This document shows positions 1 to 64,000 of a DNA stretch of 64,000 bases, in pieces. How positions within the stretch are numbered: the first letter of the stretch is position 1; every line of letters begins with the position of its first letter. The position numbers and the translations under genes are program-made. Source of the stretch: Myxococcota bacterium (GTDB lineage: Bacteria > Myxococcota_A > Polyangia > Nannocystales > Nannocystaceae). The notes beneath the pieces were generated by a model. That model did not search any database. It worked only from the letters and a program-made list of their open reading frames with translations, and was not told where the DNA came from. The stretch covers positions 224,001-288,000 of the forward strand of contig JBCCHT010000003.1 of assembly GCA_039028615.1 (NCBI GenBank), in the 5' to 3' direction.

Positions 1-512
1 CGCTGCTGGAGCTGATGCCCACGTTCGAGGGATGGCATCGGGACGTCGTGCGGCCGCAGCTCTCGGCGGCGATGCAGAGCACGGCGCCGTGGCTCGAGCA
101 GGCGGTCCAGCTCATGCCTTCGCTCGCGCAGCGAACCATCGAGCAGACCTCGGCCCTCGGTCGGCACGGTCGTGGCCTGCCTTCGCGCATCCTCATCGGG
201 GCGGCGCTGCCCTTCAACGGCCTCGAGCCCCAGGTGCCCGCGATCTTGGCCCTGCACGAGGAGTCGGTGCACCGCGCGGGCTCGGGCGACTACCACGAGG
301 TCGAGTGGCGAGCGCTGGTCGGACTGACGCATCGCATGCAGGGCGCCGAGCCGTCGCTGCGGGCGGCGCATGCCCAATGGCTGAGCTCGTTGAACCTCGT
401 GTCGGTGCTCGACGCCGCCGTGGCCCGGGACGAGCTCGACGCGGCCGGGCGCCAGCAGCTGCTCGCCGAGCCGCTAGCTCGGGCCCAGCGGTTGCTGACC
501 CTGGGCGGGTGA
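1..512 (+). CDS. Hypothetical protein, 5'-truncated by the window edge
   Basis: Open frame from the window start (ORF track 15..512) with GC3-rich codons; no motif recognised. Confidence 0.6.
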   Translation, partial: LLELMPTFEGWHRDVVRPQLSAAMQSTAPWLEQAVQLMPSLAQRTIEQTSALGRHGRGLPSRILIGAALPFNGLEPQVPAILALHEESVHRAGSGDYHEVEWRALVGLTHRMQGAEPSLRAAHAQWLSSLNLVSVLDAAVARDELDAAGRQQLLAEPLARAQRLLTLGG

Positions 513-1802
513 GGGGCGAGTGTCGCGACCGCGTCGACCACGGCGAGGCTCGGGGCCCAGCGTCGGCAGCATGAAGTTGTGCACCGTGGCGGCATCGATG
601 AGTTCCTGCTTCAACCCGCGCCTCCCCTCGTGCAGCTTGCGTTGACGGAGTCGCTGGGTGATCTGTGTTTCCAAGGCTTCGCGAGGCAGGTCGCCGGCCG
701 GCCAGCGACCGGTGAGCATGATGATGTGGAAGCCGAACTTGGTCTTCACCGGCTTGGAGACCTGGCCGACCTTCATGGAGAAGGCTTTGTCGGAGAACGA
801 CTCCACCATGCGGTTGTGGGTGAAGACGCCGATGTCGCCGCCCTTGCGCGCGCTGGGGCCCTCCGAGTGCTCGCGGGCGAGCTCGGCGAAGTCGGCCTTG
901 GGCTGGATTGCCCGCTTGTAGAGCTTCTGGGCCTTGCGACGCGCCTCCTTGGTCCAGCGGGCGATCTCGGCATCGCTGGGCGGAGGGCCGTTGGTCCCCC
1001 GGCGGCTCTCGGGTCCGATGGGCACGAGGATGTGTGACGCTCGTACTCGAGGCTGGTCCGAGTGCCAGTTGTGTCGGACCCTCTCGTATTCCTCGTCGAT
1101 TTCGGCGTCGGTGACGGTGACGCGGCCCATCTGCTCGAGGAGCGCCACTTCCCGCAGCTCCGCGATGTTGATCGCACGGAGCGACGCTTCGGTTTCCCCG
1201 CGCCGCTCGAGGTGTTTGAGCCAGTCTCGAATGCCGCGCTTTTGCTCTGCCGTGCGTGCCTCGAGAGCGGCCTGGTCGTAGTCGACCCCCGCTTTGGCGA
1301 CGCGTTGGGCCAGGATCTCGTGATAGACGAGCCGCTCGGCGATCGACTTGCGGTAGCGGCGGTCGGCCGACGGTGGAATCGTGCGGCCGCGGTCGGCGTA
1401 CTTCTTGACCTTGAGATCGTAGATGGCCGAAAACTCGGTCATCGGAATCTCGACCGTGTCGACGATGGCCAGCGTCCCCACGGGCATCGGGCCGAGGGGC
1501 GGAGAGGCACGACGGGACGAAGCGCGGGGCAGCTCGGCCGGGGCGGGGCGGGGGTCGAATCGCTCCGGTTCACCGGGCTCGGCAACCGCACCCGGGCTCG
1601 CGGGGGGCTCGGGTGAGGCCGGTGTGGGCTCGGAGTTCGTGACCTCGGGTTCGGGCTCGGGCTCCGCAGTCGCGGGCTCGACCGACGCGGTGGTCTCGGG
1701 CGAGGTGGTCTCCTTCGGCGTGGCGGAGCACGAGATCGTCAGCGACAGCGCGATGATTGCGGGCCCGTGGACGAACGCGAGGCGAGCGGGGAACACAGCC
1801 AT
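474..1802 (-). CDS. Parvulin/PpiC-type peptidyl-prolyl isomerase (PrsA/SurA-like foldase), probable lipoprotein
   Basis: VRASHILV, FAELAREHSEGPSARKGGDIG and VSKPVKTKFGFHII rotamase motifs; N-terminal hydrophobic segment ending in Cys; Pro/Glu linker. Confidence 0.9.
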   Translation of the reverse strand: MAVFPARLAFVHGPAIIALSLTISCSATPKETTSPETTASVEPATAEPEPEPEVTNSEPTPASPEPPASPGAVAEPGEPERFDPRPAPAELPRASSRRASPPLGPMPVGTLAIVDTVEIPMTEFSAIYDLKVKKYADRGRTIPPSADRRYRKSIAERLVYHEILAQRVAKAGVDYDQAALEARTAEQKRGIRDWLKHLERRGETEASLRAINIAELREVALLEQMGRVTVTDAEIDEEYERVRHNWHSDQPRVRASHILVPIGPESRRGTNGPPPSDAEIARWTKEARRKAQKLYKRAIQPKADFAELAREHSEGPSARKGGDIGVFTHNRMVESFSDKAFSMKVGQVSKPVKTKFGFHIIMLTGRWPAGDLPREALETQITQRLRQRKLHEGRRGLKQELIDAATVHNFMLPTLGPEPRRGRRGRDTRPSPAQGQQPLGPS

Positions 1803-1868
1803 GACGATCAATCATCGCCCCTGCCTTCGAATCGAGCAAAGCGGTGATGCGGCCGGAAGGGGTCCCGA

Positions 1869-4100
1869 TCAGTCGAGCACGCGCAGGTGGGTCGCTGGCT
1901 TCGTTGCGGTCGGCGGCGGCTCGACGATGGGCTCGGGCCGGGCGGGTGCCTCGGTGCGGGCCGGCACGTAGCGAACGGCGTGCAGCCAGGTCTGCTCTGG
2001 GCCTTCGGGCGAGAGCACCGTGCGACACATCCGCAGGACGCCCTCGTGGTGAATGGGGGCGACGATGACCGTGCCGGGCTCGAACACCTCCAACCACGCG
2101 GTCGGGAACTGTTCGAGAGCAAAGCCCACCGTGACCTTGCGAAGCCGTCGGGCGCCGGGGGGCCACTGCTCGGGGTCCAGCGCATTGGCGGCCACCGCCT
2201 CGATCCCGCGGGCCTCCATCTCGGGCCGCGTGCGCTCGACGAGCTCGGGGTCGATCTCGATGGAGATGATCGTGCCTTCGTCGCCGACCAGCTCGCGTAG
2301 CAATGCCGCGCCGTAGCCCGTGCCCGAGCCGAGATCGAGCACGCCATCGCCTGGTTGCAGATCGAGCTGGGCATAGGCCAGCGCATAGGCATGCATCGCG
2401 CTGACGGTGGAGGCCCCGGTGTCGTCGAGCCGAATGGCGATGTCGCGGGTGCTGTCGTCGAGTGCCTCGACGGGCACGAATCGCTCCCGCGGCACCTTCA
2501 CGATCGCATCCAAGATCGCGTGGTCGGGGGGAAGCTGGGCGACCTTGGCAATCGCCTTGCGACGGGCCGCGCGTCGACGCTGGGCGACCTCGGCCAATGC
2601 GACGTGCTCCCGCCGTTGTCGCTGAGCGTCGCGCCGCCGACCGAGATAGCCGTGCCACGCGTAGTAGCGCTCGAACGAGTGCATGCGCGACGCGGGCCCC
2701 GAGTACGCGAGCTGGTCTCGAATTGCCCGCATGAAGTAGTCGCGCGCCGAGCCCTGGTAGACGAAGTGGGACTCCATCTCGGCCAAGATCGGCGTGAACA
2801 GCTCGTGCTGAAGCGACTCGCGCTGGGCCCAGGTGAGCTCGGAGCTGGGGTCGACCCACTCGGCGAGGAACTCGGGATCGCCATCGTCCCACCAGTGGGG
2901 GCGATGAAAGCGGGTGCCGTAGCGTTGCTCGTAGGTGGTGCGCTCGGCATCGATGGGCGAGCCGGGGTAGAGCCGGAACGGATCGATCGACAAAAAGCCC
3001 GTGGTGCCCTGCGGCTGCAGGAACAGCTGGCGCAGGTAGTCGGCGCTGCGCCGCATGGAATCCGGGGTCTCGCCCGGGTGTCCGCAGATCACGTTGGCGC
3101 CCCACGGCACCTGATGACCACGCGCCTGCTCGGCGATGTCGAGCATCCGCTCGAGGTAGCTATCGAGGCGTCCCGACTTGCGGATGATCGACAAAAGCCC
3201 CGGGTCGCCGGACTCGAGCCCGAAGCCCAGGCCACAGTTGGCGGCGGAGAACAGCCGCAGGTCCTCGTCTTCGACCAGATCGACCCGGATCAGCAGCCAG
3301 TACTTCTCCACCGGGTAGCCGCGCTGGGCCAGGCCCTCGAGGAACTGCCGACGCCAGCGCTTCTTCATGCCGAACAGCGCGTCGCCGAAGTACAGGGTCC
3401 AGCTGCGCAGGTCGATGAAGCGGTGCAGGCTGTCGATTTCCTCGAGCGCGCGGTCGACCGAGAGGCTGCGCCACGAGACCTCTCGCTTCGCTCGCTCCAT
3501 GCAGAACGCACAGTCGAAGGGGCAGCCGCGCGACAGGTAGACTTGGGCCTGCGAAGCGTAGCTACGGGCCACGTCGCGGTAGCGGGCGAGCAGAGACCAG
3601 TCGGAGGGCGGGAGCTCGTCGAGGTCGTCGATGGCCTCGGGGCCGAGCATGACGCCGCGCAGGGGCTCGCCCCCGGCCACCGACTCCACGATGCGGGCCA
3701 GCGGTTTCTCGCCTTCGCCGACCACCACCACATCGAAGGGCGAGGCCTCGTCGATATAGCCCAGCGGCCGTGCGCTCGGGTGATAGCCCCCGGCCACGAT
3801 GACGGTGTCGGGCCAGCGGGTACGGGCAAGCTGAGCGATGGCCTCGCAGGGGAGGTGGTCGAAGCTCGAGTAGATGCTGATGGCGATGACGTCGTAGCCG
3901 TGACCCTCGTCGCCGTCGATGATGGTGTCGAGCGAGGTCCCCAGGCGCCGCTCCATGGCGAGGTCGCGGATCTCGACCTCCACGTTGCCCTGCGTGCGCA
4001 GGTAGGTGCCCAGCAGCACCAGCTGAGGGACGCCGAAGTTGCCCGCCGCAGCGCCCTCGCTGCCGGGCCACAGCAGCAGCACGCGGACCGGTCGGCTCAT
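1869..4100 (-). CDS. B12-binding radical SAM enzyme fused to a C-terminal protein-L-isoaspartate O-methyltransferase (PCMT)-like domain
   Basis: IVAGGYHPS and VVVGEGE (cobalamin-binding domain); SRGCPFDCAFC (CxxxCxxC); C-terminal VPRERFVP...TVSAMHAYA...VLDLGSGTGYGAALL...IEIDPEL. ATG at 4100 overlaps the upstream TGA (ATGA). Confidence 0.88.
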   Translation of the reverse strand: MSRPVRVLLLWPGSEGAAAGNFGVPQLVLLGTYLRTQGNVEVEIRDLAMERRLGTSLDTIIDGDEGHGYDVIAISIYSSFDHLPCEAIAQLARTRWPDTVIVAGGYHPSARPLGYIDEASPFDVVVVGEGEKPLARIVESVAGGEPLRGVMLGPEAIDDLDELPPSDWSLLARYRDVARSYASQAQVYLSRGCPFDCAFCMERAKREVSWRSLSVDRALEEIDSLHRFIDLRSWTLYFGDALFGMKKRWRRQFLEGLAQRGYPVEKYWLLIRVDLVEDEDLRLFSAANCGLGFGLESGDPGLLSIIRKSGRLDSYLERMLDIAEQARGHQVPWGANVICGHPGETPDSMRRSADYLRQLFLQPQGTTGFLSIDPFRLYPGSPIDAERTTYEQRYGTRFHRPHWWDDGDPEFLAEWVDPSSELTWAQRESLQHELFTPILAEMESHFVYQGSARDYFMRAIRDQLAYSGPASRMHSFERYYAWHGYLGRRRDAQRQRREHVALAEVAQRRRAARRKAIAKVAQLPPDHAILDAIVKVPRERFVPVEALDDSTRDIAIRLDDTGASTVSAMHAYALAYAQLDLQPGDGVLDLGSGTGYGAALLRELVGDEGTIISIEIDPELVERTRPEMEARGIEAVAANALDPEQWPPGARRLRKVTVGFALEQFPTAWLEVFEPGTVIVAPIHHEGVLRMCRTVLSPEGPEQTWLHAVRYVPARTEAPARPEPIVEPPPTATKPATHLRVLD

Positions 4101-5173
4101 GTCACCACCGGCAACGACGCCGAGCCGCGCCGGGACTGCCGGAGGCGATCGGCAAAGGCATCGTCGACGTGCTGCGCGACGAAGGGGTCGAGGCCCCGCG
4201 GGTTGCCCAGCACCGAGGCTGCGGCCGCTCCACACCCGCCGAGGCAGTTGCTGCGGTGCGGGCAGGGGGCGCAGAACTCCGGGGTCACGTCGCGGTAGCC
4301 GGTCAGCGCCGGGGCCTCGAGCATCTCGTCGAAGGACTGGGTCCGCACGTCGCCCAGCGACTCGGTGTGCAGCGTGCAGGAGCGCAGCTCCCCGGAGGGC
4401 CCGAGGGCGAGCTCTTGCGCTTCGGTGCCGATGGGGCAGCCGCCGAAGGTGACGTGCGGGTAGTCGGCGTGATCGATGACGCAGGGCGGCACGGGCATGG
4501 TGACCTGCAGGTCGAGCCCGTGCTGCTCACCCCGGGGCTCGGCGTGCTGCAGCGCGGTGATCATGTCGCCCCGCGAGGGCAGCAGGTTCGCCACGTGGGC
4601 GGCGGCGTAGCCTGCGGGAGAAAAGCGCGACAGGGCGATGAGCTGGACGTCGAGTTCGACGAACAGATCGAGGATGTCTCCGACCCGGTCCGCGTTGCGG
4701 CGGGTGACGACGATGCAGCCGGCCACGCGCACGCCGTGACGACGCAGGGCCTTGATGCCTTCGATGGTCTTGTCGAAGTGCTCGCCGCCGACGTGCTCGT
4801 CGTGCATCTGCGCCTCGGCCCCGTTGAGCGTGACCTGGATGCAGCGGATCGGGTACGCGGACAGGCGCTGGGCCAGCGCGTCGTCGACCAGGCCGCCGTT
4901 GGAGATGATCTGCACGTCGACCCCGTGGTCGCGGCACAGGTCGAGCACGTCGAACACATCGTGGCGGGCGAAGGTCTCGCCGCCCGTGAGCGTCACGTGG
5001 TCGAGCTCCAGCTCGGTGAGCGCCCGCGTGACCGCGGCCATGAGGTCTTCGTGGGACAGTGCCCCGATCGAGCGGCCGTTGTCCTCCCGCCAGGCGTTGT
5101 AACAGTAGCTACAGCGCTGATTGCAGTGGCTGGTCAGCTCGATCGCGATCGAGTGGACGGCGCGACGCTTCAC
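4097..5173 (-). CDS. Radical SAM protein with SPASM domain
   Basis: ELTSHCNQRCSYC, LTGGE, and C-terminal GCPIG...SC...CAPCPHRSNCLGGC SPASM-type cysteines. Confidence 0.9.
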   Translation of the reverse strand: MKRRAVHSIAIELTSHCNQRCSYCYNAWREDNGRSIGALSHEDLMAAVTRALTELELDHVTLTGGETFARHDVFDVLDLCRDHGVDVQIISNGGLVDDALAQRLSAYPIRCIQVTLNGAEAQMHDEHVGGEHFDKTIEGIKALRRHGVRVAGCIVVTRRNADRVGDILDLFVELDVQLIALSRFSPAGYAAAHVANLLPSRGDMITALQHAEPRGEQHGLDLQVTMPVPPCVIDHADYPHVTFGGCPIGTEAQELALGPSGELRSCTLHTESLGDVRTQSFDEMLEAPALTGYRDVTPEFCAPCPHRSNCLGGCGAAAASVLGNPRGLDPFVAQHVDDAFADRLRQSRRGSASLPVVT

Positions 5174-5179
5174 CGAGCG

Positions 5180-5190
5180 AGTATATAATA
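5180..5190. promoter_or_regulatory. Overlapping divergent -10 elements in a 28-bp spacer (probable leaderless transcript on the minus strand)
   Basis: AT island gtatataata: TATAAT on + (5184-5189); TATACT on - (5185-5180), 6 nt before the GTG at 5173. Confidence 0.6.
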
Positions 5191-5201
5191 CAAAGGCCCC
5201 C

Positions 5202-6557
5202 GTGGACTGGAGCTGCCTCGGACACGCGATGTGGTTGGTCGAAGCGGCCGGCCTGCGATTGCTCTGCGACCCGCTATTGGGCCCTGAGCACCACTGTGGC
5301 GTGTTCGAAACGGTGCCGCGCCGTACGATCGTGGCGGAGCAATTGCGGCCGGATTTCGTCCTGGTCTCGCATCAACACCCGGACCATTTCGACGTCCCCA
5401 GCCTCCATCGCCTCGCGCAGCTCGATCCCGACTCGGTGGTCCTGACGCCCGATTCGCTGGTGGCCTGGGCGGCGCGGACCCTGGGGTTTCGCACCGTGCA
5501 CCAGCTGCCGCCGGCCCAGCGGGTCGAGCTCGACGGGGTCGCCCTGGTCACCACGCCATCGCTCGGGGCCGACGAGTGGGGCGTGCTCGTGGCGGCCGAT
5601 GGCGCGGTGGGGTGGAACCAAGTCGATGCGGTGCTGCGCGACCCGGAGCACGTACGCGAGGTGTTGGCCACGGCCTTGCCCGCGCTCGAGACCCGGCGCG
5701 TGGATCTGGGGATCGTGCGCTGGCAGCCGATGCTGGAGATCGCCGCGGTGCTCGGTCGTCGTACCGGCTTTCCGTACACCACCTATACCGACCTGTTGGC
5801 GCAGGCGGCTGCCCTCGAGGCGGCGGCCATCGTGCCGGGGGCGAACGGGGCCGCCCACGTGGAGGCGTTTCGGTGGATGGACGAGTTCGTCTTTCCCGTG
5901 TCGGAGGCTCGCTTCCTCCGCGACGTGGGCAAAGTGAGCCCGAAGACCAACCCGCTGCCCCTGCACGTGGGTGGTCGCTATCACGTGGAAGCGGGCGCGG
6001 TGACCCTCGATAGGCAGGGCGCGGCTGCGTTGGTGCGGTGCGAGTCGCCGTGGACCGAGCCACGACGCTACCGTCCCTCGTCCATTCCGTCGCTGGTCGA
6101 TCCCAACCCCAACGGGCACGATGAAGCCCAGGCACGCCAGCGCGTGCACGCATGGATTCGGGGTGAGCTCGTCGACGCCTTGGCTCGAGCCTGGCCCAGC
6201 TTTCACGCTACCGCGCCGCTTCGCTTTGCGCTCGAGGTCGTGTTCCCGCGGGCTCATGACGCCTTCACCATCGTGGTGGACGGGCAGGGAGCCCGGGTCG
6301 TCGATGACGTCGACGACGACTGGGACGTGCTCAATGCGGTGGCCGGCTCGTTGCTCTGCGAGGTGATCGAAGGACGTAGACACTGGGGCGATGTCTTGCT
6401 CGCGGGGTGCCTACGGGCGACCACGCGGGCCTACGACGTCGACGAGCGAGGCCTCCGACGCTTGGATGTCGGCGAAATCTTCCTGTACTACGCGCTGCCC
6501 TACCCGGACGCGGTGGAGCGAGCCGTACGCTGGGAAGTGCAGTCCCTCGTCGGCTGA
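5202..6557 (+). CDS. MBL-fold metallo-hydrolase (UlaG/CMP-Neu5Ac-hydroxylase-like) with C-terminal extension
   Basis: LGHAMWLVE...LLCDPLL...SHQHPDHFD (HxHxDH); GTG start at 5202. Confidence 0.82.
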   Translation: MDWSCLGHAMWLVEAAGLRLLCDPLLGPEHHCGVFETVPRRTIVAEQLRPDFVLVSHQHPDHFDVPSLHRLAQLDPDSVVLTPDSLVAWAARTLGFRTVHQLPPAQRVELDGVALVTTPSLGADEWGVLVAADGAVGWNQVDAVLRDPEHVREVLATALPALETRRVDLGIVRWQPMLEIAAVLGRRTGFPYTTYTDLLAQAAALEAAAIVPGANGAAHVEAFRWMDEFVFPVSEARFLRDVGKVSPKTNPLPLHVGGRYHVEAGAVTLDRQGAAALVRCESPWTEPRRYRPSSIPSLVDPNPNGHDEAQARQRVHAWIRGELVDALARAWPSFHATAPLRFALEVVFPRAHDAFTIVVDGQGARVVDDVDDDWDVLNAVAGSLLCEVIEGRRHWGDVLLAGCLRATTRAYDVDERGLRRLDVGEIFLYYALPYPDAVERAVRWEVQSLVG

Positions 6558-6565
6558 AGACCGCG

Positions 6566-6601
6566 AAAAAAAAGCAGCCGACACCTGGCGGTGTCGACTG
6601 C
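6566..6601 (-). terminator. Rho-independent terminator, minus strand
   Basis: Minus strand GCAGTCGACACC-GCCA-GGTGTCGGCTGC followed by T8; the one non-Watson-Crick position is a G-U pair only on the minus strand. Confidence 0.8.
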
Positions 6602-7176
6602 TGGGGGGGCAAGGCGAGAACTCATCCCGCCACGATGGCATTGGTTCGGACCCGATCGTCTCGGACTTCGGTCCTCGTCAGGGAGCAAGACGACTCGCGC
6701 TCATGTTCGAGCTCGTGCGAGACCTTCCCCCTCCCCGGACGGGATCAGCCGACTTTCAATCGGTCGTCGGATAGTGACGATGATCGATACAAGCTCGCGA
6801 AGTCCACACAGTTGAGTGGCACGAACTTGTAATGACTATCAATCAATATCCGGACGACGCGGGACTATCGGTCCGCGTTCCGATGATGGCTGCGGTCGCC
6901 CCGCTCTACCATCGTTGATCGGCCGTATCGGCGTGGCCTTTTCGTGCCCTCGGGCAGTTTGCCCAAGCATACGCTCGAGCATTCGACGATTTCCCATGTT
7001 CGACCCCCTCTGCCAGCGACCGATAACTCTCTCCCTTCGTCGCGACCCCCAAGTCCCCCGACTGGGGCCGGACGTCGGTCCCGGCACCGCTCAACTTACA
7101 GCGGTTTCCCCTACCGGGCCATCTCGGAATCTGTGGGGGGATCTATGAAAACACGGTTGTAGCTGCACTCATGTCT

Positions 7177-8532
7177 TCATTCGGGATCAGCCCCGCGATG
7201 TCGACGGAGTTGTTTGGTGATCGACATCGCCATTTCCAGCGCTTGTCGATAGTTGAGTCGAGGGTCGACCTTGCTTCGATAGTCGAGGTGCAACTCTTGT
7301 TCGGTGACCCCGGCTGCGCCACCGATGCACTCCGTAACGTTTTCGCCCGTGAGCTCGAAGTGCACGCCACCGAGTCGTGAACCGAGTTTTGCGTGCACCT
7401 CGAACGCGGCCTGCAACTCTTTGAGGATGCGATCGAAGCGTCGGGTCTTGACCCCCGATGCGGTCGTCTCGGTGTTGCCGTGCATGGGGTCGGCGCACCA
7501 CAAATGCGTGCGACCGGTGGCTCGAACCACCTCGATGAGACGCGGCAATTCGGCCTCGACTCGATCTGCGCCGAGCCGGTGAATCAGCGTCAAACGGCCC
7601 GGTTCATTGTTCGGGTCGAGTCTCTCGAGCAACTGCACGAGCTGCTCGTCGCTCATCGTGGGGCCGACCTTGAGCCCGATGGGGTTACGGATTCCCCGAC
7701 AAAACTCCACGTGCGCGCCATCGGGCTGCGCCGTGCGCATGCCGATCCACGGCATGTGGGTCGACAGATCGTACCAACCGTCGCGGCGCGGAACCTGCCG
7801 GGTCTGCGCCTGCTCGTACTCCAAGCTGAGCGCCTCGTGGCTGGTGTAGATGTTGACGCTCTGGAGCCGCAGGCTCTGCGTGTTGGTCACCGCCTCCATG
7901 AAGCCGATGGAGTCCTTGATGGACTCGGAGATCCGCCGATACTCCTCGTGGTGTTCGTTGCCTTTTGCGAACGAGACGTCCCAGTTTTCTGGATGACGAA
8001 GGTCGGCGAAGCCCCCGTCGGCGAGTGCGCGGACGAAGTTGAGGGTGAGAGCCGCGCGCTCGTAGCCGCGTAGCAGCAGCACGGGGTCCGGCCTTCGGTC
8101 GGACTCGGTGAAGGGCGAGCGGTTGACCAGGTCGCCGCGATACGACGGCAGCACGACGCCGTCGCGCTCCTCGGTGGCGGACGAGCGCGGCTTGGCGTAC
8201 TGCCCCGCGAGTCGACCCACGCGAACCACGGGCCGGCGCGTCGCGTGAACCAAGAGCAGACTCATCTGCAGGAGGATCTTGAAGTTGGTGGCGATGGAGT
8301 TGGAGCCGCAGTCGTCGAACGACTCGGCACAGTCGCCACCTTGCAACAAGAACGCATCACCGCGAGCGGCCGCGGCCAAGCGATCCTTGAGCGCCTCGAC
8401 TTCCCACGACGTCACCAGCGGGGGCAGTCGCGCGATCTGACCTTGAACCTCGGCGAGGACCTCGGGCTCGGGATACGAGACCTGCTGGCTGGCGTCCTTC
8501 GTCTTCCAGGAATTCGGCGTCCAGGGCTGCAT
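7177..8532 (-). CDS. 3-deoxy-7-phosphoheptulonate (DAHP) synthase, class II
   Basis: FLLQGGDCAESF, GRLAGQYAKPRS, YTSHEAL, DPMHGNT, GGVHFELTGENVTECIGG, DPRLN motifs. Confidence 0.96.
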   Translation of the reverse strand: MQPWTPNSWKTKDASQQVSYPEPEVLAEVQGQIARLPPLVTSWEVEALKDRLAAAARGDAFLLQGGDCAESFDDCGSNSIATNFKILLQMSLLLVHATRRPVVRVGRLAGQYAKPRSSATEERDGVVLPSYRGDLVNRSPFTESDRRPDPVLLLRGYERAALTLNFVRALADGGFADLRHPENWDVSFAKGNEHHEEYRRISESIKDSIGFMEAVTNTQSLRLQSVNIYTSHEALSLEYEQAQTRQVPRRDGWYDLSTHMPWIGMRTAQPDGAHVEFCRGIRNPIGLKVGPTMSDEQLVQLLERLDPNNEPGRLTLIHRLGADRVEAELPRLIEVVRATGRTHLWCADPMHGNTETTASGVKTRRFDRILKELQAAFEVHAKLGSRLGGVHFELTGENVTECIGGAAGVTEQELHLDYRSKVDPRLNYRQALEMAMSITKQLRRHRGADPE

Positions 8533-8769
8533 GGCTGCCGGGGACCATAGCAGCCCTGCGCTCGCGCGGGACGGATGATCGAGCTTTCGGGTCGTTGCAT
8601 CGACGTGCATCGCCCTTCACGGAACCGGAGCGGATCGCAGGCTTCCGCGAGGTCCACCCCCGTTAATCGCGAGAATCTCCGGAAATATGCACGGCATGTT
8701 CATACCGACGATTGTCTCGGTGTTCGGGTCTTTATTGCACCGAGCCGGCGTCGGTCCGGCATCGCGGCT

Positions 8770-11157
8770 TCACTCCGCTTCGGCGGCGGGAAGCTGTCGG
8801 GCGAGCAATTCGCGACGTCGTCGCGTCTCGCGGTCGGCGGGGCGCGACAGCAACTCTGGCACCAAGGCGCGCGCGCGGGTCAGCGAGCCTTCGTCGCCCA
8901 GGTCGATCAGCACGCGCAGCAGCTCCTCTTCGATGGCCCCCCGGGCGCGCGTATCGGGCAAGGGGGCGCGCTCCAGCGCGAACTCGAGTGCACGCTGGAT
9001 CTCGGCCAGACGCGGCGGATCGAAGATTCTCAGGGCAGCCACCACCGCGAGATGAGCGGGGGCCTCGTGCGGCACGAGCTCGCGCAGCAGCCGGGCGTGG
9101 TGTAGCGCGAGGGCAGCGCGACCCGAGCCGAGCGCGAGCTGGTGGCGCACGTACAAGGGAGCCGGGTCCTCGGGGTCGAGCTCGTAGCGGACCGAGGCGA
9201 GAGCGTCGGCGTGCGCGGGCGCGACGGACACGAGCGCATCGCTGAGCAGCTTCCACGCCTCGGCGCTCGGGGGGCACAGGGCCGCGAGGTCGTCGGGGTT
9301 GGGGTAGCGCGTCAGCAGATACTGGACGAGGTCTTCGTCGGGAGGATCGTGCAGCAGGGCCAGGCCGCGGGCGTGGTTTTGGTCGGCCACCTCGAGGGGC
9401 TCGCCCCGCTCGGTCTGTGCCGCGCCGAGCACGAACCACGCGTCCACGTTGCCCGGGCGGCGCTCCACCGAGAGGGCGGCCCGAGCTCGGGCGGTGTCCC
9501 AGTCGCGGTCGTTCGCGGCTCGGCGCGCCCACAGCCCGTGGAGGCGGCCGTCGAGGGGGCGCAGGGCGGCCTTGCTCTGCGGGTCGATCTGCCCGGCGAG
9601 CACGGCCGTGTCGACCAGGGGCCGCTGCGAGAACACGTCCCCGCGGTACACGAAGGCCATGGCGAGAGCGCCGACCAGAGCCACGCCGCCCACCCAGCGC
9701 GCGCGCGAGGGAGCCCATCGCCAGCTCGGCTTGGGCGATAGGGCCCCAGCCAGGGCCACGGCGGGGGCGGTGACTCCGAGGAACTCGAAGCCGAAGTCCA
9801 CCAGGTTCTGCAGGCCCACGGCGAGCAGCCCGAGCAGCAGCAGCTGGCGGGCGGCACCGTCTTGGCGCTCGCGATGGGCCACCATCGCATTGAGCCACCA
9901 CGCCATGGCCCCCACGATCAGCGCCCCGCCGAAGACGGGGCCCCACTCGACCAGCGCGGCCATGGGGGCCGACTCGAGGTGGGTGTGCAGGATGTGCGAG
10001 GGCTCGGAGTCGTAGGGCCCGAACACGTCGATGAACGCCCCGCGGCCGATGCCGATCCACGGCGACAGCTGCAGCATGGGCAGCTCGTCGCCGAGGATGC
10101 GGAACTTGCTGTCCTGCGCGACCTCGGGGTCGGCGAGATCGAGCAGGGTGCCCAGCTCCCGCCAGGCCCCGTGCTGGGCGACGAGCAGGAACAACCCCAC
10201 CAGGCCGACGACGACGACGGCGCGGAGCGGGGACATCAGCCGGGAGCGGCGACGCTGGCTCTGTCGTTCGGAGCGCTGGTGCCGAAGCCCCAGCCAAATG
10301 GCGACCGGAGCCAGGAGCAGCAGCACCACGATGGCTCCGCGCGACAGCGACATCACCAGCGCGGGGACCTGCACGGTCAGCGCCGCCATGGCGGCCAAGA
10401 ACCGGTCGCCGTAGCGATCGACCTTGGAGGGATCGCGGGTATTGAGGCCCAGGCGGTGCTGGTCGGCGGCCAAGCTGCCCGCCGCGAAGATGCCCAGCAG
10501 CAGTAACCCCGATTGATGGTTGGGGTTGACGAAGGTCCCCATCATCGAGGGCAGCAGGTGCAGGTCGACGTCGCGGGCGGCGTAGACCCCGTAGATCGCC
10601 TGGAAGCTCATGGCCTCCTGGGCGAAGCCGATGAGCGCCACGGCGGAGCCGGTGGCCGCGGTGGCCGTGGCGGAGGCCCGCCATGACAGCTGGGCGGCGG
10701 CGATGAACAGCAGGGTCAGCCCGGTGAGGCGCGCCACCTCGAACCCGGTGTCGGCGGGCGAGGGGGACAAGCCGGGCCACGCCTGCACGCCCGTGCCCTC
10801 GAGGGCTTGGGTGACCTGGGCGTGCAGCTCGGGCGCGAGCAGGGCCTGGATGCCGGGGATGGGGGCCCACTGCGCGAAGGTCAGCAGGGTCGCGCCCAGC
10901 CCCAGCAGGGCGGCGCGGGGGATGTACAGAGCGGTGCTGGTGCGGGTGCAGATGCGGTGCCACAGCGCGAGCAGCAGCACGAGAAAGGCCAGCATCGCGG
11001 TGGGGGGCACGCCGCCCAGCAGCAGCGCGGGGCTGCCCACGGCCAGGCTCAGCAGGATCCGCGACCACGACCGGCGGTTGCGTTCCTGTCGCCGCCGCGA
11101 GCGTCGAGGAGGCTCGTTGGGCTCGACGTCGAGGTCGTCGTCGAGATCGTCACTCAT
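8770..11157 (-). CDS. O-antigen ligase/Wzy_C-family membrane protein with TPR-like C-terminus
   Basis: Many TM segments; GTFVNPNH, SLSRGA, PWIGIGRGAF, HTHLES...EWG motifs. Confidence 0.85.
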   Translation of the reverse strand: MSDDLDDDLDVEPNEPPRRSRRRQERNRRSWSRILLSLAVGSPALLLGGVPPTAMLAFLVLLLALWHRICTRTSTALYIPRAALLGLGATLLTFAQWAPIPGIQALLAPELHAQVTQALEGTGVQAWPGLSPSPADTGFEVARLTGLTLLFIAAAQLSWRASATATAATGSAVALIGFAQEAMSFQAIYGVYAARDVDLHLLPSMMGTFVNPNHQSGLLLLGIFAAGSLAADQHRLGLNTRDPSKVDRYGDRFLAAMAALTVQVPALVMSLSRGAIVVLLLLAPVAIWLGLRHQRSERQSQRRRSRLMSPLRAVVVVGLVGLFLLVAQHGAWRELGTLLDLADPEVAQDSKFRILGDELPMLQLSPWIGIGRGAFIDVFGPYDSEPSHILHTHLESAPMAALVEWGPVFGGALIVGAMAWWLNAMVAHRERQDGAARQLLLLGLLAVGLQNLVDFGFEFLGVTAPAVALAGALSPKPSWRWAPSRARWVGGVALVGALAMAFVYRGDVFSQRPLVDTAVLAGQIDPQSKAALRPLDGRLHGLWARRAANDRDWDTARARAALSVERRPGNVDAWFVLGAAQTERGEPLEVADQNHARGLALLHDPPDEDLVQYLLTRYPNPDDLAALCPPSAEAWKLLSDALVSVAPAHADALASVRYELDPEDPAPLYVRHQLALGSGRAALALHHARLLRELVPHEAPAHLAVVAALRIFDPPRLAEIQRALEFALERAPLPDTRARGAIEEELLRVLIDLGDEGSLTRARALVPELLSRPADRETRRRRELLARQLPAAEAE

Positions 11158-11178
11158 GGCGATGCCGCCGGCAGGGTA

Positions 11179-13431
11179 CTACGCGGACGCCGAATCGGAG
11201 CCGGTGGCCGGGGCCCGGTACGTGTAGTAGTCGCTGCCGTACTCGTAGCGCTCTTGCCGGGTGTCGACCTCGTTGAGGATGACGCCCATGATGTTGGCGT
11301 CGGCCTGGCCCAGCTGATTGAGCGAGCGCTGCAGCTCGCCGCGGGTGGTCGAGTCGCAGCGGGTGACGAGCACCACGGCGTCGGCCTGCCCCGCCAGCAG
11401 CAGCGGGTCGGTGACGGGCAGCACGGGCGGGCTATCGATGACGACCAGGTCGAAGCGGTCGCGCAGCTCGGCCAGCATGCGGCGGAAGGTGGGCCCGTCG
11501 AGCAGCTCGGCGGGGTTCTCCGGGATGTTGCCGCAGGGCAAGACGGTGAGGTTGTCCGGCGCGTCTTCGGGCGACTCGAGCAGGGCGTCGTCGAGCGTGG
11601 CGCGCTCGGTGAGGACGCCGGCGAGGCCGATGTCGTCGTTGTCCACCGGTCCCGGAAAGATGTGGTGCAGCCGCGGGCGCCGCATGTCGGCGTCGATGAG
11701 CACGACCTTCTTGTTGGCCTGGCAGAACGACAGCGCGAGGTTGATGGCGGTGGAGCTCTTGCCCTCGGAGGAGCTCGGCGAGGTGATCATGATGCTGCCC
11801 ACGGGCTCGCGGCCCTGGGCGAAGGTGAGGGCGGTCCGCACCCCGCGGCAGCGCTCGGCCATGAGCGACTGTGGGAACAGGTGGGCGTACAGGTCGCGCT
11901 GGCGCCTCTGGGCGCGCACGTTGCCCATGCCCAGCCGCGTGTCGTTGGGCAGAAGCGGGAGCTGGCCGAGCACGGGCAGCCCCACCGCGGCCAAGGCCCG
12001 CTCGAGGTCGATGAGCCCGCGGATCCGGTGGTCGCGGAAGTCGATGCTGATCGCCAGCAACGCGCCCAGCCCGAGCCCAGCGACCAAGCCCAGCGCCAAG
12101 AGCATGAGCTTGGGCGGGAACACGGGCACGGTGGGCGGGGTGGCGCGGTCGAGGATCTCGATGCCCTCGGCCTCGACCCGGTTGGTGATGGCGATCTCGG
12201 TGTCGCGGCGGGCGACGAGCAGGTAGTCCTCGGAGCTGGCCTTCGCCTCGCGCTCGAGCTCGTGGTAGCCGCGCTCGAGCTCACCCAGGCGCAAGGCCTT
12301 GTCGTTCTCGCGCTTGAGCGAGCGCTGGAGGTCGCGCTCGGTGTTGCGCACGGCGGCCAGCTGCGACTCGAGCGAGGCGACGAGGTTGGCCGCTTCACGG
12401 TCGATCTTGCGGTTGACCAGGTCGAGGCGCCGCTTGGCCTTGCGGTGCTCGTCGTGCTTGGGCCCGTACTCGATGTCGACGTCGTTGTAGGCCCGCTCGG
12501 ACTCGAGCTGCTCGGTGCGCAGGTTCTCGAACAGGCGCCGGTCTTCCTCGGGCAGCAGGCTGGCCGCGGCGAGGTTGTGCTTGTCCTGCAGGCGCTTGAC
12601 CTGCTCGAGCGTGTTCTGCAGCTCGATGCGCTCGGCCTCGGTCTCTTTGGTGCGGGCGCTGATCGACAGGATGTTCTGGGTGATGACGTTCTGGCGATCG
12701 GACAGCGAGATGGAGGTGATCTCGTGGTCGCGCTTGAAGTCCTCGAGGGCCTTCTCGGCGCCCTGCACCGTCTCGAGCGCCTTGACCCGCTCGGCCCCGA
12801 TGTTGTCCTTGGCCTCTTCGCCGACCCGAGAGCGGCTGCGGCGGACGTGCGCGACGTAGGCGTCGGCCAGCGCGTTGGCGATCTCGGTGGCGATGACCGG
12901 GTCGGGATACTCGGCCGAGATCTCGACGACCCGGGAGCCGCGGACCTCCTGCACATGGGTCAGCTCGCGGAGCCGGTCGACGGGGTCGATCTGCTCGGCG
13001 AGCATCTGCCGCTCGGCTTCGGTCTCGACGTCGTCGATGCCGAGGAACACGGCGTCTTGGGCCAGGCCCAGCTCGGCGAGGGCGCGCTCGGCCACCGCCC
13101 GGCTCTGCATGATGGTGCGCTGCGTCTGGTAGTACTCGCGGTAGCCCAGCACGCGGCCCTCGGCGTCTTCGGCCACGCCCTTGACCTTGTCGAGCACCTG
13201 CGGCCCCGACATGTGCAGGACCACGCTGGCGGTGGCGCTCCACCGCGGCTGCAGCAGCATGATGGCCAGGGCGGCCGCGGCCATGCACAGGGTGGTCGTG
13301 ACGCCGACCACCAGCCACCGCCGCCGCAGGATCGCCAGCAGACGCATGACCTGGGCCAAGACGTCGGCGTGCGCGGGTTCCTCTTCGTGGCGCGGCCCCG
13401 GCGGGCCGGGCAGGTGAGTCGGGCGTGACAT
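11179..13431 (-). CDS. wzc: Polysaccharide co-polymerase/tyrosine autokinase (Wzc family)
   Basis: Two TM helices flanking a coiled-coil region; ITSPSSSEGKSS Walker A, LIDADMRRP, VVIDSPPVL, C-terminal Tyr cluster YEYGSDYYTY. Confidence 0.92.
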   Translation of the reverse strand: MSRPTHLPGPPGPRHEEEPAHADVLAQVMRLLAILRRRWLVVGVTTTLCMAAAALAIMLLQPRWSATASVVLHMSGPQVLDKVKGVAEDAEGRVLGYREYYQTQRTIMQSRAVAERALAELGLAQDAVFLGIDDVETEAERQMLAEQIDPVDRLRELTHVQEVRGSRVVEISAEYPDPVIATEIANALADAYVAHVRRSRSRVGEEAKDNIGAERVKALETVQGAEKALEDFKRDHEITSISLSDRQNVITQNILSISARTKETEAERIELQNTLEQVKRLQDKHNLAAASLLPEEDRRLFENLRTEQLESERAYNDVDIEYGPKHDEHRKAKRRLDLVNRKIDREAANLVASLESQLAAVRNTERDLQRSLKRENDKALRLGELERGYHELEREAKASSEDYLLVARRDTEIAITNRVEAEGIEILDRATPPTVPVFPPKLMLLALGLVAGLGLGALLAISIDFRDHRIRGLIDLERALAAVGLPVLGQLPLLPNDTRLGMGNVRAQRRQRDLYAHLFPQSLMAERCRGVRTALTFAQGREPVGSIMITSPSSSEGKSSTAINLALSFCQANKKVVLIDADMRRPRLHHIFPGPVDNDDIGLAGVLTERATLDDALLESPEDAPDNLTVLPCGNIPENPAELLDGPTFRRMLAELRDRFDLVVIDSPPVLPVTDPLLLAGQADAVVLVTRCDSTTRGELQRSLNQLGQADANIMGVILNEVDTRQERYEYGSDYYTYRAPATGSDSASA

Positions 13432-13546
13432 TCGCGAGGAAGGGAAGCTTAGCAGCGAGGGCCCCGGTCTCCAGGTTTGCGGCGAGTTGCGGGAGGGAGG
13501 CCGGGCCATCGGAGGGAGCGGAGTGAGGCCCCCGCGCGGATCGGCG

Positions 13547-14068
13547 TCAGGGGCGGGGTCGTTCGGGAGGGAGCGCCAGGTCGACGAATGTCCGCAACAA
13601 CGCGTCGCAAGGGCCCGTGGCATGCCTTCGGGCGTACGCACGCAGCCCCTGCCACGCCCGCTCGCGGACGTGTCGGGGGTCCCGCGAGGCGTCGACGGGC
13701 AGCGGTCCCAGGGTTGCTTCGATCCGTGACAGCTCTACACGCTCCGCCGCCAGCTCGGTTGCCTTCAATCCGCGGTACGCCTCCTCCCACGCCGAATCGC
13801 GGTCGCGATCGTGGCCCACGGTGCGGCGCAGACTCCGAACCTCGCGCACCCGGGCCTGGATCGGGGCGATTGCGGCAAGTACGCGCTCGAGGGTGGGCTC
13901 GTCGAGCATGCCGCCGCGGGCGGGGTGCCACACACAGGCGAGGACGACGTCCACATCGAGGTCGTGCTCATCCTGCAGTCGGAGGCAGCAGGCCGCGACG
14001 CCGTCGCGGGCGTAGAGCCGGGTGGCGAAGGCCCACAGCGAGGCGGAGTCGTCGGGTTCGGAATCCAT
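13547..14068 (-). CDS. TIGR02444/DUF2390-family protein
   Basis: LWAFATRLYARDGVAACCLRLQDEHDLDVDVVL and ELAAERVE signatures. Confidence 0.8.
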   Translation of the reverse strand: MDSEPDDSASLWAFATRLYARDGVAACCLRLQDEHDLDVDVVLACVWHPARGGMLDEPTLERVLAAIAPIQARVREVRSLRRTVGHDRDRDSAWEEAYRGLKATELAAERVELSRIEATLGPLPVDASRDPRHVRERAWQGLRAYARRHATGPCDALLRTFVDLALPPERPRP

Positions 14069-14138
14069 GAACGCGTCGCCGAGGCTACCGTCAATCGGTG
14101 GCCCGCGGCGACGCGGTGGGGTTCGAGACCGGGTGGCC

Positions 14139-15938
14139 TCAGGCAGCGCGGCGTCGGCTCAGGCGGCGCAGGCCCAGCGCGGCGAAGAGCATGAGCATCC
14201 AGCCGGGCGCGCCGTCGTCGTCGCTGCGGCAGCCGCAGCCGCCCAGGGCACCGCCCTCACCGTCATCGTCCTGACCCGCGGAGTCGTCGTGGCCGTGGCA
14301 GGAGTTCGAGGGATCGAGGCCGTTGTTCCAGTTCTCGAGCAGGTCGTCGATCTCGGTCACGTTGTTGGCCAGCTCGACCGGGGCGAAGCCGGCCATGTGC
14401 TCGGTCACCCGCTGGGACCACGGCATGTGGTCGGGCGCGATGATCGGCCACTCGGTGGTGCTGGCCAGGCGCACGTTCCGGTTGCCCTCGGGCAGCTGCA
14501 TCTCGACGCGGCCGCCGCAGGAGAAGAACCGAGTCGAGGTGTAGCTGGTCCGGTCCACGTAGTCGAAGGGCATGGGCGGCTCCTCTTCGGCGAAAAAGAG
14601 CGGGTCTTCGGTCATCTCGTGGGGCGACAGCGTGGTGTACAGCCGGGTGACGAAGGGGTTTTCGTCCAGCAGCTCCACCGCGTGCAGGCCGGGGTTGATG
14701 ATGCGCTCGAGGACATCGTTGCCGAAGGCCTCGCCGTCCCACGCGCTGAGGTCGGCCTCGTCCTCGAAGCACTCGATGCACTCGTAGTACTCGGCCGCGG
14801 TCAGTCCCGCGGGGACGGGCAGGTAGCTGGCGAGGATGCCGAGCGTGAGCGGGTGCCCGGTGCAGGGCTCCTCGTCGCAGCGCAGCAGGTCCTGGTAGTA
14901 CAGGATGTCGTAGAGGTCTTCGGGGACGGTGGAGCTGAAGACCGCGTCGTCCCACAGGGGGTTGAAGAGCCCGTCGCGGGTGATGAGGTCGGTCGGCCCC
15001 GCGTACTCGGTGACGAAGCCGTGGCCTTCGACCAGCGGCTCGTCGATCGCCTGGGTGACCACCTCTTTGTAGTTGCTGCCCAGGTCGATCCAGTCGAGCT
15101 TGAGCGGGTTGAGCTCGACGTGGCGGTAGTTGGTCGGGTAGGCGCGGCCCTTGGCGAGGAAGAAGGCCCGGATGTCCATGTCCTCGGCCGCGGCGATGCG
15201 GGTCAACCGAATGGGCAGGCAGGGGCTTCGGCCCTCGTAGCGCAGGCTGATGGGGTGGATCTCGCCGACGTCGGCACCGTTGGTCAGGCGCACGGCCACG
15301 AACTGGGCGCCCTCGTCGACGTACTCCTGCAGGATCGGGGTGGCGTTCGGGTCTTGGTAGAAGTCGTTTTCGCCGAGCCAGATCATCAGGTCTTCGGCCG
15401 TCTGGGACTCGACCACCGCGATGTCGAACGCGCCCAGGGTCTGCTTGCTGATGACTTCGGTGCCGCCGCCCGTGGTGGCCCCATCGTCACCGCCGCCGCC
15501 GGCCGCATCCGAGTCTCCGCCCGGGGCCGCTCCGCCGCCGTCGCAGCCGTCCCAGTCATCCCAGCCCCCTTCGCCGCCCCAGTCGTCGTCGCAGAAATCG
15601 CGGAAGTTGCTGAAGCCGTAGCTCGGCACGGTGGAGTTTTGCAGGTTGAGCATCAGCTGCTGCGAGCTCACCGCGAACTCCGGCGTGTTCATCACCGGGA
15701 TGATCCACGCGAAGCGCTCGGCCTCGGTGGAGGGGTCGTACTCGATCTGGATGTGGGCCTCGACGTGGGTCTCGTCGAGCACGAAGACGATGGTCTCGCC
15801 CGTCTGGTCGACGGGCATCGCCTGGGGTCCGGCGTCGCAGAACGTGCCACCACAGGCATCGGCGGGGCGGGGGGTGGCAGCGACGAGCAACCCGGCGAGC
15901 CCTGCAGCTCCGCCGATCAATGAACCAAATCTACGCAT
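14139..15938 (-). CDS. DUF2330-domain secreted protein with MYXO-CTERM sorting signal
   Basis: ADACGGTFC...VDQTGETIVF...FAWIIPV...LPIRLT; C-terminus GCGCR-linker-hydrophobic-RRLSRRR. Confidence 0.88.
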   Translation of the reverse strand: MRRFGSLIGGAAGLAGLLVAATPRPADACGGTFCDAGPQAMPVDQTGETIVFVLDETHVEAHIQIEYDPSTEAERFAWIIPVMNTPEFAVSSQQLMLNLQNSTVPSYGFSNFRDFCDDDWGGEGGWDDWDGCDGGGAAPGGDSDAAGGGGDDGATTGGGTEVISKQTLGAFDIAVVESQTAEDLMIWLGENDFYQDPNATPILQEYVDEGAQFVAVRLTNGADVGEIHPISLRYEGRSPCLPIRLTRIAAAEDMDIRAFFLAKGRAYPTNYRHVELNPLKLDWIDLGSNYKEVVTQAIDEPLVEGHGFVTEYAGPTDLITRDGLFNPLWDDAVFSSTVPEDLYDILYYQDLLRCDEEPCTGHPLTLGILASYLPVPAGLTAAEYYECIECFEDEADLSAWDGEAFGNDVLERIINPGLHAVELLDENPFVTRLYTTLSPHEMTEDPLFFAEEEPPMPFDYVDRTSYTSTRFFSCGGRVEMQLPEGNRNVRLASTTEWPIIAPDHMPWSQRVTEHMAGFAPVELANNVTEIDDLLENWNNGLDPSNSCHGHDDSAGQDDDGEGGALGGCGCRSDDDGAPGWMLMLFAALGLRRLSRRRAA

Positions 15939-16177
15939 GTGAACGCTCCAGAAACCAAGCCAGCAAGAGTCGAAAGCCAAGCCCGCGATCACCCTCTGCC
16001 GCCGACACTGCGACTCGAGGCTCTCGCGAGGTGCCCGGGCTTGGTGCAAGCATCGCGCCCAACCCGGTCCCGAGCGATCTATGGGGGTTTCGCCTGGAGC
16101 CAGCCGGGGGTTCCACCCTAGGCCTGACATCGATGTCGCGATCGCAGGGCGAGTCGGACGTCCGTGTCAGTCGTGGT

Positions 16178-16197
16178 CGATTGCAACGTTGCAATCG
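16178..16197. promoter_or_regulatory. Perfect 20-bp palindrome, putative operator between divergent genes
   Basis: CGATTGCAACGTTGCAATCG equals its own reverse complement. Confidence 0.6.
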
Positions 16198-16315
16198 TCG
16201 ACAAACACCCGATTCGTGCCATTTCGGCGATCTCAAGTCGGTGAAATGAAATGCGCGCTCGTGCATCCAAGGGTTGGCGCGGGGCTTGAACAACTCGCGC
16301 CCGAAGACCACGCGC

Positions 16316-17260
16316 ATGATGCGATTGCCACGACGAACTCCCCGCTTTGCCTTGTTCCTGACCCTGGGAGCGCTTTCGACCGGCTGCCCCAGCGACGACG
16401 CGCCCGCGGACACCGACGAGGCCAGCACGGGCGCCTCCTCGACCGGGGGCATGGTCGAAGACTCGGGCAGCTCGGCCGCGACGCCTCCGGGCACCACGGG
16501 GAGCACCGATCCCGGCTCCACCACCGACACTCCGGCGGACTCCAGCGGAGGCGAGGACGACACGACCACGGGCGAGCCTCCGCCGAGCGGGGTGTGTGTG
16601 GGTATCGACACCGTCGGCGACATCGGCTCGGTCTACACCTCGCTGGGCCCGGGTGGGCCTCCGCCCCCGATGTGTGGCGCGGAGCCGGCCGGCTGCGGCG
16701 GTGATCTGGTGGGCACCTGGCAGGTCCAGCAGGTCTGCGGCTTCGATGCGCTCCCCAACCCGCTCGAGGACGACTGCCCGGGCTCGCAGTTCGACGTCGA
16801 AATTCTCTCGTCCACCGGCTCGCTCGAGTTCTTGGAAGACGGCACCTACGTCCAGGACACGACCATCGCCAACCAGGTCATCCTCACCCTCGACTCCATG
16901 ACCTGCTACGGGGCGACGTGCGAAGAGTTCGCGATGTTCGTGGAGATGGACACCCCGGGGGCGACCTGCCAGGACGTGGGCCCGGGCATGTGCGAGTGCA
17001 CCCTGCCCAACCCCGCCGAAGTCTCCTTGAACATGGGCACCTACTCCACGGACGGGAATACGCTGACGCTCAACGGTGACGACGGGTCGTTCGAGGAGTT
17101 CGAGTACTGCGCCATGGGCAACGCCCTGCAGACTTGGGCACCGCTGTACGACTTCGTGGTGACCGAGCAGGGTTGCGAGCTCGACGAGGAGTGCGAGGCC
17201 GCGCTGGGCGACATGCACGAATTCTACGTGTGCGCCCAAGAAGAGGACCTCGAGGAGTAA
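16316..17260 (+). CDS. Acidic Cys-rich lipoprotein, unknown function
   Basis: Signal with lipobox LSTGC, Ser/Thr/Gly linker, CGGDLVGTW motif, many Cys. Confidence 0.8.
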   Translation: MMRLPRRTPRFALFLTLGALSTGCPSDDAPADTDEASTGASSTGGMVEDSGSSAATPPGTTGSTDPGSTTDTPADSSGGEDDTTTGEPPPSGVCVGIDTVGDIGSVYTSLGPGGPPPPMCGAEPAGCGGDLVGTWQVQQVCGFDALPNPLEDDCPGSQFDVEILSSTGSLEFLEDGTYVQDTTIANQVILTLDSMTCYGATCEEFAMFVEMDTPGATCQDVGPGMCECTLPNPAEVSLNMGTYSTDGNTLTLNGDDGSFEEFEYCAMGNALQTWAPLYDFVVTEQGCELDEECEAALGDMHEFYVCAQEEDLEE

Positions 17261-17384
17261 TACGACCTCCAACGGGCCGACTGCGGGGGCAGGTCGGCCG
17301 ACGAGAGCAGTGGTCGGGCGGGTTTCGAGGGCGGCGAGACTCGGTGTCCTCGGGCCCGCCCGGCATTTTCGACGACGACGAGGC

Positions 17385-19355
17385 TCAGCCCTCGTCGTCG
17401 TCCTTCTCGGTGGGGCGTCGGCTCGCCAGCGCTTGGGTGAGCGCGGCATCGAGGGCTGCCCCCTGGCTCAGACCATCGATGTTGGCCCGCGCGTGGTCGG
17501 CCCAGACCCGTGCATCGGCGTCGCGGCTGCGGGAGGCCAACAGATCGACCAGGCCGACGGCTGCGGTGGCAGCGAGGCGAGGATGACGGCTGGCGAGGGC
17601 GTCGAAGTAGGCCGCCTGCAGGTCGCGCTCGGCTGCCACGGCGTCACCCTTGCCGAGATCGAGGGAGGCGCGTTCGATGCGAGCCCGCGCCGAGATGCGA
17701 CGATGCTCGCCCGCGTCGGCCTCTTCGACGACGGCGTCGATCTCTCGGCGCGCGGCATCGGGTCGCCCGGTGGTGCGGAGGGCTCGCGCTCGGCCGATGC
17801 GCTCGTTGAGGTCGAGGGCCAGCTCGGACCGGGGCTCGTCGGCGGCGGAGAGCAGGAGGGCATCGTCCTCGCAGTCGGCCAACGAAGGCAGCGCATGCGC
17901 GGCCGAGGCGGCTCGCTGCACGACCACCGTGGTGGGCTCTTCGAGGGCGGCCACGAACGACGCGAGGTCGACGCGGTGTCGCTCGAGGCACGCGGTGCGG
18001 GCGGCGTGCAGGGCCGTGCCACGGGCATCGCCCGCTCGTTTGTCGGCGCAGGCCCGCTCGTGCAGCCGAGTCCACGCCATCGCATGGGTATCGAGTCGCT
18101 CGGCGACGGGCGCCCAGCGGGCTTCGGCATCGACGATGCCCGAGTCCACGAAGGCCTTGCGCAGCTTCTGCTCGGTGGCGTCGTCCCAGCTCCCCGCGAG
18201 CACCTCGCTGGCGTCGCCGCACGTCGCGGCCGCGGCCCCGTTGCTGGCCGGCTGATTGAGCGTCGCCACCAGCAGGCCCGCCGCCGTGACCCCGGCCACG
18301 CTACCCACGGCGGCCCAGGCTCGCCACACGGGCGGAGCCGGCTTGTCCTCGTGGACCGTTCGCAGATCGCGAAGCAGGTCGGGCATCGAGGCGAAGCGAT
18401 CCTTGGGCTTGGAGGCCAGCCCGCGGCGCAGCACCTCGAATAGGCGTCGCGGCACGGGGGAGTTGGCGGGGGGCTCGAGCAGCTGCCCGCGATACTTGGC
18501 CCGGGCCTGCTGCTTGATGGAGCCCACCGCGAAGGGCAGCCGCCCGTAGAGCGCCTCGTACAGCGCGATGCAGTAGCTGTACTGATCGGAGCGAGCGTCT
18601 GCCGTCTTGCCCGCGTACTGCTCGGGCGCCATGTAGACCGGCGTACCCAAGATGGTGCCGTCGGCGGTCAGCGTCTCCGACCAGTGCCCGGAGTCGGTGT
18701 CGTCGTGCAGGACCTCGGGCGCGACCTCGGGCTCGGGCTCGTCGACCGCGGCGCGAGCGAGGCCGAAGTCCAGCACGCGCACGCGACCATCGTCGCCCAC
18801 CAACACGTTGGCCGGCTTGAAGTCGCGGTGCACCAGGCCGGCATTGTGGGCGGCGGCCAGGCCTCGGCCCGCGGCACGAAACACGCCCAGGGTTCGTCGC
18901 CAGGGGGGCTTGACCGCCTTGAGCCAGTCGCGGGCGTCCGCGCCTTCGACGAATTCCATCGCGACGTAAAGGCCCGTGCCGTACTCGCCGACGTCGTAGA
19001 CCGGGATCACGTTGGGGTGCGACAGCTGGGCCATCGCTCGCGCCTCGCGGAGCAATCGCTTGCGTCGCTTCTCCGCGGCCGGGCCCACGGCGCGCCCCGC
19101 CTTGAGCAGCTTGAGCGCGACCTCGCGGCGCAGCTCGGGGTCGTGCGCCCGATACACCACGCCCATACCCCCCGCGCCCACGCGCTCGAGCACGGCGTAG
19201 CGACCGACCTTCGATCCATCGCCGAGGTTGCCGTCGCTCGGGGCGGTGGGCAGCGTCGCGTCGAAGCCCGCGGCCTCGGTTCCAGAGTCCGCGACGGTCG
19301 CTGGATCGCCGGGCTCGGGTCCGTCCGAGCCGGCGTAGGGCATGGTCTCGGCCAC
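17385..19355 (-). CDS. Hanks-type Ser/Thr protein kinase with TM segment and helical/TPR-like C-terminus
   Basis: VGAGGMGVVY, VALK, VHRDFKPANV, DFG, GTPVYMAPEQ. Confidence 0.95.
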   Translation of the reverse strand: MAETMPYAGSDGPEPGDPATVADSGTEAAGFDATLPTAPSDGNLGDGSKVGRYAVLERVGAGGMGVVYRAHDPELRREVALKLLKAGRAVGPAAEKRRKRLLREARAMAQLSHPNVIPVYDVGEYGTGLYVAMEFVEGADARDWLKAVKPPWRRTLGVFRAAGRGLAAAHNAGLVHRDFKPANVLVGDDGRVRVLDFGLARAAVDEPEPEVAPEVLHDDTDSGHWSETLTADGTILGTPVYMAPEQYAGKTADARSDQYSYCIALYEALYGRLPFAVGSIKQQARAKYRGQLLEPPANSPVPRRLFEVLRRGLASKPKDRFASMPDLLRDLRTVHEDKPAPPVWRAWAAVGSVAGVTAAGLLVATLNQPASNGAAAATCGDASEVLAGSWDDATEQKLRKAFVDSGIVDAEARWAPVAERLDTHAMAWTRLHERACADKRAGDARGTALHAARTACLERHRVDLASFVAALEEPTTVVVQRAASAAHALPSLADCEDDALLLSAADEPRSELALDLNERIGRARALRTTGRPDAARREIDAVVEEADAGEHRRISARARIERASLDLGKGDAVAAERDLQAAYFDALASRHPRLAATAAVGLVDLLASRSRDADARVWADHARANIDGLSQGAALDAALTQALASRRPTEKDDDEG

Positions 19356-19490
19356 GATGGCGGGGACGATATCACTCCGGGCCCCGCGCGGGCACCCGGC
19401 CCGGGAGCCCTCCCAAGCCCCTCTCAGGGTCGTTTTTCGGGCCTGCTCGGGTGGCCCGTGAGCGCCGCCGCAGCCCGTCGGCGGACGGGG

Positions 19491-20429
19491 TCAGGCGCAG
19501 AGCCGAGTGACCACCGCGTCGACCCACGTGAGCAGGTCGGCCGTCACCTCATCGCGGTTGGTCTCGTTGAGCGTCTCGTGTCGCGCGTCCTCGTAGATCT
19601 TCAGGGTGACGTCGGTGAGACCCGCGCTGGCGTAGTCCTCGGCGAGCCCTCGGACCGAGGCTCCGTCGTCGCCCACGGGGTCGCGGCCCCCCGCGAACAA
19701 GTAGACCGGCAGCGACTTGGGCACGCGGGCCTGGTTTTCGCTGCGGGTGAAGACCGCGGTGGCGTCGAGCAGATCGATCCACAGCTGATTGGTGCACATG
19801 AAGCCGCTCAGGGGGTCGGCGATGTAGAGGTCGACCTCGTCTTCGTCGCGGGACAGCCAGTCGAACTCGGTGCGGTTGGGTTTGAACTTCTTGTTGAAGT
19901 CCTTGAAGGTCATCGCCTCGATGATGCTCGACTGGCCGTGGGCGCCCTGTCGCCAGCGTTCGAAGCGCGCGAGGAGGCGGCCGATCTTGGCGATGAACGG
20001 AGGCCGACCGTTGGTGCCCGACAGCACCGCCGCGTCGATGACCTCGGCGTGCTCGTACATGAACTGCTGGGTGAGCAGCGAGCCCATCGAGTGCCCCATC
20101 AAGATCGTCGGCAGACCGGGGTGGAGCTGTCGCTCCCGATCGATGTGGTCCCGTAGGTCCTGCACCGCCAACGCCCACCCGCCTTCGTCGGCGAAGTGCC
20201 CCTGAACCCACTTCCCGTCGATCGTGCGGCCGTGGCCGCGGTGATCGTTGGCATAGACGGCGATCCCCTTCTCCGTCAGCGCCTCGGCCACGCGCTCGTA
20301 GCGGGCGCCGTGCTCGGCCATGCCGTGGGCGATGTGCATCACCGCTCGGACCTCGCCATCGGGGAGCCAGCCGTAGACGTATCGCGGACACCCATCGGCC
20401 GCCGAGTGGGTGGTTGGGGATTTGCGCAT
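19491..20429 (-). CDS. Alpha/beta hydrolase, lysophospholipase/monoacylglycerol lipase family
   Basis: HGMAEHGARY, DHRGHG, GHSMG, DPVG, ARHETLNE. Confidence 0.92.
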   Translation of the reverse strand: MRKSPTTHSAADGCPRYVYGWLPDGEVRAVMHIAHGMAEHGARYERVAEALTEKGIAVYANDHRGHGRTIDGKWVQGHFADEGGWALAVQDLRDHIDRERQLHPGLPTILMGHSMGSLLTQQFMYEHAEVIDAAVLSGTNGRPPFIAKIGRLLARFERWRQGAHGQSSIIEAMTFKDFNKKFKPNRTEFDWLSRDEDEVDLYIADPLSGFMCTNQLWIDLLDATAVFTRSENQARVPKSLPVYLFAGGRDPVGDDGASVRGLAEDYASAGLTDVTLKIYEDARHETLNETNRDEVTADLLTWVDAVVTRLCA

Positions 20430-20490
20430 GCCGCATTCATACGGCCAATTCGAGGGGAGATCACGCGGGCGTTTTGCAGTACAAGGTTTC

Positions 20491-22182
20491 GTGCTCCACC
20501 GTGTACCCCGCAATCCGTGGTGGCTGGGCGTGGTGGGCATGCTGTTCGTGCTGCCGACGCTGGGCGCGGGCATCGTCTTCGACGACGTCCTCGTTCGCAT
20601 GCGCCGCGTCGCCAACCATCCCGCGTGGGGCGAGGCGCGGTGGTGGGACCTTTACACCTTTGCCGATCCCGCGTTGAACGAGGGGCTGCGGAGCGTGGGT
20701 TTTCACCCGTGGTGGGCCGATCCGCAGGTGCAGATGACCTTCTTTCGGCCACTGTCCTCGGCGACCCATGTGCTCGACTACGCGCTGTGGCCCGACGCGC
20801 CGTGGCTGCACCACGCCCATAGTGTGCTGTGGTACGGCGCCGCAGTGGTCGCGGTGGCGGCTCTGCTGCGTCGTCTCGATCCCGAGTGACCGGCCGTCAC
20901 CGCGCTGGCGGGGCTGCTCTTTGCGCTGAGCGTCGGGCACGTGACGGCGGGGGGCTGGGTGGCGGCGCGCAACATGTTCATCTGCACGGTGCTCGGGTGC
21001 GGTGTCGTCGGGCTGCACGTGCGAGGCCGCATCGGGTGGGCCACGGTCGTGCTCGTGATCGGCCTGCTCGCGGGTGAAGCTGCCCTGGCCGCGGTCGGCA
21101 TCGTGGTCGCGTGGCAGCTGTGCCTGGGCGAGCGGCGGCTGCGACCGCTGGTGCCCTACGCCATCGTCGTGATCGGGTGGCGGGTCGCGTATCGGCTCGC
21201 GGGGTTCGGCTCGGCGGCGACGAGCTGCTACGACGACCCCGGCTCCGACCTGCTGGGGGCCATCCGGGCGATCGCCATCCACCTGCCGTCCTTGCTCGGC
21301 GCGAAGTGGCTGCTGGTCCCCGTCGATATGTGGGCTTCGCTGCCGACCTCGATGCACGCCGTGGTGGCGGGCGGCTGTGCCGTGGCCATGCTCGGGCTGG
21401 CGTGGGCGTTTCGCCGCTTGCTACGCGAAGACGCCCACGCGCGCTTCTACGGACTGGCGATGGTGCTCGCCCTCGTGCCCTTCACCCTCACCATGCCGAT
21501 GGATCGCTTGGTGCTGTTCGGGAGCATCGGCGCGTCGGGACTACTGGCATTGGCGGCCGTGTCTCGGCTGGTCGCGCGACCGGTGGTGCTCGCATTGTTG
21601 GTGCTGCACCTGCCAGTGTCGCTCGCGTTCGGCCTGTTCCGCGGGGCGTTCATCGGTCCCACCATGGCCATGTTCACCAACGTGCTCGATCAGGCGCCCG
21701 CCGACGCCGAGGTGCCGCAGCAGACCTTCGTGAACCTCAACGGCACCTTTCATCGCGAGCACTACTTGCTGCTCATGCGACACACGGCGGCCGAGCCCGT
21801 ACCGCGGCGCAGCGTCGTATTGGCGCCGATGGTGGGCGACGTTCGAGTCATTCGAAAGGACGAACGTACGCTGGAGGTGACGCCAACGGATGGCTTCATG
21901 GCCATCGGCCTGGACCGGATCCACCGTCGCGACCCTCGGCTCGCGCTCGGGCACGTCGTGTCGCTGCCCGATGTCGACATCGAGGTGGTCGCGCTCACCG
22001 ATGACGGCCGCCCCGCCACCGTCACCGCCACGTTTCGCGTCCCGCTCGAGGACCCCTCGCTGCGCTGGCTGGTCACCGAGGCCTGCGACCCCGAGGCGTT
22101 CCCCGTCGAGGTCTGCACCCGCGAGCGCGAGCCCCCGGCGGTGGGGCAGACCGTGGACTTGCCCGCGGTCCGCCCCTTCTAG
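20491..22182 (+). pseudogene. GT-C-like (TMTC/O-mannosyltransferase-like) polytopic membrane protein interrupted by one in-frame TGA at 20887-20889
   Basis: ORFs 20410..20889 and 20941..22182 are in the same frame and read continuously across the stop (LDPE*PAVTALAGLLFAL); DD motif after TM1 and FFRPLS...LDYALW motif. Start position is uncertain. Confidence 0.7.
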
Positions 22183-22185
22183 CGG

Positions 22186-23508
<1,323 letters not shown>

Positions 23509-23793
23509 TGTCGTTTCCCCCGGGCCGCATGGGACAACTCTTCACGTCCTGCGGCGATTGGCATGGTGCCGCGGGCTCGCATGCGAGGCAAACGCGGACG
23601 CGCGAAAGCAGTTCGGTACGAGATTTCAGCGGCTTGGGCCCACGTGCGAAGATGTCGCGGCGGTGCATATGCGTTCGACGCCAGGTCGGGCGATTTCGCG
23701 GCGGGTCACCCAGCAAATCGCGGAATCGATCGGCTGCGATCGATCCGCCTCGCGTTGCCCGCGCGGATGCCTGCTAGGCTGAGCCGCAGCCGG

Positions 23794-24495
23794 ATGGAAC
23801 CAGCGGTACGCGAGGTGATCGATCGAGCGGCGGCCCGCCACGGTGGGTGGGAGCGCTGGCAGAACCTCGAGTCGATCACGCTGGACGTCGAATCGCTCGG
23901 CGGCATGGTCCCGTGGGTCAAGGGGCTCGGGCGGACCTTCCCGCAGATGGGACGATGCACCGTCGATCCACGCCGCCGGGTGCTCACCGCCCACGACTTT
24001 CCGAGCGCGGGGCAGTCCGTGGTGTTCGAGCGCGGCCGCATCGTGGGGGAGGAGCCCGACGACTATCGCCGACGCTTCGATGGCCTCGCCAAGCTGCGCC
24101 GCTGGACCCCGGCCGATGCGACGTACTTCTTCGGCTATGCGCTGACCCACTACTTGGCGCTGCCCTTTTCCTTGGCCGACGCGGACGTCGTCGAGCATCG
24201 ACCTCGGCGTGGCGCCTCGGGCTGCGATCGCCTCACGGTTCGCTATCCCCCCGGCGCACACACGCACGGGGAGATCGAGCGCTTCCACTTCGATGCCACC
24301 GGGCTGCTCGTGCGCCACGACTACCACGCCGAGATCCTCGGTCCAGGGACCCACGGTGCGCACTTCAGTCGGGACTACGTGGACGTCGACGGGCTGCCGA
24401 TCGCTCGGACCCGTCGCGTCGTGATGCGGCTGGGCTCGTGGGCGACGCCGATCCCCGTGCTGACGGCGTCGCTCCTGCCCCTCGAGTGCCGCTAG
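23794..24495 (+). CDS. Hypothetical protein
   Basis: ATG at 23794 (MEPAVREVIDRAAARHGGWERW); protein-like composition, YFFGYAL and FHFDATGLLVRHDY segments. Confidence 0.75.
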   Translation: MEPAVREVIDRAAARHGGWERWQNLESITLDVESLGGMVPWVKGLGRTFPQMGRCTVDPRRRVLTAHDFPSAGQSVVFERGRIVGEEPDDYRRRFDGLAKLRRWTPADATYFFGYALTHYLALPFSLADADVVEHRPRRGASGCDRLTVRYPPGAHTHGEIERFHFDATGLLVRHDYHAEILGPGTHGAHFSRDYVDVDGLPIARTRRVVMRLGSWATPIPVLTASLLPLECR

Positions 24496-24908
24496 GGCAC
24501 GCCGGCCGCGAGCCACTGCTCGAGCAGATCGAGTTCTTCTGGCGAGGGCCCGCCCGCGGGCGGCATGGTGGGCGAGTCGCCCGAGGCCCGAGCCTCGATG
24601 CGGTCGGCCAGCGCTTCCACGTCGTCCCGATCGTCGAAGTCGATGCCCTCGGGTGCGCCGCTGCGAGCATCCCCGGTCAGCTCGGACGAATGGCAGCCGC
24701 GGCACCAGTTGCGGATGAACGCGTCGCCGAAGTTCTCGTAGGTCACCAGCTCGGTGTCTTCGCCGCCCGAGCTGCCATCGGCCGCGCCGGTCTCGGCCGC
24801 CCCGGACGAACCCCCGAGGTCGTCGGGCGGCGTGGTCTCACCGCGGCAGGCGACCACGGACAGTGTGAGAGCGAGCGTGCAAATCCAAGTTTTAGGTCCA
24901 AAGGGCAT
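24492..24908 (-). CDS. Small c-type cytochrome-like lipoprotein
   Basis: Lipobox VVAC; heme motif CRGCH; MPP distal motif. Confidence 0.8.
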   Translation of the reverse strand: MPFGPKTWICTLALTLSVVACRGETTPPDDLGGSSGAAETGAADGSSGGEDTELVTYENFGDAFIRNWCRGCHSSELTGDARSGAPEGIDFDDRDDVEALADRIEARASGDSPTMPPAGGPSPEELDLLEQWLAAGVP

Positions 24909-26157
24909 GCAGAGCGTCTCTTTCGTAGCGGGCGGCGGTATTGCTGGCGCCGAGCATTTCGGCGACGCCGCGGAGCACGTGTTCGGAGTGCAGGGTCACG
25001 CCGTCGGCGGACTGGGCTCCGGTCTGGAGGTCGATGGGCAGCGGCTTGAGCCACTCGTCGGTGTGCCCCAGCGCCCGGCCCCCCCGGACGCTGGGGCCCA
25101 CCACCATGGCACTGGTCCATGGCCAATGGTCCTTGCCCCCTTGGCTGTTGTGACGTGGCGTTCGGCCCATCTCGGAGATGGCGAGCACCACGGTCTCCTC
25201 GAGAACCCCCCGGGCCTCGAGCGCGGCCATCATCGCGTTCATACCCGCGAAGAAGCCCTCGTGAGCCTCGGCTTGCGACGCGTTGTAGCCGTGCGTGTCC
25301 CAGAACAAGTCCGGCTGCACGAGCGCGACCTGACTGAGGCCTTCGGCGAAGGCCCCCGCCACGTGATCCCAGGGCGCCTCGGTCTCCTCGAACAGAGCGT
25401 AGTCCGAGAGCACGCCGCCCTGGCGCGCCGCGGCCTGGAGCTGCTCGACGCGGCGCAGGCTCGCGAGGTAGTCGGCCATGCGTCGGGCGGTGAGCTCGGT
25501 GCCGGGCATGTCGGCCATGCGTTGCCCGCGAGACTCGAGGTACGCGGTCATGGCCGCTCGCTCGGCCGCGTTGGGCGACAGGCCGGCGTCGGGAGTGGCC
25601 TGGCCCGGCTGCGGCCAGCCGAAGTCGGGGGTGGCCAGCGCCATCAGCTGGTTGGTGTCGCCGAACTGACCCGCCTGCGCGGCGTGGCCGTAGGTCTTGG
25701 CGTGCGGCGAAAGGGCCAGGTAGGGCAGGGCCAGCGAGGAGCCGAGCTCGTCCGCCACCTGCGAGCCGAGGTCGGGGTCGTCGCCCAGGCGCCCGGTCAT
25801 CATGACCTTGACGCAGCTTTCGTGGGCGAGGGACTCGACGGAGATGCCGTTGACGACCGCGGTGCGTGACGCCCATTGGGTGAAGAAGTCGGTCACCGCC
25901 GGGCGATCGGCGTGGGTCCAGATCGGCAGGTCACCGAACATCTGCACGTCGCCCGGGATCATGTCGACCTCGGGGGAGTCGGGCTTGGGGTCGAGGGTCC
26001 AGGTGGGGTCCCAGCCGCCGTAGGCGACCATCACCACCAGCTTGCACGTACGGTCACCCGTTCCGCGGGCGGAGGCCGAGGAGCTGCCGCGCAGCCCCAG
26101 GGCTCCCAGCAGAGATCCGGCGGCGCCGAGTCGGAGAAAGTTCCTTCGCGAAGTCAT
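24892..26157 (-). CDS. DUF1501-family Tat-exported protein
   Basis: SRRNFL Tat signal; GGWD, WDTH, SEMGRTP...GKDHW motifs. Confidence 0.88.
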   Translation of the reverse strand: MTSRRNFLRLGAAGSLLGALGLRGSSSASARGTGDRTCKLVVMVAYGGWDPTWTLDPKPDSPEVDMIPGDVQMFGDLPIWTHADRPAVTDFFTQWASRTAVVNGISVESLAHESCVKVMMTGRLGDDPDLGSQVADELGSSLALPYLALSPHAKTYGHAAQAGQFGDTNQLMALATPDFGWPQPGQATPDAGLSPNAAERAAMTAYLESRGQRMADMPGTELTARRMADYLASLRRVEQLQAAARQGGVLSDYALFEETEAPWDHVAGAFAEGLSQVALVQPDLFWDTHGYNASQAEAHEGFFAGMNAMMAALEARGVLEETVVLAISEMGRTPRHNSQGGKDHWPWTSAMVVGPSVRGGRALGHTDEWLKPLPIDLQTGAQSADGVTLHSEHVLRGVAEMLGASNTAARYERDALHALWT

Positions 26158-26184
26158 GGCTGTTTCGTCCGTTCGTGGCAGGGG

Positions 26185-27945
26185 CTAGTAGTAGAGGACC
26201 GCCGGGTCCTGGAGGAGCGCGGCGAGGGTGATCTCCCAGGCGCGACGGCCATCACCGCTGGCCTCCCAGGCGGCGAGGTACAGCGCCTCGCTGTCGTCGA
26301 GCGCGGGGTCGCCCCCTTGCACGCGCTCGCCTAACAAGCGCAGGTGCAGGGCGATGAGCTGCTCGCGGACGGCATCCGGGTCGCCGTCGATGGCATTGGG
26401 CACGGAGATCAAGGCCCCGTCGCCGCCCGCCCCTTCGACCGCGGTGCGGGCCGAGCGTTCGGCCAGGGCCCGCAGCACCAACAGCGAGCCGGGGTCGGCC
26501 GTGCGCAGGTGGGTGGTGGTGTCGAAGTTGTTGGGCCCGCCCGCGAGGGTGCGATAGCCCCACAGGTAGTCGCGCATCAGCGGGACCTCGCCCACCGTGC
26601 CCACGCCCAGGTCGAAGTCGACCTGCGCCATCCAGCGGAAGCCGGTCAGGTCGAGCATGAGCGTGTCGAGCTGCTGCGGTGTGGCGCGGCGCACCACGAC
26701 CGGGGCCGCGTCGGCCTCCATGCCCGGCTCGGCCCGAACCGCGCCGTACTCCTCCGAGCGCACGATGGCCCGCACCAGCGAGCGCACGTTCATGTCGGTT
26801 CCGGTGAAGACCGGCAGGTAGCGAGCGATGGCCTCCTGCGGCACCTCCTCGACGGGCACGTGCATCAGCTCCGAGTAGAAGCGCCGCACCGCGCAGATCG
26901 AAAAGCGCGGGTCCTCGGCGATGAGCTGGCCCAGGTGGCGAAGGTCGGTGACGGGCACGCCGTACCAGGCGGGCGGCTCGTAGTCCTGGGCGACCTCGGG
27001 CGTGTACTGGACCAGCGGGTAGCTCGTCTCGTAGCCGGGCAGGCGCAGGCCGTAGTGCACCGAGAAGGCCGAGGCCAGCGGGTCGAGGGTCTGGTGGCAC
27101 CCCACGCAGACGTCGTTGTCTTCGATGGCGTTGGCGATGGCCGCCTCGTCGGTGAGGTCGATGTCGGGCGGGATGACGACGGGGCGCCCCGGGTAGTCGT
27201 GGCAGACGAGCGAGTTCGCGACGAGGGCCGCACGCTCGCGGTTGCGGTTGTTCTCGGTGCTCGGCATGCGGGTGAAGACCCAGCCGTCCGAGAGCACCCC
27301 CGCCAGCGGACGGCCGTCTTCGTAGGTCGTCACCTGCCAGCCGCTGCTGTTCCAGTCGTAGGAGAGGCCCCACACGGTGGCCACGATCTCGTCGGCCAGC
27401 GTGTAGTCGGCCGTCACCACCTCGGACCAGGGGCGATCGTTGTCCACGATGTACTCGGCGAGCCGACCCGGGGCCTCGATGACCGAGGTGTTGAGCATGT
27501 GCGTGGGCACCCCCGCCAGGTCGTCCACCGCGGGGAAGCCCGCGGGATAGACGTCGGGCGCCTGATCGAGCTCCATCCACTCGGTGAAGTGCTGGCGCAC
27601 CATGGCCGTGAACGCGGGCTGCTGGAGGTACTCGTCGACGATCGAGTCGTACGCGGCCGGGTCTTGCGCGACCGCGTCGTACTCGGCCACCGAGGGCCTC
27701 GTGCCTCGCAGCGACATGCTGGCGCGGAGCAGGCGTCGCTCGGGGGTCAGGGGCTCGTACTCGACCTCGGGCACCCCGCTGACGGTGGGCGGCGGAGGAT
27801 CGGTGGTCGCCCCGTCGTCTTCGGCGGAGGGGTTGTTCGAGCTGCCGCCGCTCTGGTTGCACGCGGCCATGCCGAGCGCGAGCCCGAGGGCGAGCGAGCG
27901 CATGATGGGACGCCGACGACGCCCCATGGGGAAGATTGAGTTCAT
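26185..27945 (-). CDS. DUF1585/DUF1588/DUF1592-type lipoprotein with heme-binding motif
   Basis: Lipobox MAAC; LLRASMSLRGTRPS; CVGCHQTLDP; FSICAVRRF; adjacent to a DUF1501 gene as is typical. Confidence 0.8.
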   Translation of the reverse strand: MNSIFPMGRRRRPIMRSLALGLALGMAACNQSGGSSNNPSAEDDGATTDPPPPTVSGVPEVEYEPLTPERRLLRASMSLRGTRPSVAEYDAVAQDPAAYDSIVDEYLQQPAFTAMVRQHFTEWMELDQAPDVYPAGFPAVDDLAGVPTHMLNTSVIEAPGRLAEYIVDNDRPWSEVVTADYTLADEIVATVWGLSYDWNSSGWQVTTYEDGRPLAGVLSDGWVFTRMPSTENNRNRERAALVANSLVCHDYPGRPVVIPPDIDLTDEAAIANAIEDNDVCVGCHQTLDPLASAFSVHYGLRLPGYETSYPLVQYTPEVAQDYEPPAWYGVPVTDLRHLGQLIAEDPRFSICAVRRFYSELMHVPVEEVPQEAIARYLPVFTGTDMNVRSLVRAIVRSEEYGAVRAEPGMEADAAPVVVRRATPQQLDTLMLDLTGFRWMAQVDFDLGVGTVGEVPLMRDYLWGYRTLAGGPNNFDTTTHLRTADPGSLLVLRALAERSARTAVEGAGGDGALISVPNAIDGDPDAVREQLIALHLRLLGERVQGGDPALDDSEALYLAAWEASGDGRRAWEITLAALLQDPAVLYY

Positions 27946-27993
27946 TGGGTTGCTCCGCTCGTTCGGATCGCAGTCAGGGCATCGAGGGCGGCA

Positions 27994-28551
27994 TCATCCA
28001 GCCGCGAGACCTCGGGTCAGAGTCCTCATGATCAAGTCGGTGACATCGTTGGGGGCGACGCTTCCGTCGCTCACCGTGTTCCAGGCGGCGTAGATCAGCG
28101 CATCGATGGTGGCGACGATCCACGCGACGGAGACCTCGGGGGCGAACATGCCTTCATCGCGAGCGGCCACGACCAGCTCGCGGAGTTGTTCGCCCTGGCG
28201 GCGCAGCTGGGCGGCGATGGGTCCGTCGTCGCGCTCGCTGATGTTCTGGTACGACAAGAACGCATAGCGAGAGCCCAGAGGTACGATGGCTTCGAGCGTC
28301 TGCCGCAACGACACGCTCGCCGCTTGGTTGTAGTAGTCGATGTGCGAGCACGCCTCGTCGGTCTGATCGAGGGCATGCTTGGCGAGCGTCTGGACGAGGT
28401 CGTCGCGGGACTTGAAGTGCCGATGCAACGTGGCTCGACCCACCCCGGCCGCGGTCGCGATGTCGGCCAAGGTTGCGCGGGGCTTGCGGGACAACACCTC
28501 GGCCGCTGCATCGAGCAGTGCCGTTCGGGTCCGGTCGGAGCGCGCCGCCAT
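27994..28551 (-). CDS. TetR/AcrR-family transcriptional regulator
   Basis: ATLADIATAAGVGRATLHRHFKSRDDL helix-turn-helix. Confidence 0.93.
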   Translation of the reverse strand: MAARSDRTRTALLDAAAEVLSRKPRATLADIATAAGVGRATLHRHFKSRDDLVQTLAKHALDQTDEACSHIDYYNQAASVSLRQTLEAIVPLGSRYAFLSYQNISERDDGPIAAQLRRQGEQLRELVVAARDEGMFAPEVSVAWIVATIDALIYAAWNTVSDGSVAPNDVTDLIMRTLTRGLAAG

Positions 28552-28592
28552 TGAGACAAGAAAGTATCATTTGAGACTTCGGTGTCAATCAA
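28552..28592. promoter_or_regulatory. Putative TetR autoregulatory operator(s)
   Basis: Imperfect inverted repeat TGAGAC-N6-GTATCA abutting the start codon, with TTGAGAC repeated 20 bp away, in an AT-rich spacer. Confidence 0.45.
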
Positions 28593-28746
28593 GTTAGATA
28601 GTGCAAAACGATCGAGACAAAATTCGAATATGGCATGCTATCTGCCTACAGAAGGCCGATAGTGGCAATTTGCAACGCTCGATCACACGAGCGTTACGAG
28701 CGCTATTCCGCCTCGACGAGGGTCGACAGCCGCGGCGGGCTCCGGT

Positions 28747-29379
28747 TCAGGCGGAGGCGCTGGGTCGAGCCGACACGGCGTCGTACCAGCGCTGCACGTG
28801 GGCCGGCAGCTCGGGCTTCATGCGCTTGGCGAAGTCGATGGCGACCAGCAAACAGATGTCGACATAACCGAACTGCTCGCCGAGCAAGAACGGCCGCGAC
28901 TCGAGCTGGCCATCGACGCGCTGGAGCAGCCGGGCGAGCAAGCGCTGCGCGTGGTCTCCCAGCGCGGGCACCTGCGGGAAGCCCTCGCGCACGCCCGGAA
29001 TGGCTCGGTCGACGAACCCGGGATGGGTATTGCGCAGGAACATCGCGGCGGCTTGGTAGCCCTCGAGATCGATCCGACGACTCCACTCCACGACCAGCGC
29101 TCGCTCGTAGGCATCGCGACCCATCAGCGGCGGCTCGGGATGGGTGCCTTCGAAGTAGTGGCAGATCGCATGCGAGTCGGCGATCGTCCGTCCGTCCTCG
29201 AGCACCAAGGTCGGCACCGTGCTCTCGGGATTGACCGCCCGGTACTCCGCGGAGAAGTGCTCGCCCGTGGACAGGTCGACGGTGACGCGCGGGACTTCGA
29301 TGCCTTTTTCGGCGAGGAAGATCCGAACGCGGCGAGGGCTGGGAGGACGGGGGGCGTCGTAGAGGCGGAGCTCGGCCAC
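28747..29379 (-). CDS. Glutathione S-transferase family protein
   Basis: PSPRRVRIFLAEKG, NPESTVPTL, DSHAICHY, FLLGEQF..VDI. Confidence 0.92.
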   Translation of the reverse strand: MAELRLYDAPRPPSPRRVRIFLAEKGIEVPRVTVDLSTGEHFSAEYRAVNPESTVPTLVLEDGRTIADSHAICHYFEGTHPEPPLMGRDAYERALVVEWSRRIDLEGYQAAAMFLRNTHPGFVDRAIPGVREGFPQVPALGDHAQRLLARLLQRVDGQLESRPFLLGEQFGYVDICLLVAIDFAKRMKPELPAHVQRWYDAVSARPSASA

Positions 29380-29441
29380 GGGGTCGAGACAGTAGCAGGC
29401 GTGGCGGCGCCAGGGGTCGGCGTCGCCGCCGGCTCGGCTGC

Positions 29442-29876
29442 ATGGGCTCTGGTACGGTGAGCGCCGTGTCGCCCGCCGTCGAACCCCGCGTGGTCAAGCC
29501 CGGCTTTCATGCGCGGGTCTATGCCGTGGTCCGCCAGGTGCCGCCCGGCTACGTGACGACCTACGGGCAAGTGGCTGCGCTGCTCGGCTCGCCACGCGTC
29601 GCTCGGCACGTCGGTTTTGCCATGGCCGCATGCGCACAGACCGATGAGCCCGTGCCCTGGCATCGGGTGATCAACTCGCGGGGGGAAATCTCGGACCGGG
29701 GTGATCCGGGGCGCTTCAACGAGCAACGCGAGCTGCTCGAAGACGAGGGCGTCGAGTTCAACGCGCGCGGCCGCGTGGACCTGAAGCGGTTTCGCTACGA
29801 GTTCCCCAACTTCAAGCGGCCCCCCGATCCGGCGGCACCCGAGAAGAAGCGGCGCGCTCGCAAGACGAGCCGCTAG
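29442..29876 (+). CDS. Alkyltransferase-like (ATL/YbaZ) MGMT-family protein
   Basis: VPPGYVTTYGQVA...ARHVG...PWHRV (Trp replaces the catalytic Cys); start uncertain. Confidence 0.9.
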   Translation: MGSGTVSAVSPAVEPRVVKPGFHARVYAVVRQVPPGYVTTYGQVAALLGSPRVARHVGFAMAACAQTDEPVPWHRVINSRGEISDRGDPGRFNEQRELLEDEGVEFNARGRVDLKRFRYEFPNFKRPPDPAAPEKKRRARKTSR

Positions 29877-29885
29877 TCGTCGTCG

Positions 29886-29922
29886 AAAAGCGGGCCGCGA
29901 CCCCCGAAGGGATCGCGGCCCG
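29886..29922 (-). terminator. Probable intrinsic terminator between convergent genes
   Basis: CGGGCCGCGA...TCGCGGCCCG stem, with AAAA on the + strand 5' side (short U-tract on minus). Confidence 0.6.
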
Positions 29923-29941
29923 GAGGGATTGCCACGGGGGA

Positions 29942-30748
29942 TCAGGCCGGGGCGCAGCCGTCGAGGATCTCGTCGCACACTTCGATGGGCTCCCCCGCAT
30001 CGACACACGCGATGAACTCCTCCTCGCAGCCGCCCTCGGGCGGAGGCTCTCCCGGGCCTCCGGGTCCCTCGGGCTCGCCCGGATCTTCGCAGTACATCAG
30101 GATCTCGTCGCACAGCTCGATGGGCTCACCCGCGTCGAGGCACGCCACGAACTCGTCCTCGCACTCCTTGGTGGGCGGCGGCGGCTCGTCGGGACCACCG
30201 CCGGGCTCGCCCGGGTGACACGCCTCGAGGATCTCCTCGCAGACCTCGGGCGGGTTGCCCTCGTCGAGGCAGGTGAAGAACTCGTCGTGGCAGGCGTCGT
30301 CGACGGGCGGGTCTTCGCAGCCGTCGTCGCCCCAACCATCGTCCTCGCCGCCGCCCCAGCACTCGTCGAACGCGGCGAAGCACTCGTCTTCGGAGGCCGC
30401 GGGATCGGCCAGGCACTCGTCGAGCACCAGCTCGCACTCGTCGGGCTCGCCGGGACCGTCGTCGGCTCCCGCGTCGCCACCTTCGTCGCCCCAGCCGTCG
30501 TCGTCGCCCCAGCAGGCATCGAACGCATCGGCACAGTCGTCGGGGTCGTTGCCTTCGCCCTCCAGGCAAGCCTCGAACTCGGCCTCGCACTCGTCGGGTT
30601 CACCGGGCTCGCCGGGTTCCTCACCGCCGTCGTCGCCCGCATCACCGCCGGGCAGGTCGGGCTCGGGAAACTCGAAATCACAGCCGCTCGCCAGCGTCAG
30701 CGGCAAAACAAAGGTCATCAGGCTCGAAACGGAAAAGAGTCTCTTCAT
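29942..30748 (-). CDS. Acidic lipoprotein with five CX6C-X9/10-CX6C repeats
   Basis: Lipobox LASGC; AAGGAAG upstream of ATG; repeats visible in translation. Confidence 0.82.
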   Translation of the reverse strand: MKRLFSVSSLMTFVLPLTLASGCDFEFPEPDLPGGDAGDDGGEEPGEPGEPDECEAEFEACLEGEGNDPDDCADAFDACWGDDDGWGDEGGDAGADDGPGEPDECELVLDECLADPAASEDECFAAFDECWGGGEDDGWGDDGCEDPPVDDACHDEFFTCLDEGNPPEVCEEILEACHPGEPGGGPDEPPPPTKECEDEFVACLDAGEPIELCDEILMYCEDPGEPEGPGGPGEPPPEGGCEEEFIACVDAGEPIEVCDEILDGCAPA

Positions 30749-31078
30749 GGCTCGTCGTTCTTCCTTGGCGCGACACCACCCGTCGCTCCAGCGTCGCAGC
30801 GCACCTCGGGGGGGGGTCGTCCGCGGATCTCGACGTCGGTGGGGTGACTCGAGGTCCGCGGCCGACTCGAGGTCCCGTTTCCCGTGGGGTGGGTCGGGGC
30901 TCGGCGTCTGCGGCTGGCGGGCAGCGTCGTTACGCCAGGTCCTTTCCGCGACTGACCTCGGCATTACATCGGCGCGTGACTTTTTATCGACGTTTTGTCG
31001 CGGTTATGGCTGTGCCTAGAACACTTCGCGGTGCACACGAAGGTGCAGGTGCGACAGGGGATCGGGCGCGATGGCATC

Positions 31079-33877
31079 ATGCGTTCGATGTTCCGCCCCC
31101 TGACTCTCGCCTTGTTCTCGATGCTGTCGTTGGCGTGCAACCGTGGCTCGGATGCTGCGTCCGACGGCGGCAAGCCGACGGCCGAGGTCACCCCCGCGTC
31201 CGCGGCCAAGCTCGTCGGTGCTCCGGCGCCGGCCGTGCCCGAGCCGACGGCCAAGCTACTCGCGGCGGTGGGGGAGGGGGCGCCCGCCGTCGTGGTGCTG
31301 CGCGACGAGGCGATCGCGACGCTCAACGAACGCTTGCCGAAGTTGCTGCCCGCGCCTGCGCTGGCCGAGATGGCGGAGCTGACCGGAGCGGTGAACGGGG
31401 TCGACGTACTCGCGAAGCTGGCCGAGACCCTCGACCTGCCCGTACGCAAGGCGGAGCTGAAGGGCCGCGACCCGGCGCGCCCGATCGTGGTGTCGGCGTT
31501 CGAGTCTCCGGTCTCGGGGCCTCCGGGCATGGCGGTGGCGCTCATGCCCGTGGTCGATGGGCACCAGCTGCCGTTGCGTCATCAGGTGGTGCTGCCCGCC
31601 AAGGACGTGACCGCGCTGCTCGGGAGCATGCGGGCGTGGCTGCCCGCCGAGGACACGATCGAGCGCCCCGAGCTGGTCAAAGGCCTCGAAGGCGCGGTCG
31701 GGCTCGAGCTGAAGCGACGCTGGCCGCTGCAGACCTTCATCGCGCTGGTGCCAGAAGACGGACACCTGCGGGTGGTGCTGCTGCACGAGGGCCGGGGAAT
31801 CGACAGCGCATCGGAGCTTCGGTCCCTGGTCGATGTGAAGGTCGGTGACCTTAGCGACACCCCGGCCCTGCGCCATGCGGGACGCGACGAGCATGCGCTC
31901 GCGGTGCTGGTGCGGCCGTGGCATCTGCGGTCGCTCGGGGTCTGGACGGGGCTCAACCAGACGATGCTGGCGGTGGACACCGTCGGCCCCGATCAGCGCT
32001 GGATGGCGATGACGCGCGGGACGGCGATCACGGCCACGGCCGAGGTCTTGAGCCCCGACGACCAGGCGGAGTTCGACGACTGGTCTTTCGCGATGTCGGC
32101 CGACGCCGACTCCCTGCGCCTGACCAGCGTCGCCAGCCTCACCCCCACCGGGCGGAAGATCTGGGACGCCGCCGCCACGAAGCCGGTCGCCGCGCCCCGG
32201 CTTCGCAAAGAGGTCGATGCCTCGCTCACCGTCGCGCTGGACATCGCGGCCGCGCTGGGCGAAGCGAAGGGGCACACCCTGCGGGAGGGATCGTTGGGAG
32301 ACCTGGCGCGGACCTTCCAGAACTGCGGCGTGACCTGCCCGATGTTCAGCGCGCTGCGTTGGCCGGCCTCTGCGGTACGGACCCTCGCCCCAGAGGTCAG
32401 CAGGACGGGCACCGGGGTCGCGAGCGCACAGCTGGTGATGCCCTCCTCGAGCGAGCCGGCTCGGGTCGCGGTCGCACTGGTCGGCGATGACCTGCCCGCC
32501 GCCGAGGTACTGAAAGGGGCAGTCGGAGTGCTGGCGCGCCCGGGTGCGGCCGCCAAAGTCGAGGAAGGAACGCACGCGGGGCATCCGGCCTTGTTGGTCG
32601 GCAACGGCATCGAGCCCGCCACCATCTTCGAGCTGGGCGCCGAGTCGCCCGAGCCTCCGGCGCTGCTGCGGGCGCAGGGGCGCCTGCCCGCGGAGCTCGG
32701 GGGCGGCTCGCTCCGCTCCGCCATGCACCGAGCTGGCCCCGCGCTGACCTTCGAGTTGGTGTTCGGCCCCGGCAAGCTCCGTTCGTTGCTCGACTACTCG
32801 GCGGCGACCTGGGACTCGCCGCTGGGATCGGGAGAGGCCACCAAGGCCAGTCGCTGTCTGCACGAGCTGGCGTGGGTTCTCGTGGACGACGTCAACTCCA
32901 TCGCGATGGTGGCGGTCGACCAGCGGGCCACCACGGCCGTGACCGCGGCCGGCAAGATCGGGCCTCTGGTCACCTGTGCCGCCGAAGACCCCCAGCTCGC
33001 AGAGGCGGCACGAGGCTTGGCCTCGCTGATGACCGCGACGATGGCCGGGGCCTTGCTCGAGGTCCCCGACTACCGCGCGGCTCGGGCGGTGTTGCAGACG
33101 GGGTGCCCCGAAGGACGCTCCGACGGGCCCGCGTGCGAGCGACTCGCCGCCATGGCCGATGTCGCGATCCCCACGCTGCAGCAATTCTCGGTGCCCGAGC
33201 AGTGCCGCCCCGAGTACGACCCCGGCTTCGGTATGCCCGTGGTGGTCAACAGCGACGGAATCTTCATCGCGGGGCGCAAGGTCGCCGCCTCGAGCTCGGC
33301 CATTGCGGCGGCGGTGGTCGAGCAGATGAGCATGGACGGACGCAGTGAGAAGGTCGGGTCCACGCTCGCCCTGTGGGTCGAAGGGTCGTTGCCGTTTTCC
33401 GTGGTCGAACCCGTCGTCGCGGCGGCGGCGAGCCTGGACTCCGAGCTGGGGGCGGTGATCAACGACGAGTCCGGTAAGGCGATGCGCGTCGGGTGGGCGC
33501 GAGAGTGGCCGAAGACGGTGAGCATCGACTGGAAGGTCGACCCGACCTACGTGCCCGAAAAACGCTTCGGTGGCGGGCTCTATGACCCCGAGGAGCGAGC
33601 GCCCGGCTCTACCGGGCCCAAGGTGTCGCACACCCTGCTGCAGACCCGCGGCGGCTTGGTGGTGGTGCCTCCCGGGGGAACGACGCTGGCCGTGCCCAAC
33701 TCGTCGGCGCTGTCCGCCTATGTCGACGCGGAGCAATCCGCGGCCGGGCCGGGGCGGACGGTGCAGCTGACGTGGAAGGTCGCGCCCGATGTGCCCTGGA
33801 GCGAAGTGGCCGAGGTGCTCACGCAAACCTGCACCATTTTCGGTGCGGTGGTGCAGACTCCCGCGGGCACTCCATGA
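31079..33877 (+). CDS. Large hypothetical lipoprotein, possible ExbD/TolR-like segments at the C-terminus
   Basis: Lipobox LSLAC; long GC3-biased ORF; LPFSVVEPVV and APDVPWSEVAEVL resemble ExbD periplasmic motifs (weak). Confidence 0.75.
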   Translation: MRSMFRPLTLALFSMLSLACNRGSDAASDGGKPTAEVTPASAAKLVGAPAPAVPEPTAKLLAAVGEGAPAVVVLRDEAIATLNERLPKLLPAPALAEMAELTGAVNGVDVLAKLAETLDLPVRKAELKGRDPARPIVVSAFESPVSGPPGMAVALMPVVDGHQLPLRHQVVLPAKDVTALLGSMRAWLPAEDTIERPELVKGLEGAVGLELKRRWPLQTFIALVPEDGHLRVVLLHEGRGIDSASELRSLVDVKVGDLSDTPALRHAGRDEHALAVLVRPWHLRSLGVWTGLNQTMLAVDTVGPDQRWMAMTRGTAITATAEVLSPDDQAEFDDWSFAMSADADSLRLTSVASLTPTGRKIWDAAATKPVAAPRLRKEVDASLTVALDIAAALGEAKGHTLREGSLGDLARTFQNCGVTCPMFSALRWPASAVRTLAPEVSRTGTGVASAQLVMPSSSEPARVAVALVGDDLPAAEVLKGAVGVLARPGAAAKVEEGTHAGHPALLVGNGIEPATIFELGAESPEPPALLRAQGRLPAELGGGSLRSAMHRAGPALTFELVFGPGKLRSLLDYSAATWDSPLGSGEATKASRCLHELAWVLVDDVNSIAMVAVDQRATTAVTAAGKIGPLVTCAAEDPQLAEAARGLASLMTATMAGALLEVPDYRAARAVLQTGCPEGRSDGPACERLAAMADVAIPTLQQFSVPEQCRPEYDPGFGMPVVVNSDGIFIAGRKVAASSSAIAAAVVEQMSMDGRSEKVGSTLALWVEGSLPFSVVEPVVAAAASLDSELGAVINDESGKAMRVGWAREWPKTVSIDWKVDPTYVPEKRFGGGLYDPEERAPGSTGPKVSHTLLQTRGGLVVVPPGGTTLAVPNSSALSAYVDAEQSAAGPGRTVQLTWKVAPDVPWSEVAEVLTQTCTIFGAVVQTPAGTP

Positions 33878-33983
33878 CGCGGTGACTCATCGTCGCGCCT
33901 TCGGGCCCGATGCACTCGGTCGGCGATCATGAACAGGTCGCGGGCGCACGAGTCGTCGGGCTCGATTATTTTCGGCTTCGCAT

Positions 33984-34011
33984 TTGACAAACCAATCCCA
34001 TTGCGTAAGTT
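33984..34011 (+). promoter_or_regulatory. Sigma70-type promoter of the leader-peptide/tRNA operon
   Basis: Consensus TTGACA (33984-33989), 16-bp spacer, TAAGTT (34006-34011) in an AT-rich patch. Confidence 0.75.
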
Positions 34012-34031
34012 GGCTCGACAGGAAGACGACA

Positions 34032-34145
34032 ATGGTTGCCCACGAGTCCCTCGCCCACGTTTTCGAGTTCTGTCACGCCACGGCGTACGACAGTTCGTCT
34101 TCGTATGCGTACGTGCTCGGCAGTCGATCGTCATCTCGCTGCTAG
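34032..34145 (+). CDS. Putative Ser/Tyr-rich leader peptide, 37 aa (MVAHESLAHVFEFCHATAYDSSSSYAYVLGSRSSSRC)
   Basis: AGGAAG SD at 34020-34025, ATG 34032, TAG 34143-34145; 9 Ser and 3 Tyr codons; lies between the promoter and the Ser/Tyr tRNA array; below the ORF-track size cutoff. Confidence 0.72.
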   Translation: MVAHESLAHVFEFCHATAYDSSSSYAYVLGSRSSSRC

Positions 34146-34182
34146 AGCACGTCGTGCACGACGGCCACGGGCCGTTTCGTTC
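34111..34182 (+). promoter_or_regulatory. Putative transcription attenuator (mutually exclusive hairpins)
   Basis: Hairpin A 34111-34152 (ACGTGCTC-GGCAG...CTGCT-A-GAGCACGT); hairpin B 34150-34163 (CGTCG-TGCA-CGACG); terminator-like hairpin C 34160-34176 (GACGGCC-ACG-GGCCGTT) running into TTTCGTT. Confidence 0.55.
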
Positions 34183-34279
34183 GCGTCCCCGCCACGGGTG
34201 ACGTAGCCGGACTCGTTCGCGCTGCGCCCGATGGGTCGTCGGTCGTCGAGCGGGCCTCGTCGTGCCCAAAAACCAAAGA

Positions 34280-34363
34280 GGAGGGGTGGCCGAGTGGTAA
34301 GGCAGCGGCTTGCTACGCCGTCGTCTGGTAATGCCAGCGTGGGTTCGACTCCCACCCCCTCCG
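34280..34363 (+). tRNA. tRNA-Ser(GCT)
   Basis: Acceptor GGAGGGG/CCCCTCC, G73; anticodon arm GCGGC-TTGCTAC-GCCGT; long variable arm; GTGGG-TTCGACT-CCCAC; CCA not encoded. Confidence 0.93.
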
Positions 34364-34369
34364 CTCCAT

Positions 34370-34456
34370 GGAAGGTTGGCCGAGCGGTAAGGCACTCGCT
34401 TGGAAAGCGACGGTCCGGTCGAGAGATCGGCGGGGGTTCGACTCCCTCACCTTCCG
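34370..34456 (+). tRNA. tRNA-Ser(GGA)
   Basis: Acceptor GGAAGGT/ACCTTCC, G73; TCGC-TTGGAAA-GCGA; long variable arm; TTCGACT loop; followed by CC only. Confidence 0.92.
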
Positions 34457-34458
34457 CC

Positions 34459-34541
34459 GGAGGGTTCGGCATTGGCAGGCCAAGCCGCCTTGAACGCGGT
34501 GGGTCCTTCGGGGCCTGGGGGTTCGACTCCCTCACCCTCCG
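34459..34541 (+). tRNA. tRNA-Ser(TGA), atypical D-arm
   Basis: Acceptor GGAGGGT/ACCCTCC, G73; GCCGC-CTTGAAC-GCGGT; variable arm with TTCG loop; TTCGACT loop. Confidence 0.88.
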
Positions 34542-34550
34542 CCCTCATCG

Positions 34551-34636
34551 GGAAGGAATGTCATTTGGTTTGACGCGCAGTTTCGAAAACTGTCGGGGTA
34601 CTGCCCCAGGGGGTTCGATTCCCTCTCCTTCCGCCA
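34551..34636 (+). tRNA. tRNA-Ser(CGA), atypical (A at position 8)
   Basis: Acceptor GGAAGGA/TCCTTCC, G73, CCA; D-stem GTCA/TGAC; GCAGT-TTCGAAA-ACTGT; variable arm GGGG/CCCC; TTCGATT loop. Confidence 0.88.
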
Positions 34637-34637
34637 C

Positions 34638-34723
34638 CCGCGGGACGCCCATTCGGTAGGGCAGCGGACTGTAAATCCGTGGCGCTTTGGCGCATGCAGG
34701 TTCGAATCCTGCCCCGCGGACCA
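34638..34723 (+). tRNA. tRNA-Tyr(GTA) with C1-G72 and a long variable arm
   Basis: Acceptor CCGCGGG/CCCGCGG, A73, CCA; D-stem GCCC/GGGC; GCGGA-CTGTAAA-TCCGT; variable arm GCGC-TTTG-GCGC; GCAGG-TTCGAAT-CCTGC. Confidence 0.92.
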
Positions 34724-34759
34724 TCCCATCAAAACGTCCGGCCACGGCGAGACCGCGGC

Positions 34760-34945
34760 GGGTCGTGAGCACGCGGAGGCGGCCGAGTCGACGGGGCTCG
34801 GTCGTCTCCGCCCGCTGGCTGCGTACGAGCAGCATCGCGCCCACGCTCCGGCCGGCGATGCGGGCGTAGGCCTGCTCCCACTCATCGAGCGCGTCGGCGA
34901 ATTGGCCGACGCAGTAGGCGGCCTCGCCCTCCCGGTAGGGGCGCG
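34760..34945 (-). pseudogene. Possible remnant of a TPR-type gene
   Basis: Minus frame reads YREGEAAYCVGQFADALDEWEQAY (TPR-like) but has an in-frame TGA just upstream and no start codon; boundaries approximate. Confidence 0.35.
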
Positions 34946-34991
34946 ACGAGAGTGTTCATCGGTAGATTCCGTGGGGCGGCGGCCGTGGGTC

Positions 34992-36668
34992 TCAGCGGGG
35001 TCGACAGGCACGAGTGACGAAGATGTCGGCATCGCCCGCGTTGGGCCCTCCGAGGTCTCCGCGAGAGAACCCGGCCGCGTAGATCTCACCCTGGGGACCG
35101 ATCTCGACGGCCCGAAGCGTGTCGGAGGCAGGTGTACCGAGCAGCTCGACCCACTGCAGCTCGCCCTCGGGGTCGAGCGCGACGATGCTCGCGTCTTCTT
35201 CCCCGACCACGATGCCGTCGCCGAAGTCTCCGAGGCTGTGCCCGACGACGTAGACCGTGCCCTCCGCGTCTACGGCGATGTCGAGGGCGACGTCGTCGAC
35301 GCTGGTGCCGAACTGCGAAGACCACTGCTTTTGTCCGTCGGGGTCGAACTTGACCACGAAGTTGTCCTGGCCTCCGAGGGGGTCCTGCAGGTCGAAAGAC
35401 CCGAGGGTGGTCCCGGTGACGTACACGTTGTTGTCCGCGTCCACGGCGACGCGGGCGGGGTTGTCGTCGGCTTCCCCGCCGACCTGCGCCGCCCACAGCA
35501 GCACGCCATCACCGTCGAACTTGGCGACGAAGGCGTCGCTGCCGCCCCACGCCGTTCGCCCTTCGAAGGACTCGCCCGTGAGCCCGGCGACGATGATGTC
35601 GTCGTTGCCGTCGACGGCCAAGCCGTACGCGACCTGGAACGAGCGGCCACCGAGCTGTCGATTCCAAAGCTCGGTGCCGTCGGTGTCGAGCTTGATGAGC
35701 AGCATGTCGGACGAGCCCGTGTTCGGCGTGCCGTCGTAGCTGCCCGTGGTGTAGCCGGCGAGATAGCCCCGGCCGTTGCTGCTCAGCCCCACCGACTGGA
35801 TGCGGTCTTCCAGCTCGGTGCCGAACTGGAGGGTCCATTCGACGTCTGCGCCCGCGTCATAGCGGACCGCGATCCCGTCCGACATCCCCAGGTGGGTGTG
35901 GCCCTCGAGCGCGCTCTCGGTTCGGCCCGGCACGAGAAAGCTGCCGTCGGCGTCGACCGCGATGTCCTCGCTCATGTCGAAGAGCATCGTGCCGAGCTGG
36001 CGGGAGAACAGCGGGGTGCCGTCGGGCTGGAACTTGCTGACGAAGAGGTCGGAGTCGCCGGCGGAGGCGTTGCCGTCGAGCGGGCCTTCGACGCGACCGG
36101 CGATGTACAGGTCACCCTCGTCGTCGATGGCGATGCCGCGGGCCTCGTCGGAGCCGGGCGTGCCGTACTGGATCCGCCAGCTGTCGCACGCCGGAGCACA
36201 GGTGTCGACGTAGCAGTCGGTGGACTCGCAGTCGCCATCGTCGAGACAGGCTTGGCCCTGCGCGCAGGGCCCACAACCGCCTCCGCAGTCGACGTCGGTC
36301 TCGTCGCCGCTGAGCAGGCCATCGTCGCAGCTGGGCAGGGCGCAGGCGCTGGTGCAGTCGTCGGTCTCGTCGTCGTTGCCGTCGTCGCACTGCTCGCCGG
36401 GGTCGACGACTCCGTCGCCGCAGGTGCCATCCCCGGTGACGTCGGCCTCGGTCTCGAGACCGTCCCCACTATCGTCGGTGAGGACGGATGCTGTCGTGCC
36501 CTCCGACGTCTCCGCGGTCCCCGAGCTGTCGTCCTCGGCGGGCGTGGGCCCCTCGGCGTCGGTGAAGCATCCGCTGGCACTCATCACCCCCGCGAGTGCG
36601 ACGGTGGCCATTCCACGCAGACGTGAGGGGAGCAGATCTTCGAGGTCGAGGCTCGTCGTGGTTTTCAT
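34992..36668 (-). CDS. Lipoprotein with myxococcal Cys-rich repeat (DUF4215-like) and SBBP beta-propeller repeats
   Basis: Lipobox ASGC; CGDGVVDPGEQCDDGN; ETDVDCGG; repeated QxGT...D.A..IAVD..G.VYVxG units. Confidence 0.88.
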   Translation of the reverse strand: MKTTTSLDLEDLLPSRLRGMATVALAGVMSASGCFTDAEGPTPAEDDSSGTAETSEGTTASVLTDDSGDGLETEADVTGDGTCGDGVVDPGEQCDDGNDDETDDCTSACALPSCDDGLLSGDETDVDCGGGCGPCAQGQACLDDGDCESTDCYVDTCAPACDSWRIQYGTPGSDEARGIAIDDEGDLYIAGRVEGPLDGNASAGDSDLFVSKFQPDGTPLFSRQLGTMLFDMSEDIAVDADGSFLVPGRTESALEGHTHLGMSDGIAVRYDAGADVEWTLQFGTELEDRIQSVGLSSNGRGYLAGYTTGSYDGTPNTGSSDMLLIKLDTDGTELWNRQLGGRSFQVAYGLAVDGNDDIIVAGLTGESFEGRTAWGGSDAFVAKFDGDGVLLWAAQVGGEADDNPARVAVDADNNVYVTGTTLGSFDLQDPLGGQDNFVVKFDPDGQKQWSSQFGTSVDDVALDIAVDAEGTVYVVGHSLGDFGDGIVVGEEDASIVALDPEGELQWVELLGTPASDTLRAVEIGPQGEIYAAGFSRGDLGGPNAGDADIFVTRACRPR

Positions 36669-36968
36669 GGGCGGGCGTGCAAGAGCGCGACGCCCTCGCG
36701 AGCCCGTAGGCTGGGATCGCGAGGAGCGTCGCGTTGGGACGTGGGGAGGAAAACACCAAGCGCCATCGCTCGGCTTACCAGGGGGTATGACGACCGCCGG
36801 CCGCTTCTTTCACTCCCCTTCGACTTTTTTGCCGCCGCCGCGGGGTCTCGGCATACTAAAAAAGCACAGCAGTCTCGAAGACTTGCGGTGTTTGGGGGGC
36901 AGGGACCTCGGGCCCTCCCCGACGGTGGCGACCCGCCTGTACGAGCGGGTCGCCCTCGCCGACCGTGC

Positions 36969-38984
36969 TCAGTTGAAGTCGGCGATCGCGATGTTGCGGC
37001 CTGCCCAGTCCCCGTCGGTGGGCAGCGACCAGCGACTACACTGAGACGAGTCGGTCACGCGCCCGATGCAGCCGCTGGTGGGAATGGAGAACGTGCAGAC
37101 CTGCTTGGTCCCGCCCTTGTCGGCGGTGATCTGATAGTTGTCGCCGTCTCCACTGGTGGCGGTGAAGATCGCGTCTCCGGTCGTCGGGTTCACGGGGGTC
37201 GTGCAGGAGCCGGAGCCGTCGCAGCGGTCGATGGTCAGCGTGATGCCCGAGGGAACCCCCACGGTGAAGTTCGCGGCGGTGAAGCCCTTGGGGACCGAGG
37301 CGGTGCAGGTGGCGGTGGGGGGATCGATCCCGGCATCCCCCGCGGCGCAGAACGTGATCTCGTAGTCGGTGGTGTTCTGCCCGCCGCCCGTGGTCGCGCA
37401 GGTGAAGGTCGAGAACGGGTCGTCGAACTGGAAGGCGTAGGCCAGCGGGCACCCCTCCTTGATCGGCTTCAGCACGGGCAGGATGTTGGTGGTCCAATAC
37501 GTGGTGTCGACCCCGTCCACCGCGGCATCCCCCGGCGCCATCGGCATCGCATTACCGTCGAAGGTCCAGTTCTCGAAGCCGCAGCAGGTATCGTTCTTCA
37601 CCGTGGTGTTAGCGTTGAAGCAGCTTCGGCCGGGGCCCTGGTCGGAGATGGAGGTCTGGTTGACGCACTCGGCGTAGGCGAGGGTCTTGGCATCGTTGCA
37701 GGCGATGTTCAGGCTCGCGTTGGCGTAGGTGCTGTTGGCGGCGCAGAACTGGGCGTAGTTCCAATAGCCGATGCGGTCACCGCAGGTGGTCTGCGTGGAG
37801 CCGGCCTTGACGGTGGCTACGGTGAGTCCGCAGGTCGAGCCGGTCGACGCGCTGCTGCAGTCGGCGTCCTTGCTGCACGACGGCGCATTGTCTCCCGGGT
37901 CGGAGTAGACCGCGTTGTAGCCGCTGTCGTCGCTGGCGAAGGTGGTCGAGTAGTCGTTGGCGCACGCAAAGGTGGACAGGTCGTCGTTGCCTTTGATCCC
38001 GTTCTGACTCTGGAAGGTGGTGACCTTGCCGATGGTGCCGCTGTCACCCCCCGCGACCATGCAGCGATAGGGATCGTCGGATTCGTAGTCGAGGTTCGTG
38101 GCCGGGGTGGGGTACATCGCGGCGGGGGCGTTCATGCCGTTGATGTACGAGACGTCGTACCAGTCGTTGTCGTTCTGGAACGTGTACTCGATGAGCGTGG
38201 CGGGGGCGCCCTGCGTGTTGTCGGACAGGCAGTTGCCGCTGACGGTACAGGCACTCTTGGCGAAGAACTTGCCGCTGGCCACGATCGCGCTGGCGTCGGT
38301 CACCGAAAGGTCGATGGACAAGGTCGTGGTGCCGCCCTTGGCGTCGACCTTGCCGTCGTTCGAGAACTGATAGCCCCAGTAGCACTGGTTCGTAGTGCCC
38401 GCGGGTCCACAGATCTGGTTGGCGGGGCAGTCGCCGTTGGTCGAGCAGGTGCACTGGCCCCACTGGTCGGACTTGGTGTCCGTCTCGACCGCGCCGGACT
38501 TGCACTGGGATGCGTCGAGTGTGATGTCGGTGGGGTCGCTCACCGGGAACGTCTTGGCGGTCGTGGTTCCCGGGACGCAGTAGTTGGTCGCCGCATTCTT
38601 GTTGTAACAGATGAAGTCGGCGGCGCAGTTGCCCTGCGCGTTGGCGTCGCTGGGCGTGCACGGGAGCATCGAGGCGTTCGAGCCCACCGAGTCCAGCCAC
38701 AGGTCGAACCCGCATTGGTTGGTGAAGGTCATCGTGCGAGTGGACGCGGCTGCGGTCGCGCCTAGGCCTTCGGCGGCCCCTGCTTTGGTGCTACCCGCCT
38801 TGGCGTCGCCCGACTTGGCGTCGCCCGCTTTGGCGTCCCCGGCCTTGCCCTTGCCCTCCGCCTTGGTCGCCTTGCCGGCGTCACCTTTGCCGGGTCCGTC
38901 TTTGGGCCCGGGGCATCCCAATGCGAGGCACGCGAGAAGCGAAGGAGCGAGGAGGGGGAAGGGCGGGAAGCGACACTCGGCCAT
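36969..38984 (-). CDS. Thaumatin-family (PR-5-like) Cys-rich lipoprotein
   Basis: TFTNQCGFDLW; PATLIEYTF...DWYDVSYINGMNAP; KEGCPLAYAFQFDDPFSTFTC...YEITFC; lipobox ALGC. Confidence 0.85.
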   Translation of the reverse strand: MAECRFPPFPLLAPSLLACLALGCPGPKDGPGKGDAGKATKAEGKGKAGDAKAGDAKSGDAKAGSTKAGAAEGLGATAAASTRTMTFTNQCGFDLWLDSVGSNASMLPCTPSDANAQGNCAADFICYNKNAATNYCVPGTTTAKTFPVSDPTDITLDASQCKSGAVETDTKSDQWGQCTCSTNGDCPANQICGPAGTTNQCYWGYQFSNDGKVDAKGGTTTLSIDLSVTDASAIVASGKFFAKSACTVSGNCLSDNTQGAPATLIEYTFQNDNDWYDVSYINGMNAPAAMYPTPATNLDYESDDPYRCMVAGGDSGTIGKVTTFQSQNGIKGNDDLSTFACANDYSTTFASDDSGYNAVYSDPGDNAPSCSKDADCSSASTGSTCGLTVATVKAGSTQTTCGDRIGYWNYAQFCAANSTYANASLNIACNDAKTLAYAECVNQTSISDQGPGRSCFNANTTVKNDTCCGFENWTFDGNAMPMAPGDAAVDGVDTTYWTTNILPVLKPIKEGCPLAYAFQFDDPFSTFTCATTGGGQNTTDYEITFCAAGDAGIDPPTATCTASVPKGFTAANFTVGVPSGITLTIDRCDGSGSCTTPVNPTTGDAIFTATSGDGDNYQITADKGGTKQVCTFSIPTSGCIGRVTDSSQCSRWSLPTDGDWAGRNIAIADFN

Positions 38985-39149
38985 GCCGGCAGTATCGAGG
39001 TCGCGGCGCAGCATTGTCGACGTTCGAGTCCGCGCCCCACCCTTTCGAGTGGGCCTACATCTCAGACCTCGAGTTCAAAATGTGCACTCAATTGGGCCAG
39101 TTTATGAATGCAACAAATGTCGACTGATTTCGGCGACGGCGACGAGGCA

Positions 39150-40226
39150 CTATGACAATTGCTCGGTACGCCATTCGGACGGTGTTCGTCCCGTCCACCG
39201 ACGGAAGCTCCGATAGAACGCGCGCGGGTTCGCGTAGCCCAGGCAGAACGCGACTTCGCCCACCGACATGCGAGGCACCGAAAGCAGCTGTAATGCTCTT
39301 TTTTGCCGGACCTCCTCGAGCATGCGCCCGAACGAGGTGCCGCGCTCCTCGAGTCGGCGCTGCAGGGTCCGTGGGCTCATGCCGAGCGTGCGGGCGATGG
39401 AGGCCTGATCGCTGGTGCCCACCATCAAGTGATCGTCGATGAGCGACCGGACGCGGTCGTCGAAGGGGGCATCGGCGGGCGGCGGTGCATGGGCCTCCAG
39501 CTGGGCGTCGGCTTGCTGTCGGAGGTACTTGCCGATCTGCGGGTCGGCCCCGGTGATGGGCCGATCGAGAATCGCCGCGTCGAACGCAAAGCCGCACCAG
39601 CCCGCCTCGAAGGTCACCGGGCACGGCAGGTGCTCGGCATAGACTTCGGGCGCATGCTTGGGCGCATGCACGAACGCGACCTCGGTCGCCGTCGGGCCGC
39701 GCCCGTCCGCCCCGGACAGGTCGTGGACCAGGCTGGCCACGAACATCTCGATCGGCTCGATCATCGCCAGGACCCGCGGCTCATGGTTCACCGACAGGCG
39801 CGCGAGTCCATCGGCCTCGGTGAGCTCCAGCGAAAGCCGGGGGAAGGTCATGGGGCAGTAGCGGACGAACAGCTCGATCGATTGCCGCATGTCGCGACAG
39901 TGCTGCACCGCGTAGCCGAACACGCCGAGCGACTGGCGACGAACCTGCGCGCCCTCGCGGGCCATGATGAGACCCAGAGGTGGCTCGGGAAACCGCCCCA
40001 GCACGAACTCCCACACGCGAACGAGTGCCTCGTAGTCGACCAGCGCATCGGGATCGTCGAGCGCCCCGGGAACGAGCCCGCTGGCATCGGCGAGCTCGGC
40101 CGGCGTCAGGCCCAACGCGGTGAACGCCCCCATCGTCCCCTGGACCACGGCGGCGAGCACCTGATCGTCGTCACCCGCGAGGGCGGTGGGCTCGGAGCTC
40201 GACGGGGGATCGGACGCAGCGGGCAC
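39150..40226 (-). CDS. AraC-family transcriptional regulator (OruR/VirS-type)
   Basis: LGVFGYAV sensor domain; IARTLGMSPRTLQRRL and VAFCLGYANPRAFYRSFRRWTGRTP. Confidence 0.93.
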   Translation of the reverse strand: MPAASDPPSSSEPTALAGDDDQVLAAVVQGTMGAFTALGLTPAELADASGLVPGALDDPDALVDYEALVRVWEFVLGRFPEPPLGLIMAREGAQVRRQSLGVFGYAVQHCRDMRQSIELFVRYCPMTFPRLSLELTEADGLARLSVNHEPRVLAMIEPIEMFVASLVHDLSGADGRGPTATEVAFVHAPKHAPEVYAEHLPCPVTFEAGWCGFAFDAAILDRPITGADPQIGKYLRQQADAQLEAHAPPPADAPFDDRVRSLIDDHLMVGTSDQASIARTLGMSPRTLQRRLEERGTSFGRMLEEVRQKRALQLLSVPRMSVGEVAFCLGYANPRAFYRSFRRWTGRTPSEWRTEQLS

Positions 40227-40360
40227 GCCTTCGAGTCTAGCGAAGCGGTCCGCGCGTTTCCCGTGGGTCGCGCAGTGACGTCGGCTGACGCCTTTGGTGA
40301 CCCGATTGACGTCAATGGACCCTTGAGGGCCCAGGAGACTGCTCTAGGCTGAATTCGTCC

Positions 40361-41254
40361 ATGTCGAGCCCACCCGAGACCCCCTCCGCCGATGTTCGCT
40401 CTCGTACGTGGGCCACGGTCACCGCCTATCCCCTGCTGCTCGTGGTCGTCGCCGGGTCGTGTACGGGAGCGATCATGGCCCGGCTCGACCTCGAGCGGAT
40501 GCTCATCGTTTTCTTCCTCGCCGTCATCACGATCTTGTGCGGGCTGGAGCGCATCATGCCGTATCGGTCGCAGTGGCGGCCCACCGGTCGCGAGGTGGGC
40601 CGTGACGCCCTGTATTTCGTGCAGGGCATGTTCTTCGGCGGCCTGGCGCAGGTGCTGACCGGAGCCACCGCCATCGCGCTGGCCACCGAAGAAAACAGCC
40701 TCCCGCTGTGGATCGCGGCGCCGCTGGCCGTGGTGCTCATGGACTTGTCGACCTATGCGTTCCACCGCTTCGTCCACGTCAACGGCTGGATGTGGCGCGA
40801 GCACGGCATCCATCACTTGCCCGGCAAGGTCAACACGCTCAACTCCAACACGGCCCACTTCCTGGACATCCTGGGCAACAACCTCATGGCCTATGCGCCG
40901 CTGTTGCTGATGGGCTTTTCCGCCGAGTCGGTGTTCGTGGCCAGCATCGCGCGGCTCGTGCAGACGCTCGGTGTCCACGCCAACATCGACGTGCGCGTGG
41001 GGTGGCTGCGGCACTTCATCATGACCCCGCAGCATCACCGCATGCATCACAGCGTGGACCCGGAGCAGGCCGGCAACTACGGCACCGTCCTGACGCTGTG
41101 GGATCGGGTCTTCGGCACCCTTCGTGGCGAGACCGAGCCGGTGAAGCAGGTGGGGGTCCTCGAGGATGCGGCCTTCCCCGCCCCCGAGCGCATCCTGGCG
41201 TGTGCACGCCATCCCTTCGCCCCCGAGCGCCCCGTCGCGAGCCCGACTCCGTGA
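40361..41254 (+). CDS. Sterol desaturase/fatty acid hydroxylase family membrane enzyme
   Basis: His boxes YAFHRFVH, HGIHH, HAN, PQHHRMHH, NYG...LWDRVFGT. Confidence 0.92.
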   Translation: MSSPPETPSADVRSRTWATVTAYPLLLVVVAGSCTGAIMARLDLERMLIVFFLAVITILCGLERIMPYRSQWRPTGREVGRDALYFVQGMFFGGLAQVLTGATAIALATEENSLPLWIAAPLAVVLMDLSTYAFHRFVHVNGWMWREHGIHHLPGKVNTLNSNTAHFLDILGNNLMAYAPLLLMGFSAESVFVASIARLVQTLGVHANIDVRVGWLRHFIMTPQHHRMHHSVDPEQAGNYGTVLTLWDRVFGTLRGETEPVKQVGVLEDAAFPAPERILACARHPFAPERPVASPTP

Positions 41255-41359
41255 CCCCCGCGGGTCGGGTGCCCGGCGATGCCCCGGGGCCCGAGGGCCC
41301 CGGAAAAAACTCCGAGCCTCGCAATCCCTCGCCGACTCGATCGGACTTGGGGTTGCGTC

Positions 41360-42193
41360 ATGCTTCGACGAATCCTGCTGCTCGGAACCCTCCCCCCCGC
41401 CTTGTTCGCCACCGCGCTCGTCGGCCCGCCCGTGGCCCAGGCCGACGACTACGAGAACTGCGAGCTCGCCCGCCAGGAGTACTGCTACGGCGCGGGCAAT
41501 GCCTTCGAGGATTGCTACGACGAGACCGACCCCGACAAGCGGGCCGCCTGCATGCGCAGCACGGTGAAGCTGTGCGAGACCATCCTGGTCGTGGTGTGCG
41601 AAAAGCTCGACGGCGGCCCTTCGTCGGCGGGCAGCGTGTCCTATGCCGTCGAATGTCCGCCCGGCACCCAGCCCGACCCGCTGGGGCGCTGCGTCGCCAA
41701 ACTACGGGGGCGCAGCGACGGGCCCGATCTCGATCCCACCGACTGGTGCCCGCCGGGCTTCGTGCCCGGACCCACCGACGAATGCGTGCCCGCGATGCAC
41801 ACCGTGCGCTTTACGCCGTCGTCGTCGGGGGGCTGGGGCGTCTCGTGCCCGCCCGGATCGAAGCCCGGCCCGATCGGCGGCTGCGTGCTCGACCTGGGCG
41901 TCGGCGAGGGCACCTCGGGCGAAGAGACCCAGTGCCCGCCGGGCATGGCTCCCGGCCCCGACGACGGCTGCGTGCCGCGGACCCTGGTGATGAACCTCGG
42001 CAACATCGAGGGCGCGCTGGCCATGGATGCGCTCAACCAGTCGGGGACCCTGGCGATGATGCCGGAGCAGAGCGAGCAGATGCTGGCCGACGTGGGGGTC
42101 GCGATGGTCAGCGACCCGGTGCAGGCGCTCGAGGCCACGGCCGAAGCGATGGGCGCAGACGTGGTCGACCCCGGCGAGCCCGGGCAGTGGTGA
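41360..42193 (+). CDS. Secreted Cys-rich protein with four CPPG repeats
   Basis: Signal ending AQA; CPPGxxPxPxxxCV four times. Confidence 0.78.
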   Translation: MLRRILLLGTLPPALFATALVGPPVAQADDYENCELARQEYCYGAGNAFEDCYDETDPDKRAACMRSTVKLCETILVVVCEKLDGGPSSAGSVSYAVECPPGTQPDPLGRCVAKLRGRSDGPDLDPTDWCPPGFVPGPTDECVPAMHTVRFTPSSSGGWGVSCPPGSKPGPIGGCVLDLGVGEGTSGEETQCPPGMAPGPDDGCVPRTLVMNLGNIEGALAMDALNQSGTLAMMPEQSEQMLADVGVAMVSDPVQALEATAEAMGADVVDPGEPGQW

Positions 42194-42302
42194 AGCGGAG
42201 ATTCGCCTAGATCGACGCCCAGGGGGGACTGGGCTCGGTTTCGGGGTGATGGGGGCCGGCTCGCGCTTGCGGGCCGGCCCGGTGCGTCGCACGCTGCTGG
42301 GC

Positions 42303-43049
42303 ATGTCGTCGATGCGCACCCGCTTCATGGCCGGTCTGTCCGCGAGCTGGGGAGGTCTGAAGGCCGGAACGCGCAGCGCGGGCGTGCGCCGCACCTACCT
42401 GCAGATGGTGCTGGCCCTGTTCCTCGTGAGCGCGGTGCTCGACGTGGCTGGCATCTGGGCCGTGCTGCACTGGACGGACATCAGCACCGACGCCGCCTGG
42501 TACACGAGCGTCGGCCTGTGGATCGCACGGATCCTCGGCATCCTCATCGTGTTGTTGGCGGCACCGCTTCTGTCGCTGACGGTGGTCAACCTCGTGTTTC
42601 CGTTCCTGGGCGAGCGGGTCTTCCTCGCCTCGATGCGGGGCGTCAATCCCGCGCGAGCCGAGCAGCTCGCGGCGGCCCCCGGCCTGCCGATCATGCCGTC
42701 GGTCTGGATTCAGGTCCGCCGCCTCGTGACCTTCGTGGGCATGACTCTGCTCGTGTTTCTGCTCTCGTTGCTGCCCGTGGTGGGCCAGGTCCTCGCGCCC
42801 GTGTTGCAGGGGTACGTATCCTCGCGCGGTCTGGCGTGGGAGCTGCTCGATCCCTACTTCGACAAGCTCGGGCTTCGCTACGCCGAGCAGAAGGCCGTGG
42901 TCTCTCAGCACGGCGCCTCCATGGTGGGCTTCGGCTTGCCGCTCACCTTCGTCATGGCCATTCCTCTGGCGGGTCCGCTGTTCTTCGGCCTGGCCCAGGC
43001 CGCTGCGGCCCAGCTGGTGACCGAGGTCATCGAGGCACCGACCGCGTAG
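42303..43049 (+). CDS. EI24/CysZ-like membrane protein
   Basis: TM pattern; LLSLLPVVGQ, AWELLDPY, VGFG...IPL motifs. Confidence 0.82.
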   Translation: MSSMRTRFMAGLSASWGGLKAGTRSAGVRRTYLQMVLALFLVSAVLDVAGIWAVLHWTDISTDAAWYTSVGLWIARILGILIVLLAAPLLSLTVVNLVFPFLGERVFLASMRGVNPARAEQLAAAPGLPIMPSVWIQVRRLVTFVGMTLLVFLLSLLPVVGQVLAPVLQGYVSSRGLAWELLDPYFDKLGLRYAEQKAVVSQHGASMVGFGLPLTFVMAIPLAGPLFFGLAQAAAAQLVTEVIEAPTA

Positions 43050-43128
43050 TCGCCCCAATCGGGCCACGTCCGCGAAACCGCGCCGTTGCGGTTTGCTCTG
43101 GCGATGGCGGGTCGCTATCACCGGGCCC

Positions 43129-44922
43129 ATGCCTGCGCCGCGCTCGTCGTTCGTGTTCGCTTCTGCGCTCGCAGTCCTCGCGTTCGCGACGGCATGTGAT
43201 TCGAACAAGTCCACGAACTCCCCGAACGGGAAGGGCAAGGCGAAGGCTGGCAGCACGGTCGAACCCTTCGTCTTCGACGATCCCTTCCCCGACGAGGCTG
43301 CGGTCGAGGCCATCGCGGCCCGCCCCGCGCCCGAGCTCACTCAGATGTTCGGGGAGCCGGAGTCACCGGTCGACCACTGGACGATGCACGGGGCTGGAGC
43401 CCAGCGCACCCCCGCGGCAGCCTACGAGGACGGGGACCGGGCGAGTGAACTCGCGGCCGAGGCCTTCGCGAGCAAGGACGAAGCGCGCACGGTCAGCCCC
43501 GGGTTGCAGTGCGCCGCTGCGGAGTTTGGCCACTTCGCGCTCGCCCATGGTGCCGAGCCGGCCGCCGACGTGCGGGGGTTCATCCTGGCGCGCTGCGGGT
43601 CGCTGGTCACCAACATCACCTTCTCCATCGATCTCATCGAGCCGAAGCGGGCTCCGAAGTCCGCCTTCACCACGCCGCAGCTGCGAGGCTTGTTCGCCCG
43701 CGTGGCCGACAGCTTTCCGCCGGACGCTCACGTCGGGCTCTGGGCTGGTCGAAGCGACCAGGGCGGCGCCGTCGTGCGCGTCTACGGCCAGCCTCGGATG
43801 GTGCTCGAGCCCGTGCCCTTGGCCAGCGGCAAGACCGGCTACGTCGAGCTTCGTGGCGAGATGCAGTGGGACGCCCAGAGCATTGTGGGCTACGCGACCG
43901 TGGGGGAGCAGGGATACTCCATCTGCAAGCGAAGCCCCGGGACCAATGAGCAAGCGCCCCGGTTCGCCCTGCGCTGCCGCGTCGACCCCAACGACGAGCG
44001 CGCGATGATCGAGCTCCAGGCCACGCCGCGCGGGCGCATCATGTCGCGCCGCGCCCTGCAGCTCATCGTCTCGCCCAAGGGCTCCGTGCCCGACGACTAC
44101 CAGGCGCCGCAGCTGTCGCTGCCCATCGGGGACGAGCGGGATGGCACCGCTTGGGCCACCGCCGTCACTGCGCTCCGCCGCAGCGCCGAGCTGTCGTCGG
44201 TCAGCCTCTCCGTTGGTCAGACCGACGTCGCGCAGAGCCTGCTGCCCCACTTGCTCGCCGCCCTGCGCAACTCCGGCCAGGCCGAGCTCCTCGACCAGAT
44301 CGCCATGGGCCTCATCGCCGGGCGCAAGATCGATGAAGACGTCGGCAGCGGCACCTTCTTTTTCTCGACCGTCCCGCGGGCGTGGACCCTCGAGCGCGAG
44401 CTCGCCGCGGTGCTCCAGTCCCCGCACGCGCGCTCCAAGATCTTCGACCCCGACCTGTCGACCCTGGCCGTCGCCTCGCTCGCCAACGAAGAGGGGCAGA
44501 TGCGCAGCTCCGTCATCGCCGGCTACACCGTGCTCCGCGATCGTGACTACTCGTGGGAGATCGCCGCGTTCTTCGATGCCGTCGATCGCCATCGCGTCGC
44601 GCGGGGCCTCGAGCCCGTCATCCGCGTCGAGGGTCCCAACGATCGCAAAGTGCTCGAGGCCTACGCGGGCCGCGTCCGCGCCGGGGAAATCGCGCCCTCC
44701 GAGGCGCTCGACGCCTTGCTCGACCACTTCGTCGAGGAGGCCAAGCGCGACTTCCACGGCATCATGTTCTCGCCCTACGCGTTCCTCGGCTGGGAGCCAC
44801 AGCTCGAAGGCACCCTCGTCGAGGCGGAGCGAGTCGCCGCTGCCGTCACCATCACCCACTTCGTGCCCGACGGGGCGGCGTGGGGGCGGTATTTGGTCCT
44901 GGTGACCTACACCAAGCTCTGA
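43129..44922 (+). CDS. Hypothetical lipoprotein
   Basis: Lipobox ATAC; long GC3-biased ORF. Confidence 0.78.
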   Translation: MPAPRSSFVFASALAVLAFATACDSNKSTNSPNGKGKAKAGSTVEPFVFDDPFPDEAAVEAIAARPAPELTQMFGEPESPVDHWTMHGAGAQRTPAAAYEDGDRASELAAEAFASKDEARTVSPGLQCAAAEFGHFALAHGAEPAADVRGFILARCGSLVTNITFSIDLIEPKRAPKSAFTTPQLRGLFARVADSFPPDAHVGLWAGRSDQGGAVVRVYGQPRMVLEPVPLASGKTGYVELRGEMQWDAQSIVGYATVGEQGYSICKRSPGTNEQAPRFALRCRVDPNDERAMIELQATPRGRIMSRRALQLIVSPKGSVPDDYQAPQLSLPIGDERDGTAWATAVTALRRSAELSSVSLSVGQTDVAQSLLPHLLAALRNSGQAELLDQIAMGLIAGRKIDEDVGSGTFFFSTVPRAWTLERELAAVLQSPHARSKIFDPDLSTLAVASLANEEGQMRSSVIAGYTVLRDRDYSWEIAAFFDAVDRHRVARGLEPVIRVEGPNDRKVLEAYAGRVRAGEIAPSEALDALLDHFVEEAKRDFHGIMFSPYAFLGWEPQLEGTLVEAERVAAAVTITHFVPDGAAWGRYLVLVTYTKL

Positions 44923-45088
44923 AGCCGGGAGATTTTTCCCGAGCCCCGTCCAAAGTTCGCGGGCGCGGTGACTACTCGTTGTCGCGATCACGCACCTCGC
45001 TCGGCCCCCGAGGCCGGGCTCGTCTCCCCGCGGCGGCAGTTGTGAACGGCCCATCGGCGTGTCACCGTCGCCTCAGGGGTCATCTGCC

Positions 45089-45691
45089 ATGTCGAGCCCT
45101 CCCGTTCGCTTCAAAATCGGCCTGCTGGACTGCCTGCTGGTCCCGGCCCGCGACGTCCGCCGCATCGCCTCGCGCGACGAAGCGGCTGCGTTCCTGCGGG
45201 GGTGTGATGTGCCGGAGGACGAAATCGAGGGGCTGATCGAAGGGCTGGCCGATGGCTCGTTGGTTCCCGTACGGCTGGGGCGTGAGCCCGCGTTGATGGA
45301 CGCGCCCGAGATCCGCCCGCTCGTCGAGCCCACCCGGCCGACCGAGGACGAGCAGCGCAGCTGGGTCTCGATCGAGGTCATCCACGCCGCCGGGCTCGAC
45401 ACCGCGGGCATCGAGGTCGAGCTCGACCCGGCCAGCGGTGCAGAGGTATTCGGCCGACTCGGTGAGGGGGGCCGCTGGAGGGCCGACGGCATCGCCCGAG
45501 GGTCCTGCCGTTTATCGCTGCTCGACCACGCCGTGCTCCGGGCTCGGCCGCGGATCATGGGCGACGTGGGGTCGGTGTCCGACCAGGAGCTGTGGTGGGA
45601 AGCGGGTACCACCCGGAATCTCGAGCTGTCCACCGCGGCGCATCACCGGATTCGCATCATTACGCCCCGCGTTCTGCATTTCTCCGTCTAG
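45089..45691 (+). CDS. Hypothetical protein, first gene of a three-gene unit
   Basis: ORF ends 9 bp before the next ATG; C-terminal beta-rich segment (WVSIEV...GRL...DGIARGSCRL). Confidence 0.7.
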   Translation: MSSPPVRFKIGLLDCLLVPARDVRRIASRDEAAAFLRGCDVPEDEIEGLIEGLADGSLVPVRLGREPALMDAPEIRPLVEPTRPTEDEQRSWVSIEVIHAAGLDTAGIEVELDPASGAEVFGRLGEGGRWRADGIARGSCRLSLLDHAVLRARPRIMGDVGSVSDQELWWEAGTTRNLELSTAAHHRIRIITPRVLHFSV

Positions 45692-45700
45692 CGAATCGCC

Positions 45701-47020
45701 ATGCGTACTCTTCGTCATCCGCTGATCGTCATCGCGCTGTTCGCTGGTTCGCCTTCGTGTACCGAGGCGGAGGCGCCGGGTACTGCCTCTTCTTCTGAGC
45801 CGGTTGCGCTGAAGTTCGATCTCCCGTCGGGCGTGGCGGTGGTCGTCGACGGCGAGCCGCGGGGGAGGACGCCGCTGGAGCCGCTGATGCTCGCAGGGGG
45901 CTCGCATCAGGTCATGCTCTCTACGGCCTGTGTATCGACGGAGTTGTCCGTGACGCTCGAGTCCGGCCGTGGGGAGACTATCGATCGGCCTCGGGCGGGG
46001 GCGCTCGGTTTTGCCACCGTGCAGATCACCACCAATGCGCTCGACGGCAAGGCTTTGCCGCATACGGTCACGGTGGATGGCGAACAGCGGAACGACGGTG
46101 CGTCATCGTCCACCTTCGAGCTGTCCGCGTGTGAGCATCGCTTGGGGGTGACGAGCCCTGGGGTCGCTTCCTGGAGCGAGGTGGTCACGCCCAAGGCCGG
46201 GGAGGCGCTCGAGCGGTCCATCACCCTCACCGAGGGGCCGGATGTCATCCGCATCCCGGGCAAGCGCTTTCGCATCGGGCCTCCCGGGCCCAGTCGGTAC
46301 ATCCCTGGACTACAGTCGACGGAGGATTTGACGAGGGAAGAGCAGCAGGGGTGGCCCTGGCTCGCGGTGATGGAGGTGGATGTTCCGACGCTCGACTTCG
46401 ACAAGTCGGAGGTTACGGCGGGGCAGTTTCATGCCTGCCGGAAGAGCGGCAAGTGCCCCTGGAAGTCGATGAAGCTCCGGTATACGAAAATGCCACCACG
46501 GGAAGACCGGACTCTGTGCACGACGGTGGAGAGGAGTCAGCGTGAGCCGCGACCGGGATGGGCCAATCGCCCGATGAATTGCATCTCCCGCTGGGAGGCC
46601 GAGATGTACTGTGAGGCGCACGGCAAACGACTACCGATGGACGCCGAGTGGGAGCACGCTGCTCGTGGCGGGCGCGAGGACTTCCATTGCCCGTGGGGAC
46701 CGCTTTCGGTCATGACGGAAGACAGCCGGGGTTACTGTGCGAAACCGGGGAAGCAGCACGCCATGCCGTCGGTGTGTGACGACGAAAACCCGGAGTGGTC
46801 CTTTGGCCTCTGCGGCATCATCGACGGTGTCGGAGACATGGTCGGCAAGACACCCGGGCGCACGATTTGGCCCAACGACCTCGAGAACCTCGGACCCGTG
46901 CGCGGAGGATCGTTCCGCAGTAAGGGGACGACCACGTTCGGAGACGGGGCGCTCGATGTGAACTCGGAGTCCGCGGATGTCGGTTTTCGCTGCGTGCGTG
47001 AGGTGGAAGGACCTCGGTAG
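45701..47020 (+). CDS. PEGA-domain and FGE-sulfatase (SUMF1)-domain exported protein
   Basis: VVVDGEPRGRTPL (PEGA); SEVT, PMNCISRWEAEMYC...KRLPMDAEWEHAARG, RGGSF, VGFRC. Confidence 0.88.
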   Translation: MRTLRHPLIVIALFAGSPSCTEAEAPGTASSSEPVALKFDLPSGVAVVVDGEPRGRTPLEPLMLAGGSHQVMLSTACVSTELSVTLESGRGETIDRPRAGALGFATVQITTNALDGKALPHTVTVDGEQRNDGASSSTFELSACEHRLGVTSPGVASWSEVVTPKAGEALERSITLTEGPDVIRIPGKRFRIGPPGPSRYIPGLQSTEDLTREEQQGWPWLAVMEVDVPTLDFDKSEVTAGQFHACRKSGKCPWKSMKLRYTKMPPREDRTLCTTVERSQREPRPGWANRPMNCISRWEAEMYCEAHGKRLPMDAEWEHAARGGREDFHCPWGPLSVMTEDSRGYCAKPGKQHAMPSVCDDENPEWSFGLCGIIDGVGDMVGKTPGRTIWPNDLENLGPVRGGSFRSKGTTTFGDGALDVNSESADVGFRCVREVEGPR

Positions 47021-47026
47021 GCGAGC

Positions 47027-50000
47027 ATGAGCTTCGAGCGCAATCCGGTGCCGGGCTCTCCGCCGCCGCTGCCCCTTCAGTGCAAGGACTTCGATCCGAT
47101 CACGGGTGAGCAGGTCGGCTCCGAGTGCCGCAAGCAGCAGCAAGCTCACCACGAGCGAATGCTCGAACTCGACCCCGAGGAGCGCAAGAAGCTCGGTCGG
47201 TTCGACTGTACGAAGCACGGTACGGGACGAAAGAACTGCAATCGTCGAACGTTCTTGTATCCACGAAAGGTCAACAAGAAAGGCAACTTTCACGTTCATC
47301 AGGGCATCGACCTGTTCCCTGGACCTCTGTCCGAAGGGCGCCCTTCTCCAGATCGAATCCTCTCCGTCACATCGGGCCAAGTGTGTTGCGTGCTCGAGTG
47401 GGACGGCGTGACGTCGGGGTACGGCAACGTCATCGCGGTCTACAACGACCGCCTCGATATGACCTTCTGGTACGCGCACTGCAAAGCGGTGTTCTTCAAG
47501 GAGGGAGAGACGGTTAGGGAACAGGAGTTGATCGCGATCGTCGGGAATACTGGATTCGCGGGTGGTCTGCACCTTCACTTCGAAGTTCATCGCGGGAAGT
47601 CCAAACACCCGTTGCGGGGCGAAAGAACGCCCTATGACGAGGGGGGCAGTCCTCGAAGGCTGAACCCGCACATCGTTCTCGAGTCTCTGGGTCCATGGGG
47701 CGCCACACAACTATTTTTGCCCGGAGGGACGGAAGTTGAAGACGCGACCGTCGCAGAACTCCACAAGGAAGTGGAAACCTCGCGTGAGGGCGGGTGCTTT
47801 CCGCTGGGTGCCAACAACCTATGGCATGGCGGGGTTCACGTTCGGACGCCCCCCCGTGCGGACCTGCATGCTCCCTTCGACGGTGACATCGTTGCCATAC
47901 GCCTCGACCCGGATCCGGCGACCGCGATGGGCCGCTTCGGAAGCATGAACTTCGTGCTCATGCGCCACGAGATCAGCGAGTCGATCTTCGAGCGTCTGCA
48001 ACGCAAGGAGCCCGGCGAACCCGAAGAACCCGAGCAGCCGGCACCCACCCGTCCCCCGGCGGTGGGGCGACGTTCGAGCAATCCGCCCGATCGAGTCGCG
48101 CAGGTCGAGCAGCGCCTACGCGAGCTGCTCGACGAGCATGGGCAGCCGTTCTACGCGTTCGAGGGCCCAGCGTTGCTCGAGGACGGCAAGCTTCGGCGCG
48201 AGTTCCAAGACGCGATCGAGGCATTTCAGAGCACACTCGACAGCCCCTACTCGCCGTCGAGGGCCTGGCCCGACGGCAAGATCTCCATCGGTGGCTACAC
48301 CTGGCGAGCGTTGTTTCCCGAAGGCCCGCCGGGGACCGACGACCCCGAAACGCCCGAGATACCGCCGCCCGCGGAAGAAGACCCCACCCGGGTGGTGTTT
48401 TCGTTGTTCATGCACGTGGGCGCGGTGCCGATCGACGCCGCGTTGGTCTCACGCATCCGCTGGCTCGAGCATGCGCGGATCCCCGGAGGCTCGAAGCCCG
48501 CGGACGACGACGACGCTCGGGCGGAGCACCAGGCCGATCTCGAGGAAGCCAAGTACCGCATCGAGACCGCGGTGGGCCGCGATCCCGACGAGCCGGGCTC
48601 CGAAGGCGCGCCCGCCGACATCGAGTGGGTGCAGCGTCGTCTTCAACGACATACGAGCTACCGCTTCCACGAGGCGACGGAAGCTGGTGTTTTCAGCGAT
48701 GCCCTCGATCGAGCCATCCGCGATTTTCAGGCGCAGTTCGTTCCATTTTTCGCCAGGCGGGGCCATGCTCCCGATGGGATCGTAGGCCCCCGCGGCAGCA
48801 CCCGGAGGACGCTGGCGAAGCCAGCCACCGAGTTGAAGCCGGCAGGAGTTCCCGTGGTCGATCCCGAGTTCCTGGCGGCCATCGAAGCGCGCGACGAAGC
48901 GGGACACGCCGCGGTCGTCTCGGGGTTGAAGATCCCGGTCGCCGCCAAGGACGTCTTGTGGGTCGCGGGCCAGACCCAGGCCATCCTCGCCGATGGCAGT
49001 GGGCCCATGCGTTCGATGGTGCACTGGGAGATCTTCTCGGAGCATCAGGTCATGGGTGCTTGGGACGATGCCAAGCTCGAAGACACCACTCTCGACCTCT
49101 CGCTCGATGTGCCGGAGCAGCTCTTCGACTTGGTGGAGACGCTCGAACTCCCCGGGGTGGCCAAGGACGACTTCATCACCCCGCTGGAAATGGTCGAGTT
49201 CTACGCGGGCGAGGACGCCAAGCTGCTCCGCCAGACGCCGTGCCGGTTCCTCAGCGAGTGGGGGCTCGATCTGCCCGCAGCCGTCGCCGCCGTGGCTCGG
49301 ATGGGGTTCGACACCTCGGGTCTCGAGGCCGACCTCGAGCCCTATCTGTGGTGGAATGCCGCCGCGGACGTGCTGCCTGCGTCTCCCATCGTCTGGCACT
49401 ACAACCCCATCGAGCTGGCGCGGGTCTATCAAGGCGAAGTCGATGCGCTCAAACCCAGGGAGTTCGACGACACGACGCATCCCACGCTGGTGGTCCGGGT
49501 GCTGTTCGACAACGGCGTGCTCATGCCGAAGGCGACGGTCTCGGTCATCCAAGGGGGCGCGACGATTGCCAGCGGTAGGACGCTCGAGGACGGCGAGCGT
49601 AGGTTTCGTGGGCTTCCGGTCGGGTCCTACGAAGTTCTCGTCGATGGCTCCAGCGTTGCGAGCCATCGGGTCGAGCTTTCGGGAGGACCGCCGACCTTAC
49701 TGGAGGTCGAGACGACCGTGCCCGGGCCGCCGCCCAAGCGCGGTACGATCTTCGTCAACGTTCGCAAGGAACACACCGGCCTACGGCCACGCTTCGATGT
49801 CGCCGTCTCGCTCCGGGAGGCGAGCGGCGCGGAAGTAGCCACGGGTGTTGCGAAGCGAGGCAAAGCGGCGTTCGAGAGCGTCGAGTTCGGTGACTATGTG
49901 CTGCACGCAGGGGAGGCGACACCGGTGGAGATCACCCTCGATCGCAAGAAAAAGACCGCCTCGACGCTAGTGCTGCCCCCTCCCATTCGTACTCTGACGG

Positions 50001-50500
50001 TGCAGGTGCTCGTCGATGGTGAGCCGGGGGCACGGAGGCCGGTGAAGGTCGTACGGCGCGGCCGCGATGGCGGGGCAACAGTGACCGGTCTGACAGATGA
50101 CGGCGGTGTCGCTCGATTCGAGCTCCCGGTCGCCCGATACAACGTGTTCGTCGGCGAGCACTCCCGCAAGGTCAAGGTCGCCGAAGAAGCCAGCGCCAAC
50201 AAACCGTTGGTGTTCAGGCTCTCGGCCGCGGATGCGCCCGGTCCGGTCGTCGATCCCGACGAAGGCTCGCTCGCGGTGACGGTGGTGGACCACGAGGAGC
50301 CTGAGCGCTCCGTGCCTGATCTGTTCGTCGTGGTCGAGGGGACCGATGGAACCAGCGAGGGGCAGTTTACCGACGTCGAGGGCACGGCCATCTTCGAGCT
50401 GGCGAAGGGCCGCTACGACATCGACGTCAACGGAGAAACGGCCCGCGGAGAGGTCCAGCCTGGTCGAACCACAGCCGTCACCATCGAGGTTGAACTCTGA
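47027..50500 (+). CDS. Multidomain M23 peptidase / peptidoglycan-binding protein with C-terminal beta-sandwich repeats (effector-like)
   Basis: HQGID, YGN, YAH, VGNTG, HLHFE (M23); FPLGANNLWHGGVH; two PG-binding-like units (AIEAFQ...DGKI, AIRDFQ...DGIVGP); C-terminal TDxxG.A.F repeats; no signal peptide. Confidence 0.85.
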   Translation: MSFERNPVPGSPPPLPLQCKDFDPITGEQVGSECRKQQQAHHERMLELDPEERKKLGRFDCTKHGTGRKNCNRRTFLYPRKVNKKGNFHVHQGIDLFPGPLSEGRPSPDRILSVTSGQVCCVLEWDGVTSGYGNVIAVYNDRLDMTFWYAHCKAVFFKEGETVREQELIAIVGNTGFAGGLHLHFEVHRGKSKHPLRGERTPYDEGGSPRRLNPHIVLESLGPWGATQLFLPGGTEVEDATVAELHKEVETSREGGCFPLGANNLWHGGVHVRTPPRADLHAPFDGDIVAIRLDPDPATAMGRFGSMNFVLMRHEISESIFERLQRKEPGEPEEPEQPAPTRPPAVGRRSSNPPDRVAQVEQRLRELLDEHGQPFYAFEGPALLEDGKLRREFQDAIEAFQSTLDSPYSPSRAWPDGKISIGGYTWRALFPEGPPGTDDPETPEIPPPAEEDPTRVVFSLFMHVGAVPIDAALVSRIRWLEHARIPGGSKPADDDDARAEHQADLEEAKYRIETAVGRDPDEPGSEGAPADIEWVQRRLQRHTSYRFHEATEAGVFSDALDRAIRDFQAQFVPFFARRGHAPDGIVGPRGSTRRTLAKPATELKPAGVPVVDPEFLAAIEARDEAGHAAVVSGLKIPVAAKDVLWVAGQTQAILADGSGPMRSMVHWEIFSEHQVMGAWDDAKLEDTTLDLSLDVPEQLFDLVETLELPGVAKDDFITPLEMVEFYAGEDAKLLRQTPCRFLSEWGLDLPAAVAAVARMGFDTSGLEADLEPYLWWNAAADVLPASPIVWHYNPIELARVYQGEVDALKPREFDDTTHPTLVVRVLFDNGVLMPKATVSVIQGGATIASGRTLEDGERRFRGLPVGSYEVLVDGSSVASHRVELSGGPPTLLEVETTVPGPPPKRGTIFVNVRKEHTGLRPRFDVAVSLREASGAEVATGVAKRGKAAFESVEFGDYVLHAGEATPVEITLDRKKKTASTLVLPPPIRTLTVQVLVDGEPGARRPVKVVRRGRDGGATVTGLTDDGGVARFELPVARYNVFVGEHSRKVKVAEEASANKPLVFRLSAADAPGPVVDPDEGSLAVTVVDHEEPERSVPDLFVVVEGTDGTSEGQFTDVEGTAIFELAKGRYDIDVNGETARGEVQPGRTTAVTIEVEL

Positions 50501-50512
50501 GCGGCCGCCCCA

Positions 50513-51265
50513 TCACGCCGAGTTGTGCACGGCGGCCTCGAGATGCGGCTGCGGGGGCACGATGCCCGTGCGGCCTTGCCACTGCCCGTGCTCGCTGATG
50601 CAGGCGTAGCGCAGGGTGGTGAACTCGAGGTGGAAGTCTTTGCGGCTGCGCTCGGCCATGGCCGCGGCGTGGCGCTTGGGGGCGGGGACCTTGCTGTGGC
50701 CGTGCACCATGTCCTTCATCTCGCGGGCGTTGTGCCAGATGGTGAAGGTCGAGATGGTTCGGAAGGGGCGGGCGGCCGCGAGGGCGAGGGTGGTGCCGGG
50801 GTGATCCCGCACGAGGCGCTCGACCGGCTTGCCCCAACGAAGGAAGCGCGGCACCTGTAGGAATCGGACGCGGGCGATGGTGACGGCGACGGTAGGGGCG
50901 TCGAGGTCGGTCTCGGCGGCGGTGCGTGGGAGGCCTTCGAGGGCGGCGAGCGAGCCCCAGCGGCGGAGGAAGCGAAGGCGGACGTGCCAGCCCGCGGCGA
51001 GCGTTCGGCCCAGGCGGGTCTGGGCGAGGAACTCGTCGATGGCCGCTTCGCGGTCCCAGGCGGCGAACATGGCGAGGTGCCGCACCTGCCAGCGCCACGG
51101 GGAGAGAATGGAGGCGCCCAGGCGCATGGGGAACATGCACTCGGCGTGGCGCAGGCCGGGCACGGTGGCCGAGGTCGGCGGTCGCAGCAGGGCCATGCCC
51201 ACCCTCGCGAGGCCCGGTGCCGCCAAGTGGAAGGTATGCACCGTCACGGGGTCAACGTAGCGCAT
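50513..51265 (-). CDS. Spheroidene monooxygenase (CrtA)-like protein
   Basis: PGLR, FAAW, GSL, VAVTIARVR...RFLRW, TFTIW...H.AAM pattern recalled for CrtA-like proteins; function unproven. Confidence 0.6.
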   Translation of the reverse strand: MRYVDPVTVHTFHLAAPGLARVGMALLRPPTSATVPGLRHAECMFPMRLGASILSPWRWQVRHLAMFAAWDREAAIDEFLAQTRLGRTLAAGWHVRLRFLRRWGSLAALEGLPRTAAETDLDAPTVAVTIARVRFLQVPRFLRWGKPVERLVRDHPGTTLALAAARPFRTISTFTIWHNAREMKDMVHGHSKVPAPKRHAAAMAERSRKDFHLEFTTLRYACISEHGQWQGRTGIVPPQPHLEAAVHNSA

Positions 51266-51322
51266 GAAGGCGCACGCGTCCGGTCGATTGGGACGGCTCT
51301 GGTACTCTGCCGCGAACGATCC

Positions 51323-52342
51323 GTGCTGCTGACTTCCGCACTGTGGCTGGCGTTCGGAGGCCAACCGATCGAGCCGGAGATCGTCCCGCCCGATCCGCCC
51401 GCCGCGGACTACGTGCTGGACTGGGAGGCGCCCGCGTCGTGCCCCGATGCGAGCACGATCGAGGCCCGCGTGGCCGCGCTGACGGCGGGGCAGGAGCATG
51501 GCGAAGGCACGCTGGAGATCGTGGGCCGGGTGCAGGAGCAGGGCGCGGGGTTCGTGCTCACGCTGACCACGACGTTGCGCGAGACGAGCGGGGAGCGGCA
51601 GCTGCAGTCGACGCGCTGCGCCGAGCTGGCGGAGACGGTGGCGCTGGTGGTGGCGGTGTCGCTCGATCCCACGGTCTCGGGCTCGGCCCCGCGCAAGGAC
51701 GAGACCGAAGAGTCCGAAGCAGGGGTGCCGGATCCAAGCGAGGAGGCGCAGGCCGAAGAGCCGCAGGAGGTCCGCCCGTCGCGAACCACCTCGAGCACTC
51801 CCGAGCGCTCGGAACGACGCCGACCCGCGCGACGGTGGAATCGCCCCGGCCCGATCCTGCGCGCAGGCGTCGGCCCGGAGTGGGGAGCATTGCCGGGCAT
51901 CACCGCGGGGCTCCGTTTGGCGATCGGCATGGGCTGGCCATCGCTCCGCGTGATGGTCGTGGGCAGCTACCTGACGCCGCGCCGCGACGAGGGGCCGCCA
52001 CCGAGCGCCGCGCTGCATCAACAGGGCATGGTCGGCGTGCTCGGCTGCGGGGTGCCTCGCGTGGGGGCGTGGGCGTGGCCGCTTTGTGCAGGCATCGAGG
52101 CGGGCGGGGTGCGGATCGATGGGCGCGGGCTCCAGCAACCACGCACGTTCGTGGGCCCCTGGCTGGGTCCGGTGGCGAGCGCGGGGGTGGTGCGCCGCGT
52201 GGGACGCGTGGGGCTGTGGCTCGATGTCGAGGGCGTGGTGCGCGGGGTCGCGACCCAGGTTTTCATCTCGGAATCATTGATCTTTAGGCCGCGAGCGGGG
52301 TCGCTGCGGGCGCTGGCCGGGGTCGAAATTTCGTGGCCATAG
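51323..52342 (+). CDS. Hypothetical exported protein with a beta-barrel-like C-terminus (myxobacterial ECF-associated type)
   Basis: WEAPASCP...ERQL...CAELAETVALVVA motif; amphipathic strands at the C-terminus; GTG start inferred. Confidence 0.72.
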   Translation: MLLTSALWLAFGGQPIEPEIVPPDPPAADYVLDWEAPASCPDASTIEARVAALTAGQEHGEGTLEIVGRVQEQGAGFVLTLTTTLRETSGERQLQSTRCAELAETVALVVAVSLDPTVSGSAPRKDETEESEAGVPDPSEEAQAEEPQEVRPSRTTSSTPERSERRRPARRWNRPGPILRAGVGPEWGALPGITAGLRLAIGMGWPSLRVMVVGSYLTPRRDEGPPPSAALHQQGMVGVLGCGVPRVGAWAWPLCAGIEAGGVRIDGRGLQQPRTFVGPWLGPVASAGVVRRVGRVGLWLDVEGVVRGVATQVFISESLIFRPRAGSLRALAGVEISWP

Positions 52343-52375
52343 ATTGCGGCCGAGCCGGACAATAGGTGATTCGAG

Positions 52376-53593
52376 GTGCCTTCTTCCGTGCTCGAGATTC
52401 GCGGTTTTCGCGCGGTGTACCGCGAGCACTACGGGTTCGTGTGGGCGGTCGTGCGGCGGCTCGGGGTGCCCACCGCGTTGGTCGACGACGCGCTGCAAGA
52501 CACCTTCGTGGTCGCGTATCGCCGTCGCGAAGAGTTCGCTGGGGAGTCGATCCGCCCGTGGCTGTACGGCATCGCGCGAGGCATCGCGAGCAACTACCGA
52601 CGGTCGGCGCAGCGATCGGCCCGCAAGCATCGGGCGATCGCACAGGCCTCGACTCGATCGACACGCTCGGCCGAGTCGCAGGTGGTGCTGCACGATCTCG
52701 ATCGCTTCTTGGGTGACCTGTCCGCGCGCGACCGAGAGTTGTTCGTGCTGTCGGAGGTCGAGGGCTTCACCGGGCCGGAGCTGGCGTCGGCGCTCGGCTG
52801 CAAGATGAGCACGGCCTACGGCCGAGTGCGATCGCTGCGGCAGCGCTTTGCGGAGCAAGGCGACGCGGGAGGCTTGCGGCGGTCTCGACAGCAGCGTCCA
52901 CGGGCGCGGGCGGGCGCATGGGTCGGCTTCGTGCACGCGGTCTCGGCCAAGCCCGCGGGGTGGCTGGGCTTGGGTGCGGCGGCCTCGAACCTGGTGGCGG
53001 CGGGTGTGGGGGCGACGACGGCGGGGTTGGTGATCGCGGGGGTGATCGCGGTGAGAGGCCCGGCCGAGCCCACCGCGTCGGCGCCGACCGAACACGTGGA
53101 GCCTGCGGTCGCAGCTCGCGACCGCCCTGAACCTGCTCGTGACTCCAGTCCTGCGGACGAGGCTCCCCCCTCGCCGCCGAGCGAGCCCGAGGTCGTGCCG
53201 GCCAAGGTCGCAGTTCAAACGCCCGCTCCGAGCTCGCCATCGCAAGTCCGTTCGGATCGGCCGGTGACGACCGAGCTCTCGCCTCCCCTCGCCCCGGATG
53301 CGCTCGCGGAGGAAAACGCCCTGCTGCGTGGTGCTGCGACCGCGCTCAGCGAGGAGGCCCCCGACCGTGCACTCGCGGCCATGCGCACGCATGCGCAGCG
53401 GTTCCCCGGCAGTGCCCTGTCCGATCTCCGCACGGCGTTGCGCATCGAAGCGCTCTGCGCCCTGGGCAACGAGGCGCAAGCGCGGGGTGAGGCCGCCGCC
53501 TACGAGGCCGCCCACCCGCAATCGCCGACGCTTCAGAGAATTCGACATGCATGTCCGGCACAAACCGCGTCGTCCGGACAATCGGAAGGTTGA
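52376..53593 (+). CDS. ECF RNA polymerase sigma-70 factor fused to a TM, Pro-rich linker and TPR-like extension
   Basis: YREHYGFVW...DDALQDTF...WLYGIAR (region 2); RELFVLSEVEG...ELA (region 4); C-terminal LAEENALL...HAQRFP...IEALC. Confidence 0.88.
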   Translation: MPSSVLEIRGFRAVYREHYGFVWAVVRRLGVPTALVDDALQDTFVVAYRRREEFAGESIRPWLYGIARGIASNYRRSAQRSARKHRAIAQASTRSTRSAESQVVLHDLDRFLGDLSARDRELFVLSEVEGFTGPELASALGCKMSTAYGRVRSLRQRFAEQGDAGGLRRSRQQRPRARAGAWVGFVHAVSAKPAGWLGLGAAASNLVAAGVGATTAGLVIAGVIAVRGPAEPTASAPTEHVEPAVAARDRPEPARDSSPADEAPPSPPSEPEVVPAKVAVQTPAPSSPSQVRSDRPVTTELSPPLAPDALAEENALLRGAATALSEEAPDRALAAMRTHAQRFPGSALSDLRTALRIEALCALGNEAQARGEAAAYEAAHPQSPTLQRIRHACPAQTASSGQSEG

Positions 53594-54945
53594 TGAGCGA
53601 GTTCCCCATTCATGGTCTTTCGATACGCGCCGCCCTGGTGGCCTCGGCACTGAGTCTCGGTGGTTGCATCATCGACGCCGACCTGGGCAATGCAGCGAGT
53701 GAATCCTCGGGCACGACCGGGGGCAGCATCACGGAAACCGGGCTGGGCGGGAGCGAGTCGACGGTCACCGACATGGGCCCTCCGGGCAGCGGCTCGGGCA
53801 ACGTCTCGACCTCGGGCGGCTCGTCGACCTCGGGTGATGCGAGCTCGAGCGGCGAGGACCCCTCGGCCGAAGGCTCCACGGGCGAGCCCATCTTCGAGTG
53901 CCCCGGGGCCCCGGGCGAGGCCCAGTGCAGCCCCTCGGAGCAAGATTGCCCCGCGGGTTTTCGCTGCATCCCTTGGGCCACCGACGGCGGCATTCAGCCC
54001 GATTCCTCGACCTGCGTGCCGCTCAGCGACACTCCGGCCGCGCGCTTCGAGCCGTGCGAGATCGATGCCGAGACCTGCAGCGACAACTGTGGCGCGGGTG
54101 ACTATTGCTTCCCCGACACCGGGTCCGGCGGAAACCTGTGCCTGGGCATCTGCGACCAAGACGGCGACGACGCGACCTGCGATGCGGGCGAGGCCTGCTC
54201 GACCTGCGCGAAGTGTTTCTTCGGGACCTGTTTCGGCGGCTGCGATCCCCTCGACCCGATGTGTCCCGAGGAGGCGTCGACCTGCGAGTGGGGCACGTCC
54301 ATCCAAGGCTTCGGCTGCCTGCCGATCCCCGAGGGCACGTCCGCGGTCGGTGAGCCCTGCGACGCTCTCGATCGCTGCGAGGAGGGGGCGATGTGCATCA
54401 GCGCCGAGCTGCTCGATTGCGGCGGGCCCATCGGGTGCTGCACCGAGCTGTGCGATCTCGAGGACGGCGACCCCGGGTGCAGCAATCCCGCCCACGAGTG
54501 CATCACGCTGTTCTTCCCCGATCCCGCCCCTCCGGGACAGGAGCACGTGGGCTACTGCGGGCCGCCCGAGCTCGACCCCTGCCTGACCCCGGGCAACTGT
54601 CCCCCCGAGGACATCGACGACAGCGTGCCGTGGTGCTCGCTGGCCAACGAAGGCAACTGCCCCACGGGCCTGGCGGTGGCGGGCTTCTTCAACGGCATCG
54701 ATTGCGAGCAGACCTGCACCTGCGAGATCCCGTGCATGGACGACATCGACTGCCCGGTGCCGGCCACGGGCACCGCGACCGGCGAGTGCGTGACCGAGCC
54801 CTTCGGCGTGGGCAGCCCCGTCACCTGCCTGTATCCCTGCGACGGCGGCGAGGTCTGCCCCGATGGCATGACCTGCTCCGACGAGCTGACCGGCGACTTC
54901 CACTGTGTCTGGGTCTCGCCGGGCGACCCCACCGAGTGCATCTAG
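53593..54945 (+). CDS. Very Cys-rich acidic lipoprotein
   Basis: TGATG coupling to the sigma gene; lipobox LGGC; QDCPAGFRCIPW, CCTELCD motifs. Confidence 0.85.
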   Translation: MSEFPIHGLSIRAALVASALSLGGCIIDADLGNAASESSGTTGGSITETGLGGSESTVTDMGPPGSGSGNVSTSGGSSTSGDASSSGEDPSAEGSTGEPIFECPGAPGEAQCSPSEQDCPAGFRCIPWATDGGIQPDSSTCVPLSDTPAARFEPCEIDAETCSDNCGAGDYCFPDTGSGGNLCLGICDQDGDDATCDAGEACSTCAKCFFGTCFGGCDPLDPMCPEEASTCEWGTSIQGFGCLPIPEGTSAVGEPCDALDRCEEGAMCISAELLDCGGPIGCCTELCDLEDGDPGCSNPAHECITLFFPDPAPPGQEHVGYCGPPELDPCLTPGNCPPEDIDDSVPWCSLANEGNCPTGLAVAGFFNGIDCEQTCTCEIPCMDDIDCPVPATGTATGECVTEPFGVGSPVTCLYPCDGGEVCPDGMTCSDELTGDFHCVWVSPGDPTECI

Positions 54946-54987
54946 CGGGGGAGCACCGCATCGGCGCTGGCGCGACGACGAGCTCGG

Positions 54988-56025
54988 GTGTTATGGCCAG
55001 GCGTGCCTTCGCGTCGCCTCATCGCTCGAGTTTGTCGTCCGCTCGTCGCACTCGGGCTCGTGGGGCTCGGCGCCTGCTTTGCCGCCGAGCCCTCGAACGA
55101 TGGCTCGGTCGCTCCGGTCGAGTCGGCGCAGACGGCCCGCAGTGCGGCCGAGGCCTCGCCCACCACGACGAAGGCCGCGGTCGAGTCGGGCTCGAGCGTC
55201 GTCGAGGTCGACGGGCACCCCATCAAGGTCTGGCACCGTCGCCCCGCCGACGCCCGTGACGTCATCGTGCTCGTGCACGGTCGGACTTGGAGCGCCCAGC
55301 CAGATTTCGATCTCCAGGTGCCGGGCGAGTCGCGCTCGACCATGGACATGCTGGTCGCCGAGGGCTTCGCCGTGTATGCGGTCGACCAGCGCGGCTACGG
55401 GGGCACGCCGCGGGACGACAGCGGCTGGCTCACCCCCGACCGCGCCGCCGAAGACCTGGCGGCGGTGCTCGCCTGGGTTCACGAGCAGCACCCGTCGCTG
55501 CCCGTGCCTTCGGTCTTGGGCTGGTCCCTCGGTTCACTGGTCGGCCAGCTCACCGCGCAGCGACACCCCGAAGCACTCTCGTCGCTGGTGCTCTTCGGCT
55601 ATCCCCGTGATCCCGATCAGCACTACCCGCAAGGCCCCGACGCTTCGGCTCCGCCTCCGCGCAAGGCCACCACGGCCGAGGCTGCGGCCGAGGACTTCAT
55701 CGTGCCCGGGTCGATCTCCAAGGCCGCGATCGACGAGTTCGTTCGGGCCGCGCTCCAGGCCGATCCGGTGCGCATGGACTGGCGAGGCACCGAGCAATGG
55801 AACGCGCTCGATCCCTCGGCCGTGAAGACGCCGACCTTGGTGATCCACGGCGAGCGTGATCCCTACGCTCCCGTCGCCAACCAGGCGAAGCTCTTCACCC
55901 GACTCGCGAGTCCCGACCGGCAATGGGTGATCGTGCCGGGTGGTGATCATGCTGCACACATGGAAAATTGTGCACCGCGGTTCTTGCAGTCGGTGGTGCA
56001 GTTTCTGCGTCGCCCCGTTGGTTGA
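54988..56025 (+). CDS. Alpha/beta hydrolase, probable lipoprotein
   Basis: LVHG, DQRGYG, GWSLG nucleophile elbow, PTLVIHGERD, GDHAAH. Confidence 0.9.
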   Translation: MLWPGVPSRRLIARVCRPLVALGLVGLGACFAAEPSNDGSVAPVESAQTARSAAEASPTTTKAAVESGSSVVEVDGHPIKVWHRRPADARDVIVLVHGRTWSAQPDFDLQVPGESRSTMDMLVAEGFAVYAVDQRGYGGTPRDDSGWLTPDRAAEDLAAVLAWVHEQHPSLPVPSVLGWSLGSLVGQLTAQRHPEALSSLVLFGYPRDPDQHYPQGPDASAPPPRKATTAEAAAEDFIVPGSISKAAIDEFVRAALQADPVRMDWRGTEQWNALDPSAVKTPTLVIHGERDPYAPVANQAKLFTRLASPDRQWVIVPGGDHAAHMENCAPRFLQSVVQFLRRPVG

Positions 56026-56114
56026 ATCCAGGTCGGCCGAACATTCGATTCGAATCGACGATCTGTCGCACCGCATTTGTTGACGACCGAGTGTCTGCTC
56101 GTCAGCATGTGTAG

Positions 56115-56618
56115 ATGCGACTGCGTTCGATCATTGTGGCTTCTGCACTGACCTTGACCTTCGGCTGTGGCGACGACAGCAGCGGTGACTCTGGAGCGGG
56201 CAGCGACAGCACCGGGCACGTCCACGAGACCGAGGGGCACGACACCGAAGACGAAGCGACCGAGACCGCCGAGCAGACGACGGGTGAAGACGGCGACAGC
56301 TCTTCGGGCGGCGACGATGCGGGCACCTCGACGGGCAGCGCCGAGTCGACGGGCAGCGCCGAGTCGACGGGCAGCGCCGAGTCCACCGGCGACGCCGGGG
56401 TCTGCATGGATTTCTGCGGGCGCTACTTCGCCGTCTGTGGAGAGAGCATGAACAACGACTACGGCGACATCGCCGGGTGCGAGGAAGCGTGTGCCGGGTA
56501 CAGCGAAGAGCAGTACGACTGCCGCCTCGAGCACCTCGAGAACGCAGAGAACGACATGCCCGAGCCGCACTGTGGCCACGCCAACATCGACGGCGGCATG
56601 CCCTGCGGCAACACCTGA
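56115..56618 (+). CDS. Small acidic Cys-rich lipoprotein
   Basis: Lipobox TFGC; low-complexity linker; CRLEHL...HCGHA C-terminal motif. Confidence 0.82.
   Translation: MRLRSIIVASALTLTFGCGDDSSGDSGAGSDSTGHVHETEGHDTEDEATETAEQTTGEDGDSSSGGDDAGTSTGSAESTGSAESTGSAESTGDAGVCMDFCGRYFAVCGESMNNDYGDIAGCEEACAGYSEEQYDCRLEHLENAENDMPEPHCGHANIDGGMPCGNT
56328..56381 (+). repeat. Perfect tandem repeat, 3 x 18 bp (STGSAE)
   Basis: TCGACGGGCAGCGCCGAG three times, in frame. Confidence 0.9.
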
Positions 56619-56632
56619 GCTTCCACCTTCGC

Positions 56633-56662
56633 CCGCCGACACCTCGCGCGTGGTGTCGGCGG
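56633..56662. terminator. Stem-loop downstream of the lipoprotein gene
   Basis: CCGCCGACACC-N8-GGTGTCGGCGG; no U-tract. Confidence 0.45.
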
Positions 56663-56745
56663 TGGCTCGAGCAAGGGTGAGCGGCGCATCGTTTTGTGCT
56701 TCACTCGATGAACGACGCAATCACTTGTGTTGCTTTCCCTGTTCG

Positions 56746-56777
56746 TGCACACCGGTGTGCATCGACATGCACACCGG
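56746..56777. promoter_or_regulatory. Nested inverted repeats upstream of the lipid operon
   Basis: TGCACACCGGTGTGCA palindrome overlapping CCGGTGTGCAT-CGAC-ATGCACACCGG. Confidence 0.5.
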
Positions 56778-57078
56778 ATCCGTGTCAGGCGCAGTGAGTT
56801 TTGCGTCGGCGGTCAAAAGTAGGGTTCGTGCCGACCGCCGGTCGTGAGACTCCCAGAGTCCGGCCGCAAGCGTTCGCAATTACCCAGCATTCCTAGATCT
56901 CCCGTGCCGAGGCCCGACTGGGCGGGCCGGTCTCGACCGCCCTTGCGAAGCGCGAGCATGCGGGTATGCTGCCGGCCGCTCGCCCGTTGCCTTCCGACCG
57001 GTCAGTTGGCCTCGGAGGTCCCACTAGCACGCCGAAATCGGCGACTCGGGTTCTGGGGGAGCACAGGAGACAACGCCG

Positions 57079-57759
57079 ATGAGCGACAAGAACAGCGCGG
57101 CTTTCTTTCGAGCCGAGGGAGTTCTGATCTCGCGCGGGGTGGTCCACGCGGCGGCCTGGATGGCCTCGCAACGGGCTGGTCTGCGGGAACGAACGATTCG
57201 CTTCGGACAGGCAGCACTCGCGGCGCCGCTGTTCGGCCTGCTGGGCCAGAACGACCGCAGCCTGGGCAACCGCGTGGCGCACCTCGCCTACCGCGACATG
57301 ACCGAGGACCGGATCACGGTGCTCGCCGAGGAGTACGTCGACGACATCCTCGACGGGAAGATCCTCGACAGCGGGATCGAACTCATCAAAAAGGCCCGTA
57401 AGGAAGGGCACCGCATCGTGGTGCTCTCCGAGGGGATCTCCGAAATCATGGAGCGGGTCATCGAGCAGCACGTGCGCGGCGTCGACGATCTGGTCTGCAA
57501 CCACCTCGAGTACAAGGACTACAAGGCGACCGGCAAGCTGCTCGACCCCGTGATCGGGGGCTACGAGGGCGGCCGCTTCATTCGCGACTACGCCGAGGAG
57601 CACGGCATCGACCTGTCCCGCTCCGTGGCGTACGCCGGTCACGGCCCCGACCTGCTGCTGCTGTCGTCGGTCGGCCAGCCCTGCGTCGTCAACCCCGATT
57701 TCACCCTGCGCAAGGCCGCCAAGGAAGCGGACTGGCCCGTGGTGGACTACTCGGCCTGA
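57079..57759 (+). CDS. HAD-IB (SerB-like) family protein with degenerate catalytic motifs
   Basis: AAFFRAEGVL (motif I position), GHRIVVLS, ATGKL, IDLSRSVAYAG, PCVVNPD..LR..A....WP; AGGAG SD. Confidence 0.82.
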   Translation: MSDKNSAAFFRAEGVLISRGVVHAAAWMASQRAGLRERTIRFGQAALAAPLFGLLGQNDRSLGNRVAHLAYRDMTEDRITVLAEEYVDDILDGKILDSGIELIKKARKEGHRIVVLSEGISEIMERVIEQHVRGVDDLVCNHLEYKDYKATGKLLDPVIGGYEGGRFIRDYAEEHGIDLSRSVAYAGHGPDLLLLSSVGQPCVVNPDFTLRKAAKEADWPVVDYSA

Positions 57760-57769
57760 GGGGGACGCC

Positions 57770-59470
57770 ATGGGGATACCGATTTCGATCCGCGAGTCCT
57801 ACGAAGGGCGTCACATCCTGGTGGCGGGCGGCTCTGGCTTCGTCGGCAAGGTCTGGCTGGCGATGGTCCTGGAGCGCATCCCGGACGTCGGCCGCATCTA
57901 CCTGCTGCTGCGTGGCAAGGGCCGGGGCGTCAAAGAGCGCTTCGAGAAGTTCGTCAACGACAACTACGTCTTCGCCTCGATGCACGATCGCTTCGGCGAG
58001 GGCCTGAGCGAGTACATCTCGAGCCGGCTCGAGGTCGTCGCGGGTGACGTCAGCAAGCCGGACCTGGGCCTCGATCCCGAGGTCGCCGAGCGCATGCGCG
58101 GCAAGGTGGACCTGGTCATCAACTTCGCCGGTCTGGTCGACTTCAACCCCGATCTGCGCGACGCGGTCGGCACCAACGTCATGGGTGGCGTGCACGTGGC
58201 CGACTTCGTGCAGAGCTGCGAAAAGGCCAAGCTCGTCCACATCTCCACCTGCTACGTGGCGGGCAAGCGCGACGGGTTCATCCCCGAGCAGGTCCAGCCC
58301 AAGTCGCCCAGCGGCGAGGTCATCGACGCCAAGGCCGAGCTCGAGCGGATGCACACCATCATCCGCGAGACCGAGGAGGAGAACAAATCCCCCGAGGTCG
58401 AGGCGCACCTGCACAAGGACGTCATCGCGCGACTGGCCGCCCGCGGGGCCGAGCCCAGCGAGCGACGGATCCTCGACATGGTCAGCCGGCTCAAGCGCAA
58501 GCGCCTGCGCGAGATGATGGCCCTGGCCGGCACCGAGCGCGCCAAAGAGCTCGGCTGGCACAACACCTACACGTACACCAAGGCCATGGCCGAGTACTTG
58601 CTGCTCGACCGCGGCGACGAACTCGACCTGGCGATCTTCCGACCGGCCATCGTCGAGAGCGCGGTGGAGTACCCCTTCGCGGGCTGGAACGAGGGCTTCA
58701 ACACCTCGGGCCCGCTCGTGTACCTCGCCAAGACCTGGTTCCGGCACATCCCCGCGATGCCCGGCAACCCGCTCGACGTCATTCCCGTCGACATGGTCTG
58801 CAAGGCCCTGCTGCTGTGCGGCGCGGCCCTGATGAAGGGCGAGCACGCGCCGGTCTATCAGTGCGGCTCCTCCGACCGGAACTTCCTGCCCATCGATCGC
58901 CTGACCGAGCTGTCGGCGCTGGGGCATCGCAAGTGGCTGCGCAAGAACGGTGAGAGCGCGCTGCACAAGGTCATCCTGTCGCGCTGGGACGCCCTGGCCG
59001 CCGACCCCGACCACGTGCTGAACATCGGCAACATCCGAAGCGTGCTCAAGCAGGTCACCCGCTACCTCAAGCACGGCCTGCCCGAGAAGATCCCGTCCGA
59101 GCTCCAAGAGGCGGCGGAGAAGCTCGCCAAGAACACGGAGAGCTCGAACAAGCGACTGCGGCAGATCGAGGACGTGCTCGACCTGTTCCAGCCCTTCACC
59201 CACGATCACTACTGCGTGTTCGAGTGCCGTGCCGTCGACCGCCACTCCGTGGCCGAGGACGACCTGCGCTTCGAGGTGGAGTCGATCGAGTGGCGGAGCT
59301 ACTGGCTCGACGTGCACATGCCGGGCATGCGCCGCTGGTGCTTCCCCGCCTACGAGAACAAGGACAAGGAGATCTACGATCCTCCCTTCCAGTTCTCGCT
59401 GATCGACGAGGTGCCGGCCACGGCCGCGCCCGCCGTCGCGGTGGCCGACGCTCACGAGAGGACCGGCTGA
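57770..59470 (+). CDS. Fatty acyl-CoA reductase (male-sterility/NAD_binding_4 family)
   Basis: [37 protein letters not shown]...PFAGW, DVIPVD. Confidence 0.92.
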
Positions 59471-59471
59471 G

Positions 59472-60626
59472 ATGGCGCTCTTCCTGACCGGGATCACCGG
59501 GTATATCGGCTCCTACGTCGCGCACGGGCTGCTCACGCAGTACCCCGACGTGCGGCTGGCCGCGCTGGTGCGAGCCAAGAGCGACGACGCGGCGCGCGAG
59601 CGGCTGTGGAAGTCGCTGCAGATGCACGAGCCCGACTTCGATCGGTTCGCCGAGCTGCTGCCGCGCATCGACATCTACCGCGGCGACCTGACCTCGCCGG
59701 GGCTGGGCCTCGACGACGCGGACCGCGATCGGCTCATCAAGTCGGCCGACTCGGTGCTCCACATCGCCGCCTCGCTCAACCGCAAGTCGGCCAAGGCCTG
59801 CTTCAACGTCAACCTGCGGGGCACCCTCGAGATCATCAAGATCGCCCGGGCGGCGGCCGATCACCACGGCCTGCGTCGCTTCTCCGACGTCAGCACCGTC
59901 GCCGTCGCCGGCCATCGCAGCGACGAGATGGTGCGCGAGGCCGAGATCATCGACTGGGCGCGCAGCGACTACGACCCCTACGCGCGCACGAAGAAGTTCT
60001 GCGAGCACATGATGCACGAGCTGCTGCCGGACGTGCCGCAGACCGTGTTCCGCCCCAGCACCGTGCTGGGCGACAGCCGCTACCCCCAGACCACGCAGTT
60101 CGACATGGTGCGGGCCTTTGCCGCGCTGTCGTACATGCGGGTCATCCCGCTGCGCCCCGAGTGGCGCATGGACATCTGTTCGGCGGACTACGTCGCCAAG
60201 GGGATCATCAAGGTCCACATGGCGGACAAGCCGCTCTACGAGTCGTACAACCTCAGCTCGGGCGAGGCCTCGCCGACCTACGAGCAGATCGTGCGCTCCG
60301 TGAAGGACGCTGGCCACAAGCCGGTCTGCGTCTTCGCCCCTCGCCTGGGGCGGGCCTTCTCCACCGCGATCGAGGCCGCGATGAGCACCCCGCGCAAGCT
60401 GGGCATCGCTCCGGCCGCTTCGCTGATGAAGGTCTTTTGGCCTTACTTGACCAACAACACCGTCTTCGACAACTCGCGGATCGTCGAAGAGCTGGGCGGC
60501 GAGCGCCCCCGGCCCTTCCCCGAGTACGCGTACCCGCTGCTGCAGTTCGCAGTGGGGTCGGGATTCCAATACCCCTACCGCCCGTGGCCCCAAGATGGTG
60601 AAGCCCGGCGCAAGAAGGTGGCCTGA
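59472..60626 (+). CDS. Extended SDR / thioester-reductase-like oxidoreductase
   Basis: [35 protein letters not shown]. Confidence 0.88.
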
Positions 60627-60629
60627 ACG

Positions 60630-62114
60630 ATGGGCAGCCTGTTCAAGAGTGGGTCCCTATTCAAGACCGGCATCCTCGGTCGCCTCGCCGACGCCCTCGA
60701 GCCCGACCGTGTCCTCATGGAGGTCACCAACGGCTTCATCGAGGCCACGGCCGTCAAGCGGGCGCTGGACGTCGACCAAGAGACCTGGAAAGAGGGCAAC
60801 CCCCTCAAGCTCCTGCTGGCCGGCTACGTGGGCACCCGCAACACCGGGGCCGACGTCCGCGTCGAGGAGATGATCCGCCAGTTTCGGCACGTCGTCGGCG
60901 ACGACGACCTCGAGCTGACGATCATGTCGATCAACAAGCAGCGCACCGCGGGCTACTTCCGCACCGTGCGTCAGGTCGAGCTGCCGGTCCTGTTCCCCAA
61001 GTTCCTCTTCGACGAGTGCCCGAAGCACCACGGCGTCATTGCCTGCGAGGGCTCGATGTTCAAGTCGAAGTTCGCCTCCGCGCTGTCGACCATGATGGCC
61101 GGCTCGCTGGGCATGGCCGCGGCCGAGAACAAGCTCGCGGTGGGCTACGGCGCCGAGGCGGGCGCGATGAGCCCCGACCTGCGCGACTTCGTCAAGCGCC
61201 ACTGCGCCAACGCGCTGGTGCAGTGCCGCAACGTGCCCTCGCGCGAGGTCCTGGGTCGCCTGGGCGTTCGCACCACGGGCGGCACCGACACCGCCTGGAC
61301 CTTCGAGCCCGCGCCGCTTTCCGAGGGTGCCCAGCTGCTGCGCGAGCGCGGCTGGGACGGCGAGAAGAAGGTGCTGGTGCTGTGCCCCATCAACCCGTTT
61401 TGGTGGCCGGTCAAGCCCGACCTCGGCAAGTCCGCGGCGCGCACCCTGGGCGGGCAGTTCAAAAAAGAGCACTACCGCTCGATCTACTTCCATCACAGCT
61501 CGCCCGAGGCCGACGAGAAGTACGAGACGTACATCGACGGTCTGGCGGAGGCGGTCCAGAACTTCATCCGCGACCGCGACGTGTTCCCCATCATGGTGGG
61601 CATGGAGCGGGTCGACCGACTCGCCTGTGAGGCGGTCTCCCAGCGGGTCGACGGCAACCCGCCCTGCTTCATCAGCGACGACTACGACATGTACCAGCTG
61701 GTCTCCGTGCTTCGGAACTGCTCGTACATGGTCAGCTCGCGCTTCCACGCCATCGTCACCTCGATGCCGGGCCTCGTGCCTTCGGCCGGCGTGACCATGG
61801 ACGAGCGCATCCGCAACCTCATGAACGATCGGGGTCACCCGAACCTGTTCCTCGAGGTCGACGAGGACGACCTGGGCGAGAAGGTCTTGGCCATCCTCGA
61901 GCGCCTCGAGCGTGAGGCCGAGCAGATCTCCGCGGACATCGGTCGGGTCATTCCCCAGCAGCTCGAGCTGATGGGTCAGATGGGCATCGACTTCATGGAC
62001 GAGGTCTGCCGGGTCTACCCCGAGTTCCCGCGCAAGGACCTGCCGCGGACCTGGCAGGCGCACCTGCCCTCGCTGTCCCCCGAGCTTCAGGCGCTCATGG
62101 AGAAGTACGCATGA
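60630..62114 (+). CDS. Polysaccharide pyruvyl transferase-family protein
   Basis: LAGYVGTRNTGAD, CRNVPS, DTAW, SSRFHAIV. Confidence 0.8.
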   Translation: MGSLFKSGSLFKTGILGRLADALEPDRVLMEVTNGFIEATAVKRALDVDQETWKEGNPLKLLLAGYVGTRNTGADVRVEEMIRQFRHVVGDDDLELTIMSINKQRTAGYFRTVRQVELPVLFPKFLFDECPKHHGVIACEGSMFKSKFASALSTMMAGSLGMAAAENKLAVGYGAEAGAMSPDLRDFVKRHCANALVQCRNVPSREVLGRLGVRTTGGTDTAWTFEPAPLSEGAQLLRERGWDGEKKVLVLCPINPFWWPVKPDLGKSAARTLGGQFKKEHYRSIYFHHSSPEADEKYETYIDGLAEAVQNFIRDRDVFPIMVGMERVDRLACEAVSQRVDGNPPCFISDDYDMYQLVSVLRNCSYMVSSRFHAIVTSMPGLVPSAGVTMDERIRNLMNDRGHPNLFLEVDEDDLGEKVLAILERLEREAEQISADIGRVIPQQLELMGQMGIDFMDEVCRVYPEFPRKDLPRTWQAHLPSLSPELQALMEKYA

Positions 62115-63820
62115 ACTTCCTCGAGCGGATCTTCGACAACCTCAAGGAACACCCCGAGCGCACCAAGCTCATCGAGGTCCAGAACACCTCGCTGCAGGGG
62201 ACCGATGGGGCGGGGATCCTCGAGCTCGTCGGGCGGGCCCGCACCTCGATCGAGGAGGCGGGCATCGAGCCGGGCGATCGAGTGGCCTTGCTGGCCCCCA
62301 ACTCCACCCGATGGGTCGCGGCCGACCTGGCCATCCTGGCCGCGGGCGGCATCGTGGTGCCGCTGTACGACCGCCAAGACCCCAGCGAGCTGGCGGTCAT
62401 GATGCGCAGCGCCAAGCCGCGCCTGCTCATCGCCGCCACCAAGAAGCTCGCCGCGCCGGTCATCGAGGCGTGGTCGGCCGACGCCGAGCTGCCCGAGGAC
62501 GCCACCATGGCGCAGCGGGCCGAGGCGATCGGCTGCACGGTCATCGACCTGCAGGCGCTGTTCGAGCCCGCGCCCTCGGCCAAGGGCCTGCACCCGCGGG
62601 GCGAGGACGACACCGTCGCGATCATCTACACCTCGGGCACCAGCGGCGAGCCCAAGGGCGTGATGCTGTCCCGGGCCAACGTCGACTACATGATCCCCAA
62701 GACGATCCAGCGGATCGCTCGGGTGGTCGGTGAGCGCGGCGGCCCCGATCGCGTGTTCCACTTCCTGCCGTTCTGCTTCGCGGCCTCGCGGATGATGCTG
62801 TGGACTCAGATGTCCCGGCCCAACCCGCTGATGATGTCCACCGACCTCAACAACCTCGTGGTCGAGATGGCGGTGGCCAAGCCCAACTACTTCCTCAACG
62901 TGCCCGCCGTGCTCGAGCGGATCCGCAACGGGGTGGGGGCGAAGCTCGAGGAGCGCGGCGGCATGGCCCTGACGCTCTACAAGAAGGCCGAAAAAGCGTT
63001 CCACAAGAGCCTCGAGGGCACCTCCAGCCTGGTCGACTCCATCGCCCTGGAGATCGGTCGCCGCGTGGTGTTCCCCAAGATCAAGGAGCAGATCGGGCCC
63101 AACCTCGAGTTCCTGATCTCGGGCTCCGCTCCGCTCTCCGCCGATACCCAGCGCTGGTTCCAGATGCTCGGCATCCCCGTCTACCAGGCCTACGGCCTGA
63201 CGGAGACCACGGGCATCGTCTCGCTCGACGACCCCGACCTGGTCGAGGCGGGCAAGGTCGGGCTGCCGCTCGAGGGCCAGACCCTCGAGGTCAGCGAAGA
63301 GGGCGAGCTTCTGGTCAAGGGCCCGAACATCTTCGCGGGCTACTGGGAGAAGCCCGAGGAGACGAGCCGCGCCATCGTCGACGGCTGGTTCCACACGGGC
63401 GACCAGGTCGAGTACGAGGGCAAGAACCTCCGCATCATCGGCCGCATCAAGAACCTCATCATCCCCGAGTCCGGGCACAACATCTCGCCCGAGCCCATCG
63501 AGGAGAAGTTCATGGCCGCGTGTCCTGCCGCCGAGCAGTGCATGCTGGTCGGGCACGGGCGGGCCCACGTGGCGATCATCGTGACGGGCGAGCCCCCCAA
63601 GGAGGCGGTCGACCGGGCGATGGAGCAGATCAATCCCGATCTGCCCTTTTACAAGCGCATCCGCGCTGCCCTGCGGCCTTCGGAGCCGTTCACCGTCGAG
63701 AACGGGCTGCTCACCGCCAACCAGAAGCTGCGGCGGCGGGTGATCGAAGATCACTTCAAGTCCGAGATCGAGGCCCTGTACGCCGAGGCGGCCAAGGCCA
63801 AGAAGGACAAGGGCAAGTAG
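62111..63820 (+). CDS. Long-chain fatty acid-CoA ligase (AMP-binding)
   Basis: IYTSGTSGEPKGVML, SGSAPL, YGLTE, GWFHTGD, GRIKNLI; ATGA overlap with the upstream gene. Confidence 0.93.
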   Translation: MNFLERIFDNLKEHPERTKLIEVQNTSLQGTDGAGILELVGRARTSIEEAGIEPGDRVALLAPNSTRWVAADLAILAAGGIVVPLYDRQDPSELAVMMRSAKPRLLIAATKKLAAPVIEAWSADAELPEDATMAQRAEAIGCTVIDLQALFEPAPSAKGLHPRGEDDTVAIIYTSGTSGEPKGVMLSRANVDYMIPKTIQRIARVVGERGGPDRVFHFLPFCFAASRMMLWTQMSRPNPLMMSTDLNNLVVEMAVAKPNYFLNVPAVLERIRNGVGAKLEERGGMALTLYKKAEKAFHKSLEGTSSLVDSIALEIGRRVVFPKIKEQIGPNLEFLISGSAPLSADTQRWFQMLGIPVYQAYGLTETTGIVSLDDPDLVEAGKVGLPLEGQTLEVSEEGELLVKGPNIFAGYWEKPEETSRAIVDGWFHTGDQVEYEGKNLRIIGRIKNLIIPESGHNISPEPIEEKFMAACPAAEQCMLVGHGRAHVAIIVTGEPPKEAVDRAMEQINPDLPFYKRIRAALRPSEPFTVENGLLTANQKLRRRVIEDHFKSEIEALYAEAAKAKKDKGK

Positions 63821-63823
63821 CCG

Positions 63824-64000
63824 ATGATCGAATGGGCGCTCAAAGAGGGGGTCTACGACCTCCGGCTCGGCCAGGAGCCCTGCAACGAGATCGGCACGAG
63901 CATGCTGTCGGCGCTCGAGCGCTTCCTCGACCAGGTCGACACCGAGTCGGCCCACTCGGTGGTCATCCGCAGCACCGTGCGCGGGGGCTTCTCCGCGGGG
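63824..64000 (+). CDS. Enoyl-CoA hydratase/isomerase family protein, 3'-truncated by the window edge
   Basis: MIEWALKEGVYDLRLGQEPCNEIGTSMLSALE...VVIRS...GFSAG crotonase N-terminus. Confidence 0.75.
   Translation, partial: MIEWALKEGVYDLRLGQEPCNEIGTSMLSALERFLDQVDTESAHSVVIRSTVRGGFSAG

What the first reader, a model, noticed from the sequence alone, without database searches (positions are those of the whole stretch)
33984..34723. tRNA operon apparently controlled by a leader peptide made of its own cognate codons (self-sensing Ser/Tyr back-up tRNA system)
Seen: TTGACA-16-TAAGTT promoter, AGGAAG SD, then a 37-codon ORF (34032-34145). 11 of its last 19 codons are Ser or Tyr: TAC GAC AGT TCG TCT TCG TAT GCG TAC GTG CTC GGC AGT CGA TCG TCA TCT CGC TGC TAG. 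These codons collectively call on every tRNA encoded 135 bp downstream: AGT for Ser-GCT, TCT/TCC for Ser-GGA, TCA for Ser-TGA, TCG for Ser-CGA, TAC/TAT for Tyr-GTA. A/T-ending codons (AGT, TCT, TCA, TAT) are uncommon in the neighbouring high-GC genes. Established: leader-peptide attenuation (trp, his, thr, pheST) controls biosynthetic and synthetase genes. I do not know of it controlling a tRNA array matched to the leader codons. Inference: ribosome stalling when functional tRNA-Ser/Tyr is depleted switches on replacement tRNAs. Possible triggers are starvation or tRNA-targeting toxins (colicin E5-type nucleases cut tRNA-Tyr; MenT3-type nucleotidyltransferases prefer tRNA-Ser).
Basis: partly seen in the sequence, partly recalled or inferred. 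Interest (0 to 1): 0.93.

Follow-up and report, generated by a model that had tools for sequence, protein, structure and literature searches.

The report
Codon-matched leader gating spare tRNAs
A short reading frame packed with serine and tyrosine codons sits, conserved, in front of a spare set of serine and tyrosine tRNA genes, and sister modules for other amino acids follow the same rule, so these bacteria probably make back-up tRNAs when ribosomes stall for lack of them.

Summary
Window 33984-34723 holds a promoter, a 37-codon ORF (34032-34145) and, 134 nt later, five packed tRNA genes (Ser-GCT, -GGA, -TGA, -CGA, Tyr-GTA). In 12 of 12 distinct related loci (Nannocystaceae genomes and metagenome contigs) the promoter, ATG, a 33-39 codon frame, its stop and a Ser-GCT-led array recur, while the flanking genes differ. 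Ser+Tyr make up 129 of 439 leader codons (29%), against 8% genome-wide and 11-12% in the other two frames. The array is redundant: canonical Ser/Tyr tRNAs lie elsewhere and are only 65-70% identical. The same genome has six more tRNA clusters, each behind a short ORF enriched in that cluster's own amino acids. A second leader family (12 modules in six genomes) tracks its arrays (0 of 20,000 shuffles reach the observed match). Best reading: a translated sensor of cognate tRNA supply that gates spare tRNAs. Not shown: translation, the direction of the switch and the controlled step. No canonical terminator is present and I found no RNA data. Six literature searches found no precedent. This scan has noted the same logic on other DNA (phage arrays and one other bacterium).

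The parts
33949..33974 (+). Terminator-like hairpin plus T-rich tail. It ends the upstream gene's transcript and sets the module apart as its own unit.
   Evidence: 6-bp stem at 33949-33964, followed by ATTATTTTCG.
33984..34011 (+). Sigma-70-type promoter: -35 TTGACA (33984-33989), 16-nt spacer, -10 TAAGTT (34006-34011).
   Evidence: The same layout is present in 12 of 12 orthologues. The generic scan did not call it (-10 matches 3 of 6).
34020..34025 (+). Purine-rich Shine-Dalgarno-like AGGAAG, 6 nt before the ATG.
   Evidence: Similar purine runs occur in the same-genus orthologues. Five loci of other genera or contigs have only 9-13 nt between -10 and ATG, so they would be near-leaderless.
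34032..34145 (+). Leader ORF: 37 codons plus TAG. 9 Ser and 3 Tyr codons, using six Ser codon types and both Tyr codons.
   Evidence: Conserved in 12 of 12 loci. No Pfam or NCBIfam match.
34086..34112 (+). First Ser/Tyr codon block (TAC .. AGT TCG TCT TCG TAT .. TAC), immediately 5' of and running into the hairpin's 5' arm.
   Evidence: The block is conserved in the codon alignment.
34111..34152 (+). Conserved hairpin. The 5' arm (34111-34123) lies in the most conserved codons, including the invariant GGC AGT CGA. The loop holds the last three Ser codons. The 3' arm (34139-34152) holds the stop codon.
   Evidence: -27 kcal/mol, z -1.8 here; mean z -1.9 over 12 loci. A comparable core-to-stop pairing is the MFE fold in about 9 of 12. 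One locus (L006) carries changes on both arms.
34146..34279 (+). 134-nt GC-rich spacer. It includes a weak terminator-like hairpin at 34161-34175 with tail TTCGTTCG.
   Evidence: The spacer is not alignable between orthologues (73-340 nt). A hairpin with at least 4 T in its tail is found in only 2 of 12.
34280..34364 (+). tRNA-Ser (GCT), the first gene of the array in all 12 loci.
   Evidence: (61.6 bits).
34370..34458 (+). tRNA-Ser (GGA).
   Evidence: (52.1 bits).
34458..34544 (+). tRNA-Ser (TGA) with an unusual D arm.
   Evidence: the best Rfam match is tRNA-Sec at 43.1 bits, below its cut-off of 47. Conserved in 10 loci.
34551..34636 (+). tRNA-Ser (CGA) with an unusual D arm; it encodes CCA.
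   Evidence: tRNA-Sec model 41.2 bits, below cut-off. Present in 8 loci, with compensated stems.
34638..34723 (+). tRNA-Tyr (GTA) with a long variable arm, a C1-G72 first pair, A73, and an encoded CCA.
   Evidence: (56.9 bits).

Best explanation
The stretch is a self-contained unit: promoter, short translated leader, structured spacer, then five tRNA genes that duplicate the cell's ordinary Ser and Tyr tRNAs in a diverged form. The leader acts as a gauge of decoding. A third of its codons are Ser or Tyr, many of them rare types. They sit just before and inside a conserved hairpin that also holds the stop codon. When charged Ser- or Tyr-tRNA is short, the ribosome lingers on these codons and the hairpin cannot form, so the spacer folds differently. 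More, or more stable, precursor then reaches the tRNA genes. The new tRNAs restore decoding and the unit falls silent again, which is negative feedback on tRNA supply. It is one member of a set of such modules. In this genome 25 of 86 tRNA genes, covering 17 amino acids, lie in seven clusters, each behind a leader written in its own amino acids. Shown here: the anatomy, its conservation, the redundancy of the tRNAs, the codon-to-array match and the hairpins. Inferred: translation of the ORF, the direction of the switch, the controlled step (termination, processing or decay) and the natural trigger.
For: (1) Conservation. The leader profile hits 9 of 73 Nannocystaceae genomes, one hit each. With three metagenome contigs this gives 12 distinct loci. 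All 12 have the promoter, ATG, a 33-39 codon frame, a stop, and a Ser-GCT-led array 73-340 nt downstream.
(2) The unit travels as a block. Flanks of about 0.8-1.6 kb where the contig allows (one downstream flank is only 22 nt) are homologous only between L006 and L039.
(3) Frame-specific enrichment. Ser+Tyr are 129 of 439 codons in the ORF frame, against 49 and 54 of 439 in the other frames and 8.0% in 889 long ORFs.
(4) The three Ser positions in the hairpin loop stay Ser while their codons change, including TCN to AGC.
(5) Redundancy. Canonical Ser-GCT, -GGA, -TGA, -CGA and Tyr genes lie on contigs C17, C83, C11, C83 and C6 and are 65-70% identical to the array copies. There is one SerRS and one TyrRS. 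The array tRNAs keep their stems through compensatory changes.
(6) Co-variation between modules. In G000 the cluster's own amino-acid set is the best of 13 sets for 6 of the 7 leader-bearing clusters and second for the seventh. None of the other 6 clusters, including the tufB-type Thr-Tyr-Gly-Thr operon, reaches p<0.01.
(7) A second leader family has 12 modules in 6 genomes. Its summed cognate fraction is 5.11, against 2.54 +/- 0.46 in shuffles; 0 of 20,000 shuffles reach it. In the Thr/Phe/Asn/Lys module group, the two versions whose arrays hold tRNA-Met have 4 and 3 Met codons after the initiator, against 1 in the G000 version without it.
(8) Rare A/T-ending codons make up 20 of 53 cognate codons, against 5.8 expected.
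(9) Overlapping helices. In the Ser/Tyr family the conserved core pairs with the stop region, and in 8 of 12 loci it is also the best partner of the start region. In family 2 a start-to-stop helix is 96.3% paired with 2 compensated pairs, and it overlaps a long stop-to-downstream hairpin.
Against: No hairpin with a U-rich tail lies between leader and tRNA in 10 of 12 loci, so the classical terminator is missing or non-canonical.
The ratio of synonymous to all codon differences hardly singles out the ORF frame: 0.18, against 0.16 and 0.11.
The core is conserved at synonymous sites (GGC 12 of 12, AGT 11 of 12, CGA 11 of 12). This points to an RNA-level constraint that could exist without translation.
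Within the Ser/Tyr family, leaders of arrays that lack Ser-CGA (L006, L039), or all of GGA, TGA and CGA (L009), still carry TCG or TCT codons.
Several orthologues have no Shine-Dalgarno sequence and would need near-leaderless initiation.
Two family-2 modules match weakly: 4 of 24 and 4 of 41.
Thr codons belong to the family-2 scaffold whatever the array holds.
Modules are related by descent, so the shuffle tests overstate significance.
The seven G000 clusters were first noticed through the same enrichment that is then ranked.
Confidence: 0.65

Rival explanations
1. The leader is translated and senses Ser/Tyr decoding, but with the opposite sign or through another step. Smooth translation opens the structure and allows the tRNAs to be made, which would tie them to translational capacity. 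Alternatively, the ribosome's position governs RNase cleavage or decay of the precursor rather than transcription.
For: There is no canonical terminator in 10 of 12 spacers. Long hairpins that include the stop codon could be processing sites. The start region is sequestered by pairing, so translation and folding are clearly linked, but the sign is not readable from sequence.
Against: Positive feedback on redundant tRNAs gives no obvious benefit. The use of rare cognate codons fits a design that stalls easily. All known cognate-codon leaders (recalled: trp, his, pheST) switch on when stalled.
Confidence: 0.13
2. The conserved upstream element is an RNA-only leader (a processing, folding or stability signal for the precursor). 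The open frame and its Ser/Tyr richness are by-products of nucleotide-level constraints.
For: The core is conserved at synonymous sites and forms hairpins. The codon-position pattern is weak. TCGTC-like strings recur in several frames around the locus.
Against: It does not explain the conserved ATG and stop in 12 of 12 loci, Ser kept through TCN-to-AGC changes in an unpaired loop, enrichment in one frame only, or, above all, the match between leader amino acids and array content across unrelated amino-acid sets.
Confidence: 0.1
3. The ORF encodes a small peptide with a function of its own and is merely co-transcribed with the tRNAs.
For: The C-terminal third of the peptide and a short N-terminal motif are conserved.
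Against: There is no family match. The N-terminal half evolves freely. The conserved parts coincide with RNA helices. No partner gene is conserved nearby. A peptide function would not predict that paralogous leaders change composition with their arrays.
Confidence: 0.07
4. Chance: a GC-rich intergenic region that happens to be open and Ser-rich.
For: Open frames are common at 68% GC (one search shows long open alternative frames). Ser is common in off-frame translations of GC-rich DNA (one search shows Ser-rich spurious ORFs).
Against: 12 of 12 loci are conserved with different flanks. The same rule holds for Thr/Phe/Asn/Lys, Met/Phe, Asp/His and Cys/Gln clusters, whose amino acids are not favoured by GC-rich DNA.
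Confidence: 0.02

Closest known systems
Leader-peptide transcription attenuators of amino-acid operons and of pheST (trpL, hisL, leuL, thrL, ilvL, pheL, pheM) - recalled knowledge; pheL seen in the listing of PMC3082878
   Same: A promoter-proximal short ORF rich in the codons that report on the regulated function. Overlapping alternative helices. The start region is sequestered by pairing. The logic is that a stalled ribosome reports a shortage of charged tRNA.
   Different: The regulated genes are tRNAs themselves, not biosynthetic or synthetase genes. No hairpin-plus-U-run terminator was found. There is no sequence relation to known leader families. The leaders are multivalent, covering up to six amino acids.
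Anabaena sp. PCC 7120 trn operon (inducible L-array of 26 tRNA genes), PMC8421152 (abstract and passages read)
   Same: The tRNA set is partitioned into a housekeeping subset and a redundant subset that is silent until translation is impaired. The array tRNAs are functional and aid survival.
   Different: There it is one long array on a plasmid, induced 100-1000-fold by ribosome-targeting antibiotics. The authors propose control by a hypothetical labile repressor acting on promoter direct repeats. The words 'leader' and 'attenuat' do not occur in the text. Here there are many small modules, each with its own codon-matched ORF.
T-box riboswitches (recalled)
   Same: Cis-acting leaders that read the state of one specific tRNA and raise expression of genes that restore its charged pool.
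   Different: T-boxes bind uncharged tRNA directly and need no translation. No T-box or other Rfam family scores in 33000-35500.
Phage and mycobacterial tRNA arrays regarded as counter-defence (PMC12803027 and PMC13096335, abstract starts in the listing only)
   Same: Supernumerary, diverged tRNA genes in tight arrays. tRNA-Tyr is a known target: the listing says Septu cleaves the variable loop of tRNA-Tyr.
   Different: No leader-ORF control is described there. The array here is chromosomal, confined to one myxobacterial family, and not similar to phage DNA beyond 44 nt of a tRNA-Ser.
Earlier notes of this scan on other DNA (e1-2978539, e1-5836933, e1-5870437, e1-6153912, e1-6122130)
   Same: Short ORFs written in the codons of the tRNAs that follow, in one other bacterium (a Leu/Leu/Tyr/Ser array) and several uncultured phages.
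   Different: Those are unrelated sequences (no look-alike by sequence). They report terminators; none was found here. They are AI notes, not independent evidence.

Membership tests
Classical leader-peptide transcription attenuator | Short ORF close to the promoter, upstream of and co-oriented with the regulated genes. | tested here: met
   the ATG lies 9-22 nt after the -10 hexamer. The ORF is 33-39 codons, with tRNAs 73-340 nt downstream, in 12 of 12 loci.
Classical leader-peptide transcription attenuator | Regulatory codons cognate to the regulated function, enriched over background. | tested here: met
   29% Ser+Tyr against 8% background. The own amino-acid set ranks first in 6 of 7 G000 modules. 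0 of 20,000 shuffles reach the observed match in family 2.
Classical leader-peptide transcription attenuator | Mutually exclusive RNA helices, one of which depends on ribosome position. | tested here: inconclusive
   Core-to-stop hairpin, start-to-core pairing in 8 of 12, and overlapping start-to-stop and stop-to-downstream helices in family 2. No conserved antiterminator/terminator pair could be defined in the unalignable spacers.
Classical leader-peptide transcription attenuator | Intrinsic terminator (GC hairpin plus U run) between leader and regulated genes. | tested here: not met
   10 of 12 spacers have no hairpin with at least 4 T in the following 9 nt. In the window there is only a weak candidate at 34161-34183. 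One search finds none in the spacer.
Classical leader-peptide transcription attenuator | The leader is translated, and expression responds to charged-tRNA level. | not testable with these tools
   No RNA or ribosome-profiling data were available.
Inducible redundant tRNA operon (Anabaena trn type) | The tRNAs duplicate a housekeeping set and are diverged from it. | tested here: met
   every anticodon of the array has another copy elsewhere; identity is 65-70%.
Inducible redundant tRNA operon (Anabaena trn type) | Silent in normal growth and induced by translational stress. | not testable with these tools
   No expression data.
T-box riboswitch | Match to the T-box covariance model (specifier loop, T-box sequence). 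| tested here: not met
   no such match at E up to 1 in 33000-35500.

The most novel reading that the evidence does not exclude
Some Nannocystaceae carry a modular, inducible second translation tRNA set. In this genome it is 25 of 86 tRNA genes for 17 amino acids, in seven clusters. Each cluster is wired to its own codon-matched leader ORF, so the cell replaces exactly those tRNA species whose decoding fails. The replacements are structurally altered (a changed first pair in tRNA-Tyr, remodelled D arms in tRNA-Ser) and may escape whatever removed the ordinary ones, such as tRNA-cutting toxins of competitors, phages or defence systems. This would be a new regulatory class: ribosome-mediated feedback control of tRNA genes that does not use a classical terminator.
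Probability: 0.35. Interest if true: 0.95.

Novelty: new variant of a known kind. Interest (0 to 1): 0.86.

Why it matters
Bacterial tRNA genes are usually treated as growth-rate-controlled housekeeping genes. A cis-acting device that measures decoding of particular codons and answers by making the matching tRNAs would add a new target class to leader-peptide control. It would give a mechanism for the 'housekeeping versus inducible' split of tRNA sets, so far shown only in Anabaena. It would also explain why supernumerary, diverged tRNA arrays are kept. Because the leaders name their tRNAs, the system is directly testable. One carrier, Paraliomyxa miuraensis SMH-27-4, is a named strain record and holds both leader families. 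The array tRNAs differ enough from the canonical ones to be probed separately.

Tried and rejected
- The search for related loci with the leader alignment failed in both collections because no stretch was conserved enough. I used a degenerate DNA pattern instead.
- One of the four metagenome hits (L048) is a chance match, with no ORF and no tRNA.
- Sequencing runs: no RNA holder is listed.
- Phage collection: only 44-nt tRNA-Ser matches in 7 Brevundimonas phages, so no sign of a phage origin.
- Pfam and NCBIfam: no family for four leaders. One search failed on a wrong coordinate.
- Codon-position and synonymous/non-synonymous counts did not discriminate the frame well.
- The simple terminator scan of the spacers was negative.
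- The Pro-Pro cluster (C1) has an upstream ORF, but its own set ranks 5th of 13, so it is not counted. Pro-Arg (C14) and Gln-Glu (C13) have no ATG ORF. Glu-Lys (C22), Thr-Tyr-Gly-Thr (C6) and Ser-Ser (C83) show nothing below p 0.01.
- A different leader precedes a five-Ser-tRNA array without Tyr in G006 and G022 (7 Ser and 1 Tyr codon in 47). The two copies are too close (86% column identity) to judge.
- The first strict 14-nt pattern for family 2 gave 13 matches against 9 for the reversed control. Only those confirmed by the profile and by tRNAs downstream were kept.
I located the ORFs from offsets already printed and used references instead.
- Literature searches that found no leader-ORF control of tRNA genes.
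Full report
**What is there**

- TTGACA at 33984, a 16-nt spacer, then TAAGTT at 34006.
- AGGAAG at 34020.
- An ATG-to-TAG frame of 37 codons at 34032-34145.
- A 134-nt spacer.
- Five tRNA genes separated by 5, -1, 6 and 1 nt: Ser-GCT, Ser-GGA, Ser-TGA, Ser-CGA and Tyr-GTA.

A terminator-like hairpin with a T-rich tail at 33949-33974 closes the upstream gene, so the stretch looks like a transcription unit of its own. Three of the tRNAs pass Rfam's tRNA cut-off. Ser-TGA and Ser-CGA have unusual D arms and score best against the tRNA-Sec model, below its cut-off. No other RNA family scores in 33000-35500.

**The array is a spare set**

The genome has 12.27 Mb, 94 contigs, 68.3% G+C and 86 tRNA genes by ARAGORN. 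It also carries a canonical Tyr-GTA in a Thr-Tyr-Gly-Thr operon on C6, Ser-TGA on C11, Ser-GCT on C17, and Ser-CGA plus Ser-GGA on C83. The array copies are only 65-70% identical to these. There is one TyrRS and one SerRS above the family cut-offs. In 12 related loci the array tRNAs keep their stems through compensatory changes, so they are maintained genes and not decaying copies.

A DNA search of 41 relatives found homologous arrays and, unexpectedly, a conserved patch inside the ORF. A profile of eight leader translations (A2) hits 9 of 73 genomes of the family, one place each:
- all six genomes of the window's genus,
- 2 of 8 in a second genus,
- 1 of 1 in a third.

A degenerate pattern from the conserved core found the same species in genome contigs. 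Their titles place them in Nannocystaceae/Myxococcota and name one of them Paraliomyxa miuraensis SMH-27-4. The pattern also found four metagenome contigs, of which three are real and one is a chance match.

In all 12 distinct loci there is a TTGAC(A/G)-16-TAnnnT promoter, an ATG 9-22 nt after it, a 33-39 codon frame, a stop, and 73-340 nt later an array that begins with Ser-GCT. Array composition:
- Six loci have the full order seen in the window.
- One is cut by the contig end after Ser-CGA.
- One has Tyr and Ser-CGA swapped.
- Two lack Ser-CGA.
- One has Ser-GCT, a second Ser tRNA and Tyr.
- One has only Ser-GCT and Tyr.

Flanking DNA is homologous only between the two loci of one genus, so promoter, leader and array are inherited or moved as one block.

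**Is the Ser/Tyr richness a property of the reading frame?**

Over the 12 leaders, Ser+Tyr are 129 of 439 codons (29.4%). The same DNA read in the other two frames gives 49 and 54 of 439. In 889 long ORFs of the genome, Ser is 6.0% and Tyr 2.0%.

Rare codons are over-used:
- AGT 15, TCT 15 and TCA 6 of 93 Ser codons, against 3.1%, 3.2% and 2.5% genome-wide.
- TAT 22 of 36 Tyr codons, against 16% genome-wide.

The three Ser positions after the invariant GGC AGT CGA lie in an unpaired loop. They remain mostly Ser while the codon changes among TCG, TCC, TCT, TCA and AGC.

Results against a plain coding reading:
- Differences by codon position are 759, 955 and 892.
- The share of synonymous differences is 0.18 in frame, against 0.16 and 0.11 out of frame.
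- The core is conserved even at synonymous sites.

This mixture is what one expects of a regulatory leader, where only some codons and some helices matter. Taken alone, it does not prove translation. The leaders match no Pfam or NCBIfam model.

**RNA structure**

The conserved core (window 34111-34123) pairs with a segment that contains the stop codon (34139-34152). Together they enclose the last Ser codons. A comparable pairing is the minimum-energy fold in about 9 of 12 loci. The mean z-score against dinucleotide shuffles is -1.9, and one locus carries changes on both arms. In 8 of 12 loci the best partner of the start-codon region is this same core, so the core has two competing partners.

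The spacers cannot be aligned. A simple scan finds a hairpin followed by at least 4 T in only 2 of 12. In the window there is only a weak candidate at 34161-34183. I therefore cannot show a terminator/antiterminator pair.

**The same rule elsewhere in the genome**

I scanned the 450 nt upstream of every tRNA cluster for short ORFs enriched in the cluster's own amino acids. Besides the Ser/Tyr unit, this returned six clusters:
- Thr-Phe-Asn-Lys-Lys on C23,
- Met-Phe on C43,
- a seven-gene cluster on C27 (Ser, Ala, Trp, Cys, Val, Ile, Ser anticodons),
- Asp-His on C27,
- Cys-Gln on C9,
- Arg-Leu on C43.

I then ranked all 13 amino-acid sets on each of the 13 multi-gene clusters:
- The own set is first for 6 of these 7 and second for Cys-Gln.
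- None of the other six clusters has an own-set p below 0.01. These include the tufB-type operon and the canonical Ser-Ser pair.
- With a strict threshold of p<0.01, 5 of 13 are own-best (binomial 2e-3).
- The seven clusters were first noticed by this same kind of enrichment, which inflates the diagonal.

Together the seven clusters hold 25 of the 86 tRNA genes, for 17 amino acids. Every anticodon among them has another copy outside these clusters. Among their cognate codons, 20 of 53 are A/T-ending, against 5.8 expected (five modules).

**A second leader family**

Four of the G000 leaders share a scaffold (alignment A4):
- a promoter,
- a 5'-UTR hairpin,
- a fixed start (ATG RAM CGY),
- an invariant end (TGT TGA GCG).

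Pattern searches found further members in G002 (three), G005 (two), G019, G022 and G074. The two-anchor pattern had 10 matches and 0 for its reversed control.

For the 12 modules I left out the six scaffold residues at the start and the last residue. Cognate residues are then 11/24, 7/18, 7/18, 9/21, 12/24, 9/24, 4/24, 9/25, 15/23, 15/24, 16/24 and 4/41. The summed fraction is 5.11, against 2.54 +/- 0.46 when arrays are shuffled among leaders, and 0 of 20,000 shuffles reach it. In the Thr/Phe/Asn/Lys module group, the two versions whose arrays hold tRNA-Met (G002, G005) have 4 and 3 Met codons after the initiator, against 1 in the G000 version without it. Modules are related, so these counts overstate independence.

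In this family codons 1-4 pair with the stop codon and the seven bases after it: 96.3% of 81 cells are paired, two pairs carry compensatory changes, and slid controls give 23-49%. The same 3' strand starts a long hairpin with a downstream segment in all 12 modules. Again, no U run follows.

**How it most likely works**

The natural reading of a short frame that changes its amino-acid make-up with the tRNAs behind it is that its translation reports on those tRNAs.

My model is as follows. RNA polymerase starts a few bases before the ORF and a ribosome loads at once. If Ser and Tyr codons are read quickly, the ribosome reaches the stop and leaves. The core-to-stop hairpin then forms, and the spacer takes a fold that gives little mature tRNA. 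If charged Ser- or Tyr-tRNA is short, the ribosome sits on the Ser/Tyr block at or inside the hairpin. The hairpin cannot form and the alternative fold lets the array be expressed. The new tRNAs then relieve the stall.

Shown: the anatomy, conservation, redundancy, codon match and helices. Inferred: translation, the sign of the switch, the controlled step and the trigger. The step could be a non-canonical or Rho-dependent terminator, processing or decay.

Raising tRNA helps only when tRNA, rather than amino acid, is limiting. A loss of tRNA therefore fits better than starvation as the trigger. Possible causes of such a loss are toxins, phage, or a cell's own defence nucleases. The listing of PMC13096335 says that Septu cuts the variable loop of tRNA-Tyr. 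Nothing here tests this.

**Comparison with what is known**

The logic is that of leader-peptide attenuation (trp, his, pheST; recalled). Membership in the terminator-based class fails on the terminator test.

The closest biological parallel is the Anabaena trn operon. It is a redundant tRNA array that is silent until translation is impaired. Its authors propose a labile repressor acting on promoter repeats, and the paper does not contain the words 'leader' or 'attenuat' (PMC8421152; abstract and 12 passages read).

Six full-text searches found no account of leader-ORF control of tRNA genes. Subscription journals are not covered.

This scan has itself recorded the same idea on unrelated DNA: one bacterial Leu/Leu/Tyr/Ser array and several phage arrays (no sequence likeness to this window). 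Those are unchecked AI notes and I did not test them.

**Verdict**

The interpretation passes the comparative tests its author proposed, and it extends to a genome-wide set of modules and a second leader family. It is a new variant of a known kind of control, applied to a new class of genes. It rests on sequence comparison only.

Noticed in passing
window 34638-34723; L002-L047 orthologues: The array's tRNA-Tyr has a C1-G72 first pair with A73 in 11 of 11 loci, with compensated changes further down the stem. The canonical copy on C6 has G1-C72. From recall, C1-G72 is the archaeal/eukaryotic tyrosine identity pair and is unusual in bacteria. The genome has only one TyrRS.
   Followed up: partly
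window 34458-34636: Ser-TGA and Ser-CGA have remodelled D arms and score best against Rfam's tRNA-Sec model, at 43.1 and 41.2 bits against a cut-off of 47. They are nevertheless conserved in 10 and 8 loci. Only 2 of the 5 array genes encode CCA, and Ser-GGA and Ser-TGA overlap by one base.
   Followed up: partly
G000:C27:171191-171263 and 172144-172216 (locus L072): The seven-gene cluster is bracketed by two 73-nt tRNA-like genes with Ser anticodons (GGA, CGA) but no long variable arm. One passes the Rfam tRNA cut-off and one does not. Their amino-acid identity is unclear.
   Followed up: no
G000:C23:7260-7361, C43:29925-30008, C27:159114-159197, C27:172464-172565 (loci L065, L071, L069, L072): A second leader family with an invariant TGT TGA GCG end, and a 9-bp helix joining the start codon region to the stop codon region. 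The reason for the fixed Cys-stop ending is unexplained.
   Followed up: partly
L005 (G002:C228), the 340-nt spacer before Ser-GCT: The last roughly 90 nt before the tRNA consist of repeated, similar short units, and the spacer is two to four times longer than in the other loci.
   Followed up: no
L008 (G006:C39) and L051 (G022:C266): An array of five Ser tRNAs without Tyr sits behind a different 47-codon ORF (7 Ser, 1 Tyr). This ORF shares the AGT CGA TCG string with the Ser/Tyr leaders. Only two close copies are known.
   Followed up: partly
window 30995-33877 (+) and 34992-36668 (-): The module lies between two large ORFs of 960 and 558 aa. The second is rich in Cys, Asp and Gly repeats. 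Neither is conserved next to the module in other genomes. I did not annotate them.
   Followed up: no
G000:C9:257702-257854 and C43:37444-37639 (loci L073, L074): The Cys-Gln and Arg-Leu pairs have upstream ORFs rich in Cys/Gln and Arg/Leu, with their own promoters but other scaffolds. Their conservation in relatives was not examined.
   Followed up: no

Follow-up and report, generated by a model that had tools for sequence, protein, structure and literature searches.

A codon-matched leader ORF before a redundant Ser4-Tyr tRNA operon in a Nannocystaceae bacterium: a candidate for leader-peptide attenuation of tRNA genes

Background

The matching of tRNA supply to demand is usually ascribed to global promoter control. 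Regulatory leaders that read the charging state of tRNAs are known from other settings: besides the trp and his attenuators, pheM-pheST is a further classical leader-peptide attenuator, and T-box riboswitches in rare cases precede tRNA genes. In the genome of a Myxococcota bacterium of the family Nannocystaceae (G000), a cluster of four tRNA genes for serine and one for tyrosine lies behind a short open reading frame (ORF) that is rich in serine and tyrosine codons. Second, housekeeping copies of all five tRNAs (Ser GCT, GGA, TGA and CGA, and Tyr GTA) are encoded on other contigs, and the Ser4-Tyr block is therefore redundant. This locus raises the question of whether ribosomes translating the ORF decide on the expression of the spare tRNA genes, and by which means.

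We propose that leader-peptide attenuation is applied here to tRNA genes, a reading to which we give a probability of about 0.6. The Ser/Tyr-rich leader ORF would serve as a test track for the ribosome in front of the redundant operon. A fast-reading ribosome would leave a U-poor terminator hairpin, located in the spacer, free to halt transcription. A ribosome that stalls when working seryl- or tyrosyl-tRNA runs short would cause the RNA to refold, so that the spare tRNAs would be transcribed. Amino-acid starvation, or the loss of housekeeping tRNAs to nucleases, may act as the trigger. If this is true, each tRNA family would be under direct feedback, with the ribosome reporting a shortage of the operon's own tRNA. 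The parts of this proposal differ in strength: the leader ORF is very probably translated, we are confident that stalling controls the operon, and we lean towards intrinsic termination as the output. The main feature of interest is the bank of codon-matched tRNA operons of which this locus is one member.

Results and discussion

The leader region and its ORF

The leader region lies between a 960-codon ORF (30995-33877), for whose product no Pfam match was found at E<=1e-5, and five tRNA genes at 34280-34723 (Table 1). A T-rich-tailed, terminator-like hairpin at 33949-33972 ends the upstream gene, just 5' of the leader promoter. A strict consensus promoter scan listed nothing at 33984..34011, where we place a putative sigma70-like promoter; a like site is also present 5' of homologous leaders. 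At the Rfam gathering score, the 64-kb window (the whole stretch of 64,000 nucleotides that was analysed) gave RF00005 (tRNA) alone, and the T-box model was without a match. Two of the tRNA genes, tRNA-Ser(TGA) and tRNA-Ser(CGA) (34458-34636), are divergent enough to miss this list.

Table 1. Features of the leader region and the Ser4-Tyr tRNA operon (positions in the window)
Feature	Position	Strand	Basis
Sigma70-like promoter, TTGACA, 16 nt, TAAGTT	33984..34011	+	sequence; putative function
Putative ribosome-binding site AGGAAG, purine-rich	34020..34025	+	sequence; putative function
Leader ORF, 37 aa	34032..34145	+	codon enrichment, conservation
Hairpin A, 1:2-like, spans stop codon	34111..34152 (to ~34101-34161)	+	folding, shuffles
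Hairpin B, weak candidate antiterminator	34150..34163	+	folding, -4.9 kcal/mol
Candidate terminator 1: hairpin C core 34162-34174 + tail TTTCGTTCG 34175-34183	34162..34183	+	folding
Small hairpin E, between C and D	34184..34203	+	-10.1 kcal/mol
Candidate terminator 2: long imperfect hairpin D 34206-34256 + tail TCGTCGTGC 34257-34265	34206..34265	+	folding
tRNA-Ser(GCT)	34280..34364	+	tRNA gene search + Rfam
tRNA-Ser(GGA)	34370..34458	+	tRNA gene search + Rfam
tRNA-Ser(TGA)	34458..34544	+	tRNA gene search; absent at Rfam gathering score
tRNA-Ser(CGA)	34551..34636	+	tRNA gene search; absent at Rfam gathering score
tRNA-Tyr(GTA)	34638..34723	+	tRNA gene search + Rfam
17-bp hairpin at the operon end, towards the convergent gene; putative terminator	34773..34811	+	-35.7 kcal/mol

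From its ATG to its TAG the leader ORF encodes 37 residues, including 9 Ser and 3 Tyr, and 11 of these 12 lie in the 3' half. The codons used (AGT, TCC/TCT, TCA, TCG and TAC/TAT) cover all five downstream tRNAs. Ser and Tyr account for 12 of 36 leader codons, compared to 2.8 expected from the proteins of this genome (P=1.1e-5). A preliminary description of the locus had recognised a leader peptide upstream of the tRNAs, and this is borne out, as the peptide is codon-matched, conserved and part of a genome-wide set.

A bank of leader-bearing tRNA blocks

Seven further blocks of G000 carry a leader, namely Thr/Phe/Asn/Lys, Asp/His, Ser/Ala/Trp/Cys/Val/Ile, Met/Phe, Arg/Leu, Cys/Gln and Pro, and block size ranges from two to seven tRNA genes. 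Cognate codons are enriched in these leaders with P values from 9e-7 to 1e-2, except in the Pro leader, where they are not (P=0.2). Together the eight leaders are matched to 19 amino acids, Glu and Gly being missing, or to 18 distinct tRNA families with Ser counted once. The true pairing of leaders with the eight blocks ranks best, 1 of 40,320 permutations.

A codon-blind rule, which takes the best promoter-like site and then the first start, was applied to all 60 tRNA loci of G000. It recovers the eight leaders, whose -10 box lies 225-388 nt from the tRNA. At 17 other loci the -10 box is 10-113 nt from the tRNA and there is no such ORF; in the remainder the rule leads to non-matching ORFs (2 loci) or finds no site above the score cut-off (33 loci). 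The genes flanking leader-bearing blocks showed no common protein theme. A queuine tRNA-ribosyltransferase gene (L135:6022-7116, G000:C43) separates the Met/Phe and Arg/Leu accessory blocks.

Leaders in relatives and metagenomes

A query made of leader plus cluster was matched in 19 of the 73 family genomes (E<=1e-12); since kin share ancestry, counts in relatives overstate independence. The ORF is kept in relatives with its start, frame and regulatory codons (16 Ser-type leaders, 33-40 aa), and Ser is preserved across TCN/AGY switches. A leader pattern searched in GTDB gave eight matches, two of them chance-like and six of them leaders, including those of Paraliomyxa miuraensis, a cultured species with the same leader, and of a Nannocystaceae record. 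With a pattern for the accessory tRNA-Ser, 16 metagenome matches were obtained, corresponding to four new Ser/Tyr-type leaders, one duplicate, seven loci of a second type (see below) and four loci in which no leader was found; the same pattern had no match in viral contigs. The Ser/Ala/Trp/Cys/Val/Ile block was found in none of five genomes (40 candidates scored per genome).

From 70 clusters we retained 52 leaders, the start being chosen by hand in six of them (L050, L060, L078, L119, L120 and L121). The 18 clusters left out were truncated, housekeeping-like, second in a locus, or unclear (L008, L102 and L108). Enrichment in cognate codons at P<0.01, relative to G000 frequencies, was found for 44 of the 52 leaders, and in relatives the leader codons track the tRNA set. 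Among Ser-led blocks, Tyr occurs within the last 24 codons in 12/12 that include a Tyr tRNA and in 1/13 that do not, the lone case being L114, which is cut at the locus edge. Arrays of Pro/Leu/Tyr tRNA genes carry Leu/Pro/Tyr leaders. Rare codons are preferred in leaders, with AGT making up 20 of 124 Ser codons (vs 2.9%) and TAT 21 of 39 (vs 16%).

The motif at the leader end was also searched without regard to tRNAs. Among the 22 matches, 14 are followed by tRNAs and eight have no start codon or tRNA. The 14 comprise eight known leaders and six new ones, four of which are enriched at P<0.005, one is not and one was unscored.

At L053, L054 and L055 up to 14 Pro/Leu/Tyr tRNA genes stand behind GTG-started leaders rich in Leu/Pro/Tyr. 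At L103 and L105 the Pro tRNA genes lie directly 3' of an ORF whose end seems EF-Tu-like, with no leader of their own.

Hairpins of the spacer and their conservation

Hairpin A was confirmed (-22.8 kcal/mol) and spans, as had been described, the final run of Ser codons together with the stop codon (34143-34145). Extended to ~34101-34161 it reaches -31.8 kcal/mol, and 3 of 1000 dinucleotide shuffles are as stable. It is a plausible 1:2 helix over the regulatory codons. In 8 of 15 anchored homologues the two sides of the stop can form its core, which is without a double change. When the segment after the stop was shuffled, its energy stood out at 3/100 or better in only 5 of 16 Ser-type leaders. 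The motif GCAC lies at most 22 nt from the stop in 11 of 16 Ser-type leaders (background 12%). RNAalifold did not recover A on a MAFFT alignment of 9 of the 16 Ser-type leaders, because its 3' arm is out of register. Two sister families show covariation in a helix that begins at the stop codon: in five Cys/Gln leaders it has 8 bp (95% paired, three double changes, 8/500 shuffles), and in 11 of 12 Cys-stop-type leaders it has 19 pairs, four of them with double changes.

The preliminary description drew two further hairpins and a distal helix as mutually exclusive partners downstream of A. All three are present in the sequence. Hairpin B shares 3 nt with A and merely 2 nt with the core of C. Hairpin C, drawn at 34160-34176, has -10.0 kcal/mol (-7.0 kcal/mol for its G-C core at 34162-34174); the TTTCGTT said to follow it starts at 34175, inside that span, so that its first two T had been counted twice. 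The 8-bp complement between 34156-34163 and 34258-34265 (-13.0 kcal/mol) is at the level expected by chance, as an 8-nt perfect inverted repeat occurs in 406 of 1000 shuffles of 34111-34265. The folding z-score of the whole leader is -1.7. As conserved elements B and C did not hold: of 16 Ser-type leaders, the window itself is the one in which the sequence of C with its tail is found, together with a 5-bp hairpin that has the geometry of B. In four Cys/Gln leaders, folded as single sequences, the arms of competing hairpins differ yet stay complementary. No universal spacer motif stood out across the leaders.

A consensus terminator scan did not list hairpin C, and no canonical U-tract terminator was found in the spacer. 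Hairpin D (-22 to -25 kcal/mol) is stronger than C and, with its TCGTCGTG tail, is a rival candidate terminator. L099 and L101 have its tail TCGTCGTGC as well, at a distance of 23-24 nt from the first tRNA. Whether the terminating hairpin here would be C, acting through B, or rather D or both in series is a matter of roughly even odds. Leader codons 4-6 (~34043-34050) complement the 5' arm of D (~34209-34216) over 8 nt and open D in footprint-only folds.

Predicted effect of ribosome position

According to the preliminary description, a ribosome stalled on Ser/Tyr codons would favour B over C. When the folded RNA extended to 34183 or 34200, the predicted formation of B was at most 0.02 and that of C at least 0.79 at every ribosome position. 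In the attenuation model, as given in the accessible part of PMC1183508, some 8 bases of the transcript cannot yet take part in folding, and the folds were therefore repeated with the RNA ended at 34174, tail excluded. In these folds B reached 0.26-0.87 at Ser23-Tyr25 under most masks, with values near 0.5 at Arg32 or Ser33. C fell to a minimum of 0.61 when the whole 5' RNA was masked, and to 0.09-0.31 when the mask was limited to the footprint. The predicted rise of B and fall of C on stalling thus appears with the shorter RNA and disappears at 34183 or 34200. The claim that C is permitted when no ribosome is present, or when it stands at the stop, agrees with the predictions for the RNA ended at 34174 (B 0.00, C 0.96-0.98). 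A ribosome at Ser35 or Arg36 likewise raises B, with C still at 0.78, and strict exclusion of B and C is not supported, a shortened B coexisting with C. Under one mask, hairpin D was predicted at 0.89 with the ribosome at the stop and at as little as 0.18 with the ribosome at Ser24 and Arg36; under the other it was open at stall and stop alike. The predicted B/C switch thus depends on the RNA end chosen and on the ribosome mask.

Across the leaders, switch-like dips were about equally common with poor tails (53/93) and good tails (18/25), and a second comparison of switching gave 7/350 for poor-tail controls vs 8/226 (P=0.29). A good-tail hairpin closed at the stop was predicted in 7 of 16 Ser-type spacers, five of which open on stalling, and the other 9/16 are without a terminator candidate; such a hairpin was predicted in 3 of 5 Cys/Gln spacers, and all three open on stalling, the effect being clearer in these leaders. 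The direction of predicted folding fits attenuation; the effect is partial, of uncertain size and not specific against controls. The classical 1:2/2:3/3:4 logic suggested for this locus is probably right in principle; the B-over-C switch drawn for it is weakly predicted, is not conserved and may at best be regarded as possible on these models.

Terminator style in a family without detectable Rho

No match to Rho was found in G000 with TIGR00767, and a search of 73 family genomes for the Rho RNA-binding domain PF07497 gave no match (controls positive in 9/14). The available text of PMC11347177 names a Myxococcota species without Rho, Haliangium ochraceum, and does not mention Nannocystaceae. 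In G000, strong perfect hairpins (filtered at -16 kcal/mol and assumed to be terminators) occur at 626/3937 gene ends vs 65/3937 coding sites. At least 5 T in 8 nt were counted in 150 of the 626 gene-end tails, and the commonest tail 4-mer is TCGT (138/626 vs 4/65 coding-site tails). A tail model trained on convergent genes, with their long imperfect stems, lacked sharpness and was set aside.

The U-tract of hairpin C had been called short and interrupted, which is correct in that it is not canonical. As a weakness the point carries less weight than it seemed to: with no Rho found and gene-end tails that are U-poor and rich in TCGT, the tail TTTCGTT is normal for this genome, and it scores at the 82nd percentile of the 626 tails. 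The stem of C is far weaker than the gene-end hairpins of this genome, which were filtered at -16 kcal/mol. Among 47 spacers, five have at least 5 T in 8 nt, and of the 16 Ser-type spacers the window alone does. Spacer tails score higher in sense than in antisense orientation in 30 of 45 and higher than shuffles in 29 of 45, a weak signal.

The U-poor gene-end tails, dominated by TCGT/TTCG, in a family without detectable Rho are a candidate for a lineage-specific terminator style. A U-poor, UCGU-rich style in a GC-rich family would be missed by standard terminator finders.

Comparison with known systems

The classical trp and his attenuators, as covered by the accessible part of PMC1183508, likewise have a short ORF with cognate codons and a 1:2-like helix over these codons. 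Overlapping downstream hairpins and a candidate terminator before the controlled genes are also shared. Unlike in the classical attenuators, tRNAs rather than enzymes are controlled here, one design is used at eight blocks, the tails are U-poor, and the 2:3 and 3:4 hairpins are not conserved between homologues. As the canonical U-tract test failed and the evidence for an antiterminator is partial, we do not class the locus as a plain classical attenuator. T-box riboswitches (RF00230) are similar in that the charging of a cognate tRNA is sensed through a codon in the leader RNA; here, unlike in T-boxes, the translating ribosome would do the sensing, over many codons.

In function the closest counterpart is the Anabaena trn operon (L-array) with TrcR, likewise a supernumerary tRNA set beside the housekeeping set, which the accessible portions of PMC8421152 and PMC10272220 propose to be inducible under translation stress. 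According to the same portions, the Anabaena set is one array of 26 genes under a DNA-binding repressor, whereas here small scattered blocks have their own codon-matched ORFs; with blocks of this size, the long-array feature of the L-array type is absent. The terms 'leader', 'attenuat' and 'T-box' have 0 occurrences in the main text of PMC8421152. No description of leader-peptide control of tRNA genes was found in the literature, as judged from titles and the beginnings of abstracts, subscription papers being mostly outside this coverage.

Alternative readings and a second type of locus

The same facts may be read in other ways. The sensor might be the peptide or the terminating ribosome, acting as an arrest peptide or a general gauge of translation stress that the cognate codons merely tune. 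Many leaders indeed end in Cys-stop within a conserved helix, and the N-termini MKR, MNR and MER recur between operons. Base pairing accounts for the Cys-stop motif, however, Ser-type leaders end in various residues, and the C-terminal codons vary with the tRNA set on one scaffold, which makes a peptide sensor improbable. Rho-dependent attenuation, in which the ribosome would hide or expose a loading site, could account for a spacer without a canonical U-tract terminator; it is largely refuted by the absence of a Rho match in G000 and the 73 family genomes, and by spacers that fold strongly and have no consistent C-over-G bias. Just as implausible is that ORF and hairpins arose by chance in GC-rich DNA, the tRNA operon behind them being constitutive. 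That B, C and the distal helix each lie within chance, together with the modest z-score of the whole leader, would suit such a reading, which is contradicted by the permutation, conservation and blind-rule results.

The output deserves more attention, in view of seven metagenome loci (L111, L116, L117, L119, L120, L121 and L123) with Arg-Ser-Ser-Gly clusters, Gly/Arg/Ser leaders and 54-61% GC. Their spacers, 31-36 nt long, are complementary to the 5' strand of the tRNA and show no conserved U tail. In 7/7 loci the Ser codons of the leader form an 11-bp helix with tRNA-Arg, the first tRNA, at its 3' end and trailer (77/77 cells paired, three pairs changed on both sides, 6/500 shuffles), this helix having been selected on the same alignment that was used for counting and each double change being a single cell. 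No second-type locus was found in 401 sampled genomes of the phylum (two candidates scored each, no positive control). The same sensor might thus have a post-transcriptional output, the position of the ribosome deciding the fate of the precursor, either folding into tRNAs that can be processed or trapping and degradation. A ribosome on the Ser codons would free the tRNA from the 11-bp helix, and the short spacers without a conserved U tail, the scarcity of T-rich tails among all spacers and the lack of a terminator candidate in over half of the Ser-type ones point the same way. Against this output stand the manner in which the helix was selected and counted, and the complementarity between spacer and first-tRNA 5' strand, which was rejected as a general rule because it is at chance level over all 52 leaders (mean z 0.0; window z -0.8). 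We regard a precursor-folding output as rather unlikely, and prefer attenuation of transcription by a stalled ribosome for the Ser4-Tyr operon. Tentatively, and with more doubt than belief, a wider picture may be drawn in which a Rho-less family runs a near-complete back-up tRNA bank via stalling at cognate codons, and at least one lineage switches precursor-tRNA folding instead of transcription.

Two minor observations concern serine tRNAs. At second-type loci the segment before tRNA-Ser(GCT) can pair with the 5' strand of that tRNA. In G000, two tRNA-like sequences of 73 nt (G000:C27:171191-171263 and 172144-172216, L041) carry the Ser anticodons GGA and CGA without the long variable arm.
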